64,000 nt of DNA from an uncultured Candidatus Rokubacteria bacterium. GTDB taxonomy: Bacteria; Methylomirabilota; Methylomirabilia; Rokubacteriales; DASRDR01. Location: positions 864,001-928,000 of the forward strand of contig CAWDVE010000010.1 of the NCBI GenBank assembly GCA_963805625.1. Reading direction: 5' to 3'. A model generated the notes under the pieces. The model saw nothing but the letters and a program-made list of their open reading frames with translations. It was not told the origin of the DNA and ran no database searches. Shown here piece after piece: positions 1 to 64,000 of the stretch (position 1 is the stretch's first letter; each line of letters begins with the position of its first letter). A program made the position numbers and the translations under genes.

Positions 1-1153
1 GAATCACCATCTCTTCCAGCCGTTGCTCTATCAGGTGGCCACCGCAGCCCTGAACCCCGCGGACATCGCCGCCCCGATCCGGAGCGTGTTCCGGGGATGG
101 AGGAACGTCTCGGTCGTGCTGGCGGAGGCCGTGGCGGTCGACGCCAACGCCCGAAAGCTCATCCTCGCCGATGGCGAGCTCCCCTACGACTACCTCGTGC
201 TCGCGACCGGCGCGACCCACTCCTACTTCGGTCACGACGAGTGGGCGCCCTTGGCGCCCGGTCTCAAGAGCATCGAGGACGCGCTCGAGATCCGGCGCCG
301 GGTGCTCCTCGCCTACGAGATGGCCGAGCGGGAGCAGAACGCCGAGCGCCGTCGCGAATGGATGACGTTCGTGATCATCGGCGGCGGGCCCACGGGCGTC
401 GAGCTGGCCGGCGCGCTGGCAGAGATCTCGCGCCAGGCGCTGGCACGGGAGTTCCAGCACATCGACCCCAGCCACGCGCGCATCATCCTGATCGAGAGCA
501 TGCCGCGGGTGCTCCCGCCCTATGCGGAGGACCTCTCGGCCAAGGCCCGGGCGCAGCTCGAGCGGCTGGGCGTGGATGTCTGGACCGGCGCCCGCGTGAC
601 CGGGATCGACGCCGGTGTCGTCCACCTGGGCCAGGAGCGGATCCTCGCGCGGACCGTCGTCTGGGCCGCGGGCGTGGCGGCCTCACCGTTGGCGCGCACG
701 CTCGGTGTCCCGCTGGATCGCGCCGGACGCATCCTCGTCCGCCCCACCCTCGCGATCCCCGGCCACGACGACATCTTCGTGATCGGCGACCTGGCGGCGG
801 TGGAGCAGGACGGCAAGCTGGTCCCCGGAGTCGCCCCGGCCGCGATCCAGATGGGCCGGCACGCCGCGCGAAGCATCCGCCTGAGTCTCGCCGGCCAGCC
901 CGGGCAGGCGTTCCGCTATCGCGACAAGGGCAGCTTCGCGACGATCGGGCGCGGCAAGGCGGTGGGCGAGATGCGCGGGGGCGTCAAGCTATCCGGCTTC
1001 CCCGCCTGGATCGCCTGGCTCGCGATCCACATCTTCTTCCTGATCGGCTTCCGCAGCCGGGTGCTGGTGATCTTCCAGTGGGCGTACTCGTACGTCACCT
1101 TCCGGCGCGGGGCCCGCCTGATCACCGGGGCGCCCCCGCCACCGCTCCGGTAG
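1..1153 (+). CDS. ndh: Type II NADH:quinone oxidoreductase (NDH-2), 5'-truncated by the window edge
   Basis: Frame is open from base 2 (NHHLFQPLLYQVAT); contains ATG, GGGPTGVELAG, WAAG and IGD motifs plus the C-terminal amphipathic region. Confidence 0.93.
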   Translation, partial: NHHLFQPLLYQVATAALNPADIAAPIRSVFRGWRNVSVVLAEAVAVDANARKLILADGELPYDYLVLATGATHSYFGHDEWAPLAPGLKSIEDALEIRRRVLLAYEMAEREQNAERRREWMTFVIIGGGPTGVELAGALAEISRQALAREFQHIDPSHARIILIESMPRVLPPYAEDLSAKARAQLERLGVDVWTGARVTGIDAGVVHLGQERILARTVVWAAGVAASPLARTLGVPLDRAGRILVRPTLAIPGHDDIFVIGDLAAVEQDGKLVPGVAPAAIQMGRHAARSIRLSLAGQPGQAFRYRDKGSFATIGRGKAVGEMRGGVKLSGFPAWIAWLAIHIFFLIGFRSRVLVIFQWAYSYVTFRRGARLITGAPPPPLR

Positions 1154-1167
1154 CCGGCCCGATCAGC

Positions 1168-1255
1168 CGATGCGCCTCAGCCGTCAGGCGATGCGCCCCA
1201 GCCGTCAGGCGATGCGCCCCAGCCGTCAGGCGATGCGCCCCAGCCGTCAGGCGAT
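1168..1255. repeat. 21-bp tandem repeat, 4 copies plus a partial, unit CGATGCGCC(C/T)CAGCCGTCAGG
   Basis: Copies start at 1168, 1189, 1210 and 1231; one mismatch, in copy 1. Confidence 0.97.
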
Positions 1256-2008
1256 CCGGATGATCCCCGGCTCGACCTGCTCGAAGCGCGTCGCCACCTC
1301 CGGGTCGTGGCCCGCCACGACCCGGTCGCGTGAGCCCGCCAGGGCATGGATGGTCTCGAAGCCGGCCAGCATCTCCGGCAGGCTCGTGATGATCTGGACA
1401 GGCTGGAAGCGCTCCACGTTCCGGTAGAAGTGGGACGCGTCGGACGTGAGCACGATCCGGCCCTTCGCCGTCTCCACCGACACGATCTGGAGCCCCGCCG
1501 TGTGGCCGCCGATCCGGTGGACCCGGAGACCCGGCAAGACTTCCCGGTCGCCCTGGACCAAGCGGACGCGCCTCGCGTAGTTGAGCCGAACCAGCTCGGC
1601 CAGCGCCTCCGGGTGGGCAGACATCCGATACGCGTCGTAGCGGGCCACGGGCCCGGTCCAGAACGCGACCTCGTCCTGCTGGACCCAAAACTCGGCACCG
1701 GGAAAGTGCCGGTAGCCGGCCCAGTGGTCCCAGTGCAGATGCGTCACCAGCGCCGTGGGGATCTCGTCGGCCCGCACGCCGAGCCGCGCGACCATGGCGG
1801 CCGGGCTGACGTAGCCGCGAAGCCCCCGCGCGGCGGCGTCCTCTTCACCGAACCCGGTGTCGACCAGGACTGGATGCGGCCCGCCGAGGATCAGCCAGAC
1901 GAAGAAGTGGAGCGTGATCCGCTCGTGCGACGGCTCCCGGTAGAAGAACTCGCACGCCGTGGTGTCCCGCTCCCCGCACTTGAGCGCATAGACCTGGTAC
2001 ACACGCAA
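1247..2008 (-). CDS. Metallo-beta-lactamase fold hydrolase, N-acyl homoserine lactonase (AiiA/AttM-like) family
   Basis: LVDTG, THLHWDH (HxHxDH), GGHTAG, SDASH and AGHD motifs; GGAGG RBS before the GTG. Confidence 0.85.
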   Translation of the reverse strand: MRVYQVYALKCGERDTTACEFFYREPSHERITLHFFVWLILGGPHPVLVDTGFGEEDAAARGLRGYVSPAAMVARLGVRADEIPTALVTHLHWDHWAGYRHFPGAEFWVQQDEVAFWTGPVARYDAYRMSAHPEALAELVRLNYARRVRLVQGDREVLPGLRVHRIGGHTAGLQIVSVETAKGRIVLTSDASHFYRNVERFQPVQIITSLPEMLAGFETIHALAGSRDRVVAGHDPEVATRFEQVEPGIIRIA

Positions 2009-2051
2009 CCTCCGTCGAATGGAGTGGGCCCGGGTCGGGCCGGGGTCCAGT

Positions 2052-2570
2052 CTACCGCGTGAGCCAGCTGAGCAGGCGGCTCGGGAGGAGCGGACCGGCG
2101 AGAGCGGCCGAGGCTACCCGGTCGGCTTGGAGCGGGGCCGATCCGGGCTTCGAGCGGACAGGGGACGGCAGCGGATAGATGGCCCGTGTCGCCGCGGCGA
2201 CCACGTAGACACGCAGGTTGTTCGATTCGGGGTCCGCGGGGATGAGGAAGAAGCCCAGAGGATCCGTCGCGGGGCTGTCCGTCACCCCGACCATCACCTC
2301 GCCGTCACGGAACCGGACCTCGACGTGCGGTCGCACCACCTCCCCGGTGGGGAATTTCTGACCATCCTGTCGGGCAGGATTCCCGATGAAATCCCGGACG
2401 AAGAAGACCGCCTTGAGATCGCGCACGAGCACCTGGGTGGACGCTCCGATCGCACTCGGCTGCTCGAAAACATGGAACCGCGCTTGGGCGGGACCGAAGT
2501 CGAACGTGTATCCCTTGACCAGGCGCCCGTCGGCATAGCGGGCGACCACCTTCCGGTGACTCGCGGTCAT
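2052..2570 (-). CDS. Hypothetical protein, DUF6982-like (KVVARYADGRLVKGYTFDF...DLKAVFFVRDF)
   Basis: Two-repeat beta-barrel pattern recognised from memory; AGGAG RBS upstream of the ATG at 2570. Confidence 0.7.
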   Translation of the reverse strand: MTASHRKVVARYADGRLVKGYTFDFGPAQARFHVFEQPSAIGASTQVLVRDLKAVFFVRDFIGNPARQDGQKFPTGEVVRPHVEVRFRDGEVMVGVTDSPATDPLGFFLIPADPESNNLRVYVVAAATRAIYPLPSPVRSKPGSAPLQADRVASAALAGPLLPSRLLSWLTR

Positions 2571-2655
2571 CGTGGCTCCTCTTCGGTTGAGGGCGAGCCA
2601 GTCTCGCGCCGGCGGTCTCTGACTCAGGCCATAAACCTCCCGCCGCGCGTCTAAG

Positions 2656-2671
2656 AGCAACATCCGTGCCA
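2656..2671 (-). promoter_or_regulatory. Sigma-54 (-24/-12) promoter
   Basis: Minus strand reads TGGCAC-GGATG-TTGCT, the exact consensus and spacing, about 85 bp upstream of the gene at 2570. Confidence 0.8.
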
Positions 2672-2771
2672 CAGAAAGACGGCCAGCGAACCAAGTCGCT
2701 CACCCGGCGACCAGCGATTCGCTGGCCGCGCTTGCGGGCCTGGAACCCCCAATGTAGATTGGCTCCCGGTC

Positions 2772-3628
2772 ATGGTCGCTCGTCCCCTCGGACTCGGACG
2801 GCACCGCGCCGGGCTCGCCGCATGTGTCATCCTGTCGGTGCTGGGCGTTATGGCTGCCCTGGCTCCCTGGATCGCCCCCCAGGATCCCCTCGTCCAGAAC
2901 CGGACGGACCGCTTCCTGCCGCCATCCTTCCCCCACCCCTTCGGCACCGACGAGTTCGGGCGCGACATCCTGAGCCGGGTGATCCACGGCGCTCGCATCT
3001 CGCTCCTCACCGGCGCCGTCGCGGTGCTGATCGGCGGGATGGTAGGGGTGCCTCTGGGGCTCCTCGGAGGCTTCGCGGGCGGGCTCACCGACGCCATGAT
3101 CATGCGCGTGCTCGACTTCCTGCTGGCCGTGCCGGCGATCCTGCTCGCCATGGTCATCATCGCGATCCTGGGCCCCGGCTCGTTCAACGCCATGCTGGCG
3201 GTCGGCGTCGTGAGCGTGCCGGCGTTCGCGCGGCTGACGCGCGCCAGCACACTCACGCTCAAGGAGCGCGATTTCGTAGTGGCGACGCGGGCCCTCGGCG
3301 TCGGCCCCGCGTATCTCATGTTCCGTACGATCCTGCTGAACGCGCTCACGCCGATCGTCGTCCAGGTCGCGGTCACCGCCGCGGTGGCGATGCTGCTCGA
3401 GGCCGCGCTGTCCTTCCTCGGGCTCGGCACCCAGCCGCCCGCCCCCTCCTGGGGCTCGATGCTGAACACCGGCCGCTCGTTCCTCTACCACGCGCCATGG
3501 TACGGGCTCTTTCCCGGCATGGTGATCACGGTATCGGTCCTCTCCCTCAACGCGCTCGCCGACGTGCTGCAGGCCGTCATCGACCGCGGGGGGCGGGCCG
3601 CGCGACTGGGCCGGAGCGGATGTCCTGA
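2772..3628 (+). CDS. Peptide/nickel ABC permease (DppC/OppC-type), apparent frameshift near its 3' end
   Basis: HPFGTDEFGRD, EAALSFLGLG and PSWG motifs; one extra G in the G6 run at 3588-3593 would give a stop in a TGATG overlap at 3626-3630. Confidence 0.88.
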
Positions 3629-4572
3629 TGGCCCGCTACGTTCTCTTTCGCGTGTTCCAGCTGCTGCCAGTCCTCCTCCTCGCGTCCGTCGCGGTCTGGC
3701 TGATGATCTACTTGATCCCAGGCGACCCCGCGATCGCGCTTCTCGGGCCCGACGCCACGGAGGAACAGATCCAGCTCGCCCGCGAGCGCATGGGTCTCCA
3801 CCGGCCGCTCCCGGTCCAGTACGGGCTGTGGCTCGGTCGCGCCGCCCGGGGGGACCTCGGGGTCTCCTACATCAGCGGCGTCCCCGTGGGAACGATGCTC
3901 AGGCAGCGCGTTCCGGTAACGATCCAGCTGACCGTGGCGTCCCTCGCGGTGGCGCTCGCGATCGCCGCCCCCTTGGGCGTCGTCGCTGCCGTGCGGCCGC
4001 GGTCCTGGATCGCCCGCGCGGTGACGGGCTACAATGCCATGGCGATGGCTGTCCCCACCTTCTGGCTCGGCATTCTGCTGGTGCTCTGCTTCGCGCTCTG
4101 GCTCCAATGGCTTCCCGCGTCCGGCTTCGTTCCCTTCTGGGAGGAGCCGGTGCGCGCGCTCCGGTTCCTGGTCCTCCCCGCCTTCACGCTTGGGGCCTAC
4201 GTCTCCGCGGTGCTGGCCCGGTTCACGCGCGCGGCCCTGATGGAGACGCTCTACCAGGACTACGTGCGCACCGCGCGAGCCAAGGGGCTGGGGGAGCGCT
4301 CCGTCGTCGGAGGCCACGCTCTCCGGAACGCGCTCATCCCGATCGTGACCGTCGTCGGACTCCAGTTCGGCGCCTTCATGGGCGGGACCGTCATCACGGA
4401 GGCGATCTTCGACTACCCGGGGCTCGGTCGGATGCTCCTCCAGGCCATCCTGACGCGTGACTACACGGTCGTGCAGGGCACGATCCTCTTCGTCGTCGTC
4501 GCCTTCGTCGCCATCAACCTCGTCACCGACCTCACGTACGCGCTTCTGGATCCGCGGATCCGGTACTCGTGA
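3628..4572 (+). CDS. Peptide/nickel ABC permease (DppB/OppB-type)
   Basis: PGDPA, GDLGVS, DYVRTARAKGL (EAA loop) and DPRIR motifs. Confidence 0.95.
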   Translation: MARYVLFRVFQLLPVLLLASVAVWLMIYLIPGDPAIALLGPDATEEQIQLARERMGLHRPLPVQYGLWLGRAARGDLGVSYISGVPVGTMLRQRVPVTIQLTVASLAVALAIAAPLGVVAAVRPRSWIARAVTGYNAMAMAVPTFWLGILLVLCFALWLQWLPASGFVPFWEEPVRALRFLVLPAFTLGAYVSAVLARFTRAALMETLYQDYVRTARAKGLGERSVVGGHALRNALIPIVTVVGLQFGAFMGGTVITEAIFDYPGLGRMLLQAILTRDYTVVQGTILFVVVAFVAINLVTDLTYALLDPRIRYS

Positions 4573-4594
4573 ATCCACCCAGGAAGGAGACGCC

Positions 4595-6127
4595 ATGACC
4601 CGATTCCGCTCCCCGAGCCGCCGTCGATTCCTCCAGGGCCTTGCCGCAGGCAGCATCGCGGGGACGAGCCTCGCGACCGCGGTGCGCCGCGCCGCCGCGA
4701 AGAAGCGGGGCGGCACCGTGACCGTGGGTCTGCCGCAGGACGCCATCAGCTTCGATCCGCACAACCTCCTCTTCCAGGGCTTCCCGATCCACCAAAGCTT
4801 CTACGACACGCTCATCCGCTACGACCAGACGCTTCGCCCGCTACCCGGCCTCGCCGAGCGCTGGACGATCGCGCCGGACGGGCAGTCGGTCACGCTCGTC
4901 TTGCGAAAGGGCGTGAAGTACCACAGCGGGAAGGACATGGTCGCGGCCGACGTCGTGAAGAACTTCGAGAAGGCCGCCGACCCCGCGCGCGGCTTCAACA
5001 TGCTGCCGGCGGTCGCCAACGTCGCCGAGGTGACTGCGCCGGATGCCGGAACGGTCCTCATCAAGTTCAAGAAGGTGTCGCCCGAGGCCACCGACCTTCT
5101 CCAGGCCATGTCGATCATCGACCCCTCCGGCATGGACGGCATCGCCCGGCGCGCCGCCGGGAGCGGACCCTTCAAGTTCGTGGAGTGGATCCCCGGGGAC
5201 CGGATCGTCGGGGAGCGCAACTCCGACTACTGGAACAAGCCCGCGCCGTACGTCGACCGACTCGTCTACAAGGTCTTCGGCGACTCCGACGCCATGGTGG
5301 CCGCCCTCCAGTCCGGGATCATCGACCTCTGCACGTCCTTCCCGCCGAAGGACGTCGCCCGCCTCTCGCGCGACTTCAACATGGTCCGGGGCCATCCGGG
5401 GGCGCTGACCTACGAGTTCCGCATCAACGTCACGAAGCCGCCCTTCGACCGGAAGGAGGTCCGTCAGGCGCTGCACTACGCCATCGACCGGAAGGGGATC
5501 GTCGAGAAGGTGCTCTTCGGCATCAGCCAGCCGACGGTGCTCCCCTACAGCCCTCACTCCGCTGCCTACGACAAGACGGCCCTCGACAAGTACCCCTTCG
5601 ATCTCAACCGAGCAAAGGAGCTCCTCGGGAAGTCCGGCGCGACGAGCCTCAAGGCCGAGGCCATGGTCGTCAGCTCCTATCCCGAGCTCGGGGCCATCGC
5701 CCAGGTCATGCAGGCTGATCTAGTAAAGATCGGGTTCGACCTGTCCATCGCGGTCATCGACCCGACGCAGGGCAGCCGGCGGCTCCTGGCCGGTGACTTC
5801 CACTGCACGCCCTCGTTCTCCGGGAACACCCAGAAGTATCCGACGCGGGTGACGCTCAACAGCATCTGGCGCATGGCCAAGAACCCGGTGTGGGGCGACA
5901 ACGTCCCGAAGGCGTACGTCGACGCCGTCAACGAGGCCAGCGGCACGATCGACCCGGCCAAGCAGAAGGCGGCCTTCGCGAAGTTCAACGCGGCGATCCT
6001 CGACGAGTCCTGGGTGATCCCGATCGCCTATCGTCAGAGCGTGTTCGGGGTGGCCAAGCACGTCGACGGCTTCGCGTACACTGTCGACGACATGGCGGTG
6101 CTCGAGAACGTGAGCCTAGAGAAGTAG
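4595..6127 (+). CDS. ABC family-5 solute-binding protein, Tat-exported
   Basis: SRRRFL twin-arginine signal; LRKGVKYHSG and GSGPF motifs; AGGAG RBS. Confidence 0.93.
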   Translation: MTRFRSPSRRRFLQGLAAGSIAGTSLATAVRRAAAKKRGGTVTVGLPQDAISFDPHNLLFQGFPIHQSFYDTLIRYDQTLRPLPGLAERWTIAPDGQSVTLVLRKGVKYHSGKDMVAADVVKNFEKAADPARGFNMLPAVANVAEVTAPDAGTVLIKFKKVSPEATDLLQAMSIIDPSGMDGIARRAAGSGPFKFVEWIPGDRIVGERNSDYWNKPAPYVDRLVYKVFGDSDAMVAALQSGIIDLCTSFPPKDVARLSRDFNMVRGHPGALTYEFRINVTKPPFDRKEVRQALHYAIDRKGIVEKVLFGISQPTVLPYSPHSAAYDKTALDKYPFDLNRAKELLGKSGATSLKAEAMVVSSYPELGAIAQVMQADLVKIGFDLSIAVIDPTQGSRRLLAGDFHCTPSFSGNTQKYPTRVTLNSIWRMAKNPVWGDNVPKAYVDAVNEASGTIDPAKQKAAFAKFNAAILDESWVIPIAYRQSVFGVAKHVDGFAYTVDDMAVLENVSLEK

Positions 6128-6183
6128 GCGCGGCGTCAATGCGCATCTCGGGCGCCGCCGGACGGCTCGGGCGGGATCGGTAG

Positions 6184-7734
6184 ATGGCTCCGGCGGCGCC
6201 CGTGCGGATCGCGATCGGGCAGTTCATGGAGGAGTCCAACACCTTCGTCCGCCAGCGCGCGGATCTCGCGCACTTCCGCGCCACCCAGCTCCTGTACGGA
6301 GACGATATCGTCGCGCGCCTCCGCGGCACCCGGGCCGAGGTGGGGGGCTTCCTCGACGTGCTGGGCCCTGCCGGCGTCGAGGTGGTCCCGACGGTCGCGG
6401 CCAACGCCGTCTCCTCGGGGCCAGTGACCCGGGCCACGTTCGACCACGTGCGGGACGCGCTCCTCGAGCGCCTGGCCGCGGCGGGGCCGGTCGACGGCGT
6501 GCTCCTCGCGCTCCACGGCGCAATGGTGCTCGAGGACGGGCCGGACGGCGAGGGCGAGCTCCTCGCCGCGGTCCGGAAGGTCATCGGCCCCGCCGTTCCG
6601 CTCGTCGCGACGCTGGACCTTCACGCCACGATCACGCCCCGGATGGTCCAGGAGGCCGACGCCCTGGTCGGGTACGACACGTACCCGCACATCGACCTCT
6701 ACGAGACCGGCGCCAAGGCGGCGGCCCTCCTCCTCCGGACCGTGCGGGGAGAGGTGCACCCCGCCACCCTCTTCGCGCGCGCCCCTATGCTGGTGCCGGC
6801 CGAGGGCCAGGGCACGAACGAGCAGCCGATGGCCGGGCTGATGGCCGAGGCCAAGCGCCTCCAGGCGCGGCCCGGAGTCCTGGCAGTCTCGCTGTTCCCG
6901 GTCCAACCGTGGCTCGACATCCCCGGCACCGGGTTCTGCGTCATGGCCGTCGCCGACGGGCCCCGGCGCGCCGCCGAGATCGAACCGATGGTCCGCCAGC
7001 TGGCCTGGCAAGCCTGGGAGCGGCGACGAAGCTTCGCGGCCGACCTCCTGACCGTGGACGACGCCATCCGCCGCGCCCTCGCAGCCGAGGGCGGCCCGTT
7101 CATCCTGTCCGAGTCGGCGGACAGCACGGGATCGGGCTCCCCCGGCGACAGCGTCCACGTGCTCGAGCGCCTCCTCGCCCTGGGTGTCCAGGCGCGATGC
7201 CTCGTGACGGTGGTCGACGCTCCGGCGGTCGCGCGCGCGATCGCCGCGGGTGTCGGTGCCGACGTGTCCACCACGGTCGGAGGCACCCTCGACCCGCGGT
7301 ACAACCGGCCGGTACCCATCGCGGGCCGCGTCCGGATCCTCACCGACGGCCGCTACGTCTCGTCCGACAAGAAATCGCTCGGCGTCGAGTTCCAGATGGG
7401 GCGGGCGGCGGTCATCGAGGTCGGGCGCATCGCCGTGCTGGCAACCGAGCGGCCCGCGTTCACCTTCGACCCCGCTCTCTACCGTTCGGTCGGCCTCGAG
7501 CCGCGGGACGCGAAGATCGTCGTCGTAAAGTCTCCGCTGCAGTTCCGAGATGGCTATGGCGACATCGCGCGGGCGTGCTGGGTCGTCGACACGCCCGGGC
7601 CGAGCACGGCACGCGTCGAGCGTCTCGACTGGCGCCACCGGGCCCGGCCGCTCTTCCCCTTCGAGGACGACTTCGAGCCCGAGATCCGCGCCGTGCTCGG
7701 CTCCGGGCGGGGCGGGACCGAACCCCCCCGATGA
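6184..7734 (+). CDS. MlrC-like M81 family metallopeptidase
   Basis: ESNTF, LHGAM, DLHA, YPHIDLYE and VVVKS motifs. Confidence 0.9.
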   Translation: MAPAAPVRIAIGQFMEESNTFVRQRADLAHFRATQLLYGDDIVARLRGTRAEVGGFLDVLGPAGVEVVPTVAANAVSSGPVTRATFDHVRDALLERLAAAGPVDGVLLALHGAMVLEDGPDGEGELLAAVRKVIGPAVPLVATLDLHATITPRMVQEADALVGYDTYPHIDLYETGAKAAALLLRTVRGEVHPATLFARAPMLVPAEGQGTNEQPMAGLMAEAKRLQARPGVLAVSLFPVQPWLDIPGTGFCVMAVADGPRRAAEIEPMVRQLAWQAWERRRSFAADLLTVDDAIRRALAAEGGPFILSESADSTGSGSPGDSVHVLERLLALGVQARCLVTVVDAPAVARAIAAGVGADVSTTVGGTLDPRYNRPVPIAGRVRILTDGRYVSSDKKSLGVEFQMGRAAVIEVGRIAVLATERPAFTFDPALYRSVGLEPRDAKIVVVKSPLQFRDGYGDIARACWVVDTPGPSTARVERLDWRHRARPLFPFEDDFEPEIRAVLGSGRGGTEPPR

Positions 7735-8093
7735 CCGGCACGCCTCGCGCCCCCGTCCCGATCTTCCGCTGGAGCGGAGCGCTCTGGGGCTTCGTCGAAC
7801 ACGACCGCCTCTACGACCGCTACGGACGGCAGGCAGGATGGGTCGAGGCGGTTCCGGGCCGCGGGCCCGACGTGTTCGATCTGGACGGGCGCTTCCTGGG
7901 TGAGCTGTTCGGCCGTCACTACGTGATGCGCCACACGCTGCGGGAGGAGCCAGTCCACCGCACTCCCCGCGTGCGGACCATCCACCCCGCCCCGCCCGAC
8001 CCGGTGCCCGCCCGTGACCCCCGGATCCCAATCGACGATTGGACGGACGCCTTGCCCTGGCCGCTGCCGCCGCCGGACCCGCCGGCCCGCTGA
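7731..8093 (+). CDS. Small hypothetical protein, 4-fold beta-flower-like repeat with a Pro-rich tail
   Basis: ATGA overlap with the MlrC stop; repeated IF/LY-D-x-x-G-x-x-x-G units (IFRWSGALWG, LYDRYGRQAG, VFDLDGRFLG). Confidence 0.6.
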   Translation: MTGTPRAPVPIFRWSGALWGFVEHDRLYDRYGRQAGWVEAVPGRGPDVFDLDGRFLGELFGRHYVMRHTLREEPVHRTPRVRTIHPAPPDPVPARDPRIPIDDWTDALPWPLPPPDPPAR

Positions 8094-8114
8094 CGGCGGC
8101 CCGGCGCCGGCGAC

Positions 8115-8804
8115 GTGTCACTCACCCGGGCGATGCCCCTCCTGCGGCCCTCGCCACGGCCACGGCGCCAGCACCCGGCATGGCTGGTCTGCGTGGTCGC
8201 GAGCGCGCTCCTCCTCGGCCCGGGCATCGCGTGGGGCGCAACGTTCCGGGTCGATCCCGAACGGACCCGCCTGGCCGTCAGGCTCTACCGCGAGGGCGTC
8301 GGGAGCCGGCTTGCCCACGACCACGTCGTCGAGGCCACCGAGGTGACGGGCCGCGTCGAGTACGACGTCGATCGGCCCGAGGGGAGCTCGATCGTGATCG
8401 AGGCTCGCACCTCCTCGCTCCGGGTCGATGAGCCCGCGGCGCGCCGGCGGCTCGGTGTGGAAGGCGATCTCTCCGACAGCCAGCGCGCGGATGTCGACAA
8501 GGCCATGCGCGCCCCGGACCAGCTCGACGTCGCACGGCACCCGACGATCCGCTTCGTGTCGACGCGAGTCCTCCTCGAGGGGGATGGTCGGCTGCGAGTC
8601 ACCGGCCAGATGACCCTTCGAGGCGTGACGCGGGAGGTGTCCTTCCCGGCCACGGTGGCGCTGGAGTCCGGCACTCTCAGGGGCCGGGCGATGCTGACCT
8701 TCCTCCAGTCGAGCTTCGGCTACCAGCCCTACCGCGCGCTCCTCGGCGCGATCCGGAACAAGGACGAGGTCACGCTCCACGTCGACCTCACGGCCACCCC
8801 GTGA
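8115..8804 (+). CDS. YceI-family lipid/polyisoprenoid-binding exported protein
   Basis: Signal peptide (AWG-A); LDVARHPTIRFVS and GQMTLRGVTREV motifs. Confidence 0.85.
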   Translation: MSLTRAMPLLRPSPRPRRQHPAWLVCVVASALLLGPGIAWGATFRVDPERTRLAVRLYREGVGSRLAHDHVVEATEVTGRVEYDVDRPEGSSIVIEARTSSLRVDEPAARRRLGVEGDLSDSQRADVDKAMRAPDQLDVARHPTIRFVSTRVLLEGDGRLRVTGQMTLRGVTREVSFPATVALESGTLRGRAMLTFLQSSFGYQPYRALLGAIRNKDEVTLHVDLTATP

Positions 8805-9289
8805 GCACCCCTGGCCCGGCGGACAAGGGCTCGGACCCGCGGGACGTCACGGTGCCGAAGTCGGTGGCCCAGTGGCGCTCCTTCGGCCGCGGGTACCTCC
8901 CGGGCCTCGTCGGCATCGAGTTCGGCGACATCGTGCCCGGGCGCGTCACGAGCCGACTGGTCGTCCGACAGGAGCTCATGGCCCCGAACGGCTACCTCCA
9001 TGCCGCGACGGTCGTGGCGCTCGCCGACACGTCGAGCGGCTACGGAACCGTGGCCAGCCTCCCGGAAGGGGCTCGCGGCTTCACGACGATCGAGCTCAAG
9101 TCGAACTTCCTCGGAACCGTCCACGAGGGCGCGATCGCGTGCGAGGCGACGCTGACGCACGGCGGCCGTACCACCCAGGTCTGGGACGCGCGGATCACGG
9201 ACGAAGCCACGGGGCGGGTCATCGCCCTGTTCCGCTGCACGCAGCTCCTTCTCTACCCGCGCGAGGCCTCCTCCGGCCGACCGCCGTGA
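8801..9289 (+). CDS. PaaI-family hotdog thioesterase
   Basis: NGYLHAA..ALADT, TIELKSNF and HGGRTTQVWD motifs. Confidence 0.9.
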   Translation: MSTPGPADKGSDPRDVTVPKSVAQWRSFGRGYLPGLVGIEFGDIVPGRVTSRLVVRQELMAPNGYLHAATVVALADTSSGYGTVASLPEGARGFTTIELKSNFLGTVHEGAIACEATLTHGGRTTQVWDARITDEATGRVIALFRCTQLLLYPREASSGRPP

Positions 9290-9311
9290 CCGAACCGACC
9301 AGGCGCCTCCG

Positions 9312-10316
9312 TCATGGAGCGACGGCGACCCCGGCGGCGGCCGCCCGCTCGACGGCGAGAGCGACCCGGAGGGCCTGGACGGCGTCGCCAGGCGTGACGG
9401 CAGGCGATGCCCGCCCGCGCACGCAGTCCACGAAGTGGCGCAGCTCGAAGTAGAACATGCCCCCGGGGTGCCCCTGCACCGACGGGGCGGACGCCGTGTC
9501 CACCTGGACCGCGCGCTGGCCGTCCGCCCGCCGGAGCCCCGTCTCGATGGTCGCGATCGACAGCGAGCCGGCGCTCCCCACGACGTCGAGTCGGTGGTCG
9601 CCGGCCGCCGGAAAGCCCCGGGGCAGGATCCAATTGAGCTCGGCGATGCCGAGCACCCCGCTCGCGAACCGGAGGAGGGCGCAGTTGGCATCCTCCACCG
9701 GGAACCCCTGCTCTCGCAGGAGTCCCCATTTCGACTCAGCCGTGACCCGCTCCACCTCGCTGCCGGCGAGCCAGCGCATCACGTCGTAGTCGTGCACCCC
9801 GAGGAAGAGCGGGAGCGAGCATCGCCCCCCGAGGCGGTCCTGCGCCGCGACGGTGTTGGCCCGGCGCGTGTAGATCGTCTGGACCGCGCCCAGCTCGCCG
9901 CGCTCGACCGCCTGTCCGGCCTGGTCGTAGCGCGGGTCGAACCGAAGGCAGTGCCCCACCAGCAGCACCACCCCTGCCCGATCAGCAGCCTCGACGATCG
10001 CCTCGGCGTCGGCCACCGTGGTGGCGATGGGTTTCTCGACGAGGACGTGACGGCCACCGCGGAGCGCCAGCTCGCACGGCTCCCGGTGGAGTCCGTCCGG
10101 CGTGCACACGCTGACGGCATCGAGATCGTCGCGCCGGAGCAGCGCCGTGAAGTCCGAGTACGCGGAGGCGCCGGTCCGGGCGGCGAGCTCGCGCGCGGCG
10201 GCCTCGCGCACGTCGCAGACCGCGACCAGCTGGACGTCCGGCAGGCCCGCATAGATCCGCGCGTGCCGCTCGCCCATGAACCCGGCCCCGATCACCGCCA
10301 TCCGGACCGGCTGCAT
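9312..10316 (-). CDS. Gfo/Idh/MocA oxidoreductase
   Basis: GAGFMG, VCTPDGLH, VEKP and GVHDYD motifs. Confidence 0.9.
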   Translation of the reverse strand: MQPVRMAVIGAGFMGERHARIYAGLPDVQLVAVCDVREAAARELAARTGASAYSDFTALLRRDDLDAVSVCTPDGLHREPCELALRGGRHVLVEKPIATTVADAEAIVEAADRAGVVLLVGHCLRFDPRYDQAGQAVERGELGAVQTIYTRRANTVAAQDRLGGRCSLPLFLGVHDYDVMRWLAGSEVERVTAESKWGLLREQGFPVEDANCALLRFASGVLGIAELNWILPRGFPAAGDHRLDVVGSAGSLSIATIETGLRRADGQRAVQVDTASAPSVQGHPGGMFYFELRHFVDCVRGRASPAVTPGDAVQALRVALAVERAAAAGVAVAP

Positions 10317-10384
10317 GCCCGCGATCATCGCACGATCTGTCCATCTTCCGCGCGGCCCCGCTCCGTGCTTGAATGGTCGGCGCC

Positions 10385-11173
10385 ATGCGCGTCCAGTCCC
10401 TCTTCGACCTCGCCGGCCGGGTCGCCATCGTGACCGGCGGCGGGACGCACCTCGGCCGCGCGATGGCGGAAGCCCTCGCCGAGCTCGGGGCGGCCGTGTA
10501 TCTCGCGAGCCGGGACGCCGCGCGGTGCGAGCGGGTCGCCGCTGAGCTCCGGGCATCCGGCCTCGACGCGACCGGTCTCGGCGCCGACGTCACGGCCGAG
10601 GCGGAGGTCGACGCACTCGTGGGCCGGGTGCTGGCCGAGCGCGGCCGGGTCGACGTGATGGTATGCAACGCGGGCGGCGCCTTCACCACGACCTATCTCC
10701 CCGACGCCTCGATCGACGAGCTCCGCCAGGCTCTCGAGCTGAACGTGACCGGAACCTACGTCTCCGCCCAGGCTGCGGCCCGGGCGATGATCCCCCGGCG
10801 GCGGGGCCGCATCATCACGCTCGGCTCGATCCACGGCACGCTCGGCGCCGACAAGCGCCTCTACGCCGGGCTCGACTATCAGCGATCGGGCCCGCCGTAC
10901 CAGGCGGCGAAGGGCGCGGTCGTCAACCTCACCCGGGCGCTCGCGACCGAGCTCGGCGAGCACGGCATCACGGTCAACTGCCTGTCTCCGGGCCAGATCC
11001 CGTCGCCGGGCACGGATCCGGAGTTCGTGGAGCGCTGCCGCCTCTCGAACCCGCTCGCGCGGACCGGCACCCCGGCGGATCTCAAGGGCGCCGTGGCGCT
11101 GCTCGCCTCCGACGCCGGCGCCTGGATCACCGGTCACAACCTCGTGGTCGACGGTGGCTGGAGTGTCTGGTAG
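10385..11173 (+). CDS. SDR family oxidoreductase
   Basis: TGGGTHLG, NAG, YQAAK and VDGG motifs. Confidence 0.92.
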   Translation: MRVQSLFDLAGRVAIVTGGGTHLGRAMAEALAELGAAVYLASRDAARCERVAAELRASGLDATGLGADVTAEAEVDALVGRVLAERGRVDVMVCNAGGAFTTTYLPDASIDELRQALELNVTGTYVSAQAAARAMIPRRRGRIITLGSIHGTLGADKRLYAGLDYQRSGPPYQAAKGAVVNLTRALATELGEHGITVNCLSPGQIPSPGTDPEFVERCRLSNPLARTGTPADLKGAVALLASDAGAWITGHNLVVDGGWSVW

Positions 11174-11174
11174 G

Positions 11175-12398
11175 GTGAGCGTCGTGCCCGCTCCGTCCCG
11201 GCCCGCCCCGACCGAGGCCACCGCTCTCCGACATGCCCGACGGCTGCTCGCGCGCCATCCCCTCATCGATGGCCACAACGACCTACCCTGGACGATCCGG
11301 AACGACGCAAAGGCACGCGGCGACGTGGGGGCCTACGACCTGCGCCGGCCCGCCCGCGGGCAGACGGACCTCGCGCGCCTTCGGGCCGGCGGGGTCGGGG
11401 GTCAGTTCTGGTCGGTCTACATCCCCGGCGACCTCGCCGGCGGCCGGTTCGCGCGAGTGCAGCTCGAGCAGATCGACATTGCGCGGCGGGTGATCGCCCG
11501 CTATCCCGAGCGGCTGGCGCCGGCCTTCAGCGCGGCCGACGTCGAGCAGGTCAGGAGGCGCGGGCGGATCGCCTCGCTCCTCGGGATCGAGGGCGGCCAC
11601 GCCATCGAGGGGTCGCTGGGGGCGCTCCGCGCCTACTACGACCTCGGCGTGCGGTACATGACGCTCACCCACAACGTCACCCTCGACTGGGCGGACTCCT
11701 GCAACGACGTCCGCCGCCACGGCGGGCTCACCCACTTCGGCCGGGAGGTCGTGCGCGAGATGAACCGGCTCGGCATGCTGGTCGACCTCGCCCACACCTC
11801 GCCCGAGGTCATGGCGCATGCCCTCGACGTCTCCGTGGCGCCGCTGATCTCCTCCCACTCGTCCTGCCGGGCGCTGACGGACGTCACGCGAAACTTCCCC
11901 GACGCCATCCTCCGGCGCCTGCCGAAGAACGGCGGCGTCATCATGGTCACCTTCGTCGGCCCGTTCGTGTCCCAGGCGGCGGCCGACGCCCGCGCCCGCG
12001 CCGTGGCCAAGCTCAAGCCGAGGATGAATCGCATCGCCGATCCGGTCGAGCGCCACCGCTTCGAGCGGGCCCACCTCAAGCGGCAGCGGCTGCCGAAGGC
12101 GACCGTCGCCGACGTCGCCGACCACGTGGAGCACGCCCGTCGTCTCGCCGGCGTGGACCACATCGGTCTCGGCGGCGACTACGACGGCAACGAGGAGTGG
12201 CCGGTCGGGATGGAGGACGTGTCGACCTATCCGGTCCTCTTCGCGGAGCTGATCCGCCGCGGCTGGTCCGACAAGGACCTGGTCAAGCTCTCCCGCGGCA
12301 ATATCGTCAGGGTCATGCGCGAGGCCGAGGCGGTCGCCGCCCGCCTCCGCCGCCGGCCGGCGCCGCCCCCAGCTCGTCGGAGCCGGCCGGGATCCTAG
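11175..12398 (+). CDS. Membrane dipeptidase family (peptidase M19)
   Basis: IDGHND, GIEGGH, TLTHN, SHS and GGDYDG motifs; start position approximate. Confidence 0.92.
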   Translation: MSVVPAPSRPAPTEATALRHARRLLARHPLIDGHNDLPWTIRNDAKARGDVGAYDLRRPARGQTDLARLRAGGVGGQFWSVYIPGDLAGGRFARVQLEQIDIARRVIARYPERLAPAFSAADVEQVRRRGRIASLLGIEGGHAIEGSLGALRAYYDLGVRYMTLTHNVTLDWADSCNDVRRHGGLTHFGREVVREMNRLGMLVDLAHTSPEVMAHALDVSVAPLISSHSSCRALTDVTRNFPDAILRRLPKNGGVIMVTFVGPFVSQAAADARARAVAKLKPRMNRIADPVERHRFERAHLKRQRLPKATVADVADHVEHARRLAGVDHIGLGGDYDGNEEWPVGMEDVSTYPVLFAELIRRGWSDKDLVKLSRGNIVRVMREAEAVAARLRRRPAPPPARRSRPGS

Positions 12399-12499
12399 AG
12401 CCTGTCGAAGCCGTTCCGACGGCCCGGTGAGGGCCGATTCGGGCTGCGATCCCACGGTCGCGCATCACGCCGAGGGCGCCGGCAGCCGGCGCAAGCGGT

Positions 12500-12571
12500 C
12501 CCCTGGATCATGGCCATCGAGAACGCACCGAATGGCGCCCACACATCCGAGGGATTGAACGCCTCGATCAT
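12500..12571 (-). pseudogene. N-terminal remnant of a RidA/YjgF-family gene
   Basis: MIEAFNPSDVWAPFGAFSMAMIQG followed by loss of similarity; GAGG RBS retained. Confidence 0.55.
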
Positions 12572-12728
12572 GCCGGCCTCTGTCGGTGGGGATCGGATGC
12601 GTCGACGCGCTCGATCATAGCCTCCCGCCTCGCGCTTGTGTCCGCGTCCGAGCCATGGTCTAGTCGGAGTCGCGGCGGCCGATCGCCCCGCGCCAACCCG
12701 GTCCGAGAGTAAGGGGGACACCGAGACA

Positions 12729-13703
12729 GTGCAACGGATCATCCGCGAACAGGCCCGGAAGTACGCCTTCGACTGGCGGGACGAACCGCTACTTCGAGTC
12801 AAGCTCGGCGAGACTTTCGAGATCGAGACCTATGACGCGAGCACGGGATACTTCCGGACGTCCGAGGACCTCGCCATCCCCGCGAAGCGCCCGGGATTCG
12901 ACCGCGTTCCGCCGCTCGCGAACCCGATCGGCGGCCCGGTCTGGGTCGAGGGCGCCGAGCGCGGCGACACGCTCGTCGTGAGCGTCGAGGAGATCCTGGT
13001 CGACGGCTACTCCTGGATCGCGGTCGGGCCCCGGCGCGGGCCTCTCGGCGAGTCGGCGCGATGGCCCGAGCTCTCCGAGCGCTACACGACCAAGATCTTC
13101 CGCCACACCCCGGGTCCGAGCGGGACGACCCGGGACGGCACGCTCCACTTCAGCGACCGGATCAGCTGGCCGATCACGCCCTTCATCGGCACCATCGGGG
13201 TCGCGCCCGAGCGCGAGGTGACGACCAGCCTCGACGGCCAGGGCGAGTGGGGCGGCAATCTCGACATCCGCGACGTCGCGCCGGGGCACCGGATCCATCT
13301 CCCCGTGTTTCACGAGGGGGCACGCTTCTACCTGGGCGACGTCCACGCCAGCCAGGGTGACACCGAGTTCACGGGGACGGCCGCCGAGACCAAGTCCACC
13401 GTGCGTCTCCACTTCGACCTGGTCAAGGGCCGGACGGTGCCCTGGATGCGGATCGAGAAGGCGGCCTCGATCGTCTCCGTGTTCGCGTACCGACCGCTCG
13501 AGGTCGCCGTCGAGACCGCCACGGTCAACCTGATCGACTGGCTCGTCCGTGACCACGGCTACTCCGCGACCGACGCGTATTGCCTGGTCAGCACCTGCCC
13601 GGACTTCCGGATCAACGTCTACCAGATGTGCCGGGTCGGGAAGCTGAGCTACGTCGCCGGTGCCGAGCTCCCCAAGCGCTACCTCCCCGGACCGGCCGCG
13701 TGA
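12729..13703 (+). CDS. Acetamidase/formamidase (FmdA/AmdA) family
   Basis: NPIGGPVWVEGAERGD, PFIGTIGVAP, GGNLD and GDVHASQGD motifs; AAGGGG RBS. Confidence 0.9.
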   Translation: MQRIIREQARKYAFDWRDEPLLRVKLGETFEIETYDASTGYFRTSEDLAIPAKRPGFDRVPPLANPIGGPVWVEGAERGDTLVVSVEEILVDGYSWIAVGPRRGPLGESARWPELSERYTTKIFRHTPGPSGTTRDGTLHFSDRISWPITPFIGTIGVAPEREVTTSLDGQGEWGGNLDIRDVAPGHRIHLPVFHEGARFYLGDVHASQGDTEFTGTAAETKSTVRLHFDLVKGRTVPWMRIEKAASIVSVFAYRPLEVAVETATVNLIDWLVRDHGYSATDAYCLVSTCPDFRINVYQMCRVGKLSYVAGAELPKRYLPGPAA

Positions 13704-16021
13704 GCCCGAGCCCCATCGGCGCCTCGCCCCGCCGGAAGGAGGACGCTCCTCTGCTCGAGGGGCGCGGGCGATACCTGGACGACCTCCGGCGTCCCGGGAC
13801 GGCCTACCTCGGCGTGGTGAGAAGCCCCCACGCGCACGCCCGCATCCGCGGGATTGCAACGGACCAGGCACGCGCGTTGCCCGGGGTCTCGGTCTTCGCC
13901 TCCGCCGACCTCCCGGAGGTCGCACGAGGCATCCCCGCGCCGTTCGGCGGGACGCCCAACACCCGTCCCTACGTCCAGAGCGTCCTCGCGTCGGAGGTCG
14001 TGCGGTACGTCGGCGAGCCGGTGGCCGTCGTCGTCGCGGACGACCCCTATCGTCTGGGCGACGCGCTGGACGGGGTCACGGTGGACTACGAGCCGCTTCC
14101 GCCCGTGACGACGCCCGAGTCGGCGGCGCGCGGCTCCGACCGGATTCACGCGGACTGGCCCGACAACGCCGCCGTCGTCGCGCGCGGCGGCATGGGCGAC
14201 GTCGAGCGCGCCTTCCCGACCGCCGACCTGATCGTCGAGGAAGTGCTCCGCCATCCGCGGATCACGGCCGTGCCGATCGAGCCCCGCGGCGTCCTCGCCT
14301 ACCGGGACTCCGAGTCCGGCCTGCTCGTCGTCTGGTCGTCCACCCAGAATCCCTATCTCGTGCGGGACGCCGTGTCCGTGGTCCTGGGGATCCCGGCCGA
14401 GGAGGTGCGCGTGCTCGCGCCCGACGTGGGCGGCGGGTTCGGCCCGAAGGGGGCCGTCTATCACGAGGAGCTGCTCGTGCCGGCGGTCGCCCTCCGCCTG
14501 GGGCGGCCCGTCAAGTGGGTCGAGGGGCGCCGCGAGCACTTCGTCGCCACGGGACACGACCGCGAGCAGATCCACCGGGCGCGGATCGCCTTCCGACGCG
14601 ACGGGACGATCGTGGCCATCGACGACGTGTTCCAGGCCGACGTGGGCGCCTACCCTGTCGAAGGGACGGGGCTCACCCTCAACACCGTGAACCACCTGCC
14701 GGGGCCCTACCGGGTGCCCAACTACCGGAGCGTCGGCACGAGCTACGTGACGAACAAGACGCACAACGCCGCCTATCGCGGCGCGGGGCGGCCGGAGGCC
14801 GTCTTCGTCATGGAGCGGCTCCTCGACATCGGGGCGCGGCGGCTGGGGCTCGATCCCGTCGAGATCCGCCGGCGCAACCTGGTGCAGCCGGGCGAGATGC
14901 CGTACCGGTCGGGCATCACCTACAAGGACGGGGTCACGGTTGCCTACGACCCGGGCGACTTCCCCGCGGGCCTCGAACGCGCGCTCGAGCTGCTCCACTA
15001 CCCGGAGCTCCGCGCCCGCCAGGCCGCACAGACCCGGACGTCGCGGAGGATCGGGATCGGGGTCGCCTGCTACGTCCAGGGCTCCGGCATCGGGCCCTAC
15101 GAAGGCGCGCAGGTCCGCGTCGACCCGAGCGGCCAGGTCTTCGTCACCATCGGCGTGGCCGCGCAAGGCCAGGGCCATCAGACCACCCTCGCCCAGATCT
15201 GCGCGGCGGAGCTCGGCGCGCCCTTGGAGGACGTTCACATCGTGGCGGGCGACACGCAGCTCTTCCCCATCGGGATGGGCACGGGGGGGAGCCGCGTCGC
15301 TGCGAACACCGGGCCAGCGGTCGCCCGGACCGCGCGCGAGGTTCGCGCCCGGGCGCAACAGGTCGCCGCCGAGCTCCTCGAGTGCGCGCCCGAAGACGTC
15401 CGCATCGAGGCCGGCCGGGCGTTCGTGGCCGGCGTTCCCGGACGCGCCCTCACCCTCGGTCGCATCGCCCACGCAGCCATTCGCTCCAAGGCGCTCCGCA
15501 AGACCGGAGAGCCCGGCCTCCAGCGATGTAGCTACTTCTACCCCGACACCGTGACCTGGGCGTCCGGTACCCAGGCCGCTGCGGTCGAGGTCGACCTCGA
15601 GACGTGCGAGATCCGACTCATCGGGTACGCCGTCGTCCACGACAGCGGGCGTGCCATCAATCCGGTCATCGTCGAGGGTCAGCTCCAGGGCGGCGCGGCC
15701 CAGGGGATCGGCGCCGGCCTCTGGGAAGAGCTCGTCTATGACGACTCCGGTCAGCTCGTGACGGGAAGCCTTATGGACTACGGGCTCCCGAAGGCCGACC
15801 AGCTCCCGATGCTCCACGTAGCCCGCCTCGACCATCCTTCGATCGTGAACGAGCTTGGCATCAAGGGAGTGGGCGAGAGCGGCGCGATTCCCGGCGCGGC
15901 GGCGATCGCCAACGCGGTGGAGGATGCGGTCGCGGACCTCGGCGTCACGATCCGCGAGGTGCCAGTGACGCCCGCGCGGCTCTTCGCGCTACTCGAGACG
16001 GCGCGGACCCGGAAAGCCTGA
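13700..16021 (+). CDS. Xanthine dehydrogenase-family molybdopterin subunit (CoxL form II-like)
   Basis: VGGGFG, AYRGAGRPE, GQGHQT and KGVGE motifs; GTGA overlap with the upstream gene. Confidence 0.92.
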   Translation: MSPSPIGASPRRKEDAPLLEGRGRYLDDLRRPGTAYLGVVRSPHAHARIRGIATDQARALPGVSVFASADLPEVARGIPAPFGGTPNTRPYVQSVLASEVVRYVGEPVAVVVADDPYRLGDALDGVTVDYEPLPPVTTPESAARGSDRIHADWPDNAAVVARGGMGDVERAFPTADLIVEEVLRHPRITAVPIEPRGVLAYRDSESGLLVVWSSTQNPYLVRDAVSVVLGIPAEEVRVLAPDVGGGFGPKGAVYHEELLVPAVALRLGRPVKWVEGRREHFVATGHDREQIHRARIAFRRDGTIVAIDDVFQADVGAYPVEGTGLTLNTVNHLPGPYRVPNYRSVGTSYVTNKTHNAAYRGAGRPEAVFVMERLLDIGARRLGLDPVEIRRRNLVQPGEMPYRSGITYKDGVTVAYDPGDFPAGLERALELLHYPELRARQAAQTRTSRRIGIGVACYVQGSGIGPYEGAQVRVDPSGQVFVTIGVAAQGQGHQTTLAQICAAELGAPLEDVHIVAGDTQLFPIGMGTGGSRVAANTGPAVARTAREVRARAQQVAAELLECAPEDVRIEAGRAFVAGVPGRALTLGRIAHAAIRSKALRKTGEPGLQRCSYFYPDTVTWASGTQAAAVEVDLETCEIRLIGYAVVHDSGRAINPVIVEGQLQGGAAQGIGAGLWEELVYDDSGQLVTGSLMDYGLPKADQLPMLHVARLDHPSIVNELGIKGVGESGAIPGAAAIANAVEDAVADLGVTIREVPVTPARLFALLETARTRKA

Positions 16022-16251
16022 GCCCGGAGACACACTTGCGCGGAAGAGCTGGCGCCACGCAAAGACGGTCACAAGGCTCGGTCCGCCGGAAAAGAAGAGC
16101 GCCCATGTCGCCGACCATGGCGACCAGCCAGCGGGGCGCGTGAACCTGCGCATCGTCCGAACAGGGCGGCCCCGATCGGGATGGCTCCGGCCCGCGATGA
16201 CGAGCACTCCCATCCAGCGGCTCGGGGGGGGCTCGCCAGCCACGAAGAGTC

Positions 16252-17040
16252 CTATCTACGCAGGAAGTCCAGCACGAGCCGGCCAAAGGCGTCCGGCATC
16301 TGGTCCACGACCGCGACCGTGCCCCCCACCAGCGGCGCGAGCCGGCTCCCCGGGATGTGCCGGGCGACCACCTCCGCCTGCGGCGACGCGAACGGGTCTT
16401 CCGTCCCCCATGTCACGAGCGTCGGGCAGCAGACCCGGCCGATCCTCTCCTCCATGTGGTAGCGGCTGCAGGCGCCGTGCCCCTCCACGATCTTCTCGCC
16501 CGCCCGGAGCGCGTCGGCAACGAACCGCGTCAGGAGGTCCGGCCGCTCCTTCGGATAGAAGCGTTGCCGGATCTGCCAGAGCTCGGCCAGATGGGTGCCG
16601 TCCGGCTTCGCCTCGACGTGGTCGACGCGGTGTCCGCCCGTCCGATGGCGCCGGTCGCGATCGGCCGAATCGACGTAGGGGCACGAGGAGAGAACGAGCC
16701 GCTCGACGCGCTCGGGATGGGACGCTGCCAGCTCCATCGCGATCACGGCGCCCGTATGGTGCCCGACGACGGCCAGCGGCCCGACGCCAAGGCCGTCGAG
16801 CAGCGCGATGGCTCCGCGCGCGTAGTCCTCGATGTCGCACCGCCGGTCCGGCTTGTACGACTCGCCGTAGCCGATCGTGTCCATGGCGATCACCCACCGC
16901 TCCCGCGCCAGGATGGGGATGACCTCGCGATACTCATCCCACGAGCGCGGCGTCTGGTGAAGGAGCAGGACAGCCCGGCCGGCACCGGCCGTCACGTAGT
17001 GGATCTGGCCATCCGGCGTGTCCAGGAACCGTCGGTGCAC
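16252..17040 (-). CDS. Alpha/beta hydrolase fold protein with a non-canonical active site
   Basis: LLLHQTP, DTIGYGES, VVGHHTG and WGTED motifs. Confidence 0.85.
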   Translation of the reverse strand: MHRRFLDTPDGQIHYVTAGAGRAVLLLHQTPRSWDEYREVIPILARERWVIAMDTIGYGESYKPDRRCDIEDYARGAIALLDGLGVGPLAVVGHHTGAVIAMELAASHPERVERLVLSSCPYVDSADRDRRHRTGGHRVDHVEAKPDGTHLAELWQIRQRFYPKERPDLLTRFVADALRAGEKIVEGHGACSRYHMEERIGRVCCPTLVTWGTEDPFASPQAEVVARHIPGSRLAPLVGGTVAVVDQMPDAFGRLVLDFLRR

Positions 17041-17087
17041 GGTGCTCTTCTCCTCGTGTCAGGCTGGAGGGAACGGCCGGAGGTCGG

Positions 17088-18032
17088 TCACGGCTCGCCG
17101 GACAGGGCGCGCCGAGGATTGTCCACCGTCATCCGGTGGTAGAGCTCGTCTCCGATCCCGAGGCTCCGGAGCTCCTCGCGGAGCCCGGTCGCCACGAACG
17201 CGTAGCCACGCCCACCGTAGGCGACGTAGTCCGTGCGCCAGCACACGTCCTGCGACAGGACGAGGTGCCCGACGAGACCCGCGTCCACGAGCTGCTTGAT
17301 CCCCTGGAGCATCCGCTCGTGCTCGTACGGCTGCGGGTACCCCATCCGGTCGAACGAGAGAAACGCCCCGCGCTTCGCCAGCGCCACGTGGTACTCGTGG
17401 ACCGGATAGGAGTGCGCGTGACCGACGATCACCCGCCGCGGGTCCACGCCCTCCTCCCGCAGGATGTCCAGCTGGTCGAGTCCGACCGGGGAGTTCAGCG
17501 CGTGCGTGGCGATCGAAAGCCCCGTCCGCCGGTGTGCCCGCGCCACCGCGCGGAAGACCCGCTCCTCGACCGGGGAGATCCAGGTGAAGTGGGAGCCGAT
17601 CTCGCCCAAGAGGCCCGCCCGGACGTCGGTGCCGTCGATCCCGTGCGTGACGTCACGCTCGAGCTCCTCCGCGATCTGGTCGGTCTTCGCTCGCCAGAGC
17701 CGGCGTTCGTAGTACGGCTCACGGTACCAGCCGGCTCCGAGGACGATCTGAAGACCCACACGCTGCGCGATCTCGCGAATCGCGAGCGCGTGCTTCGTGG
17801 GCGTGATGTCGTGGTCGTGGCCCCGGAGGCCCCCCGTCGTCTGATCCACCAGCGTCACCCCGCCGGCCTTCTTGTACAAGGCGAGCTCCCGGTACGCGAG
17901 CTCCGGATCGTTCAGCATGCTGTTGCGCCCGAGGACGTCGCGGGTGAGATCCAGGAAGATGTGCTCGTGAATCAGCGTGAAGCCGAGGTCCCGGGCCGCC
18001 ACCGCCCCGGTCACGGTCATGATGGACGCCAT
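17088..18032 (-). CDS. Phosphotriesterase homology protein (PTE/PHP family)
   Basis: TLIHEH, GLLGEIG (Glu bridging ligand), ATH, VGH and LSQD motifs; GGAGGAG RBS. Confidence 0.9.
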   Translation of the reverse strand: MASIMTVTGAVAARDLGFTLIHEHIFLDLTRDVLGRNSMLNDPELAYRELALYKKAGGVTLVDQTTGGLRGHDHDITPTKHALAIREIAQRVGLQIVLGAGWYREPYYERRLWRAKTDQIAEELERDVTHGIDGTDVRAGLLGEIGSHFTWISPVEERVFRAVARAHRRTGLSIATHALNSPVGLDQLDILREEGVDPRRVIVGHAHSYPVHEYHVALAKRGAFLSFDRMGYPQPYEHERMLQGIKQLVDAGLVGHLVLSQDVCWRTDYVAYGGRGYAFVATGLREELRSLGIGDELYHRMTVDNPRRALSGEP

Positions 18033-18085
18033 CGCTCCTCCCGCTTGGAGATCGCGCGCCGCTGCCGCGGCGAGCGCTTGTCTCG

Positions 18086-18955
18086 CTACTCTCGCCGGCG
18101 CGTGAGGAGCACGCCCGCGACCACGGCCACCCCTCCCACCACCGACACCAGCGCGACCCGCTCCCCGAGCAGGAGCGCGGCCGCCAACACGGCGAAGAAC
18201 GACTCCATGTTGGCATAGATCGCGGTCCGCGCGGCGCCGAGACGCCGCACGGCGGCGTACCACAAGAGGCTCCCCAGCGCGCCGCCGGCCGCGCCGGCGT
18301 AGAGAATGCCGGCCCAAGTCCACCACGGCAGCGCCCAGTCCTGGGCCACGAGCCCCGGCACCGCGAAGGGCACGAGCCCGATCGTCCCCGTCAGGGTGAT
18401 CCAGAATGTACCGGCAAGGGTACCGCGGCGCTGGAGGACCGGAGCCGCGAGGATCGTCCAGACGCCCCAGGTGATCGCGGCCCCGACGGTGAGCAAGTCC
18501 CCGAGCAGGGACGCCTCACCGGCCGCCCCGCTGGCCGGCCAGCCGATGATCAGCACCGCCCCGCCGACGCCGAGGGCAAGCCCGAGGACGTCGCGCCGCC
18601 CCAGGCTGACGTGGCCCAGCGCCTGGCTCATGCCGAACACGAAGAGCGGGGTCACCGTGAAGATGAGCCCGGAATGGGACGCGGTGGTGAGGTGGAGCCC
18701 CCACGAGTAGAGGATCTGGTTCAGCGTGAAGCCGATCAGCCCCGCGGACAGGAGCGCAGGCACGTCCTCCGAAGACGGCGAGCGCCACCCACCCGAGCGA
18801 CGGAGGATGACGGCGAGGACAGCCAGGGAGACCAGCCCCCGAACCAGCATCAGCGTGAGCGGACTCATCACGGTCATGATGCCCTTCAGGACGGGGAAGC
18901 TGACGCCCCATACGAAGACGGCGAGCAACGCCCCGCCGTCCGCCCACGTCAGCAC
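18086..18955 (-). CDS. EamA/DMT family transporter
   Basis: About 10 hydrophobic segments; WGVSF, GDLL and LLGE motifs. Confidence 0.88.
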   Translation of the reverse strand: MLTWADGGALLAVFVWGVSFPVLKGIMTVMSPLTLMLVRGLVSLAVLAVILRRSGGWRSPSSEDVPALLSAGLIGFTLNQILYSWGLHLTTASHSGLIFTVTPLFVFGMSQALGHVSLGRRDVLGLALGVGGAVLIIGWPASGAAGEASLLGDLLTVGAAITWGVWTILAAPVLQRRGTLAGTFWITLTGTIGLVPFAVPGLVAQDWALPWWTWAGILYAGAAGGALGSLLWYAAVRRLGAARTAIYANMESFFAVLAAALLLGERVALVSVVGGVAVVAGVLLTRRRE

Positions 18956-19160
18956 GATCGGAGGGCGGCCCGGCGGATTGGCCGGGGAGCGGCAGGCGCG
19001 CCACCCGCCCGAGACGGCAGCGGCGGTCGCGCAGGCACCCGGTCATGGTACGCGAGGCAACCGGCGCGGGCTACTCGGCGCGTCCAGCCTGGCTATCGTG
19101 ACTCGGACCGCCGCGCATCGGCGTACCTGCAATCGGCCCACTACCGGCCGTCGCCCGGCC

Positions 19161-19190
19161 TTGACAGGCGCAGACCGGCCCGCCTAGCAT
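19161..19190 (+). promoter_or_regulatory. Putative sigma-70 promoter
   Basis: TTGACA-N18-TAGCAT upstream of the permease. Confidence 0.55.
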
Positions 19191-19224
19191 CGCAGTATTG
19201 GAGCTCACACGCGATGAGGGGTTC

Positions 19225-20085
19225 GTGGCTCCCGTTCCGCCGCGCGAGTTGCCCCACCTCGGCCGGCGGATCCGGCGCGCCCTTCGAAGCTCGGTCGTCC
19301 TCGGCGGTCTGATCGTCTCCGTCCTGATCGTCGCGGTCGCCCTCTTCGCGGGACTCCTCGCGCCCGTGGCGCCCGACGAGCAGAACTTCGATCTCCTGGA
19401 GACACCCCCGGGACACCAGGCCTGGATGGGTACGGACCGTCTCGGTCGCGACGTCCTCAGCCGGGTAATCCACGGCACTCGCATCTCGCTGTACGTCGCG
19501 ACCGTCTCCATCGGGTCCGCCATGCTAATCGGCGGCGCGCTCGGGCTGACGGCCGGCTATCTCGGTGGGCGGTGGGACAATCTCGTGAGCCGGGTGATGG
19601 ATGTATTCTTCAGCGTGCCCGGTCTGCTCCTCTCCGTCGGCATCGCGGCGATGCGGGGCCCCGGGATCAACAGCGCCGTGATCGCGATCGCCATCGTGTA
19701 CACGCCGATCTTCGCCCGGGTCATGCGGGGCCCGGTCCTCGCCGAGCGCGAGAAGGAGTACGTGGACGCGGTGCGGGCGCTCGGCGCCGGTCGGGCGAAG
19801 GTCGCGCTCAAGCACGTCCTGCCGAACGTGCTCTCCCCCTTCGTCGTTCAGGGAACCGTGGCATTCTCCCAGGCGATCCTGATCGAAGCCTCGCTCAGCT
19901 ATCTCGGTCTCTCGGTCCAGCCGCCCACCCCGTCGTGGGGCAACATGCTCAACGAGGGTCGGACGTACCTCGAGACCGCTCCCTGGATCTCGGTCTTCCC
20001 CGGCCTCGCCATCATGACGGCGGTGCTGGCCTTCAACCTGCTCGGTGACGGACTTCGCGACGTGCTCGATCCCCGCTCCCAGTGA
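19225..20085 (+). CDS. Peptide ABC permease (DppC-type)
   Basis: GTDRLGRD, EASLSYLGL, PSWG and GDGLRD motifs; start uncertain (19198 or 19225). Confidence 0.93.
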   Translation: MAPVPPRELPHLGRRIRRALRSSVVLGGLIVSVLIVAVALFAGLLAPVAPDEQNFDLLETPPGHQAWMGTDRLGRDVLSRVIHGTRISLYVATVSIGSAMLIGGALGLTAGYLGGRWDNLVSRVMDVFFSVPGLLLSVGIAAMRGPGINSAVIAIAIVYTPIFARVMRGPVLAEREKEYVDAVRALGAGRAKVALKHVLPNVLSPFVVQGTVAFSQAILIEASLSYLGLSVQPPTPSWGNMLNEGRTYLETAPWISVFPGLAIMTAVLAFNLLGDGLRDVLDPRSQ

Positions 20086-20112
20086 CAACCTCTCGTGCCC
20101 AGGAGGCATCCC

Positions 20113-21699
20113 ATGACCAAGCGTGACAGTCAGTTGGACCACGACGCTCCTCGCCCCAGCGCCCCGAGCCGCCGCGACGTGCTCAAAGCGGGCGGCGCCG
20201 CCCTGGGGACGCTCGCCCTCGGGCGGGGCGCCTTCGCCCAGACGCCGAGGGCCGGCGGAAGCATCATCTCCGCCCAGAACAACGAGGCGACCGGCCTCGA
20301 CCCGCAGCTGGTCCCGGCGTTCTCGCGGAGCCGCCGCTCGCCGCTGACCTACAGCCAGCTCGTCCGCTTCGACGAGAACATGGCGGTCCAGCCCGAGCTC
20401 GCCGAGTCCTGGACGCTCTCCGACGACAAGCTCACCTGGACGTTCAAGCTCCGCCAGGGCGTCAAGTTCCATGACGGCCAGGAGCTCACGAGCGCCGACG
20501 TCAAGTTCACGTTCGACCGGCTCCTCGAGAAGTCGGCCGGCGGCAAGGCCGACTTCACCGCGGTCGACAAGGTCGAGCCGGCGGGCAAGTACCAGATCAA
20601 GTTCGTCACCAAGGAGCCGTTCGCCGCGCTCCTGGCCGCCCTCGGCGGGTTCTGGGGCTACATCGTGAGCGAGGCCGGGGTCACCAAGGGCGGCGGCGAC
20701 CTCAACAAGATGACGATGGGGACCGGCCCCTTCATGCTGGCCGACTGGAAGGTCGAGCAGCAGATGGTCTTCAAGAAGAACCCGAACTACTACAAGAAGG
20801 GGCTGCCCTACGTCGACGAAGTCGTCATCCGGACCATCCCGGACGAGGCGAACATCGTCGCCGCCCTCCGCACCGGGCAAATCCACCACGCCTTCATCGA
20901 GGACAACAAGAACTGGAACCTCCTGAAGGACGAGAAGACCCTCACGGGCTACCGGTCGTCCCGTCTCGGGTACGACTACCTCAACATCACCGCGACTCGC
21001 GGCCCGCTCAAGGACGTTCGGGTCCGACAGGCGATCAGCTACGCGGTCGACCGGGCGGCGGTGTTGAAGGTGGCGGCGGCGGGCTTCGGACGGTTGACGG
21101 CCCCCGCGACGGCGCCCATGAAGCAGTGGCAGATCCCCGAAGAGCAGTGGATGAAGTACTACAGGCCCGACATCGACAAGGCGAAGAAGCTCATGGCCGA
21201 GGCGGGACAGGCGGGCGGCTTCACCGTCAAGCTCTGCGTCATCCCCACCTTCCCGACCATGGTCAACGGCGCCCCCGTCGTCGCGGCGAACCTCAAGCGC
21301 ATCGGGATCAACGCCGAGATCGAGAACGTCGAGTACGCGGTCTGGATCAAGCGCTGGCTCGCGAAGGACTTCGACATGACGATGAACACGACGCCGGGCT
21401 ACGCCGACCCCGACACCGCGTTCTTCCGGGCGCTTCACTCCACCAAGGGGCAGAACTGGAACAGCTGGAGCGTCCCCGACCTGGACGGGCTCCTCGAGGA
21501 GGGGCGGAAGACGTTCGACCAGAAGAAGCGCAAGGAGATCTACGACAAGGTTCAGATCATGATCCTCGAGAACGTGCCGCACCTCTGGCTCTTCTCGGCC
21601 GACCACATCGACTTCAGCCAGAACTATGTGAAGGGCTGGGTGCAGCACCCCACGACGAACCTCTACGGGTTCGAGCGAGTCTGGCTCGACAAGGCATAG
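20113..21699 (+). CDS. ABC family-5 solute-binding protein, Tat-exported
   Basis: SRRDVLK signal; LRQGVKFHDG and GTGPF motifs; AGGAGG RBS. Confidence 0.93.
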   Translation: MTKRDSQLDHDAPRPSAPSRRDVLKAGGAALGTLALGRGAFAQTPRAGGSIISAQNNEATGLDPQLVPAFSRSRRSPLTYSQLVRFDENMAVQPELAESWTLSDDKLTWTFKLRQGVKFHDGQELTSADVKFTFDRLLEKSAGGKADFTAVDKVEPAGKYQIKFVTKEPFAALLAALGGFWGYIVSEAGVTKGGGDLNKMTMGTGPFMLADWKVEQQMVFKKNPNYYKKGLPYVDEVVIRTIPDEANIVAALRTGQIHHAFIEDNKNWNLLKDEKTLTGYRSSRLGYDYLNITATRGPLKDVRVRQAISYAVDRAAVLKVAAAGFGRLTAPATAPMKQWQIPEEQWMKYYRPDIDKAKKLMAEAGQAGGFTVKLCVIPTFPTMVNGAPVVAANLKRIGINAEIENVEYAVWIKRWLAKDFDMTMNTTPGYADPDTAFFRALHSTKGQNWNSWSVPDLDGLLEEGRKTFDQKKRKEIYDKVQIMILENVPHLWLFSADHIDFSQNYVKGWVQHPTTNLYGFERVWLDKA

Positions 21700-21766
21700 A
21701 AGAGCGAATACCCGGTCCCGGGAGCAGCCGCAGCGGAGCGCCTGTCGGTTGTCCTGTAATTCGTGC

Positions 21767-21821
21767 GCCCTACGCCGGGGACAGACTGCCCGACCGTCAA
21801 GCCTGTCCCCGGCGGGAGGGC
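21767..21821. other. GC-rich inverted repeat / hairpin after the SBP gene
   Basis: CGCCGGGGACAG (21773-21784) pairs with CTGTCCCCGGCG (21803-21814), extendable by GCCCT/AGGGC; no U-tract. Confidence 0.6.
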
Positions 21822-21849
21822 TCTGTCGCGGTAAGATGCGGCGAACGAG

Positions 21850-22329
21850 GTGAGGCTCGCTTGGACCTTCCGAGGGTTCGAGCGCTGGCTCTATCGAGGG
21901 CGCCGTCCCAATGCCCTGGCTCGAGTGCTCAATCGAGTCTGGGCAACCGTCAATGCCTTGGGCATCGCCCCGAACCATCTGGTCACGCTGGAGGTGGTGG
22001 GGCGTCGGTCGGGGCGCACGATCTCCTTCCCTCTGGTAATGGCCGTCATGGACGGGCAGCGGTACCTCGTGTCGATGCTCGGCACCGAGGTGGCGTGGGT
22101 TCGGAATGTCCGGGCGTCTGACGGCCATGCACTGCTGCGTCACGGAAGGACCGAACGGGTGCGGCTCGAGGAGATCCCGGTCGAGAAGCGCGGCCCAGTG
22201 CTGAAGGCCTACTTGAAGAGAGCGCCCGGAGCGCGGGCGCATCTGGCGGTGGACAAGGACGCGCCGCTCGCGGAGTTCGAAGCGATCGCCGCAAGCATCC
22301 CAGTGTTCCGCGTCCTGGCGGCAAGGTAG
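21850..22329 (+). CDS. Deazaflavin (F420)-dependent nitroreductase-like protein (Ddn/FDOR-A)
   Basis: TLEVVGRRSG, YLVS, WVRNVRA and PVFRV motifs. Confidence 0.75.
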   Translation: MRLAWTFRGFERWLYRGRRPNALARVLNRVWATVNALGIAPNHLVTLEVVGRRSGRTISFPLVMAVMDGQRYLVSMLGTEVAWVRNVRASDGHALLRHGRTERVRLEEIPVEKRGPVLKAYLKRAPGARAHLAVDKDAPLAEFEAIAASIPVFRVLAAR

Positions 22330-22451
22330 CTCCAGGCCAGACCGGCTCGATACAGGGATGACGCGTGACGACGCCTGGGGCGACCGGGGGGCACGCGTCG
22401 CCACCGAGTCGAGTGCGTGGCGACTGTCCAGCTCAGCGCGAGGAGAACTGC

Positions 22452-22916
22452 GTGTCAGCAGGCGAAGTCGATCCGACTGAGGCACTTGCTGCCCGGGAGA
22501 TCATCACCACGCGGGTTGTCGACGCGGCACGCGAGCGGGTGTTCCAGGCATTTGCCGACCCGCATCACCTCGTGCGGTGGTGGGGTCCGAAGGGCTTCAC
22601 CAACACCTTTCACGAGTTCGATCTGCGTCCGGGCGGCACCTGGCGCTTCGTGATGCACGGTCCCGACGGCGCCAGCTATCAGAACAAGAGCGTGTTCGTC
22701 GAAGTGCTGAAGCCCGAGCGCATCGTCCTCCAGCACGTGTCGGGGCCGCAGTTTCAGCTGACGATCGCGCTCGCCGAGCAGGAGGGCAAGACCAGGATCA
22801 CCTGGCGAATGCTCTTCGAGTCTGCCACCGAGTGCGACAGGATCAAGAGGTTCGCGGTCGAGGCGAACGAGCAGAACCTCGACCGCCTGGAAGCCGAGCT
22901 GGCGAAGATGGCATGA
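22452..22916 (+). CDS. SRPBCC/AHSA1 family protein
   Basis: RERVFQAF, WWGPKGFT and DLRPGGTWRFVMHGPDG motifs; AGGAG RBS. Confidence 0.9.
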   Translation: MSAGEVDPTEALAAREIITTRVVDAARERVFQAFADPHHLVRWWGPKGFTNTFHEFDLRPGGTWRFVMHGPDGASYQNKSVFVEVLKPERIVLQHVSGPQFQLTIALAEQEGKTRITWRMLFESATECDRIKRFAVEANEQNLDRLEAELAKMA

Positions 22917-22935
22917 TGCTCGCGCTGACACCCTG

Positions 22936-23889
22936 ATGGGTCGCTACCTGGTCGTCCGCCTCTATTCGATGGTCCTGACCCTCCTCGGGCTCACGGTCCT
23001 GGTCTTCCTCATGCTCCGCCTCATTCCGGGCACCGTCGTGGAGCAGATGATCGGCGCAGACGCGGTCATGAGCCAGCAGATGGTGGATCAGCTCAAACGG
23101 TTCTTCGGGCTCGACCAGGCCTGGTACGTCCAGTACGGCCGCTGGCTCGGCCAGCTCTTTCGAGGCGACCTCGGGACGTCCTGGCGCACGGGGAAGCCGG
23201 TCCTCTCCCTGATCCTCGAACGGCTTCCGGTCACGATCGAGCTCACCGTGCTCTCTGTCCTCTTCTCGCTGGTCCTGGGCGTCGCGGCCGGGATCCTGTC
23301 CGCCGTCCGGCGCGACCAGACGATCGACCACGTCACGCGGATCGGTACGCTGCTCGGCCTTTCGGTGCCGGTCTTCTGGCAGGGCACGATGCTGATCCTG
23401 TTTTTCTCGCTCTATCTCCGCTGGATGCCGCCAGTCATGTGGGTCGACCTCCTTGCGGACCCCCGGCGGAATCTCACCATCATGGTCCTCCCTGCCCTGT
23501 GCCTCGGCACGGCGGCCGCCGCGAACGTGGCCCGCACCACCCGCTCCTGCATGCTCGACGTGCTCGGCTCCGACTACGTGCGCACCGCACTCGCCAAGGG
23601 GCTGGCCGGTCGGGCCATCGTGCTGAAGCACGCCCTCAAGAACGCGATGATCCCCGTGGTGACGGTGGTCGGCCTCCAGCTGGGGATCCTGCTGGGCGGC
23701 ACGGTCGTGGTGGAGGAGGTCTTCACGCTCCCCGGAGTGGGCCGCCTGGTCCTCTGGTCGATCTACCAACGAGACTACCCGGTGACGCAGAGCACGATCC
23801 TGTTCATCGCGGCCCTCTTCATGACCCTCAACCTGGCGGTCGATCTGTTGTACGGTTACCTGGAACCCCGCATCCGGTACGGGGACTGA
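22936..23889 (+). CDS. Peptide ABC permease (DppB-type)
   Basis: GDLGTS, DYVRTALAKGL and RDYP motifs. Confidence 0.94.
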   Translation: MGRYLVVRLYSMVLTLLGLTVLVFLMLRLIPGTVVEQMIGADAVMSQQMVDQLKRFFGLDQAWYVQYGRWLGQLFRGDLGTSWRTGKPVLSLILERLPVTIELTVLSVLFSLVLGVAAGILSAVRRDQTIDHVTRIGTLLGLSVPVFWQGTMLILFFSLYLRWMPPVMWVDLLADPRRNLTIMVLPALCLGTAAAANVARTTRSCMLDVLGSDYVRTALAKGLAGRAIVLKHALKNAMIPVVTVVGLQLGILLGGTVVVEEVFTLPGVGRLVLWSIYQRDYPVTQSTILFIAALFMTLNLAVDLLYGYLEPRIRYGD

Positions 23890-23946
23890 GCGGCTGCGCT
23901 CCAGGCCCCGGCGCCGGCGCGGCCCGGAGGGAGACCCTACGGAACC

Positions 23947-25038
23947 ATGAAGGCCCCGGTCCTGTTCGAGCAGCGCCAGCCCCTCCGCGTCGAGGAGCTC
24001 GAGGTAGAGCCCCCGCGCGAGGGCGAGGTCTCCGTCCGCATGGTGGCAAGCGGCGTCTGCCACAGCTGCCTCCACGCCGCCGACGGCAGTTGGCAGGGCA
24101 TCCCGCTCCCCATCGTGCTCGGCGACGAAGGATCGGGGATCGTCGAGGCAGTGGGCCCCGGTGTCCGGCACCTCCGGGCCGGCGACCACGTGGTCCTCTC
24201 CTGGGCTCCCACCTGCGGGCGATGCCACTACTGCGTCATCGGGCGGCCGAACCTGTGCGAGAACCGTCAGCCCGGAAAGGGCGTGCTTCCCGAGGGCACG
24301 ACACGCCTGTCGCTCGCCGGGAAACCCGTCTACCAGTACGGCCACGTCGCCACGTACGCCTCGCGCACGGTGGTGGCGGAGTCCAGCGCGATCCCGATCC
24401 GACCCGACATGCCCCTCGACCGCGCGGCCCTGATCGGGTGTTCCGTCATGACCGGGGTTGGCGCGGTGATCAACACGGCTCAGGTGCCGCCGGGCGCCAG
24501 CATGGCGGTCTTCGGCGTCGGCGGCGTCGGGCTGAACGTGGTCCAGGGCGGGGCGCTCGTCACCGCGCATCCCCTGGTGGCGGTCGACGTGCGGGCCGAG
24601 CGGCTCGAGCACGCGCGGGCGCTCGGTGCCACGCATGTGGTCGACGCGTCCCGGCAGGATCCGGTCGCCGCCATCCGGGCCATCACCCGGCGTGGCGCCG
24701 ACTACACCTTCGCCGCCGTCGGAGACGTGCGGGCGATGGGGCAGGCGATCGACTCCCTCGCCCCGGGAGGGACCGCGGTCATGATCGGGGTCCCGCCGAC
24801 CGGGACGACGGTTCCGCTCAGCGTCCAGCCCCTGGTGAGCCAGGAGCGGGTGATCCGGGGCTCGATCTACGGGAGCGCCCGGACCCGCGAGGACTTTCCC
24901 CGGCTGGTGGAGCTCTACCTCGTCGGCAAGCTTCGTCTGGACGATCTCATCACCCGCCGCTACTCGATCGACGAGGCGGACCAGGCGTTCCGGGACCTCG
25001 CGGCCGGGGCGCTGGCGCGTGGCCTGATCGTCTTCTGA
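23947..25038 (+). CDS. Zn-dependent alcohol dehydrogenase (class III-like MDR)
   Basis: GVCHS, CGRCHYC..C, IGCSVMTG and GVGGVG motifs; note GDE in place of the usual GHE. Confidence 0.9.
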   Translation: MKAPVLFEQRQPLRVEELEVEPPREGEVSVRMVASGVCHSCLHAADGSWQGIPLPIVLGDEGSGIVEAVGPGVRHLRAGDHVVLSWAPTCGRCHYCVIGRPNLCENRQPGKGVLPEGTTRLSLAGKPVYQYGHVATYASRTVVAESSAIPIRPDMPLDRAALIGCSVMTGVGAVINTAQVPPGASMAVFGVGGVGLNVVQGGALVTAHPLVAVDVRAERLEHARALGATHVVDASRQDPVAAIRAITRRGADYTFAAVGDVRAMGQAIDSLAPGGTAVMIGVPPTGTTVPLSVQPLVSQERVIRGSIYGSARTREDFPRLVELYLVGKLRLDDLITRRYSIDEADQAFRDLAAGALARGLIVF

Positions 25039-25046
25039 GCGACCCG

Positions 25047-25928
25047 ATGCCACCGCCGACGCACCGGCCGACGCCGTTGACGGTCTATCTTCCCTTCAAC
25101 CGGGACTGTCTCCGCGGCGGCTTCGTCCCGGCGAAGACGGGCGCCACGCCGCCGGCACCCCACGGCCACTGGCTCCTGGTCCAGGATCAGGCGCTCCTCG
25201 TCGTCCCCGACGGCGACCGGTTCCGCCTGCCCGAAGGCGAGCGGCCGGCCGGCCTCGACGGCGCCCTGAGCGACCCCATCTGGCTCGGCACGCTCGGAGA
25301 CACGCCCTGCTGGGTCATAGGCCTGCCGAAAGGGGCCGCCGTCCCGACCGCCCTTCAGCGCGAGACCCTGGTGCCGATGCAGGGCACGCGGCTCCCGGAC
25401 GAGCTCCTCTCGCTCGGCGGGATGGCCATGCAGCTCCTCTGGTGGGAGTCGACCAGCGGCCACTGCCCGCGCTGCGGCGAGCCGACCGCGCGCATTCCCG
25501 GCGAGTGGGGAAAGCAGTGCCCGCGCTGCCGCTACGAGCATTATCCCCACCTCCATCCCGCCGTGATCACGCTCGTCCGCGACGGCTCCCGCGTCCTCCT
25601 GGCCCGGAAGGCGGGCTGGGCGCCCGGGCGCTACGCCCTGGTCGCCGGCTTCGTCGACAACGGCGAGTCGCTCGAGGGCACGGTCGCCCGCGAGGTCAAG
25701 GAAGAGGTGGGGGTCGACGTCACCGACATCCAGTACGTCGGGAGTCAGAACTGGCCGTTCCCGAGCCAGCTCATGATCGGGTTCGTCGCCCGGTACGCGG
25801 GCGGCGAGATCGCGATCGACAAGGAGGAGCTCGAGGACGCGCGCTGGTTCGACTGCGCCAAGCTCCCGAACGGCCCCTCCCGCCACTCGATCGCCGGCTT
25901 CATCATCGCCAACCACGCCCGACCCTGA
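25047..25928 (+). CDS. nudC: NAD(+)/NADH diphosphatase (Nudix)
   Basis: CPRCG...CPRC zinc ribbon, Nudix box AGFVDNGESLEGTVAREVKEEVG, and SQNWPFPSQLM. Confidence 0.9.
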   Translation: MPPPTHRPTPLTVYLPFNRDCLRGGFVPAKTGATPPAPHGHWLLVQDQALLVVPDGDRFRLPEGERPAGLDGALSDPIWLGTLGDTPCWVIGLPKGAAVPTALQRETLVPMQGTRLPDELLSLGGMAMQLLWWESTSGHCPRCGEPTARIPGEWGKQCPRCRYEHYPHLHPAVITLVRDGSRVLLARKAGWAPGRYALVAGFVDNGESLEGTVAREVKEEVGVDVTDIQYVGSQNWPFPSQLMIGFVARYAGGEIAIDKEELEDARWFDCAKLPNGPSRHSIAGFIIANHARP

Positions 25929-25952
25929 CCCCGGTCCACCCACGGAGGACTC

Positions 25953-26717
25953 GTGCGTCCGAACAGTCTCAAGGCCAAGCTGCGGGCCGGCCAGCGTGTG
26001 GTCGGCGCCCTCATCACGATCAACAGCCCCGAGCTGGTCGAGACGTTCGGCCACCTCGGCTACGACTTCGTGTTCATCGACGGCCAGCACGGCGGCCTCG
26101 GCGTCGAGACCGCCCGAGAGCTGATCCGCGCGGCCGAGCTGACCGGGATGACACCGCTGGTACGCGTGCGGAAGAACGACGCGGCGGAGATTCTCGAGTA
26201 CCTCGACCAAGGGGCGGGCGGGGTGATCGTCCCCGACGTGACGAGCCGGGCCGAGGTGGAGGCCGCCGCAAAGGCGACGCGCTATCCGACGCGGGGAACC
26301 CGGGGCGCCATGGCCATGTCCCGCGCGGCGTTCTACGGAGTACCGCAAGCGGGCGCCGCATACTACCGGCAGGCGGACGAGGAGATCCTCTGCTGCGCCA
26401 TCTTCGAGAACCACGCGGTGCTCGGGGAGCTCGACGCCGCCGTCCGGGTCCCGGACCTCGACGTGGTCGTGATCGGCCCCGGTGATCTGTCCATGTCCAT
26501 GGGCATCCCGAACGGCTGGAAGGATCCGCGCGTGCAAACCGAGGTAACGCGGATCCACGCGGCGGCCCGCGCGGCGGGCAAGCCCGCCATGATCGTGGCC
26601 CTGGACCACGACGACGGCCGGCGCCTCCTCGCCGAGGGCTACCAGGCGCTCCTGGTCGTCAGCGGACCGCTCCTCGTGAACGCGGCCCGGAGCTTCCTCC
26701 AGGTTCTTCGCTCCTAG
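25953..26717 (+). CDS. HpcH/HpaI class II aldolase
   Basis: DGQHG, VRV, RYPTRGTRG and IGPGDLS motifs. Confidence 0.9.
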   Translation: MRPNSLKAKLRAGQRVVGALITINSPELVETFGHLGYDFVFIDGQHGGLGVETARELIRAAELTGMTPLVRVRKNDAAEILEYLDQGAGGVIVPDVTSRAEVEAAAKATRYPTRGTRGAMAMSRAAFYGVPQAGAAYYRQADEEILCCAIFENHAVLGELDAAVRVPDLDVVVIGPGDLSMSMGIPNGWKDPRVQTEVTRIHAAARAAGKPAMIVALDHDDGRRLLAEGYQALLVVSGPLLVNAARSFLQVLRS

Positions 26718-26733
26718 GACGAGGAGACCGGTC

Positions 26734-27753
26734 ATGCGCGCCGCGACCTGGCACGGAGAGAGCCGATTCACGCTCGATGACCTGCCCGAGCCCACCCCCG
26801 GCCCTGGACAGGTGCTGATCGCCGTCGACACGGCGGGCATTTGCGGGAGCGACATCCACGCCACGCAGGGGCTCTTCCCTCTGACGCCGCCCCGGGTGAT
26901 GGGGCACGAGTACAGCGGGACCGTGCTGGCGGTGGGTCGTGGCGTGAGCCGAAACCTCGTGGGGCGGGCGGTTGCCTGCGAGCCGAACTACGGCTGCGGC
27001 GCTTGCAATGATTGCCGCGCGAGCCGCATCAGCCAGTGCCAGCAGGCCGTGCGGGTGGGCGGCTTCGCCGAGCGCGTCGTGCTCCCCCGGTACTGCGTGC
27101 ATCCCCTCCCCAAGGGGCTCGATTCCAGCACGGCGGCCCTCGCCGAGCCGGCGGCCTGCTGCCTCGAGGGGCTCGAGATGGCCCGGATGCGCCGAGGCGC
27201 GATCGTGGTCGTGATCGGGGGCGGCATCATGGGCCTCCTGACGCTCGCGCTCGCGAAAGCGCGCGGCGCGGGGACGGCGATCCTGTCGGATCCGGTCGCC
27301 AGCCGTCGCTCGGCTGCCGGGCGCCTCGGTGCCGATCTCACGGTGGACCCTACCGCCGAGGATCTTGCCCGAGTGGTGGACCGCGCGACCGGCGGCCGCG
27401 GGGTCGACCTCGCCTGCGAAGCGGTCGGGAAGCCCGAGCTCCTGGCCGCGGCGGCGCGACTCGTGCGCCCGCGCGGCGTCGTGCAGCTTGTCGGCGTCTG
27501 CCCGAAGGGAAGCACCCTTCCCGTCGACCTTTTCGATTTTCACTTCCGCGAGCTGACCCTCACCGGCGCCTATGGTCGCGGGACAGCCTTTCGCCGCGTA
27601 CTACCGCTCCTGACCAGGATCGGCGCCGCGAGTCTCGTGACCGACCGGTATCCCCTCGAGCGCATCACCGAGGCGTTCGCCCACGCGGCCGCCGGACGGG
27701 GCCTCAAGACGGCCATCACCCCCGGCAGTGCCAACCCAGGGAGCCACGCTTGA
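26734..27753 (+). CDS. Zn-dependent dehydrogenase (sorbitol/threonine DH-like MDR)
   Basis: GICGSD, GHE, CGACNDC..C, EP and GGGIMG motifs. Confidence 0.9.
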   Translation: MRAATWHGESRFTLDDLPEPTPGPGQVLIAVDTAGICGSDIHATQGLFPLTPPRVMGHEYSGTVLAVGRGVSRNLVGRAVACEPNYGCGACNDCRASRISQCQQAVRVGGFAERVVLPRYCVHPLPKGLDSSTAALAEPAACCLEGLEMARMRRGAIVVVIGGGIMGLLTLALAKARGAGTAILSDPVASRRSAAGRLGADLTVDPTAEDLARVVDRATGGRGVDLACEAVGKPELLAAAARLVRPRGVVQLVGVCPKGSTLPVDLFDFHFRELTLTGAYGRGTAFRRVLPLLTRIGAASLVTDRYPLERITEAFAHAAAGRGLKTAITPGSANPGSHA

Positions 27754-27758
27754 CCAGC
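27693..27758 (+). repeat. 66-bp imperfect direct repeat, copy 1
   Basis: Aligns ungapped with 30996-31061, 53/66 identical by manual count. Confidence 0.9.
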
Positions 27759-27839
27759 CGCACCCTCCGAGCTCCCCGTCGTCGGGTCGCGCCGATCCCG
27801 CCGGCACCAGGATTTGTGCCGCGCGGCGCAGTGGGTACA

Positions 27840-27895
27840 CGGAGCCGGCGCTTCTCGATCTCCAGATCGTAGCGGGCCCTTAGGTTCAGCCAGAG
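27840..27895 (-). pseudogene. C-terminal remnant of a HigA-type antitoxin
   Basis: Translates as LWLNLRARYDLEIEKRRL, matching the HigA WLNLQxxYDL motif; no HTH upstream. Confidence 0.6.
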
Positions 27896-28178
27896 ACACC
27901 GCCAGTTCGGTCACGCCAGCAGGAGGCCGGAGGACCGCCCTTCGAGCATCGCCACGCCGGCGTCCCCTTCGAGGGCGCTTCTCCACCCAAGCGAGGTCGA
28001 GGCCATTCGGAGGGCCCTTATGTCGACTCGCTCACGACGTTGCGGCCTCGAGGTACCCGAGGTGACAAGCCCGTTCCCGGCCGTTCCACGCTCCCCAACG
28101 GGGGCCTCGGATGCCGATCGTGTCTCGTCAACGTCGAGTGCTTCGAAAGATTCCCGGGCTGAAAGACGACGACACCTC

Positions 28179-30827
28179 TCAGCGCAGGGTGAAGGCCTCC
28201 AGCGTGGCGGAAAGCGTCCGCGCCCGTCCAACGCTGGCAACCACGCGGCCTGTGCCCGCGGCCTCCACGGCGGAACCGGCCGGGGCTCCCTTGACCCCGA
28301 TGAGCGCGTGGGACATCCAGAGGCTGCCACGGAGGTCCTGCTGGCCACCCACCGATCTGAGCGCGGCCACACCCTCCGCCGTCAGCCGACCGCCGCCGTC
28401 AGTCTTGACCCCGGCGATCACGATGATTCCCGCCGGTAGGGCGTTGATGCGCTCAGCCATGCGACGCGACTCCGCTTCACTGCGGAACGTGTCGAAGTTT
28501 TCTGACCACAGCACGTGGCCATCTCCGCCGTCGAGGGCCACGACGTTGTACCCTCGCCGGGGAAGGGCTACCGCCTCGTGCCCGTTGACATGGGCCGAGA
28601 CCAGGCCTCCGCGGCCTTCCTGGTCGCGGCCCGCGCTGACGATCTCGATGTCCACGGGCGACCCCACGCCTGTCGTTCCGATACGGTAAGCCGCGGCCGA
28701 ACCGGCCACGTCCGGCCTCACCTGGTAGCGATGGAGGAAGCGCAGCTCGTTCCGGTCCGCCGCCCGGAAGGGAGGCGACAGAGCGAGGGTACCCGCCCCG
28801 GCGGCGTGGATCCGGTGAAGCGGGTGACCATTGAGGCTGACCTCGACAGACTGCGTCACGTCAGGATCGTCGCCATCGAAATGGAGCACGAACTCGGCCG
28901 TCGCGTGCGCGCGGACGAAGCTGGAGGAGAAGTGGCGGCGAAGGTCGATGCCCGTCTCCGGTGTAACCGTGAGCTCGTAGATGTCGTCCGGACCGAGCTG
29001 GCCGACGAGGCGAAAGCCGGGGAGCCGCTCCTCTCGAAGGCGCTCGGCCAGGTGAGTCGGGTCCGGATGAACCACGATGTAGCGCAACGGGACGATCTGT
29101 CGGACGGCGTGCGCGAATCCGGCCGGATCGAAGATCGGCCGCGTCGCGCCAACGATCTCTTTGGCCGTCGCGAGGGGGAAGCCGCCTCCGCCGTTCACCA
29201 GCAGTTTCCAATCCGTGTTGGCGGCCCAAAACATGGCCCAGTCGTCGACAGCCCCCTCGGCCATTGGCAGCTCGAGCACGGCGAAGTCGCCTGGCTGCGT
29301 GCCCAGCCAGGGATAGACCGGTGGGACGGGAGGAAGGTGGGTCCATGGGAGCGGAAAGACGTTCAGCTCCACCACCATGGCGGCGAGAAGGGCACCGAGC
29401 ACCACACCTCGCCTGAGGGAGAAGCGATCAGCAAGGGCACTCGCGCCGAACGCCACCAGGAGCCCGAGGGGCAGGGCGAACGCGAGACTCCAGCGGCCTG
29501 GCGCCCGAAAGGCCGACGCGCCGGGGATATGGAAGTACACCCAGCGGAAGGGCGCCGTCCCCCAGGGGTGCTCGGCGATCTTGATCGTGGGGGCGAGCGT
29601 GAGGAGGTAGGCGAGCACGGCCAGGAAGAGGGCGACCAGCACCCACTCGCGGGCGATCAGGGGCCCTCCCCGTCGCTGGCGGCCCTCGAGGGCGATGGCC
29701 GCCAGGGCGAGCGCCGGCAGAATGTTCACCGGCAGCGTGAGATCGTGGATGCCGAGGCGGGCCGCGCTCGCCGGCAGGAGGAGGCTCGCAGCGGCGACGA
29801 CGGTCACCACGATCACGCAGAGGCCAGCGCTCGCGGCAAGGATGCGCTGTGTCCGGCCGATCCATCGGGGCGACTCCGCGGCGGATGCGGCGGCGAGCGT
29901 TCCCAGCGCGACGACGACCAGGCCGAGAGCGACGAAGCCGGGAAACAGGCCGCCCTCGGAGCGGTTGAGGTACAGCAGCCGCTTGCCGTAGGCGGTGTTG
30001 AAGACACCGGGGTCGAAGAGTGACAGGAGATCCATGCCGTACCACTCGGCCTCACCGACGTCGCGCTTGAGGCCGAGTTCGCGATGCTGATCGGAGTACG
30101 GCCCCAGGAAGGGGGCGAGGGCGACGATCAGCAGGGCGAGGGCGAGCGCGCTGCGGCGTGCGAGGCGGAGAGTCAATGCCGCGGGCCGCAGGAGGAGGAA
30201 TGCCGCGACGAAACCCAGAAGAACAAATGCCAGCCCGAAGATCTGGTAGAGTCCCGAGAGCGTCTGGGCCCACAGCGCGGCGACGAGCAGGGCCAGGTCG
30301 CGCCAGCGAGCGCCCTGGAGAACGCGGTGGAGGGTCCACAGGATGAGAGGCGGCAAGGCCGCCATCTGGTAGGTGAACTGGCCGAGGTGGTCCATGCGAT
30401 TCGTGAAGAAGGCATAGACCATGCCGGCGAGGAGGCTCGGCAGCACGCGGCGCGTGAGGGAGTAGGCGAGTAGATATGTGAAGGCGCCGCTCGCCGCCAG
30501 GGCGGCGACGACGAACAGGTTGACTACGAACAGGGGGGTGGCGCCCAGCGCAATCAAGGGAGCCGCCAGGAGACCGGCGAAGAACTCCGGCTGCTGGTAC
30601 GCGACAGTGTGCGAATAGGGGTAGTAGAAAGGGAGATCATGGATGCCCAGAGGATCGTGCAGGATCTGGTGGGCGTTCCAGGCGACGATGCTCGTCTCCA
30701 TCATGTAGTCGCCGCCCTTGCCGCGCAGGATGGTCGTCGACAGCTGGAACACGAGGGGATAGGTATATATGGCGGCGACGGTCAGGTAGAAGAACACGAC
30801 CAGTGCGCCGTGCCGTAGCCGCGTCAC
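28179..30827 (-). CDS. Multi-pass membrane GT-C/YfhO-like glycosyltransferase with a C-terminal ILEI/PANDER-like domain
   Basis: Many TM segments; WNAH..PFYYPY, FRAPGRW and LVNG motifs; C-terminal RGYNVVALD..FDT..ALIGVKG; GTG start at 30827. Confidence 0.75.
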   Translation of the reverse strand: MTRLRHGALVVFFYLTVAAIYTYPLVFQLSTTILRGKGGDYMMETSIVAWNAHQILHDPLGIHDLPFYYPYSHTVAYQQPEFFAGLLAAPLIALGATPLFVVNLFVVAALAASGAFTYLLAYSLTRRVLPSLLAGMVYAFFTNRMDHLGQFTYQMAALPPLILWTLHRVLQGARWRDLALLVAALWAQTLSGLYQIFGLAFVLLGFVAAFLLLRPAALTLRLARRSALALALLIVALAPFLGPYSDQHRELGLKRDVGEAEWYGMDLLSLFDPGVFNTAYGKRLLYLNRSEGGLFPGFVALGLVVVALGTLAAASAAESPRWIGRTQRILAASAGLCVIVVTVVAAASLLLPASAARLGIHDLTLPVNILPALALAAIALEGRQRRGGPLIAREWVLVALFLAVLAYLLTLAPTIKIAEHPWGTAPFRWVYFHIPGASAFRAPGRWSLAFALPLGLLVAFGASALADRFSLRRGVVLGALLAAMVVELNVFPLPWTHLPPVPPVYPWLGTQPGDFAVLELPMAEGAVDDWAMFWAANTDWKLLVNGGGGFPLATAKEIVGATRPIFDPAGFAHAVRQIVPLRYIVVHPDPTHLAERLREERLPGFRLVGQLGPDDIYELTVTPETGIDLRRHFSSSFVRAHATAEFVLHFDGDDPDVTQSVEVSLNGHPLHRIHAAGAGTLALSPPFRAADRNELRFLHRYQVRPDVAGSAAAYRIGTTGVGSPVDIEIVSAGRDQEGRGGLVSAHVNGHEAVALPRRGYNVVALDGGDGHVLWSENFDTFRSEAESRRMAERINALPAGIIVIAGVKTDGGGRLTAEGVAALRSVGGQQDLRGSLWMSHALIGVKGAPAGSAVEAAGTGRVVASVGRARTLSATLEAFTLR

Positions 30828-30995
30828 CCCCGTGCCTTCCTCCGGTGTGCCTTCGCTTCGCGCGTGGGGCCCATGGTAGCACCCACGCCAACCGCCGATC
30901 GCGCCCCCTTTGGGGGACGGGGGAAACGGCCGAGCAGTGGCATTCTGTCGACCACCCTCGTACACTTTTCCCATGCGACTCCATCCGCGCGAGGT

Positions 30996-31061
30996 CGGAC
31001 GGGGTCGCAAGACGGCCATTACACCCGGCACCCCATCCCCGAGGAGCCACGCATGACCAGC
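30996..31061 (+). repeat. 66-bp imperfect direct repeat, copy 2 (duplicated dehydrogenase 3' end with the cocE RBS and start)
   Basis: Encodes GRGRKTAITPGTPSPRSHA* versus GRGLKTAITPGSANPGSHA* in copy 1. Confidence 0.9.
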
Positions 31062-32774
31062 GTGAATTCGGAGTTCACCGTCCGCCGTGATGTTCCCCAG
31101 ACGATGCGCGACGGGACGGTGCTCCGCGCCGACGTCTACCTGCCCAAGGGGATCGGACCCTTCCCGGCCCTCCTCGAGCGGACGCCCTACAGCAAGGACA
31201 ACTCCCCCGAGTGCCAGGTTGGCTCGCCTCCCTTCTTCGCGTCTCAGGGCTACGCGGTCGTGATCCAGGACGTCAGGGGCCGCTTCGCCTCCGAGGGCCG
31301 CTTCATCCCCTTCCACGACGACGGCTGGGGCACGACCCGCGACGGCTACGACACGGTCGAGTGGATCGCCGCTCAGCCGTGGTGCGACGGGAACGTCGGC
31401 ACCATCGGCGGCTCGTACGCGGGGGCGACCCAGTACCGGCTCGCGCCGACGCGCCCGCCCCACCTCCGCGCGATGTACGTGCGCGAATCCTCCGCGGACT
31501 ACTGGGCAGAGTGGGTCTACCATGGCGGCGCCTTCGAGCTCGGCTTCATGGTCGAGTGGACGTTCAAGTGGACCTACAACAACCTCGCGCGGCTGGCGCG
31601 GAGCCCCGAGGAGCACGCGCGGCGGAAGGGCATCCTCGAGAAGGCACTGCAGGAGCTCCCGAGCTGGCACCGTGAGCTGCCGCTTCATCCGAATCCGCTC
31701 GCCGAGGGCCTGGACGACTGGTACAACGAGTTCCTGGCTCATCCGGACGACGGCCCCTACTGGTGGCGCTGGAACATCGGCCACCGTCACGGCGACATCG
31801 AGACCCCAATCGTCCACATGGGGGGCTGGTTCGACATCTTCCTCGCGGGAACGATCAAGAACTTCGTCGGCACGCGTGCCAAGGCGCGTACCCAGGCAGC
31901 GCGCGATGCGCAGCGCCTCGTCGTCGGGCCATGGATCCACGGGCCGTGGAACATGGCCAAGACCGTCCAGGGCGAGATCGACTTCGGGCCCGAGGCGATC
32001 CGGGATTACAACGCCATCCGCGTGCCCTGGTTCGACCACTGGCTCCGCGGCGCCAAGAACTCCGTCCCCGACGAGCCGCGCGTCCAGCTCTTCGTGATGG
32101 GCGAGAATCGCTGGCGCACCGCCGACATCTACCCGTGGCCCGGCGCGCGCGAGACGCCGTGGTACCTCCGTGACGGCGGGCGCCTCGGGCCGGAGGCGCC
32201 GGCCGGGGCAGAGCAGGCCGACGGCTACCGGTACGATCCGGACGACCCGGTCCCGACCCTGGGCGGGGCGACGCTCAACATCCCGGGCGGCGCCTACGAC
32301 CAGCGGCCCATCGAGGGGCGCTGTCTCACGTACACGAGCGTGCCCCTCGAGCGAGACCTCACCGTGATCGGCGACATCCGCTGCGTGCTCCACGCCATGT
32401 CCACGGCGCCGGACACCGACTTCGTCGTCCGGCTCACCGACGTCCATCCCGACGGGACCTCCCGCCTTCTCTGCGACGGAATCCTCCGCGCTCGCTATCG
32501 CGACTCGGGGAGCCACCCGACCCCGCTCACGCCCGGCCGGGTCTACGAAGTGACGGTGGACCTCTGGGCGACGGCCAACACGTTCCGGAAGGGTCACCGC
32601 ATCCGCGTCGCGGTGACGTCGTCGAGCTTCCCCCGGTTCGACCGCAATCTCAACACCGGCGGCCCGACCGGCGCCGAGGCGCGGGGCCAGGTCGCGCTGA
32701 ACACAGTCTTCCACGACGCCGCCCGCCCGTCCCGGATCCTCCTGCCGGTGGTGGAGCACGGCCCGGAGCACTAG
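31053..32774 (+). CDS. CocE/NonD family hydrolase (peptidase S15)
   Basis: MRDGTVL.AD, RTPY, QDVRGRFASEG, GGSYAG, GWFD and GPWIH motifs; GAGGAG RBS. Confidence 0.93.
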   Translation: MTSVNSEFTVRRDVPQTMRDGTVLRADVYLPKGIGPFPALLERTPYSKDNSPECQVGSPPFFASQGYAVVIQDVRGRFASEGRFIPFHDDGWGTTRDGYDTVEWIAAQPWCDGNVGTIGGSYAGATQYRLAPTRPPHLRAMYVRESSADYWAEWVYHGGAFELGFMVEWTFKWTYNNLARLARSPEEHARRKGILEKALQELPSWHRELPLHPNPLAEGLDDWYNEFLAHPDDGPYWWRWNIGHRHGDIETPIVHMGGWFDIFLAGTIKNFVGTRAKARTQAARDAQRLVVGPWIHGPWNMAKTVQGEIDFGPEAIRDYNAIRVPWFDHWLRGAKNSVPDEPRVQLFVMGENRWRTADIYPWPGARETPWYLRDGGRLGPEAPAGAEQADGYRYDPDDPVPTLGGATLNIPGGAYDQRPIEGRCLTYTSVPLERDLTVIGDIRCVLHAMSTAPDTDFVVRLTDVHPDGTSRLLCDGILRARYRDSGSHPTPLTPGRVYEVTVDLWATANTFRKGHRIRVAVTSSSFPRFDRNLNTGGPTGAEARGQVALNTVFHDAARPSRILLPVVEHGPEH

Positions 32775-32812
32775 TCTCGCCTCGGTGCCGCGTCGTGCTT
32801 GACGCCTGGTGG

Positions 32813-33016
32813 GCCTTCACGTTAATGAACGAGATCGCGGGGCCGCAGCTCGCGCAGACCGTGCAGCTCGGCCTCGAATATGATCCGCACCCGCCCTTCG
32901 ATGCGGGTTCGCCCGCGCGCGCGCCGAAAGCGATCAAATCATCGGCGGACGAGCGTTACGCGCATCGCATCGCGGCGTTCGAGGAAGTGCTGGGCCGGGT
33001 CGCGCCTAGTCTCTAG
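32813..33016 (+). pseudogene. C-terminal remnant of a DJ-1/PfpI (InhA-like) gene
   Basis: AQTVQLGLEYDPHPPFDAGSP motif present; catalytic N-terminal region absent. Confidence 0.75.
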
Positions 33017-33105
33017 CACCGAGGTGATTCAGACTGCCCGCTTGCCCCGGCCTCCCCTTCAGCCGTCACACAGCGACGCCCGTGACGCTGGTATGATCTA
33101 GCGTC

Positions 33106-34080
33106 ATGAAGGCCATGGTCGCGACACGTTGGGGCGAGCCGTCGGACCTCGAGTATGTGGACCTGCCCGACCCCGAGCCGGGGCCTGGCCAGGTGATCGT
33201 CGACACTCGGGCGGCGGGATGCAACTTTCCCGACATCCTCATGATCCAGGGGAAATACCAGGTCAAGCCGCCCCTCCCGTTCAGCCCGGGCCATGAGATC
33301 GCCGGCGTGGTCCGGGCGGTCGGCTCCGGCGTGACGCGCGTCCACCCCGGGCAGCGTGTCATCGGCAACCTCGAGTGGGGCGGTTACGCGGAGCGGGCGG
33401 TCACCGCCGCGGAGCGCGTGCACCCGATTCCCGACGGGATGCCGTTCGACCAGGCCGCGGCCTTCTTCGTCGTCTACCAGACGGGCTATGCGGCCCTGGT
33501 CCGGCGCGCCGCTCTCCAGCCGGGCGAGTGGCTCCTCGTGCACGGCGCGGCGGGGGGCGTGGGGCTCGCGGCGGTCCAGCTCGGGAAGGCGCTCGGCGCC
33601 CGCGTCATCGCCACCGCCGGCACGCCGGACAAGCTTGAGGTCGCCCGGCAGTCGGGAGCGGACGTCCTCATCGACTACCGCACGGAGGACTGGGTCGAGC
33701 GTGTGAAGAGCGTCACGGGCGGTGAGGGGGCGGACGTGATCTACGATCCCGTCGGGGGCGACGTCTTCGACGGCTCGACCAAGTGCATCGCCTTCGAGGG
33801 GCGGCTCCTCACGATCGGCTTCGCCGGGGGGCGCATCCCGACCCTCGCCATCAACCGGGTCCTCCTCAAGAACTTCAGCGTGGTGGGGGTCCACTGGGGC
33901 TACTACCAGCGGCGCGGCTCGCCCCTCGTCCAGGAGTGGACAGACGCCCTCCTGAAGCTCTACGGCGCGGGCCGGATCCGGCCCGTGATCTACCGCGCCT
34001 ATCCCCTCCGCGAGGCCGCCGCCGCGCTCCGCGCGCTGGCGTCTCGCGAGTCCTACGGAAAGGTGGTCCTGGTCCCATGA
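33106..34080 (+). CDS. NADPH:quinone oxidoreductase (zeta-crystallin-like MDR)
   Basis: NFPD..GKYQ, HGAAGGVG, YDPVGG and GKVVL motifs. Confidence 0.92.
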   Translation: MKAMVATRWGEPSDLEYVDLPDPEPGPGQVIVDTRAAGCNFPDILMIQGKYQVKPPLPFSPGHEIAGVVRAVGSGVTRVHPGQRVIGNLEWGGYAERAVTAAERVHPIPDGMPFDQAAAFFVVYQTGYAALVRRAALQPGEWLLVHGAAGGVGLAAVQLGKALGARVIATAGTPDKLEVARQSGADVLIDYRTEDWVERVKSVTGGEGADVIYDPVGGDVFDGSTKCIAFEGRLLTIGFAGGRIPTLAINRVLLKNFSVVGVHWGYYQRRGSPLVQEWTDALLKLYGAGRIRPVIYRAYPLREAAAALRALASRESYGKVVLVP

Positions 34081-34856
34081 AGGAGCACGTCCGAACGCCG
34101 CGATTCCTCTCCGCGCGGGAGCTCGCCGACTACCGGCGAGACGGCTTCCTCGTCTGCCGCGGCCTCTTCGGGCCTGGCGAGGTTGCCGAGCTCCGCCGCG
34201 CGACCGAAGAGGTCCAGGCGTGGCCCGAGCAGCCCGGCGTCTGGATGGTCTACGGCGAGAAGAGCCTGCGCGAGCCCGGACGCCGGCTGACGAACCGGAT
34301 CGAGAACTTCTACCCCCACCATCCGGGGTTCAAAGCCCTCTTCGACGGTGACAAGCTCCTCGGGCGTGTCAACGACCTCCTCGGGGAGCCGGCAGTGCTC
34401 TTCAAGGACAAGATCAACTTCAAGCTCGGGGGCGGCGACGGGTTCAAGCCGCACCAGGACCAGCAGGCTGGCTGGAGTGTCTACGCGTCCCTGTTCGTGA
34501 CCGCCCTCGTCGCCATCGACGACGCGACCGAGGCGAACGGGTGCCTCGAGCTCGCGGCCGGCCACCACACCCGCGGCCTGATCGGCCCCGAGTGGGCGCC
34601 CCTGTCCGAGCAGGACCTCCAGGGGGTCGAGTTCGTCCCCTACCCCACCCGGCCGGGCGACGCGGTCTTCTTCGACTCCTTCGTCCCCCATCGTTCGGGC
34701 CCGAATCTCTCCGACGAGCCCCGGCGCGTGCTGTACGTCACCTACAACCGCCTCGCCGAGGGCGACCATCGGGCGCAGTACTACGCGGACAAGCGGAAGA
34801 ACTACCCGCCCGACGTCGAGCGTGAACCGGGCCAACAGTACGTCTACCGGGTCTGA
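34077..34856 (+). CDS. PhyH-family Fe(II)/2OG dioxygenase, PhnY-like
   Basis: LFKDKINFK, HQD, NGCL, PH, RR..YVTYN and DKR..PP motifs; ATGA overlap. Confidence 0.85.
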   Translation: MKEHVRTPRFLSARELADYRRDGFLVCRGLFGPGEVAELRRATEEVQAWPEQPGVWMVYGEKSLREPGRRLTNRIENFYPHHPGFKALFDGDKLLGRVNDLLGEPAVLFKDKINFKLGGGDGFKPHQDQQAGWSVYASLFVTALVAIDDATEANGCLELAAGHHTRGLIGPEWAPLSEQDLQGVEFVPYPTRPGDAVFFDSFVPHRSGPNLSDEPRRVLYVTYNRLAEGDHRAQYYADKRKNYPPDVEREPGQQYVYRV

Positions 34857-34860
34857 CCCC

Positions 34861-36079
34861 ATGAAGATCACCGGGATCGAGACGTTCGTCGTCGACGCGG
34901 GGTGGCGGCCCTGGCAGTTCGTCGCGGTCCGCACCGACGTGGGCCTCACCGGCTACGGCGAGTGCTCGGATGGCCGCAACCCCTACGGTATCGTCGGCAC
35001 GGTCCGGGACTTCGAGCCCGTGCTGCTCGGCCAGGACCCCCGACCCGTGGAGCGGATCTACTGGGACCTCTACCGCATGGCGCGTCAGAGCCCTGGCGGC
35101 ATCGCCGCCAAGGCGATCGCCGGGATCGAGCTCGCGCTGTGGGACGTCAAGGCCAAGGCGCTCGGCGTGCCCGTGTCGGAGCTCTTCGGGGGCCCGCTCC
35201 GGCTCCGCCAGCGCGTCTACTGGTCCCACTGCGGGACCTCGCGGGCCATGAACGCCGCGACGATCGGCGTGCCGCCGCTCCGCACCATGGACGACGTCTA
35301 CCGGCTCGGCGAGGAGGTCGTCCGTCGCGGCTACCGGGCGCTCAAGACCAACATCGTCTATCCGGGCGATCCGGCGCGCGTCCACTTCCCCGGCTTCGGT
35401 GGCGGGCCAGGAACCACCGACCAGACGGTGACCCCCGAGATGGTCCACCACCTGGAGACGCTCCTCGGCACCTTCCGGCGGGCCGTCGGCCCGGATGTCG
35501 GCATCGCGCTCGACCTCAACTTCAACATGAAGCCCGAGGCCGCGATCCGCGTCTGCCGCGCGCTCGGCGGACTCGACCTCATGTGGGTCGAGATCGACAT
35601 GTACGACGCCCTGGCGCTCCGCGAGGTCAAGGACGCGGCGCCCATGCCGATCTGCTCGGGCGAGAATCTCTACGGTCTCCGCGGCTACCGGCCGTTCTTC
35701 GAGGCCCGGGCGATGGACGTGGTGATGGTGGACGTGCCCTGGAACGGCTTCGCCCAGTCCCGAGAAGGTCGCCGAGCTCGCCGAGACCTACGAGCTGAAC
35801 GTCGCCCCCCACAACTACTACAGCCATCTCTCGACCCTCCACTCGCTCCACCTCTGCGCCACGGTGCCCAACGTCCGCATCATGGAGATCGACGTGGACG
35901 ACGTCCCGTGGAAGGACGAGCTGGTGGACGCTCCGCCGGTGATCGAGCGGGGCGAAGTCATCTTGCCGACTCGGCCCGGGTGGGGCGCCGACCTCGTCGA
36001 AGCCGTCGCCCGGAAGCACGTCTGGGAGCCCGGACGCCTGCCCGGCTACTCCGCGGCGACGCAGATATACGCCCGGTAG
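34861..36079 (+). CDS. Mandelate racemase/galactonate dehydratase-like enolase superfamily enzyme, frameshifted at about 35762
   Basis: ALWDVKAK, ALKT, DLN, E and GE motifs; the C-terminal half (KVAELAETYELNVAPHN...PGWG) is in the +1 frame. Confidence 0.85.
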
Positions 36080-36153
36080 CTGCTGGCTGGCCCCGGGCCC
36101 CGGCCGGGCTCTGGGTCCAATGGAGGTCGCCCGAGCCCGTGGAGTCGCCGACC

Positions 36154-37506
36154 GTGACACCGCCGCCCGGTGCTGCCCCGGTTCCCACCCGCTACCGTCG
36201 GTCGCCTCTCCTGCTCCCCCTGGTCGCGGCTGCGCTTGTGATCGCGGCAATCTGGTACACCACCAGCGCACTCAGCCCCCTGCCGCCGCGCACGGTGACC
36301 ATGGCCACCGGCCCCGACGGGGGTGCCTATCAAGAGGTGGGCAAGCGCTACCAGGAGCTCCTCGGCCGTCACGGCATCACGCTCGAGCTGCTCCCAACCG
36401 CGGGGGCGCTCGAGAACCTGGCGCTGCTGCGCGACCCTCGCTCGGGGGTCGACATCGGGCTGCTCCAGGGAGGCATCACGAACCAGAAGGAGTCGCCCGA
36501 TCTGGCGGCGCTCGGCACCGTGTTCTACGAGCCTCTCTGGTTCTTCCACCGAGGCGTGCTCGAAGGCAGGGGTCTGGAGCCGTTGCGGGGGCGGAAGATC
36601 TCGATCGGACCCGAGGGGAGCGGCACCCGGGCGCTCGTGCTCCAGCTGCTGGCGCGGCAGCGGTTTGACCAGGGCTTCGCCCAGCTGCTCGCGCTCTCCC
36701 ACCAGGAGGCCGCCGAGGCGCTGATCCGCGGCGAGATCGACGCGGCCCTCATGCTGGCGGGGTGGGACTCCCCGGCCGTCCGCCAGCTGGTCACCGAGGA
36801 CGGCATCGCGCTCGTGAGCTTCCCCCGCGCCGACACGTACGTGGCGCTGTACCCCTTCCTCAACAAGCTCACGCTGCCTGCGGGCGTTGGAGACATGGCA
36901 AAGAACAGGCCGCCGGCGGCAGTCACCCTGTTCGCGCCGAAGGCCAGCCTGGTGGTGCGCAAGGACTTGCACCCCGCGATCCAGTCATTGTTTCTCGATG
37001 CGGCGGAGCAGGTCCATTCCGGGCCGGGAATCTTCCACCAGACGAGACAGTTCCCGGCCGCGGAAGCGGTCGACCTGCCCCTGAGCGACGAGGCGCGCCA
37101 GTACTACCGCTCGGGCCGGCCGTTCCTTCAGCGTCACCTGCCCTTCTGGCTCGCGGTGGCGATCGGCCGGCTCCTCGTCTTCCTCATCCCCCTCGTCGGC
37201 GTGATGTATCCCCTGTTCCGCCTCATGCCCGTGCTGTACGCCTGGAGCGTGCGCCGGCGGATCGTCCGGATGTACCGAGACCTCAAGGATCTTGAGAAGG
37301 ATGCGCCCTCACCGGACGCGCTGAACGAGGGGCTCGACCGGCTGGAGGAAAGGGCCCGCCACCTCCAGGTTCCGCTGTTCTACAGCGACTCGCTGTACAC
37401 GCTCCGGGTCCACATCGCCATGGTCCGCGAGCGCGTCCAGAGCACCATCGGCCACCACGGGCCCAGTGACGAGCCGCCGCCGCAGGCATCCAGCCGGACG
37501 TCCTGA
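36154..37506 (+). CDS. TAXI-family solute-binding protein with N- and C-terminal membrane segments
   Basis: MATGPDGGAY, GALENL, FYEPLW and GPEGSGT motifs; start approximate. Confidence 0.8.
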   Translation: MTPPPGAAPVPTRYRRSPLLLPLVAAALVIAAIWYTTSALSPLPPRTVTMATGPDGGAYQEVGKRYQELLGRHGITLELLPTAGALENLALLRDPRSGVDIGLLQGGITNQKESPDLAALGTVFYEPLWFFHRGVLEGRGLEPLRGRKISIGPEGSGTRALVLQLLARQRFDQGFAQLLALSHQEAAEALIRGEIDAALMLAGWDSPAVRQLVTEDGIALVSFPRADTYVALYPFLNKLTLPAGVGDMAKNRPPAAVTLFAPKASLVVRKDLHPAIQSLFLDAAEQVHSGPGIFHQTRQFPAAEAVDLPLSDEARQYYRSGRPFLQRHLPFWLAVAIGRLLVFLIPLVGVMYPLFRLMPVLYAWSVRRRIVRMYRDLKDLEKDAPSPDALNEGLDRLEERARHLQVPLFYSDSLYTLRVHIAMVRERVQSTIGHHGPSDEPPPQASSRTS

Positions 37507-37534
37507 CGGGTAGCTGCTGTATATTCCTCGCGGC

Positions 37535-37645
37535 ATGGGGCTCGGCGAGGCCGACACTCACGCCAAGCTCATCGACCCAACCCTCCACGCGCGAGGCTGG
37601 ACCGAGGACCTGATCCGTCGTGAGGAAACGGCCGGCGCGGTCGAG
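37535..37645 (+). pseudogene. N-terminal remnant of a type I restriction subunit R (HsdR, EcoAI/EcoEI-like)
   Basis: MGLGEADTHAKLIDPTLHARGWTEDLIRREETAGAVE matches the EADTRAKLIDP..GW N-terminus, then ends abruptly. Confidence 0.7.
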
Positions 37646-37667
37646 CCATGGCAGGGCCCCGGGCCCG

Positions 37668-38357
37668 TTACGACTCGGCGGGCACGAGGTCGGCGAAGAG
37701 CGCGCTGTGATCGCTGCCCCGCAGGGGGAGGACGCGCGTCTCCGTCGCGACGAGCCCCCGTACGAGCACGTGGTCGATGCGGAGGAGCCGCACCGAGCCG
37801 GCCCACGGACCCCACGTCCGCCCGGGCCGGCGCCCCATCCGGCGCGCGGCCTCCGCGGCCGCGTCGTCGAACCGGGCGGTGAGACGCCGGTACGCGGGCC
37901 AGAGCGGCGTCGCGTTGAGGTCCCCGGCCAGCACGCGCCGGCGCCGGGGCGTGGCGTCGAGATGGGCGCCGATCTCGTGGATCTGGCCGCGCCGGTCGCG
38001 GATTCTCTGGAGGACGGGACGGACGTGGGGAGCGGCGAGATGAACGTTCAGGACCTCCACGGGCTCGTCGCCCTCGGGCCCGACCAGCTCGGCCACGAAC
38101 GCCGAGCGATACGGAAGCCGGAGCTCCCGAACGCTCCCCGGCACCCGGAGCGCGATCCCCATGCCGTCATGGTCTCGCGCGGGCTCGAGCTTGCCGAACG
38201 GCAGCACGCGAGCGAGCGCCTCGGCCTGAGCGGGGTCGAGCTCCTGGACGAGGACCACGTCAGGCTCCACCGCCTCGACCAGGTCCGCAAACGCCTCGGC
38301 GTCGGCCCGGCCGTTGGCGAGGTTCGCGGAGAGGATCCGGAGGCCGAAGCGCCTCAC
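37668..38357 (-). CDS. Endonuclease/exonuclease/phosphatase family protein
   Basis: SAN, VQE, NVHL, AGDLNA, RIDH and GSDH motifs; GTGA overlap with the amidase. Confidence 0.88.
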   Translation of the reverse strand: MRRFGLRILSANLANGRADAEAFADLVEAVEPDVVLVQELDPAQAEALARVLPFGKLEPARDHDGMGIALRVPGSVRELRLPYRSAFVAELVGPEGDEPVEVLNVHLAAPHVRPVLQRIRDRRGQIHEIGAHLDATPRRRRVLAGDLNATPLWPAYRRLTARFDDAAAEAARRMGRRPGRTWGPWAGSVRLLRIDHVLVRGLVATETRVLPLRGSDHSALFADLVPAES

Positions 38358-39793
38358 GTCGAGGTCACCCGGGTGACGACGGGCGGGATCCGGTCCGCCC
38401 ACGGCGCCGCGGACTCGAACGCCGCGGCCGCCGCGAGCACCGCCGTCTCCTGGCGGCGCCGCCCCACGATCTGGACGCCCACCGGAAGGCCGTCCCGCGT
38501 GATGCCCGCCGGAATTGAGATCACCGGCAGCCCCGTCACGGAAATGGCGTACGTGAGAAAGAACCACTGCGTGTAGTTCTCGAGCGGCTTCCCATCGATC
38601 TCCACCGGATAGGGCTGCTCCACCGGAAATGGCCGAACGGCCACGGTGGGAAGGACCAGAAGGTCGTACCGCTCCATGAAGCCCCGCACCCGCTGCCACA
38701 GCGTGCTCCGGAGCTTCTCCGCGCGGCCAACGTCCTGAACCGTGAGCCCGAGCCCCTGCTCGATGTTCCAGACGAGGCCCTTCTGCATCTCTCCGCGCCA
38801 CTCGGCCAGCCGGTGGGCGTGGAGCGCCGCCATCGAGAACCCGCGCGTCCCCAGCACGATGTCGTTCAGCTCCGCGAAGGACGGCGAGGCCGTCGTCACC
38901 CGGGCGCCGAGCGCCCGGAACACGCGGCTCGCGTCCGCGGCCACCCGCGCGATCTCGGCATCCACCGGAATGAGCCCGCCGAGATCGGGCGTCCAGGCCA
39001 CGCGCCAGCCGCGGACCGAGGGCCGGCGGACCGCCGCCGGGAAGGTCCGCGTGTCCACGTCGTAGGAGAGCGGCGCGCGATCGTCCGGTCCGGCCATGAC
39101 CGACAGCATCAGCGCGACGTCGGCGACGGACCGCGCCATCGGCCCCGACACCGAGAGCGAGTCCCACGCGAGCTCCCTCGGGTAGACGGGCACGAGCCCC
39201 GGCGTCGTCCGGAACCCCACGACGCCGCAGAACGCGGCCGGCGTGCGCAAGGACCCGCCCAGGTCCGAGCCCTGGGCGAGCGGACCCATCCCGGTGGCGA
39301 GCGCGACCGCCGCCCCACCGCTCGAGCCGCCGCAGGTGAGCGCGAGGTTCCAGGGGTTGCGTGTCGCGCCGAAGACCGCGTTGAAGGTGTTCCCGCCCGC
39401 CCCGAACTCCGGGGTGTTGGTCTTGCCCACGACGATGGCGCCCGCGGCCTTCAGGCGCGCGACGGACAGGGCATCCTCCGATGGCACGTGGTGCTCGAAG
39501 ATCTTCGAGCCCCACGTGGTGCGAATGCCCCTGGTGGGCGTGAGGTCCTTGATCGACACGGGGACCCCGTGGAGAGGCGGGAGGACGGCCCGGCGGCGCA
39601 GGGCAGCTGTCGCCTTCCGCGCCGCGCCGAGGGCGGCCTCCCGGGCCACCGTGACGTAGGCGTTGACGAGGGGGTTCACGGCGTCGATCCGGGCCAGCAC
39701 CGCCTGCATCACCTCGAGGGGTGAGACCTTGCGCGCACGATACAGACGGGCCAGCTCGGTGGCCGGTGTGAAGCAGAGGTCACGGTCAGGCAC
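38354..39793 (-). CDS. Amidase signature family enzyme
   Basis: IKD, GKTNTPEF, GGSSGG and GSDLGGS motifs. Confidence 0.93.
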   Translation of the reverse strand: MPDRDLCFTPATELARLYRARKVSPLEVMQAVLARIDAVNPLVNAYVTVAREAALGAARKATAALRRRAVLPPLHGVPVSIKDLTPTRGIRTTWGSKIFEHHVPSEDALSVARLKAAGAIVVGKTNTPEFGAGGNTFNAVFGATRNPWNLALTCGGSSGGAAVALATGMGPLAQGSDLGGSLRTPAAFCGVVGFRTTPGLVPVYPRELAWDSLSVSGPMARSVADVALMLSVMAGPDDRAPLSYDVDTRTFPAAVRRPSVRGWRVAWTPDLGGLIPVDAEIARVAADASRVFRALGARVTTASPSFAELNDIVLGTRGFSMAALHAHRLAEWRGEMQKGLVWNIEQGLGLTVQDVGRAEKLRSTLWQRVRGFMERYDLLVLPTVAVRPFPVEQPYPVEIDGKPLENYTQWFFLTYAISVTGLPVISIPAGITRDGLPVGVQIVGRRRQETAVLAAAAAFESAAPWADRIPPVVTRVTST

Positions 39794-39844
39794 GACGGAC
39801 TCCTCCTCGGCAGGCTCCTCAGTGGGCGCCGGACACGGGATCGC

Positions 39845-39853
39845 ATTGTATCA
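39845..39853 (-). promoter_or_regulatory. Extended -10 promoter element for the amidase operon
   Basis: TGaTACAAT on the minus strand. Confidence 0.5.
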
Positions 39854-39922
39854 GGCCCGGCGTGTACGGGACCTCTTGCGCCGCGTCACGAGCCCCCTGA
39901 CAATGGCGCGGGAGGGGTCCAC

Positions 39923-41044
39923 ATGGACGTGTACGCACGGCTCGGGGTGCGGCCGATCGTCAACGCCCGCGGCATGAACACCATGGCGAGCGGGTCGCTG
40001 ATGCCGAAGCCGGTCCTCGATGCCATGACCGAGGCGGCTGGCGCCTTCGTGGACATGGCCGAGCTCAACGCCCTCGCCGGCGCGCACATCGCGCGCCTGG
40101 TGGGCGTCGAGAGCGCCCACGTGACCTCGGGCTCGGCGGGCGGGCTCCTCCTCGCGGCGGCCGCGTGCATCGCCGGCGACGACCGAGAGCGCATCGCCCG
40201 CTTGCCCGACACGACGGGGATGCGAAACGAGATCGTGATCCAGCAGTGCGATCGGATCCCGTACGACCAGGCGCTGCGCATGGCCGGCACCGTCCTGGTC
40301 GAGGTCGGCAGCGCGGACGACTGCACGCCGGAAGCGCTCGAGGCCGCCATCGGCCCCCGGACCGCCGCGCTCATCTACATCGTCTCTCCGGGGCTCGCCG
40401 AGCGCGGGGTCGGGCCCGAGCGCATGGTAAAGATCGCCCACGCCCACGGGCTCCCCCTGATCGTCGACGCGGCGTCCACCCTGCCGCCGGTCGGGCACCT
40501 CCGGCGCTGGACAGAGATGGGCGCCGACCTCGTGATCCTCAGCGGGGGCAAGGGCATCCGGGGCCCCCAGAACACCGGTTTGCTCGTCGGCCGCCCCGAC
40601 CTCATCCGCGCCGCGGCGGCCAACGGATCGCCCAACTCCGCCGTCGGGCGCCCCTGCAAGGTCAGCAAGGAGGCCATCATCGGCCTCGTGGCCGCTCTCG
40701 AGCTCTTCCTCCAGGAGGACCATGACGCCGAGTGGGCGCGCCACCTCGACGAGGGGCGCCGGATCCTCGGCGCGGCCTCGGGTATCGCCGGCGTACGAGC
40801 CCGCCTCGAGGAGGACCGCAGCGTGTGGACCTCGCCAACCCTGCTGCTCTCGATCGACCCGGCGGTCACGGGTCTCACGCCCGACGCGGTCATGGACGCC
40901 CTCCGTCGGGGCCACCCCCCGATCATGGTCCGGGTCCACCGGGGCGAGCTCCTGGTCGACCCCCATTGCCTGCGCGGTGACGAGGCGAGCCTAGTGGCCC
41001 GGCGCCTCCGGGAAGAGCTGCTCCGGCGGCCGGCCCGATCCTGA
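39923..41044 (+). CDS. SelA-like PLP-dependent enzyme (DgaE-like ammonia-lyase family)
   Basis: LGVRPIVNA.G, VDAA, SGGKGIRGPQ and GRPCKV motifs; too short for a true SelA. Confidence 0.8.
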   Translation: MDVYARLGVRPIVNARGMNTMASGSLMPKPVLDAMTEAAGAFVDMAELNALAGAHIARLVGVESAHVTSGSAGGLLLAAAACIAGDDRERIARLPDTTGMRNEIVIQQCDRIPYDQALRMAGTVLVEVGSADDCTPEALEAAIGPRTAALIYIVSPGLAERGVGPERMVKIAHAHGLPLIVDAASTLPPVGHLRRWTEMGADLVILSGGKGIRGPQNTGLLVGRPDLIRAAAANGSPNSAVGRPCKVSKEAIIGLVAALELFLQEDHDAEWARHLDEGRRILGAASGIAGVRARLEEDRSVWTSPTLLLSIDPAVTGLTPDAVMDALRRGHPPIMVRVHRGELLVDPHCLRGDEASLVARRLREELLRRPARS

Positions 41045-41069
41045 CAACCGACTCTGAAGGAGACTGCGA

Positions 41070-42662
41070 ATGGACTTCCGGACTCTCGTCGATGCGTGGC
41101 AGGCGGGCACCCTCTCCCGCCGGGCCTTCCTGGAGCGCGCCACCGTGCTCGGTGTCGGAGCGGCCGCCGCCGCCCTGCTGGAGGGCCGGGCGGCCAGGCC
41201 CGCCGCGGCCCAGACGACCCAGAAGCGCGAGCTCGTCATCGCCCAGGGCGGTGACATCTCGAAGCTCGATCCGCACTTCTCGACCTCGTCGAACGACATC
41301 CGCGTGACATTCAACGTCTTCGACAATCTGACGAACCGCCACCCGGACGGCAAGCTCCAGCCCGGGCTCGCCACCGAATGGAAGGCCACGGGCCCCACTA
41401 CCTGGACGTTCAAGCTCCGCCCGGGGGTCAAGTTCCACAACGGAGACCCGTGCACCTCCGAGGACGTGAAGTTCTCGATCGAGCGGACGTACGACCCCAC
41501 CATGAAGACCCTCGTCTCGAGCGTCTTCACGACGGTGAGCCGCATCGAGACGCCCGATCCCAGCACCGTGGTCATCCACACCAAGGCCTCCGATCCCTTG
41601 CTGCCCGCGCGTCTCGCGTTCTACGGCGGTCAGATCATCCCGAAGAAGCACGTCGAGCAGGTGGGCGGCGACACGTTCAACGCCAAGCCCGTCGGCACGG
41701 GGCCCCTCCGCTTCGTGTCCTGGACTAAGGACGACCGGCTCGTCCTCGAGGCCAACCCGGACTACTGGGGTGGACGGGTCGAGGTCGACCGCGTCGTCAT
41801 CCGACCGGTTCCCGAGATCGCCCCGCGCGTGGCCGGTCTCCTCAAGGGGGAGACGGACCTCATCACCCAGCTCACGCCCGACCACTGGGATCGTATCAAC
41901 CAGAGCCCGACCACCAAGGGCGCCTCGGCCCTCTACGCCGGTCTCTACGTGCTCGGCACGAACTCCAAGGTCCCGCCGCTCAACAACTGGACGCTCAAGA
42001 AGGCGATGCAGCTCGGCGTCGACCGGGAAGCGATCGTGAAGGAGCTCTGGCGCGGCCGCGGCATCATCCCTACCGGCCCCATCGCCAAGGGCGACGCCCA
42101 CTTCGACCCGAGCCTGCCCCCACTGGCGTACGACCCGAGCAAGGCGAAGGAGCTCGTCAAGCAGTCGGGCTACAAGGGCGAACCCATCTACCTCGAGACG
42201 ACCGTCGGTCTCCTGGCGAACGACAAGGCCATGTCCGAGGCCATCGCGGCCATGTGGAAGGACGTCGGGATCAACGTCGTGGTCGAGGTGGTCGAGTTCT
42301 CGGTGCGGGCCCAGAAGAACCGCGAGCGGACGTTCAAGGGCCTCTGGTGGTCCGATCCCACGTCGACCCTGCGCGATCCCGACGGCATGATGTGGCGGCT
42401 TATGGCGCCGGGTGCGCCGCACGACTACTGGCGGCATCCGGAGTTCGACGAGCTCGGCAACGCCGCCCGCAACTCGATGGACGAGGTCTTCCGCGCCAAG
42501 GCCTACAAGCGGATGACCGAACTCTTCCTCGAGTTCAACCCCTGGATCCTCGTGATCCAGCCCAACGAGGACTACGGGCTGCAGAAGTACGTCGAGTTCG
42601 CCCCGAATCCGAACCAGGCCCTCGAGCTGCGGAAGTTCAACTTCAGGATGCGGCGGGCGTAG
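41070..42662 (+). CDS. ABC family-5 solute-binding protein, Tat-exported
   Basis: SRRAFL signal; LRPGVKFHNG and GTGP motifs. Confidence 0.93.
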   Translation: MDFRTLVDAWQAGTLSRRAFLERATVLGVGAAAAALLEGRAARPAAAQTTQKRELVIAQGGDISKLDPHFSTSSNDIRVTFNVFDNLTNRHPDGKLQPGLATEWKATGPTTWTFKLRPGVKFHNGDPCTSEDVKFSIERTYDPTMKTLVSSVFTTVSRIETPDPSTVVIHTKASDPLLPARLAFYGGQIIPKKHVEQVGGDTFNAKPVGTGPLRFVSWTKDDRLVLEANPDYWGGRVEVDRVVIRPVPEIAPRVAGLLKGETDLITQLTPDHWDRINQSPTTKGASALYAGLYVLGTNSKVPPLNNWTLKKAMQLGVDREAIVKELWRGRGIIPTGPIAKGDAHFDPSLPPLAYDPSKAKELVKQSGYKGEPIYLETTVGLLANDKAMSEAIAAMWKDVGINVVVEVVEFSVRAQKNRERTFKGLWWSDPTSTLRDPDGMMWRLMAPGAPHDYWRHPEFDELGNAARNSMDEVFRAKAYKRMTELFLEFNPWILVIQPNEDYGLQKYVEFAPNPNQALELRKFNFRMRRA

Positions 42663-42670
42663 GGGGCTTC

Positions 42671-42707
42671 GGCCCCGGCTCCGGCGCTCTCCCGCCGGGC
42701 CGGGGCC
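42671..42707. other. GC-rich hairpin between the SBP and the MetE-like gene
   Basis: GGCCCCGGC-T-CCGGCG / CGCCGG-GCCGGGGCC; no U-tract. Confidence 0.55.
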
Positions 42708-42733
42708 CTCTGCTCCCCTGTTCCTCGAACCCC

Positions 42734-43798
42734 ATGTCGCTGCCCCTCTTCGCGACCACCGTCATCGGCAGCCTCCCGCGACCGGCCTGGGTCCGGGACG
42801 TCATCCTCGATCGCAAGGCCGGACGCCTCGACGAGGCCGACGCGGACCGCCTCCTGGACCCAGCCATCGACACGGCCATCCGGCTCCAGGAGCGGGCGGG
42901 GCTCGACGAGATCACCGACGGCGAGTGGCGCCGCGAGAGCTACGTCAAGGTCTTTGCCGAGCGTGTCCGCGGCTTCCGGCCCGACCTGAACCCGAGCGGT
43001 GGCCTCCCCTACCCGGCGGTCGTGGCGCCGATCGAGTACCATCGCGAGATCGCGGCGCCGGAGGTTCGCTACACGCGCGCCCGGACAAGCCGCCGCGTCA
43101 AGGCCACCTTGCCGGCGCCCTACATCATCGGGCGCCGGATGTGGCATCCCGAGCACTCGCGGGCCGCGTACCCGACACGCGAGAAGCTCATGCGCGATTG
43201 CGTCGGCGTGCTGCGCCGTGAGATCGAGGCGGTGCGCGCCGCCGGCGCAGATACGGTCCAGCTCGACGAGCCGTGGCTCGCGACCCTCGTGGACCCCAAG
43301 TTCCGGGCCGAGGAGGGGATCGCGGACGTCCGGTACGAAATGGACCTCTGCGCGGACCTCCTGAACCAGACGCTCGCCGGCCTCGGCGGGATCGAGACCT
43401 CCGTCCACCTCTGCCACGCGCACTTCGCGCGGCAGCACAAGACCGAGGGGTCCTACGACCTCATCATGCCGGCTCTCGCGCGCGTCCGGGCCGGGACCAT
43501 CTCGCTCGAGCTCGCGACCCCGGCCGCCGGCGGGTTCGCCTCCCTGGCCCACTTCCCCGCAGCGCCGCGGCTCGGCCTCGGCTGCATCGACCACTGCGAC
43601 CGACGGGTCGAGACCGTGGACGAGGTGATGCAGCGGGTCGAGGCTGCAATGCGCTACGTCGACGGGGAGCGCATCGTGCTCCACCCGGACTGCGGCTTCG
43701 CCCCTTCCGTCCAGAACCCGATGGACCTCGACGAGGCGTACGAGAAGCTCAAGGTCATGGGCGAGGCCGCCGCGCGTCTCCGCGAGCGCCACGCCTAG
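42734..43798 (+). CDS. Cobalamin-independent methionine synthase II (MetE C-terminal domain) family
   Basis: IGSLPRP, TDGE, QLDEP, HLC, E and PDCGF motifs (Zn ligands). Confidence 0.88.
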   Translation: MSLPLFATTVIGSLPRPAWVRDVILDRKAGRLDEADADRLLDPAIDTAIRLQERAGLDEITDGEWRRESYVKVFAERVRGFRPDLNPSGGLPYPAVVAPIEYHREIAAPEVRYTRARTSRRVKATLPAPYIIGRRMWHPEHSRAAYPTREKLMRDCVGVLRREIEAVRAAGADTVQLDEPWLATLVDPKFRAEEGIADVRYEMDLCADLLNQTLAGLGGIETSVHLCHAHFARQHKTEGSYDLIMPALARVRAGTISLELATPAAGGFASLAHFPAAPRLGLGCIDHCDRRVETVDEVMQRVEAAMRYVDGERIVLHPDCGFAPSVQNPMDLDEAYEKLKVMGEAAARLRERHA

Positions 43799-43901
43799 CG
43801 CCTGCTCCCGGACGGCCCCGCAAGCCCCGCGGAGCGCCCGCGCTCGGACGTGAGGCCCTCTCGCTCAGCATGGCAACCGACGTCGGCTCGAACGGCCGGT
43901 C

Positions 43902-43931
43902 TTGACGCCGCCAGCACTGTCCCGATAGGCT
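43902..43931 (+). promoter_or_regulatory. Putative sigma-70 promoter
   Basis: TTGACG-N18-TAGGCT. Confidence 0.5.
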
Positions 43932-43998
43932 CCCGACAGACAGCCGGCGCGGGCCTTCGCGTCCGGCAAGCGGACCCCTCGAGACGGAGGTCGACGCC

Positions 43999-45543
43999 AT
44001 GTGGGCGCGCGTGCTGGGGATTCTCGTCACCGTTCTCTGTCTCCTCGGGTCCACCGGGCTGCCCGGCGCCGCGGCGCCGAAGGCCGGCGGCACCATGAAG
44101 GTCGCCCTGCTGCGGGATCCCACCGGCTGGGACCCTCACATCAACTACGGCGCCACCACCTACACCTTCCAGGCCAACATCTACGAGGGACTCCTCCGCT
44201 ACTCCCTCAAGGGCGCGCTCGAGCCTGGGCTCGCCGTGCGCTGGGAATCGCCGAATCCGACCACGTACGTGCTGCACCTGCGGAAGGGCGTCCGCTTCCA
44301 CAGCGGCAACCCGTTCACGGCCGACGACGTCAAGTGGAACATCGAGCGGATCATCGCGCCGGCCACCAACGCGACGCGGGCCAAGGAGTTCGACGTCGTG
44401 GAGGCCGTGACCGTGGTCGACCCCTCCACGGTCCGGATCGCCCTCAAGCAGCCCGCCGCGCCCTTCCTGGAGCTGCTCGCCGCCGCCGAAGCGGTCATCG
44501 CCGACAGCAAGTGGGTCACCGCCGGCGGCGACCTGAAGAAGGCGACCAGCGGGACGGGGCCCTTCAAGCTCGGCCCGTACGAGACCGGGGTTCGCTACGC
44601 GCTCGTCAAGAACCCCGACTACTGGGAGTCCCCCTATCCGTATCTCGACCGCATCGAGCTCTCGACCGTGGCCAAGGACGACGTCCGGGTCCAGGCGCTC
44701 CAGACGGGGAGCGTCGACCTCGCCGAGTACATCCCCTGGCAGGAGGTCAAGGCGCTCGAGAAGGATCCGCAGATCAAGGTGCACGTGGGCTACGACACCT
44801 TCAACGTGATCCGCATGAACCCGAAGCGCCCGCCCTTCGACAACGTGAAGGTGCGGCAGGCGCTCAACTATCTCGTCGACCGCAAGGAGATCATCGAGCT
44901 GGCCTGGGGCGGTATCGGCCGCCCGTTCGGCGCCGGGCTGATCCCCGACGGACACTGGGCGTTCCCGAAGGCGCTCCAGGGAACCTGGTCCTACGATCCC
45001 GCGAAGGGCAAGCGCCTCCTCGCCGAGTCCGGCGTGAACCCCGGCACGACGCGGATCGTGTTCGACTCGACGACGCTCTCCGTCCACATGGACTCCGCCC
45101 AGATCATCGTGACCCAGCTCCAGCGGGCCGGCTTCACGCAGATCGAGCTGAAGCCGATGGACGTCCCCACCCAGCAGCGGAAGCGCGTCTCCGGCGAGTA
45201 CCAGCTCATGATGGACGGCTTCAGCCTCCCCTGGCCCGACCCCGACTTCTACGCCGGGTTCTTCGCCACGGGCGGCGCCTCATACGCTCGCGCGGTGGAG
45301 TTCAGCGACGCGGCCCTCGACAAGCTCCTGGCCGAGGGGCGCGGCACCGCGGACCAGGCGAAGCGCGCGGCCGTCTACGCGCAGGTCGAGCAGCGGGTCG
45401 TGGAGCTCGCCCCTTGGGTGTTCCTCCACTGGCGGCCTCAGGCCGAGGCGCACCGCGCCACCATCGGCGGCTACACGCGACTGCCCGGGGCCCTGGGCAA
45501 CAAGAGCCTGGGCGGACTCAAGTACCTCTACCGGGAGGGCTGA
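43999..45543 (+). CDS. ABC family-5 solute-binding protein (Sec signal)
   Basis: LRKGVRFHSG and GTGPF motifs; GGAGG RBS. Confidence 0.93.
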   Translation: MWARVLGILVTVLCLLGSTGLPGAAAPKAGGTMKVALLRDPTGWDPHINYGATTYTFQANIYEGLLRYSLKGALEPGLAVRWESPNPTTYVLHLRKGVRFHSGNPFTADDVKWNIERIIAPATNATRAKEFDVVEAVTVVDPSTVRIALKQPAAPFLELLAAAEAVIADSKWVTAGGDLKKATSGTGPFKLGPYETGVRYALVKNPDYWESPYPYLDRIELSTVAKDDVRVQALQTGSVDLAEYIPWQEVKALEKDPQIKVHVGYDTFNVIRMNPKRPPFDNVKVRQALNYLVDRKEIIELAWGGIGRPFGAGLIPDGHWAFPKALQGTWSYDPAKGKRLLAESGVNPGTTRIVFDSTTLSVHMDSAQIIVTQLQRAGFTQIELKPMDVPTQQRKRVSGEYQLMMDGFSLPWPDPDFYAGFFATGGASYARAVEFSDAALDKLLAEGRGTADQAKRAAVYAQVEQRVVELAPWVFLHWRPQAEAHRATIGGYTRLPGALGNKSLGGLKYLYREG

Positions 45544-45546
45544 GCG

Positions 45547-45918
45547 ATGGGGTTCGACGGCGCGGCCTTCGTGGATCGCTTCAACACGGTATGGAACGGG
45601 CACGACGTGGACGGCATCCTCGCGATGATGACGGACGACGTCGTGTTCGAGGCGTCCTTCGGCAAGGATCCATGGGGGACACGCGTCGTCGGCAAGCCGG
45701 CGGTGCGTGAGCTCCTGCGGGGCATGTTCGCGCGGATCCCCGACGTGCGCTGGGACGAGATCCGGCACTACGTCCATCCCGACGTGGCGGTGGTGGAGTG
45801 GATCACGAGCGGCACCCCGCACGGCGGCACGCGCTACGAGGTCTACGGCTGCGACGTGCTCGCCCTCCGGGCCGGGCGCATCGCGGCCAAGCGCTCGTTC
45901 CGAAAGGGTGTGATCTAG
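45547..45918 (+). CDS. SnoaL-like/NTF2 family protein
   Basis: WNGHDVD..MTDD, VEW, GCD and GRIAAK motifs. Confidence 0.85.
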   Translation: MGFDGAAFVDRFNTVWNGHDVDGILAMMTDDVVFEASFGKDPWGTRVVGKPAVRELLRGMFARIPDVRWDEIRHYVHPDVAVVEWITSGTPHGGTRYEVYGCDVLALRAGRIAAKRSFRKGVI

Positions 45919-45942
45919 CCTCCCGGGGGATGCTGCCGCCCC

Positions 45943-46896
45943 GTGTGGACCTATCTCCTCCGCCGGCTCGGACTCGCCCTCGTCCTGCTCTGGGTCGTTG
46001 CCACCGTCCTCTTCTTCTCGATCCACCTCCTGCCGGGTGACCCGGCGCTCCTCGTCCTGGGCGGTGACGCGGCCCAGGCGAGCCCGGAGCAGATCGCGCG
46101 CGTCCGCGCCCGCCTCGGGCTCGACCGCCCGCTGCCGGTCCAGTACGCCGCCTGGCTGGGCAAGGTCCTCCGGGGCGACCTCGGAACCTCGCTCATCGAC
46201 GACCGCTCGGTCGCCCGCGACCTGGCGAACCGGCTCCCGCGAACGCTCCAGCTGGTCGTCCCAGCCACGGCCCTCGCCATCGTCCTGGGTGTGCCGCTCG
46301 GAATGTTCGCCGCGCGCCGGCGCGGGCGCCTCGCCGACCCGGCAGCCTCGGCGCTCGCCCTCGCCGGCTTCTCCATGCCGGTGTTCGTCGTCGGCATGGT
46401 CCTGGTCCTGGTGTTCTCGCTCCGGCTCCGCTGGCTCCCGCCGGCGGGGTATGTCCCGCTCGCCGAGGACCCCGGCGGGTTCGTCCGCCACCTGGTACTG
46501 CCGGTCCTCGCGCTCGCAGCCGCCCCGCTGGCGACCGTGATGCGGATGACGCGGTCGAGCTACCTCGAGGAGGCCGCGCGGGACTTCGTCCGAACCGCCC
46601 GGGCCAAGGGCCTCGCCGAACGCGTCGTGGCGTGGCGCCACGTCCTCCGGAACGCGCTCCTCCCCGTGACCTCCATCGTGGGGCTCCAGGTCGGCTCGAT
46701 GTTCGCGAGCTCCGTGCTCGTCGAGTACATCTTCAGCTGGCCCGGCATCAACGCGCTCCTTCTGAACTCCCTCGGCACCCGGGACTATCCGGTGATCCAG
46801 GGGGTCGTCCTGCTGGGGTCGACCCTCTTCGTCGCGGTGAATCTCGCCACCGACCTCTGCTACGGGCTCGTGAACCCGCGTATCCGGCATGGCTGA
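45943..46896 (+). CDS. Peptide ABC permease (DppB-type)
   Basis: PGDPA, DFVRTARAKGL and RDYP motifs. Confidence 0.94.
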   Translation: MWTYLLRRLGLALVLLWVVATVLFFSIHLLPGDPALLVLGGDAAQASPEQIARVRARLGLDRPLPVQYAAWLGKVLRGDLGTSLIDDRSVARDLANRLPRTLQLVVPATALAIVLGVPLGMFAARRRGRLADPAASALALAGFSMPVFVVGMVLVLVFSLRLRWLPPAGYVPLAEDPGGFVRHLVLPVLALAAAPLATVMRMTRSSYLEEAARDFVRTARAKGLAERVVAWRHVLRNALLPVTSIVGLQVGSMFASSVLVEYIFSWPGINALLLNSLGTRDYPVIQGVVLLGSTLFVAVNLATDLCYGLVNPRIRHG

Positions 46897-47800
46897 GACA
46901 GTGAGCCTGCCCGGGACGCCCGCTCCCGGAGAAGCCCTTCCCGGCGGCCCGGAGCTCGTCGCCCCGGCACGCCGCCGGGCGGCCTGGCGGCGCTCGCGCC
47001 AGGTTCTCGTCGCGGGTCCGATCGTCGGCCTGCTCCTCGTCGCGGCGGCGCTGGCCCCCCTCCTGGCGCGAACCGACCCCAACGTGCTGAACCCGCGCGC
47101 GAAGGCCCAGCCGCCGACGCTCGCCCATCCGCTGGGGACCGACGAGTTCGGCCGGGACCTGTGGAGCCGGCTGCTCCACGGAGCTCGCATCACGCTCGTG
47201 GTCGGGCTCTCCAGCGTCGCCGTCGCCGCCAGCCTCGGCACGCTCCTCGGAAGCGCCGCCGCCTACGCCCGCGGCCCCGTAGAGGCGACGATCATGCGGG
47301 TGATGGATGGCCTGCTGTGCTTCCCGCCGATCCTCCTGGGGATCTTCGTGGTGACGTTCCTCGGCCCCTCCCTGCGCAACCTGATCCTGGTGATCGGCGT
47401 CCTGTACGTCCCGCGCTTCACGCGCGTGGTGCACGCGAGCACGCTCGCGGTCCGGGAGCTCGAGTACGTCGAGAGCGCCCGGGCGCTCGGCGCGTCGGCG
47501 GTCCGGGTCGTGGGCGGGACCATCCTGCCGAACATCGTGGCGCCGATCCTGGTGCAGGCCTCGCTCGCCGCGGGTCACGCCATCCTGCTCGAGTCGGGCC
47601 TCTCGTTCCTGGGCCTGGGCCCGCCCCCGCCCACCCCGTCGTGGGGACGCATGGTCGAGCAGTCGGGGCGCTTCATGCAGCTCTCCGCCCTGCCCCTCCT
47701 CTGGCCGTCGGCGGCCATCTCGCTCACCGTCCTCGCGTTCAACGTACTGGGCGACGGGCTCCGCGACCTCCTGGACCCTCGCCTCCGCCGCGGCACCTGA
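46889..47800 (+). CDS. Peptide ABC permease (DppC-type)
   Basis: HPLGTDEFGRD, ESGLSFLGLG and PSWG motifs. Confidence 0.94.
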   Translation: MAETVSLPGTPAPGEALPGGPELVAPARRRAAWRRSRQVLVAGPIVGLLLVAAALAPLLARTDPNVLNPRAKAQPPTLAHPLGTDEFGRDLWSRLLHGARITLVVGLSSVAVAASLGTLLGSAAAYARGPVEATIMRVMDGLLCFPPILLGIFVVTFLGPSLRNLILVIGVLYVPRFTRVVHASTLAVRELEYVESARALGASAVRVVGGTILPNIVAPILVQASLAAGHAILLESGLSFLGLGPPPPTPSWGRMVEQSGRFMQLSALPLLWPSAAISLTVLAFNVLGDGLRDLLDPRLRRGT

Positions 47801-47959
47801 CGACCGGCGGCCTCACCGCGAGTCCACGCGCCGCCCGGACCGGGCACCCCTGACTCGCCGCCTGACTCCCCCGGCGGCGGCGATGCTATAGTCCCTGCCA
47901 CCGGACGGGAGCGAGACCCCCCCGATGTGCGTACAGGCCACTACAGTCAGGTACAGGGC

Positions 47960-48718
47960 ATGAGCTCGGAACCCTGGGACGCATTCTTCGATGCTCACTA
48001 CGTCCTCACCTACGCGCCCCTTCAGCCCGAAGACCGCTCCCGTGCCGAGGTACTCGCCGCGACGCGCCTGGCCGGACTCTCGACAGCCTTCCGGGTCCGG
48101 GACGTGCCATGCGGGTACGGCCGCCATGCGGTCCCACTTGCCGCCGAGGGCTACCGCGTCGTCGGTCTCGATCGATCGGTGACGCAGCTCGACGAGGCGC
48201 GACGCCGCCGGGGCGCGGCGAACGGGCTGCGGCTGGTCCGGGCGGACTACCGTGAGATCCCGCTCGCCACCGGCACCTTCGACGGGGCTTTGAACCTCCA
48301 CAGCTCGCTGGGCTATGCAGGCGACGAGGGAGACCGGGCCGTGCCGGGCGAGATCCGGCGTGTTCTGCGTCCCGGAGGCCGCCTCGTCATCGAGACGAAC
48401 CATCGCGACCGGCTGCCGCCGCGGAGCCCGCTACGCGAATGGTATCCCCTTGGAGACGGCGCCTTCCTTCTGACCGAGAGTCGGATCGAGAGTCGGATCG
48501 ACCGAGTGGGTGGCACGGTTGAGCTCACCCACACGTATCTGCCGGCTGGGGGTCTCCCGCATACCCGCACGATCCGCTGGCGAGCCTACTCGGCGACCGA
48601 GCTCTCCCGGATCCTCGTCGACGTGGGCTTCGGGGAGATCACCTGCTACGGGAACCTTGATGGCGGACCGTTCGCGCCCGACACGCGCCTCGTCATCGTG
48701 GCAGCCACACCGGCGTGA
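47960..48718 (+). CDS. Class I SAM-dependent methyltransferase (possibly degenerating)
   Basis: DVPCGYGRH, GLD, ADYR and LRPGG motifs; in-frame 12-bp duplication ESRI-ESRI. Confidence 0.82.
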   Translation: MSSEPWDAFFDAHYVLTYAPLQPEDRSRAEVLAATRLAGLSTAFRVRDVPCGYGRHAVPLAAEGYRVVGLDRSVTQLDEARRRRGAANGLRLVRADYREIPLATGTFDGALNLHSSLGYAGDEGDRAVPGEIRRVLRPGGRLVIETNHRDRLPPRSPLREWYPLGDGAFLLTESRIESRIDRVGGTVELTHTYLPAGGLPHTRTIRWRAYSATELSRILVDVGFGEITCYGNLDGGPFAPDTRLVIVAATPA

Positions 48719-48731
48719 CGGGCAGCGGCAC

Positions 48732-49292
48732 ATGACAGAGCCCGTGGCCCTCGAGACCCCCCGGCTCGCCCTACGCGAGTTCCGCGACAACGATGCCCCG
48801 GCCATTCATGCGTACGCGAGCGACGCCGAGGTCGTCCGATACCTCGACTGGGGGCCGAACACCCGCGAGGACACCGCGCAGTTCCTAGCCATGGGGCGGG
48901 CCGCCCGGGCCGCCCTCCCCCGAACCGCCTACCACCTGGCCATCGTCCTCACGGCCACCGGCCGCCTGGTCGGTGGCTGCCGCATCGAGATCCGCAATGC
49001 CGCCAACGGGGCCGGTGATCTCGGTTACGTCCTCGGCCGCCCCTACTGGGGCCAGGGCTACGCCACCGAGGCCACGCGCGCCCTCGTGGGATTCGGTTTC
49101 GAGAGCCTGGCCCTCCACCGAATCTGGGCCACGTGCGACGTTCGCAACGCGGCCTCGGCACGGGTCCTCGCGAAGCTCGGGATGAAGCGCGAGGGCCACC
49201 TCCGCCACGACGTCCGGCGGAAGGGCGAGTGGCGAGACTCCTACCTCTACGCCATCCTCGAGACGGAGTGGCCCGGACCGGAGCCGACCTAG
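48732..49292 (+). CDS. GNAT N-acetyltransferase, RimJ/RimL family
   Basis: LETPRLALRE, WGQGYATEA and NAASARVLAKLGM motifs. Confidence 0.92.
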   Translation: MTEPVALETPRLALREFRDNDAPAIHAYASDAEVVRYLDWGPNTREDTAQFLAMGRAARAALPRTAYHLAIVLTATGRLVGGCRIEIRNAANGAGDLGYVLGRPYWGQGYATEATRALVGFGFESLALHRIWATCDVRNAASARVLAKLGMKREGHLRHDVRRKGEWRDSYLYAILETEWPGPEPT

Positions 49293-49486
49293 TGGTTGGC
49301 GGTGCCCGTCACCGCCCGAAAGTCCGGGGGTCGCGATCCACGGGATGGCGGGAACCCGCCGGCCCTACCCCGTCCACGCGGAGTGCTTCACGCGTCTCAG
49401 AGCACGGGATGGACCGCTTCCTCTGTCTCTTGCCGCCTCTCCTCGGATCCTGAGGGTGACGCTCCTCGGCACCTCTCCGGGGTCAC

Positions 49487-49786
49487 TCACGATCCGAAGC
49501 CCTTGTAGCTCAGCACGGGTCTCAATCGACGTACAATCCGCGTCAGCTCCGACTGGGCGCGCATCACCCGGCCGATGTCCTTGTACGCGCCCGGCGCCTC
49601 GTCCCGCAATGCCTCCGCGCGCCGATGATCGAACCAGACGCCGCGCAGCTGCCGCTGAAGCTCGGTCACCCCGATGCGACGACGGGCCTGGGAGCGACTC
49701 ATCGCACGGCCCGCTCCGTGAGAGCTCGAAGAGAGGGACCGCTCACATCCTCGGCCCTCGACATGGAACGTCGGTGTACCAATAGA
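49487..49786 (-). pseudogene. rtcB: C-terminal remnant of RNA ligase RtcB
   Basis: SSHGAGRAMSR, DEAPGAYKDI and LRPVLSYKG motifs; most of the N-terminal protein is missing. Confidence 0.85.
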
Positions 49787-49858
49787 CGGACCAACAGCGA
49801 GAGGGCTCCGCACGGCCGTTCGGAGCCGGACGCGTCGGCGATCTCGGCCCGTCCGGCC

Positions 49859-50632
49859 CTACCGCGTCCGGGCGTAGTGCTCGACGCGGCGCTCCAGGCG
49901 GGCGATCACCTCCGACACCGCGTACGCGAACGAGAACACCACGATCACCAGCGCCCAGAACTCCTCGAACAGGAAGTTCTGCGAGTAGGTCTCGAACAGC
50001 TCCCCCACCCCGAGGATCGCGATCAGGAGCTGGCCGATGACGACACCCTTGACGCCGCGGATGGCGCCGAGGCGGAGGCCGGCGAGGATCTCCGGCAGGG
50101 CGGCGGGGAGCAGGATCTTCCGGTAGAGGTCACCGCGCCCGGCACCGAAGCAGGAGGCCATCTCGACGAGCGAGCGGCCCACCTGCCGGACGCCCACCTC
50201 GGTGTCGAGCACGATCACGAACACCGCAAACAGGAACACGGTCACCACGACCGTCGTCTGCCCGATACCCACGACGGCCATCAGCAGGGGGACCAGCGCC
50301 GAGACCGGTGCGCTCACGAACACGTTGACCCAGACCCGGAGGATCCGCCCGACGGTCTCGGAACGGGCCATCAGGATCCCCACCGGGATGCCGACGGCGA
50401 TGGCCAGCACCATGCCCAGGGCGAATGCGCGCAGCGAGATCCAGGCCGCGCCCGCGAACTTGGCGGACGTCACCACGGTCGCCCCGCTCGCCACCACCCG
50501 GCTGAGCGGCGGAACGATCGACACGACCCCCCCCCGCCCGACCGCTTCCCACACGAGGCACCAGACGGCGAGCGCCGCCGCCGTCAGGAGCGGGGAGCGG
50601 CCCGAATCGGTCTCCGGCGCCTCACCCCACAT
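49859..50632 (-). CDS. NitT/TauT ABC permease
   Basis: EMASCFGA, LPAALP and GLRLG motifs. Confidence 0.9.
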   Translation of the reverse strand: MWGEAPETDSGRSPLLTAAALAVWCLVWEAVGRGGVVSIVPPLSRVVASGATVVTSAKFAGAAWISLRAFALGMVLAIAVGIPVGILMARSETVGRILRVWVNVFVSAPVSALVPLLMAVVGIGQTTVVVTVFLFAVFVIVLDTEVGVRQVGRSLVEMASCFGAGRGDLYRKILLPAALPEILAGLRLGAIRGVKGVVIGQLLIAILGVGELFETYSQNFLFEEFWALVIVVFSFAYAVSEVIARLERRVEHYARTR

Positions 50633-51386
50633 GCTGCTTGAGCACCTGCCAGATCTCGTCCACGGCGTCCAGGTAGCCCTTGTCGCGGCGGATCTCGTCG
50701 GGGCTCCGGCGCCCCCGGTCCACGCTTGGCTGGACCACCCGGTGGACCGTCCCCGGTCGGGGTGTCAGCAGCACGATCTGGTCGGACAGGTAGACGGCCT
50801 CCTCGATGCTGTGGGTCACGAAAATCACCGTCTTCCCACGGTCGCGGAGGAGGAGCAGGAGGTCCTCCTGGAACTTTCGCCGGGTCTGCTCGTCGACGGC
50901 CGAGAACGGCTCGTCCATGAGGATGATCTCGGCGTCCACCGCCAGGGCCCGCGCGAGCCCCACGCGCTGCCGCATCCCGCCGGAGAGCTGGTGCGGGTAG
51001 CTCTGCTCGAATCCGGCGAGGCCAACCTCGGCGGTCCAGCGGCGCGCCGTCTCCTCGCGCGCCTCGCGCGGCTCGCCGCGCAGCTCCAGGCCGAACGCCA
51101 CGTTCCGGAGCACGGTGGCCCAGGGGAGCAGCGCGAAGTCCTGGAAGACGAACGCCCGCTCCGGGCCCGGGCCCTCGACGCGCCGCCCCCCGACCCGCAC
51201 CTCGCCGACCGTCGGCTGGATCAGGCCCGCGACGATCTTCAGCAGCGTGGTCTTGCCGCACCCGCTGGGGCCCAGGAGCGTGGTCAGCCGCCCCCTCGGG
51301 AAGGTGACGGCAACGTCCCGGAGGGCTTCGACGCCCGTCGCGTACCGTTTGCCCACCCCGCGAACCTCGACCGCCGCGTCGGTCAT
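50622..51386 (-). CDS. NitT/TauT ABC ATP-binding protein
   Basis: GPSGCGKT, LSGGMRQR, MDEPF and VTH motifs. Confidence 0.95.
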   Translation of the reverse strand: MTDAAVEVRGVGKRYATGVEALRDVAVTFPRGRLTTLLGPSGCGKTTLLKIVAGLIQPTVGEVRVGGRRVEGPGPERAFVFQDFALLPWATVLRNVAFGLELRGEPREAREETARRWTAEVGLAGFEQSYPHQLSGGMRQRVGLARALAVDAEIILMDEPFSAVDEQTRRKFQEDLLLLLRDRGKTVIFVTHSIEEAVYLSDQIVLLTPRPGTVHRVVQPSVDRGRRSPDEIRRDKGYLDAVDEIWQVLKQHVG

Positions 51387-51390
51387 GTCG

Positions 51391-52149
51391 TCAGCCCCGA
51401 ATCTCCGGCGGGAAGATCCGCCGCTCGACGCGTTCCAGGCCGTGGATCGTCAGCGCCCCGAGCGCGATGATCGAGGCGATCGCCGCGAACATCTCCGGGT
51501 AGTCGGCCACTGACGAATGATAGGTGATCAGGTCGCCGATGCCCGTGGGCGTGATCAGGAGCTCGGCGATCACGACCCCGATGAACCCCATCGCCACCCC
51601 CAGGCGGAGCCCCACGAAGATGAGCCCTCCCGCGTGCGGCAGGACGATCTTCCACACCGCTTGCCGACGCGTCCCGAGGAACGCCCGGCACATCTCAAGG
51701 AGCGACGGCGAGGTGTTGCGGATCCCCTTGTACGAGTTCATCGCGATCACGGGAACCGCCAGGACGGTCACCGCCAGAACCTTGGCGGTCAGGCCGATGC
51801 CGTACACGTACGTGATCATGGGGATGATCGCGGCCATCGGGGCGGCCTGGGCGATCACGAACAGCGGCAAGGTCAGCCACTCCACCGAGCGGCTCAGGCC
51901 CATGGCCACCCCGGCCCCGACCCCCAGCGTCGCCGAGATGGCGACGCCGATCACGAGCGGCTGGAGCGTGGACGCGTATGCTCGCACGAACGAGCCGTCC
52001 AGAGTCATCCGCCCGAACGCCAGCGCGGTCTGGCTGAACGGGGGAAAAGCGGGGCTCACGGGCCACCGCCCCGCCCATTCCCAGGCCGCGAAGGCGAGCA
52101 GGAACGACGCGCCGACCCAGAAGGCCCGGCGCGCCGTCCAGTCCGTCAC
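51391..52149 (-). CDS. NitT/TauT ABC permease
   Basis: EMCRAF, GLRLG and AELL..TGIG motifs. Confidence 0.9.
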   Translation of the reverse strand: MTDWTARRAFWVGASFLLAFAAWEWAGRWPVSPAFPPFSQTALAFGRMTLDGSFVRAYASTLQPLVIGVAISATLGVGAGVAMGLSRSVEWLTLPLFVIAQAAPMAAIIPMITYVYGIGLTAKVLAVTVLAVPVIAMNSYKGIRNTSPSLLEMCRAFLGTRRQAVWKIVLPHAGGLIFVGLRLGVAMGFIGVVIAELLITPTGIGDLITYHSSVADYPEMFAAIASIIALGALTIHGLERVERRIFPPEIRG

Positions 52150-52156
52150 GCGCGGA

Positions 52157-53149
52157 TCAGGATCCCAGGCGCCCCAGCGCCGCCTTGAGCGGCGCGAAGT
52201 ACCAGAAGTCCGCGGCCTTTACCCCGTCGCCCTTGATCTGACCGGCCAGGGCGAAGAACTCGAGGTCGTTGGCCGCGGCCCGCTCGCCGCCACCGTCCCC
52301 GGGGAAGATCCCGCCCTGAACGCCTTCCTGGTAATAAGGCAGGACCTCCGCCTCCATCTTCTCGGGCAGGTCCTTCAGCAACCCGAGGCGCTTCCGCTCC
52401 TCGACGGCGAAGGCCGGATTCGCGTTGATCGCGCGCGTCGCCTTCAGCAGCTCCTCCACGAGCACCGCGACCCCCGCCTGGTTCTTCTCGAGGAAGGCCG
52501 TGGTCGCGAAGAGCGCCTCGTCGCTCGCCTTGAGCTCACCGAGGGGCAGGATCACGAACCGGTCCGGCGCCTCCTTCATGACGTAACTCTTGTTCGGCGC
52601 GTCCAGGATCGTCGCCTTGATCGTGCCCTTCAACAGGGCGAGGGCCCGAACCTGCGATCCCGGCACGTAGCTGATGCTCTTGTACGTGATACCGTGCTGC
52701 TTGGCGGCCAGGACCATGATGGCCTCGGTCCCAGAGCCGCGGGCGTGGACCGCCAGATCCTGACCGTCGAGGTCTTTCCACGTCTTGTAATGCTCCTTGC
52801 TGACGATCGGGAAGAACTGCAGGGTGCTGAGCTGGTAGAAGAACCGGATCGGCACCGTGACCTTCTGAAGCGCCGCATAGGGCGTCCCCTGGCCGACGTC
52901 GGCCTGCCCGTTGATGACGGCCTGGGTGGCGATCTCCTCGCTCTTGAACGGGGTGATCTCGACCTCGACCCCGCGGGCCTTGGACCGCTCCGCCGCGATC
53001 AGAAGCGGCAGGTCGTCGATCCCGACGACGTCGCCCAGCGCGTAGCGGATCTTCGTAGTCCCCTGGGCAGAAACGCTCCCGGCCATGATGCCGAGCACCC
53101 CGGCCAGGGCAATGACGGCGATGGACAACCGGCGGGTCCGCACTCGCAT
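52157..53149 (-). CDS. NitT/TauT (SsuA/THI5-like) solute-binding protein
   Basis: Signal peptide; KDLDG..AV..GSGT motif; operon context. Confidence 0.87.
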   Translation of the reverse strand: MRVRTRRLSIAVIALAGVLGIMAGSVSAQGTTKIRYALGDVVGIDDLPLLIAAERSKARGVEVEITPFKSEEIATQAVINGQADVGQGTPYAALQKVTVPIRFFYQLSTLQFFPIVSKEHYKTWKDLDGQDLAVHARGSGTEAIMVLAAKQHGITYKSISYVPGSQVRALALLKGTIKATILDAPNKSYVMKEAPDRFVILPLGELKASDEALFATTAFLEKNQAGVAVLVEELLKATRAINANPAFAVEERKRLGLLKDLPEKMEAEVLPYYQEGVQGGIFPGDGGGERAAANDLEFFALAGQIKGDGVKAADFWYFAPLKAALGRLGS

Positions 53150-53225
53150 GGCTTCCCTCCTCGTGACGATGTGGATCCGTCGAGCCGCCGCGACCCTCCG
53201 GCGGCGGCTGGTGAGACCGCGACTC

Positions 53226-53912
53226 CTAGACGACGCGCACCGTGAGCGTCCCTACGCCCTCGACGGCGCCCTTCAGCACGTCACCCCGCTCGACCGGGCC
53301 CACGCCGGCCGGGGTGCCCGTGAAGATGAGGTCGCCCGGCGCCAGCGTGAAGAGCGTGGAGAGGTAGGCGATCATCTCCGGGATCTTCCAGATCAGCTGG
53401 GCCAGATCCCCGCGCTGTCGCGTCGCCCCGTTGACCTCCAGCCAGACGGCGCCCTTCGTGGGGTGGCCGATCTCCGACGCGCGACGAACGGCGGAGCAGG
53501 GCGCCGAGCCGTCGAATGCCTTGCCGGTGTCCCACGGCCGGCCCATCTTCTTCGCCTCCGCCTGGAGGTCCCGCCGGGTCATGTCGAGCCCCACGGCGTA
53601 GCCGTACACGAGGTCCAGGCCGCGTGCGGCGGGAACCTCGGCGCCTCCCGAGCCCAGCGCGACGACGAGCTCGAGCTCATGGTGCACGTCCGAGCTGTGC
53701 GAGGGATACGCGAAGTCCTTCCCGTCGGTGACGATGGCGTCCGCGGGCTTCATGAAGAAGAACGGCGGCTCGCGGTCGGGATCGTGGCCCATCTCCCGCG
53801 CGTGCTCGGCGTAGTTGCGGCCCACGCAGTAGATCCGATGGACGGGGAAACACCCGCGGGTACCCTCGACGGCCAGGGAGGGGGTCGGCGGTACAGGAAT
53901 CACGTACTCCAT
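53226..53912 (-). CDS. Fumarylacetoacetate hydrolase family (fumarylpyruvate hydrolase-like)
   Basis: [23 protein letters not shown] and [12 protein letters not shown] motifs. Confidence 0.92.
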
Positions 53913-54011
53913 GCGGCTCCTCCAGGAAATGGTCGGCCGAGGCCTCGGCGGGGCTCTCCATTCATTATCATATTGCCTGGCCCAGCGCGCCAGAGCGCCG
54001 GACGGCTGGCG

Positions 54012-54489
54012 CTACTTCCGGGTCGGGACCGCGCGCAGCTCCTCGACGGTCTTCCGCGTCTTCCAGGCGGCCAAGTCGCCATCGTCAAAGAGGAGCTCCA
54101 CGCCGTACCTCTGATAAACCCAGATATCCAAGGGACGCCGCCCTTCCAATACGCTCCCTCGCGTTTCGCGACCCCACTGCGCCTCCAACTCGCGATCGGA
54201 GCCGATCGGTATCACCCGATCCGGCTCTCCCCATCGATTCCGGAAGGCCTTCTGACCGATGTCCACGCGAAGGAGCCCTTGCTCGAGCGACTGCAGTCCG
54301 CTACCGGCCGCGTACGGCTCGGCCGTCGTCTGCGGTTGGGGAATCACCCGGAGTTGATCGACGCTGCGATCCGTCGCGAAGTGATAGCTGACCGCCCGAA
54401 GCGCACGCCGCCAGAGCGCCCATCAGCACGATGAGGAGCGTCTGGCGGACATCCGGACATCGGGTCCGGCACGGACTCGCGAATTCCAT
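54012..54489 (-). CDS. Hypothetical lipoprotein, apparent frameshift at about 54396
   Basis: GGAGG RBS and signal RQTLLIVLMGALAAC in one frame; mature domain (AVSYHFATDRS...WGEPD..WVY) in the next frame. Confidence 0.55.
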
Positions 54490-54584
54490 GGACCCTCCGG
54501 TTGCTACGAGTGGGTGTCCGCCTTGGCCCGATTCGGCGCCACCACTATCGCACACACCAGGCAGCCAGGGGGCGTCGGGTAGCG

Positions 54585-55379
54585 CTACCGGGCGGGCTCC
54601 TTCCCTCGGAGCACGCCGAGATACTCCACGATCGCGCGCCGGGCCAAGCCTCCGAAGTTCATGGTGATCAGCCGCACGCCGCGCTGGCTCATGGCCCGTG
54701 CCTCGTCTCCGGTCGCCGCCGGGTACATCACGACCTTCCCCGCCCCGAGCGTGAGGTCGATTGCCCGGTCGACCAGCCGCCGCACCTCGGGGTGCATAGT
54801 GGCCCCGCCAAAGTACTGGCGCCCGAGGGTGAGCGCCATGTCGCCGGCCCCGACGAAGCAGCCGTCCAGGCCATCGACCCGGAGGATCTCCGGCAAGGCC
54901 TCGACGGCGCGCGGCTCCTCGATGAGCCCGAGGCACAGTACCTCGCGATCCGACTGCTCGAGGTGCTCGAGCGGCGTCTGGGTGAAGCCGTAGCCCGCCG
55001 CCCTGCTTGAGCTCGCCGCGCCGCGGATCCCCCGCGGCGGGTATCGGCACGCGCGGACAAGCCCTTCGGCATCGGCCGCGTTGTTACAGTGCGGGAGGAT
55101 GAGGCCCTCAACGCCAGCGTCGAGGTAGCGGAGAAGCAGCGAAGGTTCGCCGTTCGGGACGCGCAGGAGCGCTGTCGCGCCCGCGCCCTGGGCGGCGCGG
55201 GCCAGGTTGCGGACCCCCTGAGGATCGACGCCGGCGTGCTCACCGTCCGCGATCAGGAAGTCGAAGCCCGCAAACGCGCAGAATTCGAATAGCTCCGGCG
55301 ACCAGAACTCCTGGAACAGCGGCCCCACGCACGTCTGGCCACCGGCGAGCTTCTCGCGGAGTCGGTTCGGGCGCGCCAT
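54585..55379 (-). CDS. HpcH/HpaI class II aldolase (second copy)
   Basis: DGEH, LRVP, RYPPRGIRG, IEE and GAGDM motifs. Confidence 0.9.
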   Translation of the reverse strand: MARPNRLREKLAGGQTCVGPLFQEFWSPELFEFCAFAGFDFLIADGEHAGVDPQGVRNLARAAQGAGATALLRVPNGEPSLLLRYLDAGVEGLILPHCNNAADAEGLVRACRYPPRGIRGAASSSRAAGYGFTQTPLEHLEQSDREVLCLGLIEEPRAVEALPEILRVDGLDGCFVGAGDMALTLGRQYFGGATMHPEVRRLVDRAIDLTLGAGKVVMYPAATGDEARAMSQRGVRLITMNFGGLARRAIVEYLGVLRGKEPAR

Positions 55380-55390
55380 GGGTCGTGCGC

Positions 55391-56398
55391 CTATCCGGAC
55401 AGACGCGCGCGCAGGTCGCGCACCGTATAGCGACCGGGGCGCTCCCGCAACCGGGCCATCTCGGTGATGAGCTCGAGCAGGAGCCGGCTGTAGGGCGTGG
55501 GCACGCCGTGCGCGTCGCCGAGTCTCACGATCTCGCCGTTGAACCAGTCCGCTTCGACCTGGCCGCCCCCGTGATAGAGGTCCTGCCAGAGCGACGGCCG
55601 GTGCTTGGGCTCCTCCTCGGCCGGCACGGTCACCCCCGTCACGGGCCCGCGGAGGTCCTGGATGCGCTTCTCCACCGAGCCGAGACCCGGTGGTCCCTCG
55701 AACCGGATGCCGGCCGCGCGCAGGACGCGGACGCCCTCGTCGTAGACGTCGGCCATCCAGGCGCGCACTTCCGGGTCGGACTGGGCCTCCTGACCTGACA
55801 GGCCGAGCAGCCCGAAGGTGGCGTTGTTGAGGTTGACCGCCATCTTGTTCCACTTGTGAACGGCGATCTCTTCGGTCGTGTACGAGGGAATGTCGGTCTT
55901 CGCGACGGCCTGGGCCACCTCTCGCGCCGCGTCGGAGAGGCCAGACGGCCAAGTCCCGAAGCCGAGCAGGCCCGCGCTCGTGTGGACGACCTCCCCCGCC
56001 ACGAGACGCTTCGCGCCGATCATCACCATGACCCCGTGCACCGCCCGGAAGTAGCGCGCCGCCATCTCCTCGTTCCGGATTCCGTTCTGGGCGCAGAAGA
56101 TCGGCAGATCGAGCGGGGTCACCCGCCGGAGCGCGTGCATCGTCGCGTCGGTGTGGTAGGACTTGACGGAGCAGACGACGATGTCACCGTCGCGGAAGGA
56201 AACGGCTCCGACATCGGTCACAGCCGGGACACGCAGGATGTGGTGACCGTGGACGCCGCGCAGGTGGAGGCCGTGCCGGTTGATCGCCTCCATGTGCTCC
56301 CGAAGCGGGTCCACGAAGACCACGTCGAATCCGGCCTTGGCGAGCTGGCCGCCCACCACACCGCCGATGGCACCAGCCCCGAGCATCACGAAGCGCAT
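55391..56398 (-). CDS. Ketopantoate reductase (PanE/ApbA) family
   Basis: GAGAIGG, VKS, QNG, KWNK..N and SLWQD..E..NG motifs. Confidence 0.88.
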   Translation of the reverse strand: MRFVMLGAGAIGGVVGGQLAKAGFDVVFVDPLREHMEAINRHGLHLRGVHGHHILRVPAVTDVGAVSFRDGDIVVCSVKSYHTDATMHALRRVTPLDLPIFCAQNGIRNEEMAARYFRAVHGVMVMIGAKRLVAGEVVHTSAGLLGFGTWPSGLSDAAREVAQAVAKTDIPSYTTEEIAVHKWNKMAVNLNNATFGLLGLSGQEAQSDPEVRAWMADVYDEGVRVLRAAGIRFEGPPGLGSVEKRIQDLRGPVTGVTVPAEEEPKHRPSLWQDLYHGGGQVEADWFNGEIVRLGDAHGVPTPYSRLLLELITEMARLRERPGRYTVRDLRARLSG

Positions 56399-56522
56399 CG
56401 ACCCTCCTATAGCTTCCGGACCGTCACTCGGCGCACATCACGCCGCGGCAACGGCACGAAGAGCGACGTGGGCTGATCGTCCAATGGTGGGGGTGAGTGG
56501 CGCTGGGCACCCGCCGCGCCTC

Positions 56523-58625
56523 CTACGACCGCCGGACCCAGACCGCCGTGTCGTGGAACACGGCTCCCCCGTTCGGGTACCCGGGCTCGGCGCTCGTCAG
56601 CGCGTTGATGCCGATGCCGCCCTCGAAGTGCTTGTTCGGCCAGATCCCCTCGACCACGACCACACCGCGCTGCTGGCCCTCGCGCGGCCGGGCGTGGGCC
56701 ACGACCACCCCGCGCTCGTTGCCGAGAGTGACGCGGTCGCCCTCGGCCACGCCGAGCGCGACGCAGTCGTCGGGGTTCATGAGCGCCGTGGGGCGCCGCT
56801 CCCGGGCGAGCGAGCCGGGGGTCTCGGTGAAAGTCGAGTTGAGGAACGTTCGGGCCGGCGCTGCCACCAGCCGGAAGGGCTTCTCGGCCGTGGCCTGATC
56901 GATCACGTCGAAGTGGTCCGGCAGCCTCGGCATCTTCGACCCGCGGCCGCCGAAGCTGTCCCAGTCTGGCTTGAAGCGGAACCTTCCATCCGGCCACTTA
57001 AAGCCCCGCAGGAAATGAGCTTCCTCGAACGGTAAAGCCATGTCCTGACCGCCTCGATCCACGTTGGCCTGGGCGTCCCACATGCCCGAGCGCTGGAGCG
57101 TCCGGTCCATGATCTCCCACGCGGTCATCCCGAAGCCCGGGTGCTCGGCCCCGAGCCGGCGGGCGAGCTCGGAGATCACGACGTGGTTCTCCCGGCATTC
57201 CCCCGGCGGCTCGACCACCTTCCGGGCCACCTGGAAGTACGTGTGCCCGCTCGCCGTGTAGAAGTCGTCGTGCTCGAGGAACATCGTGGCCGGGAGCACC
57301 ACGTCGGCGTAGGCCGCGGTCTCGGTCAGGAACTGCTCGTGCACGCAGAGGAACAGATCTTCACGCGCGAGACCTCGGTGGACCAGGTGGAGCTCGGGGC
57401 ACACCATCGCGGGGTTCGTGTTCTGGACGAGCATCGCGGTCACCGGCGGGCCGCCCCGGAGCGCCTCGGGGTCGCCGGTCAGGATCGGCCCCAGACGCGA
57501 CTGATCGAGAGCGCGAATCGTCGCGTCCACCCGGTCGAGACCCTCGATGAGGGTGCGGTCGAGCGGGTAGAGGGCGGTCTGTCCGTAGAGCGCCCCGCCG
57601 CCCGGGTACTGCCACGCCCCCGTCACCGCCGGAAGGCAGGACACCGCGTGCATGCTGGCTGCGCCGTTGCGAGAGCGGCTGAAGCCGTGATGGCAGCGGA
57701 TGAAGCTCCGCTTGCTCCGGCCGTACAGTCGAGCGAACGCGACGATCTCGTCGACCGGCAGCCCGGTGATCTCGGCAGCCCAGGCGGGCGTCCGCGTCCG
57801 GAGGTGCGCCGCCAGCTCGTCCGGAGCGTCGGTGTACCGGCGCATGTACGGCCAGTCCGCATAGCCCTCGGCGAAGAGGACGTGCATCACGGCGCACGCA
57901 AGCGCCCCGTCAGTGCCCGGACGGAGGGCCAGGTGCACGTCGGCGCGCTCCGCCGTGCCCGTCCGATATGGATCCACGACGACCAGTCGGGCGCCCCGCC
58001 GTTGCGCGCGAATGACGTGGGTCATGACGTTGACCTGGGTATTGACGGGATTCCCGCCCCAGATCACGACGAGCTCCGAGTGCTCGCCCACCTCTCGGAG
58101 GTCCACACCGCGCTTGGCGCCGACCCCGGCGATCCACCCCGTGTCCGACAGCGTGACGCAGATCGTCGAGTACCAGCGGGAGTAGCCCATGACGTGGCGC
58201 AGGCGGTTGATGCCGTCCCGCTGCACCAGTCCCATGGTGCCCGCGTAGAAGTACGGCCAGACGGTCTCGAGGCCGTGGCGGGCCGCCTTCTCGGTGAACG
58301 CCTCCGCGACGCGATCGAGCGCCTCCCCCCAGGAGATCCGGGCGAACTGGCCCGAGCCCTTCGGCCCCACGCGCCGAAGCGGATGGAGCAGGCGGTCGGG
58401 GTGGTGAACGCGCTCGGCGTAGCGCCCCACCTTCTCGCAGATGACGCCGGCCGTGTACGTGTTCCGCGTGGACCCTCGCACCCGCCCGATCGTGTGGGCG
58501 TCCAGGCGCTCCACGTCGAGCGCGCACGTGCTCGTGCAGTCGTGTGGGCAGACCGAGGGAACGAGCGCGATCGCGCCCCGGCCACCCCTCCCGGCCGCGC
58601 GCGCGCTCAGATCGTTCGTGAGCAT
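56523..58625 (-). CDS. Molybdopterin oxidoreductase (bis-MGD family) with an N-terminal Fe-S motif
   Basis: CPHDCTSTC..ICEK, WGGNP, VVVDP and ADVVLPA motifs. Confidence 0.92.
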   Translation of the reverse strand: MLTNDLSARAAGRGGRGAIALVPSVCPHDCTSTCALDVERLDAHTIGRVRGSTRNTYTAGVICEKVGRYAERVHHPDRLLHPLRRVGPKGSGQFARISWGEALDRVAEAFTEKAARHGLETVWPYFYAGTMGLVQRDGINRLRHVMGYSRWYSTICVTLSDTGWIAGVGAKRGVDLREVGEHSELVVIWGGNPVNTQVNVMTHVIRAQRRGARLVVVDPYRTGTAERADVHLALRPGTDGALACAVMHVLFAEGYADWPYMRRYTDAPDELAAHLRTRTPAWAAEITGLPVDEIVAFARLYGRSKRSFIRCHHGFSRSRNGAASMHAVSCLPAVTGAWQYPGGGALYGQTALYPLDRTLIEGLDRVDATIRALDQSRLGPILTGDPEALRGGPPVTAMLVQNTNPAMVCPELHLVHRGLAREDLFLCVHEQFLTETAAYADVVLPATMFLEHDDFYTASGHTYFQVARKVVEPPGECRENHVVISELARRLGAEHPGFGMTAWEIMDRTLQRSGMWDAQANVDRGGQDMALPFEEAHFLRGFKWPDGRFRFKPDWDSFGGRGSKMPRLPDHFDVIDQATAEKPFRLVAAPARTFLNSTFTETPGSLARERRPTALMNPDDCVALGVAEGDRVTLGNERGVVVAHARPREGQQRGVVVVEGIWPNKHFEGGIGINALTSAEPGYPNGGAVFHDTAVWVRRS

Positions 58626-58631
58626 GCGTCG

Positions 58632-58661
58632 AGGATACCGTCCGGGCCCAGGCTCTGACAA
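58632..58661 (-). promoter_or_regulatory. Putative leaderless sigma-70 promoter
   Basis: TTGTCA-N18-TATCCT-N6-ATG with no SD sequence. Confidence 0.6.
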
Positions 58662-58714
58662 TCGCGGAACGCCGCGCCGTGGTGCGACGCCGCCTGAAGG
58701 CCCTCCGGGCGAGT

Positions 58715-59368
58715 TCACCGGGCAGTCTCGCGTGGATCCAGCCAGAGAGCGAGGGCGGACTGGAGCCCGATGGCCGCGAGCGAGGTGGCGGCCATGGCGC
58801 GCGCGCTCGGAGGGGGCGTCGTGGCCAGCCCGCCCGCAACCGTCAGCAGCGCCCATAGCGTCACGACACCGCCGAGGCCCCATCGCGCCCCGCCGCGCGC
58901 TGGCCTCGGGGATCCGAGATAGATCCACCATCCGAGGCCGCCGATCACGCACTCGACGGCGAGCTCGAGGCCGGTGTGACGCCACAGGCCGAGCCCGAGC
59001 CGGTAGGAACCCGGTCCCAGCAGAGGGAGCCCCGCGACGTGGACCAGCGCGTCCAGGAGGAAATGCGAGAAGACGGTGGCCGCGACCACCACCCCGGCTC
59101 TCGCATTCCACCCGCACGCGCGGGCGACGCCGAAGGCGGCGGCCGACCAGGAGAGGCTGGCGATCAGCCCGTGCGAGTAGGGGAAGGTGAACGTGAGGTA
59201 GTGCACCTCCCCGAAGTTCGCTGGGACGTGAACCTCTTCGAGACCCAGCAGGACGAAGATCCAGAGGAGGACGTCCAGCAGCATGGCGGCGAGGAACAGC
59301 ACCCCGAGGCTGAGCCGCGGCGCCATCCGCTTCGCCGCCAGGCCGGCACCCAGATGGCCCACGAACAT
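58715..59368 (-). CDS. Membrane-bound metal-dependent hydrolase-like protein (YdjM-like)
   Basis: MFVGH, LLD, PYSHGL and SHFLLD..H motifs; multiple TM segments. Confidence 0.75.
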   Translation of the reverse strand: MFVGHLGAGLAAKRMAPRLSLGVLFLAAMLLDVLLWIFVLLGLEEVHVPANFGEVHYLTFTFPYSHGLIASLSWSAAAFGVARACGWNARAGVVVAATVFSHFLLDALVHVAGLPLLGPGSYRLGLGLWRHTGLELAVECVIGGLGWWIYLGSPRPARGGARWGLGGVVTLWALLTVAGGLATTPPPSARAMAATSLAAIGLQSALALWLDPRETAR

Positions 59369-59468
59369 TGCGCCATAATAGCCCCGCGGACTCGCCGGGG
59401 ATCGGGGTTCGATCGTGACCTCCACCCTGCCTTGACAGGGAGCAGTGCTCCGGTCACGGTAGGCGACG

Positions 59469-61832
59469 GTGATCGACGATCTCGCCCAGCCGGGCTCCCG
59501 GCGCCTGCACCGGCGCGACCTCACGCCCGCACTTCCCGATCTCACGAGCCCGCAGCGACTCCGGGGCCTGACGGGCCCCGTCGACGTCTGGCGAGACCCG
59601 GAGGGTGTCCCGCACGCGCGGGCCGGATCCCTCCACGACGCGTTCTTCGCCCAGGGATTCGTCCACGCCCAGGATCGCCTGTGGCACATGGAGTACGACC
59701 GCCGACGGGCGAGCGGACGATGGGCGGAGCTCGTCGGCGAGGCCGCGGTCGCCCAGGACGTGCTGGCGCGCCGGCTCGGCCTCGACCGAAGCGCCCGCGT
59801 CGACTACGCGGGAGCGACCGCCGAGACGCGCGTGATGCTCGAGGCCTACGCGGCCGGCGTCAATACCTTTCTTCGCGCCACGCAGGTCTGGCCCATCGAG
59901 TTCCAACTCCTCGGCACGCGACCCGAGCCCTGGGCCCCGTGGGACAGCCTCGCCGTCTTCAAGATCCGCCACGTGGAGATGGGGCCCTGGCAGATGAAGC
60001 TCTGGCGGGCCCGCCTCGTCCGCCACCTCGGCCCGAGGCTGGCCGCTTACCTGTCCCCCGGGACCTCCCCGGCACCGATGCTGATCCTGCCGCCCGGCAC
60101 GGAGTACCGGGGGCCGGCGCCCGGCGCCCTGGAGACCCTGAGCCGGAACGATCCCGCCCTCGCGTCCCTTCCCGGCTGGGTCGGCGGGAGCAACAGCTGG
60201 GTTCTCGCCGGGTCGCGCACCGCCTCCGGGCGCCCCCTCGTCGCGGGCGATCCCCACCGCGCCCTCGACACGCCGAACTGCTACTACCAGAACCACCTCG
60301 CCTGCCCCGACTTCGACGCCATCGGGCTCTCGTTCCCCGGCGTCCCCGGCCTCTCCCACTTCGGCCACAATCGCCACGTGGCCTGGTGCGTCACGCACGC
60401 GATGGCGGACTACCAGGACGTCTTCGTCGAGCGCTTCGATCCGACCGACCCGACGCGGTACGAGTTCCGCGGCGAGTGGCGGCGCGCCGAGGTGCGGCGT
60501 GAGACCATCCAGGTCCGCGGCGGCCGGGCGGTCGACGTCGCGATCACGGTCACGCACCACGGTCCGATCGTGCTCGGCGAGCCGGCGAGCGGCCACGCCG
60601 TGTCGCTCCGCTACACGGCGACGGCCGAGCTGAACCGGACGTTCGACGCCTTCGTCCCGATGCTCCGGGCCGCCTCCTCCGGCGATCTCGAGGCGGCCAT
60701 GCAACCGTGGGTCGATCCGGGCAACAACCTGGTGTTCGCCGACGTCCACGGGACGATCGGGTACCGGACCCGCGGGCGTGTGCCCGTCCGCGCCCAGACC
60801 AACGCGTGGCTCCCCGTCCCCGGCTGGGACGGCGCCCACGAGTGGACGGGCGCGATCCCGTTCGAGGCGATGCCCGCGCTGCGGGACCCGGCCGCGGGCT
60901 GGATCGTCACCGCCAACAGCCGGATCGTCGATGACAACTACCCGCACTACCTCGGGCTCGACTATGCGCCGGACTTCCGGACCCGCCGCCTCGCAGCCCG
61001 CATCCAGGACCTCCACGGTGCGACGGTCGCCGACATGGCGGCCCTCCATGCGGACCGCACCTCGATTCCCGCCCGGAGCCTGGTGGAGCTGGCAGGCCGC
61101 ATCGAGCCGCTCGACGCCGGCTCGCGCGCGGCGCTGGCGATACTTCGCCGCTGGGACGGCTGCATGGACGTGGACAGCACGGCGGCGACGGTCTACGCGG
61201 CGTTCCGGGCGCGACTCGTGCGGGACGTCCTGAGCCCACTCCTCGGCCCCCTCGCGGCAGACGCCTTCGCGCCTGCACTGAGCGCCGCCGTCGTGCACGT
61301 GGCGCGTCTCCGCGGCCGCCTGGCCGAGTGGATCCGCGAGGACGACCGGACGCTCCTGGCGGCGGGCGACGACTGGGGCAGCGCGATGTCCCGCGCGCTC
61401 GCGGGGGCGGTCGCCACGCTGCGCGAGACGCTCGGGCCGGACCCCGCGTCGTGGACCTGGGGCCGTCTCCACGTCGCGCGCCCGCGCCACCCGCTTTCGG
61501 CTGCGTTCCCCGCGGCAGCGGAGCTACTCGACCCGCCTGCCTCCCCCGCGGGCGGAGACGGTGACACCGTGCAGGCGGCAGACTTCGTCCCGGCCGCTGG
61601 GTTCGAGCTGACGCTCACCTCGGTCGCGCGCTACGTGTTCGACCTGGGTGACTGGGAGCGGAGCGCGTGGATCGTCCCGCTCGGCGCCTCGGGCCATCCG
61701 GGGAGCCCCCACTACGCCGACCAGTCGGCGGACTGGGCGGCGGTGCGCCTCCGCCCGATGCGGTACGACTGGGCCCGCGTCGCGGCCGAGTCGGAGAGCC
61801 ACCAGCGGCTCGAGCCCGCCCCGGCTGACTAG
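59469..61832 (+). CDS. Penicillin acylase family Ntn hydrolase (peptidase S45)
   Basis: RDPEGVPH, QGFVHAQDRL, GSNSW, GDPH, TANS and GASGHPGSPHY motifs. Confidence 0.93.
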   Translation: MIDDLAQPGSRRLHRRDLTPALPDLTSPQRLRGLTGPVDVWRDPEGVPHARAGSLHDAFFAQGFVHAQDRLWHMEYDRRRASGRWAELVGEAAVAQDVLARRLGLDRSARVDYAGATAETRVMLEAYAAGVNTFLRATQVWPIEFQLLGTRPEPWAPWDSLAVFKIRHVEMGPWQMKLWRARLVRHLGPRLAAYLSPGTSPAPMLILPPGTEYRGPAPGALETLSRNDPALASLPGWVGGSNSWVLAGSRTASGRPLVAGDPHRALDTPNCYYQNHLACPDFDAIGLSFPGVPGLSHFGHNRHVAWCVTHAMADYQDVFVERFDPTDPTRYEFRGEWRRAEVRRETIQVRGGRAVDVAITVTHHGPIVLGEPASGHAVSLRYTATAELNRTFDAFVPMLRAASSGDLEAAMQPWVDPGNNLVFADVHGTIGYRTRGRVPVRAQTNAWLPVPGWDGAHEWTGAIPFEAMPALRDPAAGWIVTANSRIVDDNYPHYLGLDYAPDFRTRRLAARIQDLHGATVADMAALHADRTSIPARSLVELAGRIEPLDAGSRAALAILRRWDGCMDVDSTAATVYAAFRARLVRDVLSPLLGPLAADAFAPALSAAVVHVARLRGRLAEWIREDDRTLLAAGDDWGSAMSRALAGAVATLRETLGPDPASWTWGRLHVARPRHPLSAAFPAAAELLDPPASPAGGDGDTVQAADFVPAAGFELTLTSVARYVFDLGDWERSAWIVPLGASGHPGSPHYADQSADWAAVRLRPMRYDWARVAAESESHQRLEPAPAD

Positions 61833-61842
61833 TTGCCCGCCC

Positions 61843-62772
61843 TCAGTCTCTGAGCCCGGGCATGTCGAACCCGCGCGCCGCGAGCCCGGCGACGAGCTCC
61901 GCCTCCTGGGCGGAGGTCAGCTCGACGAGCGGCGGCCGCACCGTCCGCCAGCCCGGGTCCTGGAGGAAGTGGGCGATGGTCGCCTTCAGGGCGGGGATCA
62001 TGGGCACCCGCTGCAGCACGGCGCGCGTGGCCGAGATCTCGGCCTGCTGATGGTCGGCGTCGCCGGACTGCCAACTCCGGTACAGACGGTCGATCTGGCC
62101 GGGGTTGACGTTGCCCGTCGCGGTGATGCAGCCGACGCCGCCATGGCGCATGTTCTGAAGAAGGAAGACCTCGCTGCCGGCGAAGACGTCGAAGTCCGAT
62201 CCCCGAAAGGCGTCCAGCATCGCCTTCGTGTTGCTCCAGTCCCCCGAGGAGTCCTTCACCCCCGCCACGATTCCCGGGTAGACCGCCAGGAGACGCTCGA
62301 TGAGGGCGAGGCTGATCGGGACCTGGGCCACGGGCGGGATGTGATAGAGGTACAGCCGGAGCCGCGAGTCTGCGACCCGCTCGATGACCTCCGCGAACGC
62401 CCGGAACAGGCCCTCGTCGGACACGCCCTTGTAGTAGAACGGCGGGAGCATCAGCGCTCCCGCGCACCCCAACTTCACGGCATGCCCGGTGAGCCGCACC
62501 GAATCGGTGAGCGCGCAGCAGCCCGTGCCCGGCATCAGGGTCTCCGGCGGCACGCCTCCCTCGACCAGCGCCTCGAGCAGCTCTATCCGCTCGTCGACGG
62601 AGAGGGAGTTCGCCTCGCTGTTCGTGCCGAACACCGCGAGGCCGCGGCAGCCGTGACCAAGAAGCCACCGGCAATGGCGCACGAACCGCGCCGCATCGGG
62701 CGCCAGGCGGGACGTGAAGGGTGTGACCACCGGTGCCAGCACGCCGGACAGCCGCGTCGTCGTCATCTCCAT
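61843..62772 (-). CDS. Dihydrodipicolinate synthase/N-acetylneuraminate lyase family aldolase
   Basis: VTPF, FGTNSEA, PPFYY, LYHIP and KDSSG motifs. Confidence 0.9.
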   Translation of the reverse strand: MEMTTTRLSGVLAPVVTPFTSRLAPDAARFVRHCRWLLGHGCRGLAVFGTNSEANSLSVDERIELLEALVEGGVPPETLMPGTGCCALTDSVRLTGHAVKLGCAGALMLPPFYYKGVSDEGLFRAFAEVIERVADSRLRLYLYHIPPVAQVPISLALIERLLAVYPGIVAGVKDSSGDWSNTKAMLDAFRGSDFDVFAGSEVFLLQNMRHGGVGCITATGNVNPGQIDRLYRSWQSGDADHQQAEISATRAVLQRVPMIPALKATIAHFLQDPGWRTVRPPLVELTSAQEAELVAGLAARGFDMPGLRD

Positions 62773-62846
62773 TCCCCCTCGGTGTCACGCGCGATGGAGG
62801 TCTCGATCGGGCTCGATCGAAGATGATACACCGCGATCGAGACTCG

Positions 62847-64000
62847 ATGGTGGGCGAGGGTGGCAGCGCTCGTACCCCCTGGGCCGCGCTTCTCGTGCTC
62901 TGCAGCCTGCTCGCGCTCCATAACGCCATGCGGATCGGCCCGATCACCTTCATCGAGGAGCTGCGCGGCCGCTACGGCGCCGACTACACGGCGGCCGGCA
63001 ACGTGGTGGGCGCATACACGCTTGCCTACGGGTTCGCCCAGCTCCTGGCGGGGCTCCTGACCGACCGCGTCGGAAGCCGGCGCCTGATGCTGGCCGGACT
63101 CGGCCTGGCCGCCGCGGGCTCCGCAACATTCGCCGTGACGGACAGCTACGCGGTCGCCGTCCTGGCGCGCCTCCTGATGGGGGTGGCCGGCGGGTGCCTC
63201 TACACGCCGACCATCGCGTACACGTTCGCCGCCTTCCCGGATGCGCTCCGAGGCCGGGCGATGGGCTTTGCGGAGACGGGGGTCGGGGCCGGGCAGGTGC
63301 TCGCGCTCCTGGGACTCCCGACCCTCTTCGCGGCGATCGGCCTCACGCCGGCATTCCTCGCGCTCCCGGTGGCGGCCCTCGGCCTCGCTCTCGCCGTAGC
63401 CTTCGGGCTCCCGCACATCCCGCCAGCGCCGCGAGCTGCCCGCGGGCGAATCCGAGATCTCGCCCGGGAGCGCGACTTCTGGCTCCTGGCCGTCGGCTTC
63501 GCCTTCGTGGGCATGCTCGCCCAGGTCGCCGTCCTCTCCTGGATGCCCACGTATCTCCGCCAGATCCACGGCTTCGGCGTGGTCGCCGCGGGCGCGTCGA
63601 CCGGCATCGTGGTGACGGGCCTGATGCTCTTCTCTCCCCTCTTCGGCATCCTCTCGGACCGGCTGACCGCGCGCCGGCCGGTCATGCTCGTGGGATGTCT
63701 GCTCGCGCTCGCGGGCTTCGTCGTCCTTCTGGTCACTCGGCACCCTTGGGTGGCCGTCGGCGCCGCGCTCCTGGTCAGCGCCAGCATGGCGGCCACGATC
63801 CCGATGCAGGTCGTCTTCGCCTCGGAGCGCTTCCGGGCCGTCGGGGCCGGCACGGCCATCGGCCTCGTCAACACCGGCGGACAGATCGCCGCCTCGCTCG
63901 GCGGTCCGCTCTACGGCACGTTCCTCGACCGCGGCCTCGGGTTCGGCATGGTGTGGGGCGTCGCCACGCTGCTCGGCCTCCTGCGCGTCCTGGCGGTGCT
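62847..64000 (+). CDS. MFS transporter, 3'-truncated by the window edge
   Basis: Motif A twice (GLLTDRVGSRR, GILSDRLTARR); frame open to the end; start at 62823 or 62847. Confidence 0.9.
   Translation, partial: MVGEGGSARTPWAALLVLCSLLALHNAMRIGPITFIEELRGRYGADYTAAGNVVGAYTLAYGFAQLLAGLLTDRVGSRRLMLAGLGLAAAGSATFAVTDSYAVAVLARLLMGVAGGCLYTPTIAYTFAAFPDALRGRAMGFAETGVGAGQVLALLGLPTLFAAIGLTPAFLALPVAALGLALAVAFGLPHIPPAPRAARGRIRDLARERDFWLLAVGFAFVGMLAQVAVLSWMPTYLRQIHGFGVVAAGASTGIVVTGLMLFSPLFGILSDRLTARRPVMLVGCLLALAGFVVLLVTRHPWVAVGAALLVSASMAATIPMQVVFASERFRAVGAGTAIGLVNTGGQIAASLGGPLYGTFLDRGLGFGMVWGVATLLGLLRVLAV

Follow-up and report, generated by a model that had tools for sequence, protein, structure and literature searches.

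How can a gene come to lie between two operon genes whose stop and start codons once overlapped, with both of them left intact? The question is raised by an insert of 3.2 kb in the window, a stretch of 64,000 nucleotides from the genome G000, which is a Rokubacteria metagenome bin from soil (the other G numbers denote relatives). Upstream, and in the same operon on the forward strand, lies a HpcH/HpaI aldolase gene (25953..26717, PF03328), which is syntenic in relatives. It is followed by the intact gene of a Zn-dependent dehydrogenase (26734..27753, forward, PF08240/PF00107, 95% amino acid identity to G013), and, behind the insert, by the intact gene of a CocE/NonD-family hydrolase (31053..32774, forward, PF02129/PF08530, TIGR00976), cocE. 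An earlier note had proposed that the dehydrogenase and cocE had been translationally coupled, and that an old cassette had inserted at their junction and left both genes intact.

Comparison with the relatives supported these proposals. Of the congeneric Rokubacteria genomes, 12 have this cocE, and in eight of these, the nearest relative being one, the two genes are contiguous and overlap by ATGA. The same empty junction was seen in 7/11 metagenome loci that have a dehydrogenase end at at least 80% amino acid identity. G000 is nested among the relatives with empty sites (FastTree support 1.0). The age and decay of the event were borne out as well, and neither a recombinase nor a tRNA target is present at the islet. 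An Rfam search of positions 26000-33500 gave no match at E values up to 1, and a scan for sigma-70 promoters between 27600 and 31200 gave no site.

The insert is flanked by two copies of the junction. As described before, 27693..27758 and 30996..31061 (both forward) align without gaps and are identical at 53 of 66 nt, and both contain the last 19 codons of the dehydrogenase, a Shine-Dalgarno-like stretch, and the first codons of cocE. Copy 1 has TTGA at 27750-27753, which includes the dehydrogenase stop, and copy 2 has the overlapping ATGA at 31053-31056, the start of cocE. Genome-wide blastn with the 66-mer, a check that had been suggested, detected these two copies in total (E 1.3e-11; the next best match had E 0.023 over 42 nt), and the sequence is not a dispersed repeat. 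The 66 bp are, at the same time, only the best-kept core. Decayed arms extend it to about -97 on one side of the cocE start and to about +31 on the other (shuffle p values of about 0.004 and 0.005, for windows picked after inspection), so that the true extent is probably about 130 bp. The full left copy (27653..27780, forward, -97 to +31 when counted from the former cocE start) was delimited by alignment to the empty G013 junction, with a shuffle p of 0.005 for +10..+31, and represents the working dehydrogenase tail and a decayed cocE start. The full right copy (30955..31083, forward) starts with CCCTC at position -97 of the dehydrogenase and consists of a displaced dehydrogenase tail and the working ribosome-binding site and start of cocE.

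The longest run of identity between the two copies is 12 nt. Copy 2 deviates from the nearest relative, G013, at 8/57 nt, seven of which are synonymous third-position differences (binomial p 0.003), and the sole amino acid change is absent from the sister strains. Furthermore, by eye, the cocE remnant of copy 1 is closer to the G013 allele than to the working cocE of G000. From its sequence, the right copy looks like a different allele that once worked. As a general rule, "two alleles" had no support in six other repeat pairs of G000, nor in three tails of the lipoprotein clade described below (p 0.08-0.91).

The junction has also received other cargo, as the earlier note had suggested looking for: a lipoprotein gene is present in three genomes and a liv ABC operon in one. 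Both inserts also leave displaced tails. The duplicated spans are about -97..+31 in G000, -93..-24 in the lipoprotein clade and -34..+13 in the liv clade, with limits blurred by decay, and the duplicated stretches of the three separate insertions overlap by about 10 bp. Within one genus, the junction was entered three times independently.

Between the copies, the reverse strand carries the cargo gene (28179..30827), which encodes a multi-pass membrane protein of 882 amino acids with about ten hydrophobic segments, judged by hydropathy, and a C-terminal ILEI domain (PF15711). Its look-alikes in the atlas carry the names DUF6311/YfhO, and an orthologue with 71% amino acid identity sits at a different locus in G002. 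Of the designation "antisense GT-C/ILEI gene", the ILEI part was confirmed, while GT-C found no confirmation in Pfam or NCBIfam; outside the ILEI domain the protein had no sequence match in Pfam, NCBIfam or PDB. We infer that it may function as a glycosyltransferase. The HigA remnant noticed before is real. It is the 3' remnant of a higA antitoxin gene (27782..27894, reverse) and aligns across 98-113 nt, at 80% nucleotide identity, with the higA 3' ends of G019, G004 and G018. The G019 protein matches TIGR02607, and a search of G000 with the higBA of a relative gave no further higBA sequence. A further gene scrap of about 40 bp (28028..28066, reverse) has 86-88% nucleotide identity to sequences in five genomes of the order or family and about 82% to paralogues in G000, and presumably stems from an ABC-transporter gene of the substrate-binding type.

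The islet indeed lacks an integrase, but mobile-element sequence, which had been missed, is present. At its right edge (30901..30954, forward) lies the origin end, oriIS, of an ISCR/IS91-type rolling-circle element, detected by family profiles with E values of 5e-16 (from a profile built partly from this very copy) and 1e-7. It contains a subterminal palindrome, a C5-T3-G5 hairpin at 30904-30916, that is common to other copies. The family spans roughly 200 bp, of which about 54 bp are left at the islet, and it has 30 profile matches at E <0.05 in G000 and about 30 orphan copies. The profile matches just downstream, on the same strand, of three of 23 loci of Y2 transposases (L281 and L270 in G003, L279 in G001; E 9e-21, 4e-19 and 3e-10), which links the family, not the islet copy itself, to a transposase; the G003 Y2 transposase best matches NF052416, ISCR clade Ia. 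Conservation ceases at a GACTA-type tip, where the exact cut would lie, and in most copies listed a CCCTC-like flank follows. In the islet, the origin end directly abuts CCCTC at the matching dehydrogenase offset of -97, a motif that occurs once in 568 positions.

A second scrap, the terminal 18 nt of the origin end (17/18 matching), is found at 28011..28028 in the same orientation as the right end (forward). This tip had just two genome-wide matches at no more than one mismatch, and longer alignments were marginal (p 0.02-0.055). A possible third remnant, inverted and truncated, was seen with low confidence at 28067..28104 (reverse; E 0.083 when the islet was searched with the profile; 77% identity with an origin-end copy on C19 along 43 nt, E 0.066). 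Neither a transposase nor a terminus end (terIS) was found in the islet, so it carries an orphan end and not a complete element. The three Y2 fragments of G000 all lie elsewhere, and none adjoins the islet origin end.

Taken together, it appears somewhat probable that ISCR activity brought the cargo and that the second copy of the junction came from an intact allele by homologous recombination. Elements of the IS91 family do not duplicate their target, carry neighbouring DNA along and form circles (PMC13181058), and ISCR1 circles have been modelled to re-enter by homologous recombination (PMC7707992). First, a transposase that is now lost would have linked the origin end, which had the membrane-protein gene and older scraps in tow, to CCCTC in the dehydrogenase tail; this could have been an insertion at that site or the end there of a rolling-circle copy that had over-run. 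Second, recombination with an intact dehydrogenase-cocE allele would have resulted in a functional dehydrogenase to the left of the insert and a functional cocE to its right, either by rescue of a circle in a single crossover, as in the ISCR1 model, or by homology-anchored transfer from a congener. Third, only outcomes of this kind would survive, because the ribosome-binding site of cocE is part of the dehydrogenase coding sequence. The repeat is likely a recombination scar and not the target of a recombinase. We regard the islet as a decayed instance of gene capture by known processes and not as a new kind of integrase system.

Several observations count against the ISCR account. Three profiles gave no origin-end match in the lipoprotein and liv inserts, nor was one found in the four further islets of G000 for which an empty site was confirmed. 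A comparable junction repeat flanked none of 23 other origin ends within 40 kb upstream; one of the 23 precedes a gene fragment of 209 bp that is 81% like a gene 21 kb away. The arm from -97 to -58 is much more decayed than the core from -57 to 0, and a single event is insufficient to explain this without a later exchange of alleles. Six other displaced copies have no third-position bias (p 0.33-0.58), and when the copy 2 core was compared with copy 1's own allele, the bias was just 3/4 (p 0.11). The lack of a terminus end and of a transposase belongs to the same side.

A possible, though not favoured, explanation is a generic insertion with long target duplication. Foreign DNA would have come in through break repair or through illegitimate recombination anchored by homology, at least 130 bp of the junction would have been duplicated, and the dead copy would have been shortened when the ISCR end later moved into it. 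Such insertions were reportedly first described by Nobusato et al. in 2000. Islets of the same build, with no ISCR end, occur elsewhere in G000: of six other repeat pairs (repeats of 35-350 bp) that were tested against five relatives, four had an empty site. The three independent inserts with different limits at one junction also speak for this explanation, as does the fact that the class has been published for restriction-modification genes, with repeats from >30 to about 420 bp (PMC2853133). It requires, however, that the upstream part of the dead copy was lost, and no significant dehydrogenase remnant is left in the left part of the islet (p 0.056). In addition, two co-oriented origin remnants bracket the cargo gene, and its synonymous bias sets copy 2 apart from the six other pairs, which have decayed neutrally.

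The model of the earlier note, a decayed element of a tyrosine or serine integrase with attL and attR as repeats and a replacement gene end, is improbable. Elements that replace the 3' end of a gene with a synonymous variant exist, G000 has 24 matches to tyrosine recombinases, and the overlap of about 10 bp among three insertions at the same junction would be in accordance with an integrase. However, survivor bias accounts for the recurrence at an overlapping junction, no PF00589 match was found in the islet, and inspection of the open reading frames revealed no integrase in the four filled congeneric loci. The proposed att-like nature of the repeat could not be upheld: identity runs to at most 12 nt, copy 2 has mainly third-position differences, and limits as well as cargo vary between events. 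An integrase at C10:2008448 was considered as the cognate recombinase and rejected, as homologues exist in 4/20 relatives and these short loci had no match to the origin profile; its neighbour, which we take to be DUF3987-like, had no Pfam match. Ends of the RIT type were rejected as well. A recombinase trio at C10:694.9-697.4 kb, presumably RIT, has a similar short motif and no link to the islet.

Very improbable is a Xer/dif-type module, in which two dif-like 28-mers flanking the cargo would be XerCD sites. The terminal motif, which we assume to resemble dif, reads 11-6-11 with an arm like a XerD site, and two XerC/XerD-like genes are present. Against this, the motif is the tip of the family of about 200 bp found downstream of the ISCR transposases, by which this reading is largely refuted and was dropped; moreover, nothing in the left site matches the left arm, the surroundings of the GC-skew switch of C10 yielded no site of this kind, and Xer recombination would not give rise to a target duplication of 130 bp. 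An assembly artefact or a chance repeat has a practically negligible probability, since, although the bin has 6% contamination and no single listed contig spans the whole islet, the repeat has E 1.3e-11 and contigs of runs X3, X4 and X9, i.e., from three studies other than that of the best holder, extend across the left junction, the right junction or both, in some cases with differences at strain level, which excludes the suspected assembly join. An excised joint of copy 1 to copy 2 was not seen among the contigs listed, which drop rare variants, and no RNA run was among the sequencing runs listed for the locus.

The islet, read as the product of ISCR activity, resembles the complex class 1 integrons of ISCR1 and other ISCR elements (IS91 family) in that the origin end is found downstream of a Y2/HUH transposase in relatives, has a subterminal hairpin and a fixed flank beside it, and has the cargo upstream; its flanking duplication also fits the model of circles plus homologous recombination (PMC7707992, PMC3575428, PMC13181058). 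Unlike ISCR1 integrons, it keeps about 54 bp of one end and has neither a transposase nor a terminus end. What was duplicated is an operon junction of the chromosome instead of the integron 3' conserved segment, and instead of a resistance gene the islet carries a membrane-protein gene from within the genus. Transposase-less IS91-family ends in many copies are also known from Pseudomonas syringae pv. phaseolicola, where miniature right ends of IS801 can move or seed recombination, although most such fragments were judged to be rearrangement products (PMC3189936). Those fragments have 229-679 nt and were caught moving, whereas the islet end is shorter, its tip is mutated and its mobility is only putative. 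The insertions with long target duplication (Furuta, Abe and Kobayashi 2010, PMC2853133) share with the islet an insert of <20 kb, a unique repeat of >30 bp that is single-copy in empty relatives and overlaps a gene end, and the lack of an integrase. In contrast to them, the islet has no restriction-modification genes, contains a mobile-element end, and has copies that are far more diverged (80%) than most of those listed in that paper and resemble two alleles. The earlier argument that the repeat is too long for a transposon target duplication overlooks these cases as well as IS1549/IS1634, the transposition of which generates direct repeats of 8-514 bp (PMC2266710) and is a precedent for duplications of 60-130 bp. 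IS1634 itself was rejected as the source: the four IS1634-family transposase matches of G000 have short flanks of the CTA/CTAG type and no long repeats, neither ends nor transposase of IS1634 lie between the copies, and the islet ends are unlike the G000 copies.

The case shows how genes enter an operon junction that has no free space, where only events that double the junction survive. An ISCR-type anatomy known from resistance integrons is found here on the housekeeping chromosome of an uncultured soil phylum, and long target duplications without restriction-modification genes recur in G000. Both processes have been published; what is added is one well-resolved case, together with a few others for comparison, which bear on the mechanism of long duplications, for which an explanation is still lacking. 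In a literature search that covered mostly papers accessible without subscription, nothing was found on this junction or on ISCR ends in Rokubacteria.

A wider reading, which is doubtful, combines the re-entry of ISCR circles with host genes into chromosomal operon junctions with the recycling of the dehydrogenase tail as a leaderless mini-ORF. If it were true, the accessory genome of Rokubacteria would grow like complex class 1 integrons, with 35-350 bp duplicated and no gene lost, and the mini-ORF would restore translational coupling to cocE. The candidate mini-ORF, a lead only and predicted from the sequence, has 27 codons and an ATG at 30973, with a TAnnnT box 6 nt before it. In two sister strains one T fewer leads to a spacing of 5 nt, which is not enriched; at 6-9 nt before ATG starts such boxes are enriched, with 98 among 1764 crude ORFs of G000 against an expectation of about 28. 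In the adjoining first 800 bp or so of cocE, changes private to G000 occurred at twice the usual rate (40/800 versus 63/2635, Fisher p 0.0003, with windows chosen post hoc).

The two copies of the repeat that flank the islet (copy 1, 27693-27758; copy 2, 30996-31061) matched at 53 of 66 positions in an ungapped pairwise alignment. In a blastn search of the 7.27-Mb genome (G000), the 66-mer had these two copies only (E 1.3e-11 for the pair, E 0.023 for the next match), which bears out the earlier note. The left flank is a gene for a Zn-dependent dehydrogenase (26734-27753), the right flank is cocE, encoding a CocE/NonD hydrolase (31053-32774). The islet, with a GC content of 64-72% similar to that of the flanks, contains a higA 3' remnant (27782-27894, minus strand), 40 bp left over from a gene of the ABC substrate-binding type, and, also on the minus strand, the cargo gene for a membrane protein of 882 aa that has an ILEI domain. 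The HigA remnant and the antisense ILEI gene had been noted correctly before, while the transposon origin end at the right edge had been overlooked. Downstream of cocE lies a short remnant ORF (32795-33016); the nearest empty-junction relative, G013, is about 4 kb longer in this region, and thus G000 has lost genes here.

The islet is an insertion. The nearest relatives are Candidatus Rokubacteria/Methylomirabilota MAGs, and cocE was present in 12 of 14 congeneric genomes (the other two are 68-71% complete). In eight of these 12 the dehydrogenase and cocE were contiguous via the ATGA overlap, three carried a lipoprotein-like gene at the junction, and one carried a 6-kb liv-type ABC operon. Among the matches listed, the dehydrogenase end had at least 80% amino-acid identity in 11 of 80 metagenome loci, i.e., seven empty, two with a liv start and two with a short spacer. 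Both the empty site and the other cargo envisaged by the earlier note were therefore found. In a FastTree tree from a concatenation of three genes, with G000 and 25 further rows of which some were partial, G000 was nested among empty-site genomes with a support of 1.0; the lipoprotein and liv inserts formed two other clades (1.0 and 0.999), and one empty locus was found within the liv clade.

The lipoprotein and liv inserts are independent of each other and of the islet, and each comes with a second, decayed dehydrogenase tail. The lipoprotein-like gene is uncharacterised (L033, L032 and L031 in G001, G003 and G005); it is truncated in G005 and lost in locus L158, and the liv-type operon is that of L034 (G002). 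One junction upstream, between aldolase and dehydrogenase, L032 has an inserted methyltransferase-like gene, of which L119 keeps just a 3' remnant. In distant dehydrogenase homologues (L166:1300-1615 and L125/L126), short stretches of the gene's own 3' end are duplicated as well.

An assembly artefact is extremely unlikely, because the junctions were bridged by contigs from public runs: both junctions in X4 with zero differences, both in X3, whose contigs show strain differences and carry a deletion of 586 bp in the cargo gene, and the right junction in X9. X1, the best holder, which may be the source sample, was left out of this support, and no single piece spanning the entire islet was among the contigs listed. 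The deletion (30328-30915), seen in X3 and X9 sister strains, removed the cargo gene 5' end up to the origin hairpin, so that some populations have a decaying cargo gene. In G002, an orthologue of the cargo gene is flanked by an ABC cluster and a coxM-like gene; G008 keeps a remnant of the gene at this locus, and the corresponding locus in G000 is without it.

The overlooked element is a 54-bp origin end of the ISCR/IS91 type, a member of a dispersed family, at 30901-30954 directly left of copy 2. From five copies in G000 and two in relatives, a profile some 210 positions long was made, which gave 34 matches in G000 at E up to 1 (30 below 0.05), and an 81-bp query matched in 9 of 60 relatives. 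PF04986 was found in 11 of 21 family genomes (23 loci), and at three of these loci the profile had a same-strand match (E 9e-21, 4e-19 and 3e-10) a few hundred bases downstream of a Y2 transposase. The G003 transposase, a partial sequence, matched best the ISCR clade Ia model, below its cut-off (E 1.5e-64). G000 itself has three Y2 fragments only, none beside such an origin end. The tip was rejected as a dif site on account of the same-strand matches downstream of Y2 transposases, and a Xer module is very unlikely.

The origin end carries a subterminal hairpin, and in most copies a CCCTC-like flank comes after the end. The extended copy 2 opens with CCCTC, directly after the origin end, and the motif is also present at the corresponding place in the dehydrogenase (27653; once in 568 positions). 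A second scrap with the same orientation (28011-28028) has 17 of 18 terminal bases, with two such matches genome-wide, and an inverted third scrap (28067-28104) is a marginal match.

The repeat is longer than the 66 bp initially given. Compared with the empty G013 junction and counted from the cocE start, copy 1 was similar as far as about +31 in the old cocE (shuffle p 0.005) and copy 2 back to -97 (p 0.004), in windows picked after inspection. The att-like reading of this duplication, also proposed earlier, is improbable.

Over the last 57 nt ahead of cocE, copy 2 differed from G013 at eight sites, seven of them synonymous third positions (p 0.003), two of which were common to other relatives. 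The single amino-acid change was absent from X3, X5 and X9 contigs, and thus the tail took its last form while serving as a functional end of the dehydrogenase. Private changes of G000 numbered 40/800 in the cocE 5' part versus 63/2635 elsewhere (Fisher p 0.0003, post hoc), the pattern expected from a donor tract. Judged by sequence, the two junction copies look like two alleles; against this count the comparison of copy 2 with copy 1's own allele (3/4 only, p 0.11) and the -97 to -58 arm, which is far more decayed than the core. Six other displaced copies showed decay without codon bias. At 30961-31056, a TAnnnT box 6 nt ahead of an ATG precedes a 27-codon frame across the displaced tail into the ATGA overlap, possibly a leaderless mini-ORF.

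IS91-family elements are described (PMC13181058) as starting at oriIS, often overrunning the terminus and taking along adjacent DNA, with a short target beside oriIS, no duplication, and circle formation. ISCR1 circles have been modelled to re-enter via homologous recombination (PMC7707992), and ISCR1-linked integrons have duplicated flanks (PMC3575428). The order cargo, origin end, displaced target copy fits this behaviour. We somewhat favour a course in which an ISCR end was joined to the dehydrogenase at -97 and recombination with an intact allele left both genes working. Only such outcomes would persist, since cocE has its ribosome-binding site within the dehydrogenase gene.

A generic long target duplication, a class published for restriction-modification genes (PMC2853133), with the origin end as a later visitor, is a tentative alternative. 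Comparing G000 with itself gave 701 close direct-repeat pairs; 61 were two-copy and non-intragenic, and many of these are paralogues. Six pairs of similar anatomy were checked against five relatives; the site was empty for four, whose repeats are about 240, 350, 51 and 35 bp long, and one was filled in relatives too. The four islets, C10:1929041/1934320 (L199), C19:494146/496919 (L201), C19:190956/196755 (L205) and C19:634068/635211 (L203), are 1-6 kb long, have duplicated gene ends of 35-350 bp, and are empty in at least one relative each. Neither restriction genes nor, in the profile search, an origin end was seen in them, and the lipoprotein and liv inserts also lacked an origin-end match. 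Long target duplication thus occurs in G000 without ISCR, and the origin end may have come later. A junction-type repeat was upstream of none of 23 other origin ends; behind one of them is a gene fragment of 209 bp that is 81% similar to a gene at a distance of 21 kb. The four islets are a ready set for the study of long target duplication.

Orphan IS91-family right ends (PMC3189936) and long transposon repeats (PMC2266710) are already known, and PMC3119063 and PMC2884548 contain nothing decisive for the islet, which is a real, well-resolved event of an ordinary class.

About 30 orphan origin ends are spread across G000, several of them sharing an orientation in pairs or runs with spacings of 0.6-3 kb (C10:1733565/1736560, C10:2017198/2019671, C19:28-38 kb), and 22 of 30 are on the locally C-rich strand. 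Longer copies have a TTGACA-type outward promoter-like stretch, which the copy in the window lacks. A multi-kb segment bounded by origin ends is 99.9% identical between C10:1733-1737 kb and C12:179.6-183.2 kb, reflecting either a recent ISCR-type copy event or a strain duplication in the bin. The low GC content of C10:1-130000 and of parts of C25 is unlike the rest of G000; these stretches are probably contaminants of the bin or chimeric ends of contigs. Recent activity is suggested by three IS1634-family copies that are nearly identical and have short CTA/CTAG flanks (C12:2906, C12:195719, C17:478460).
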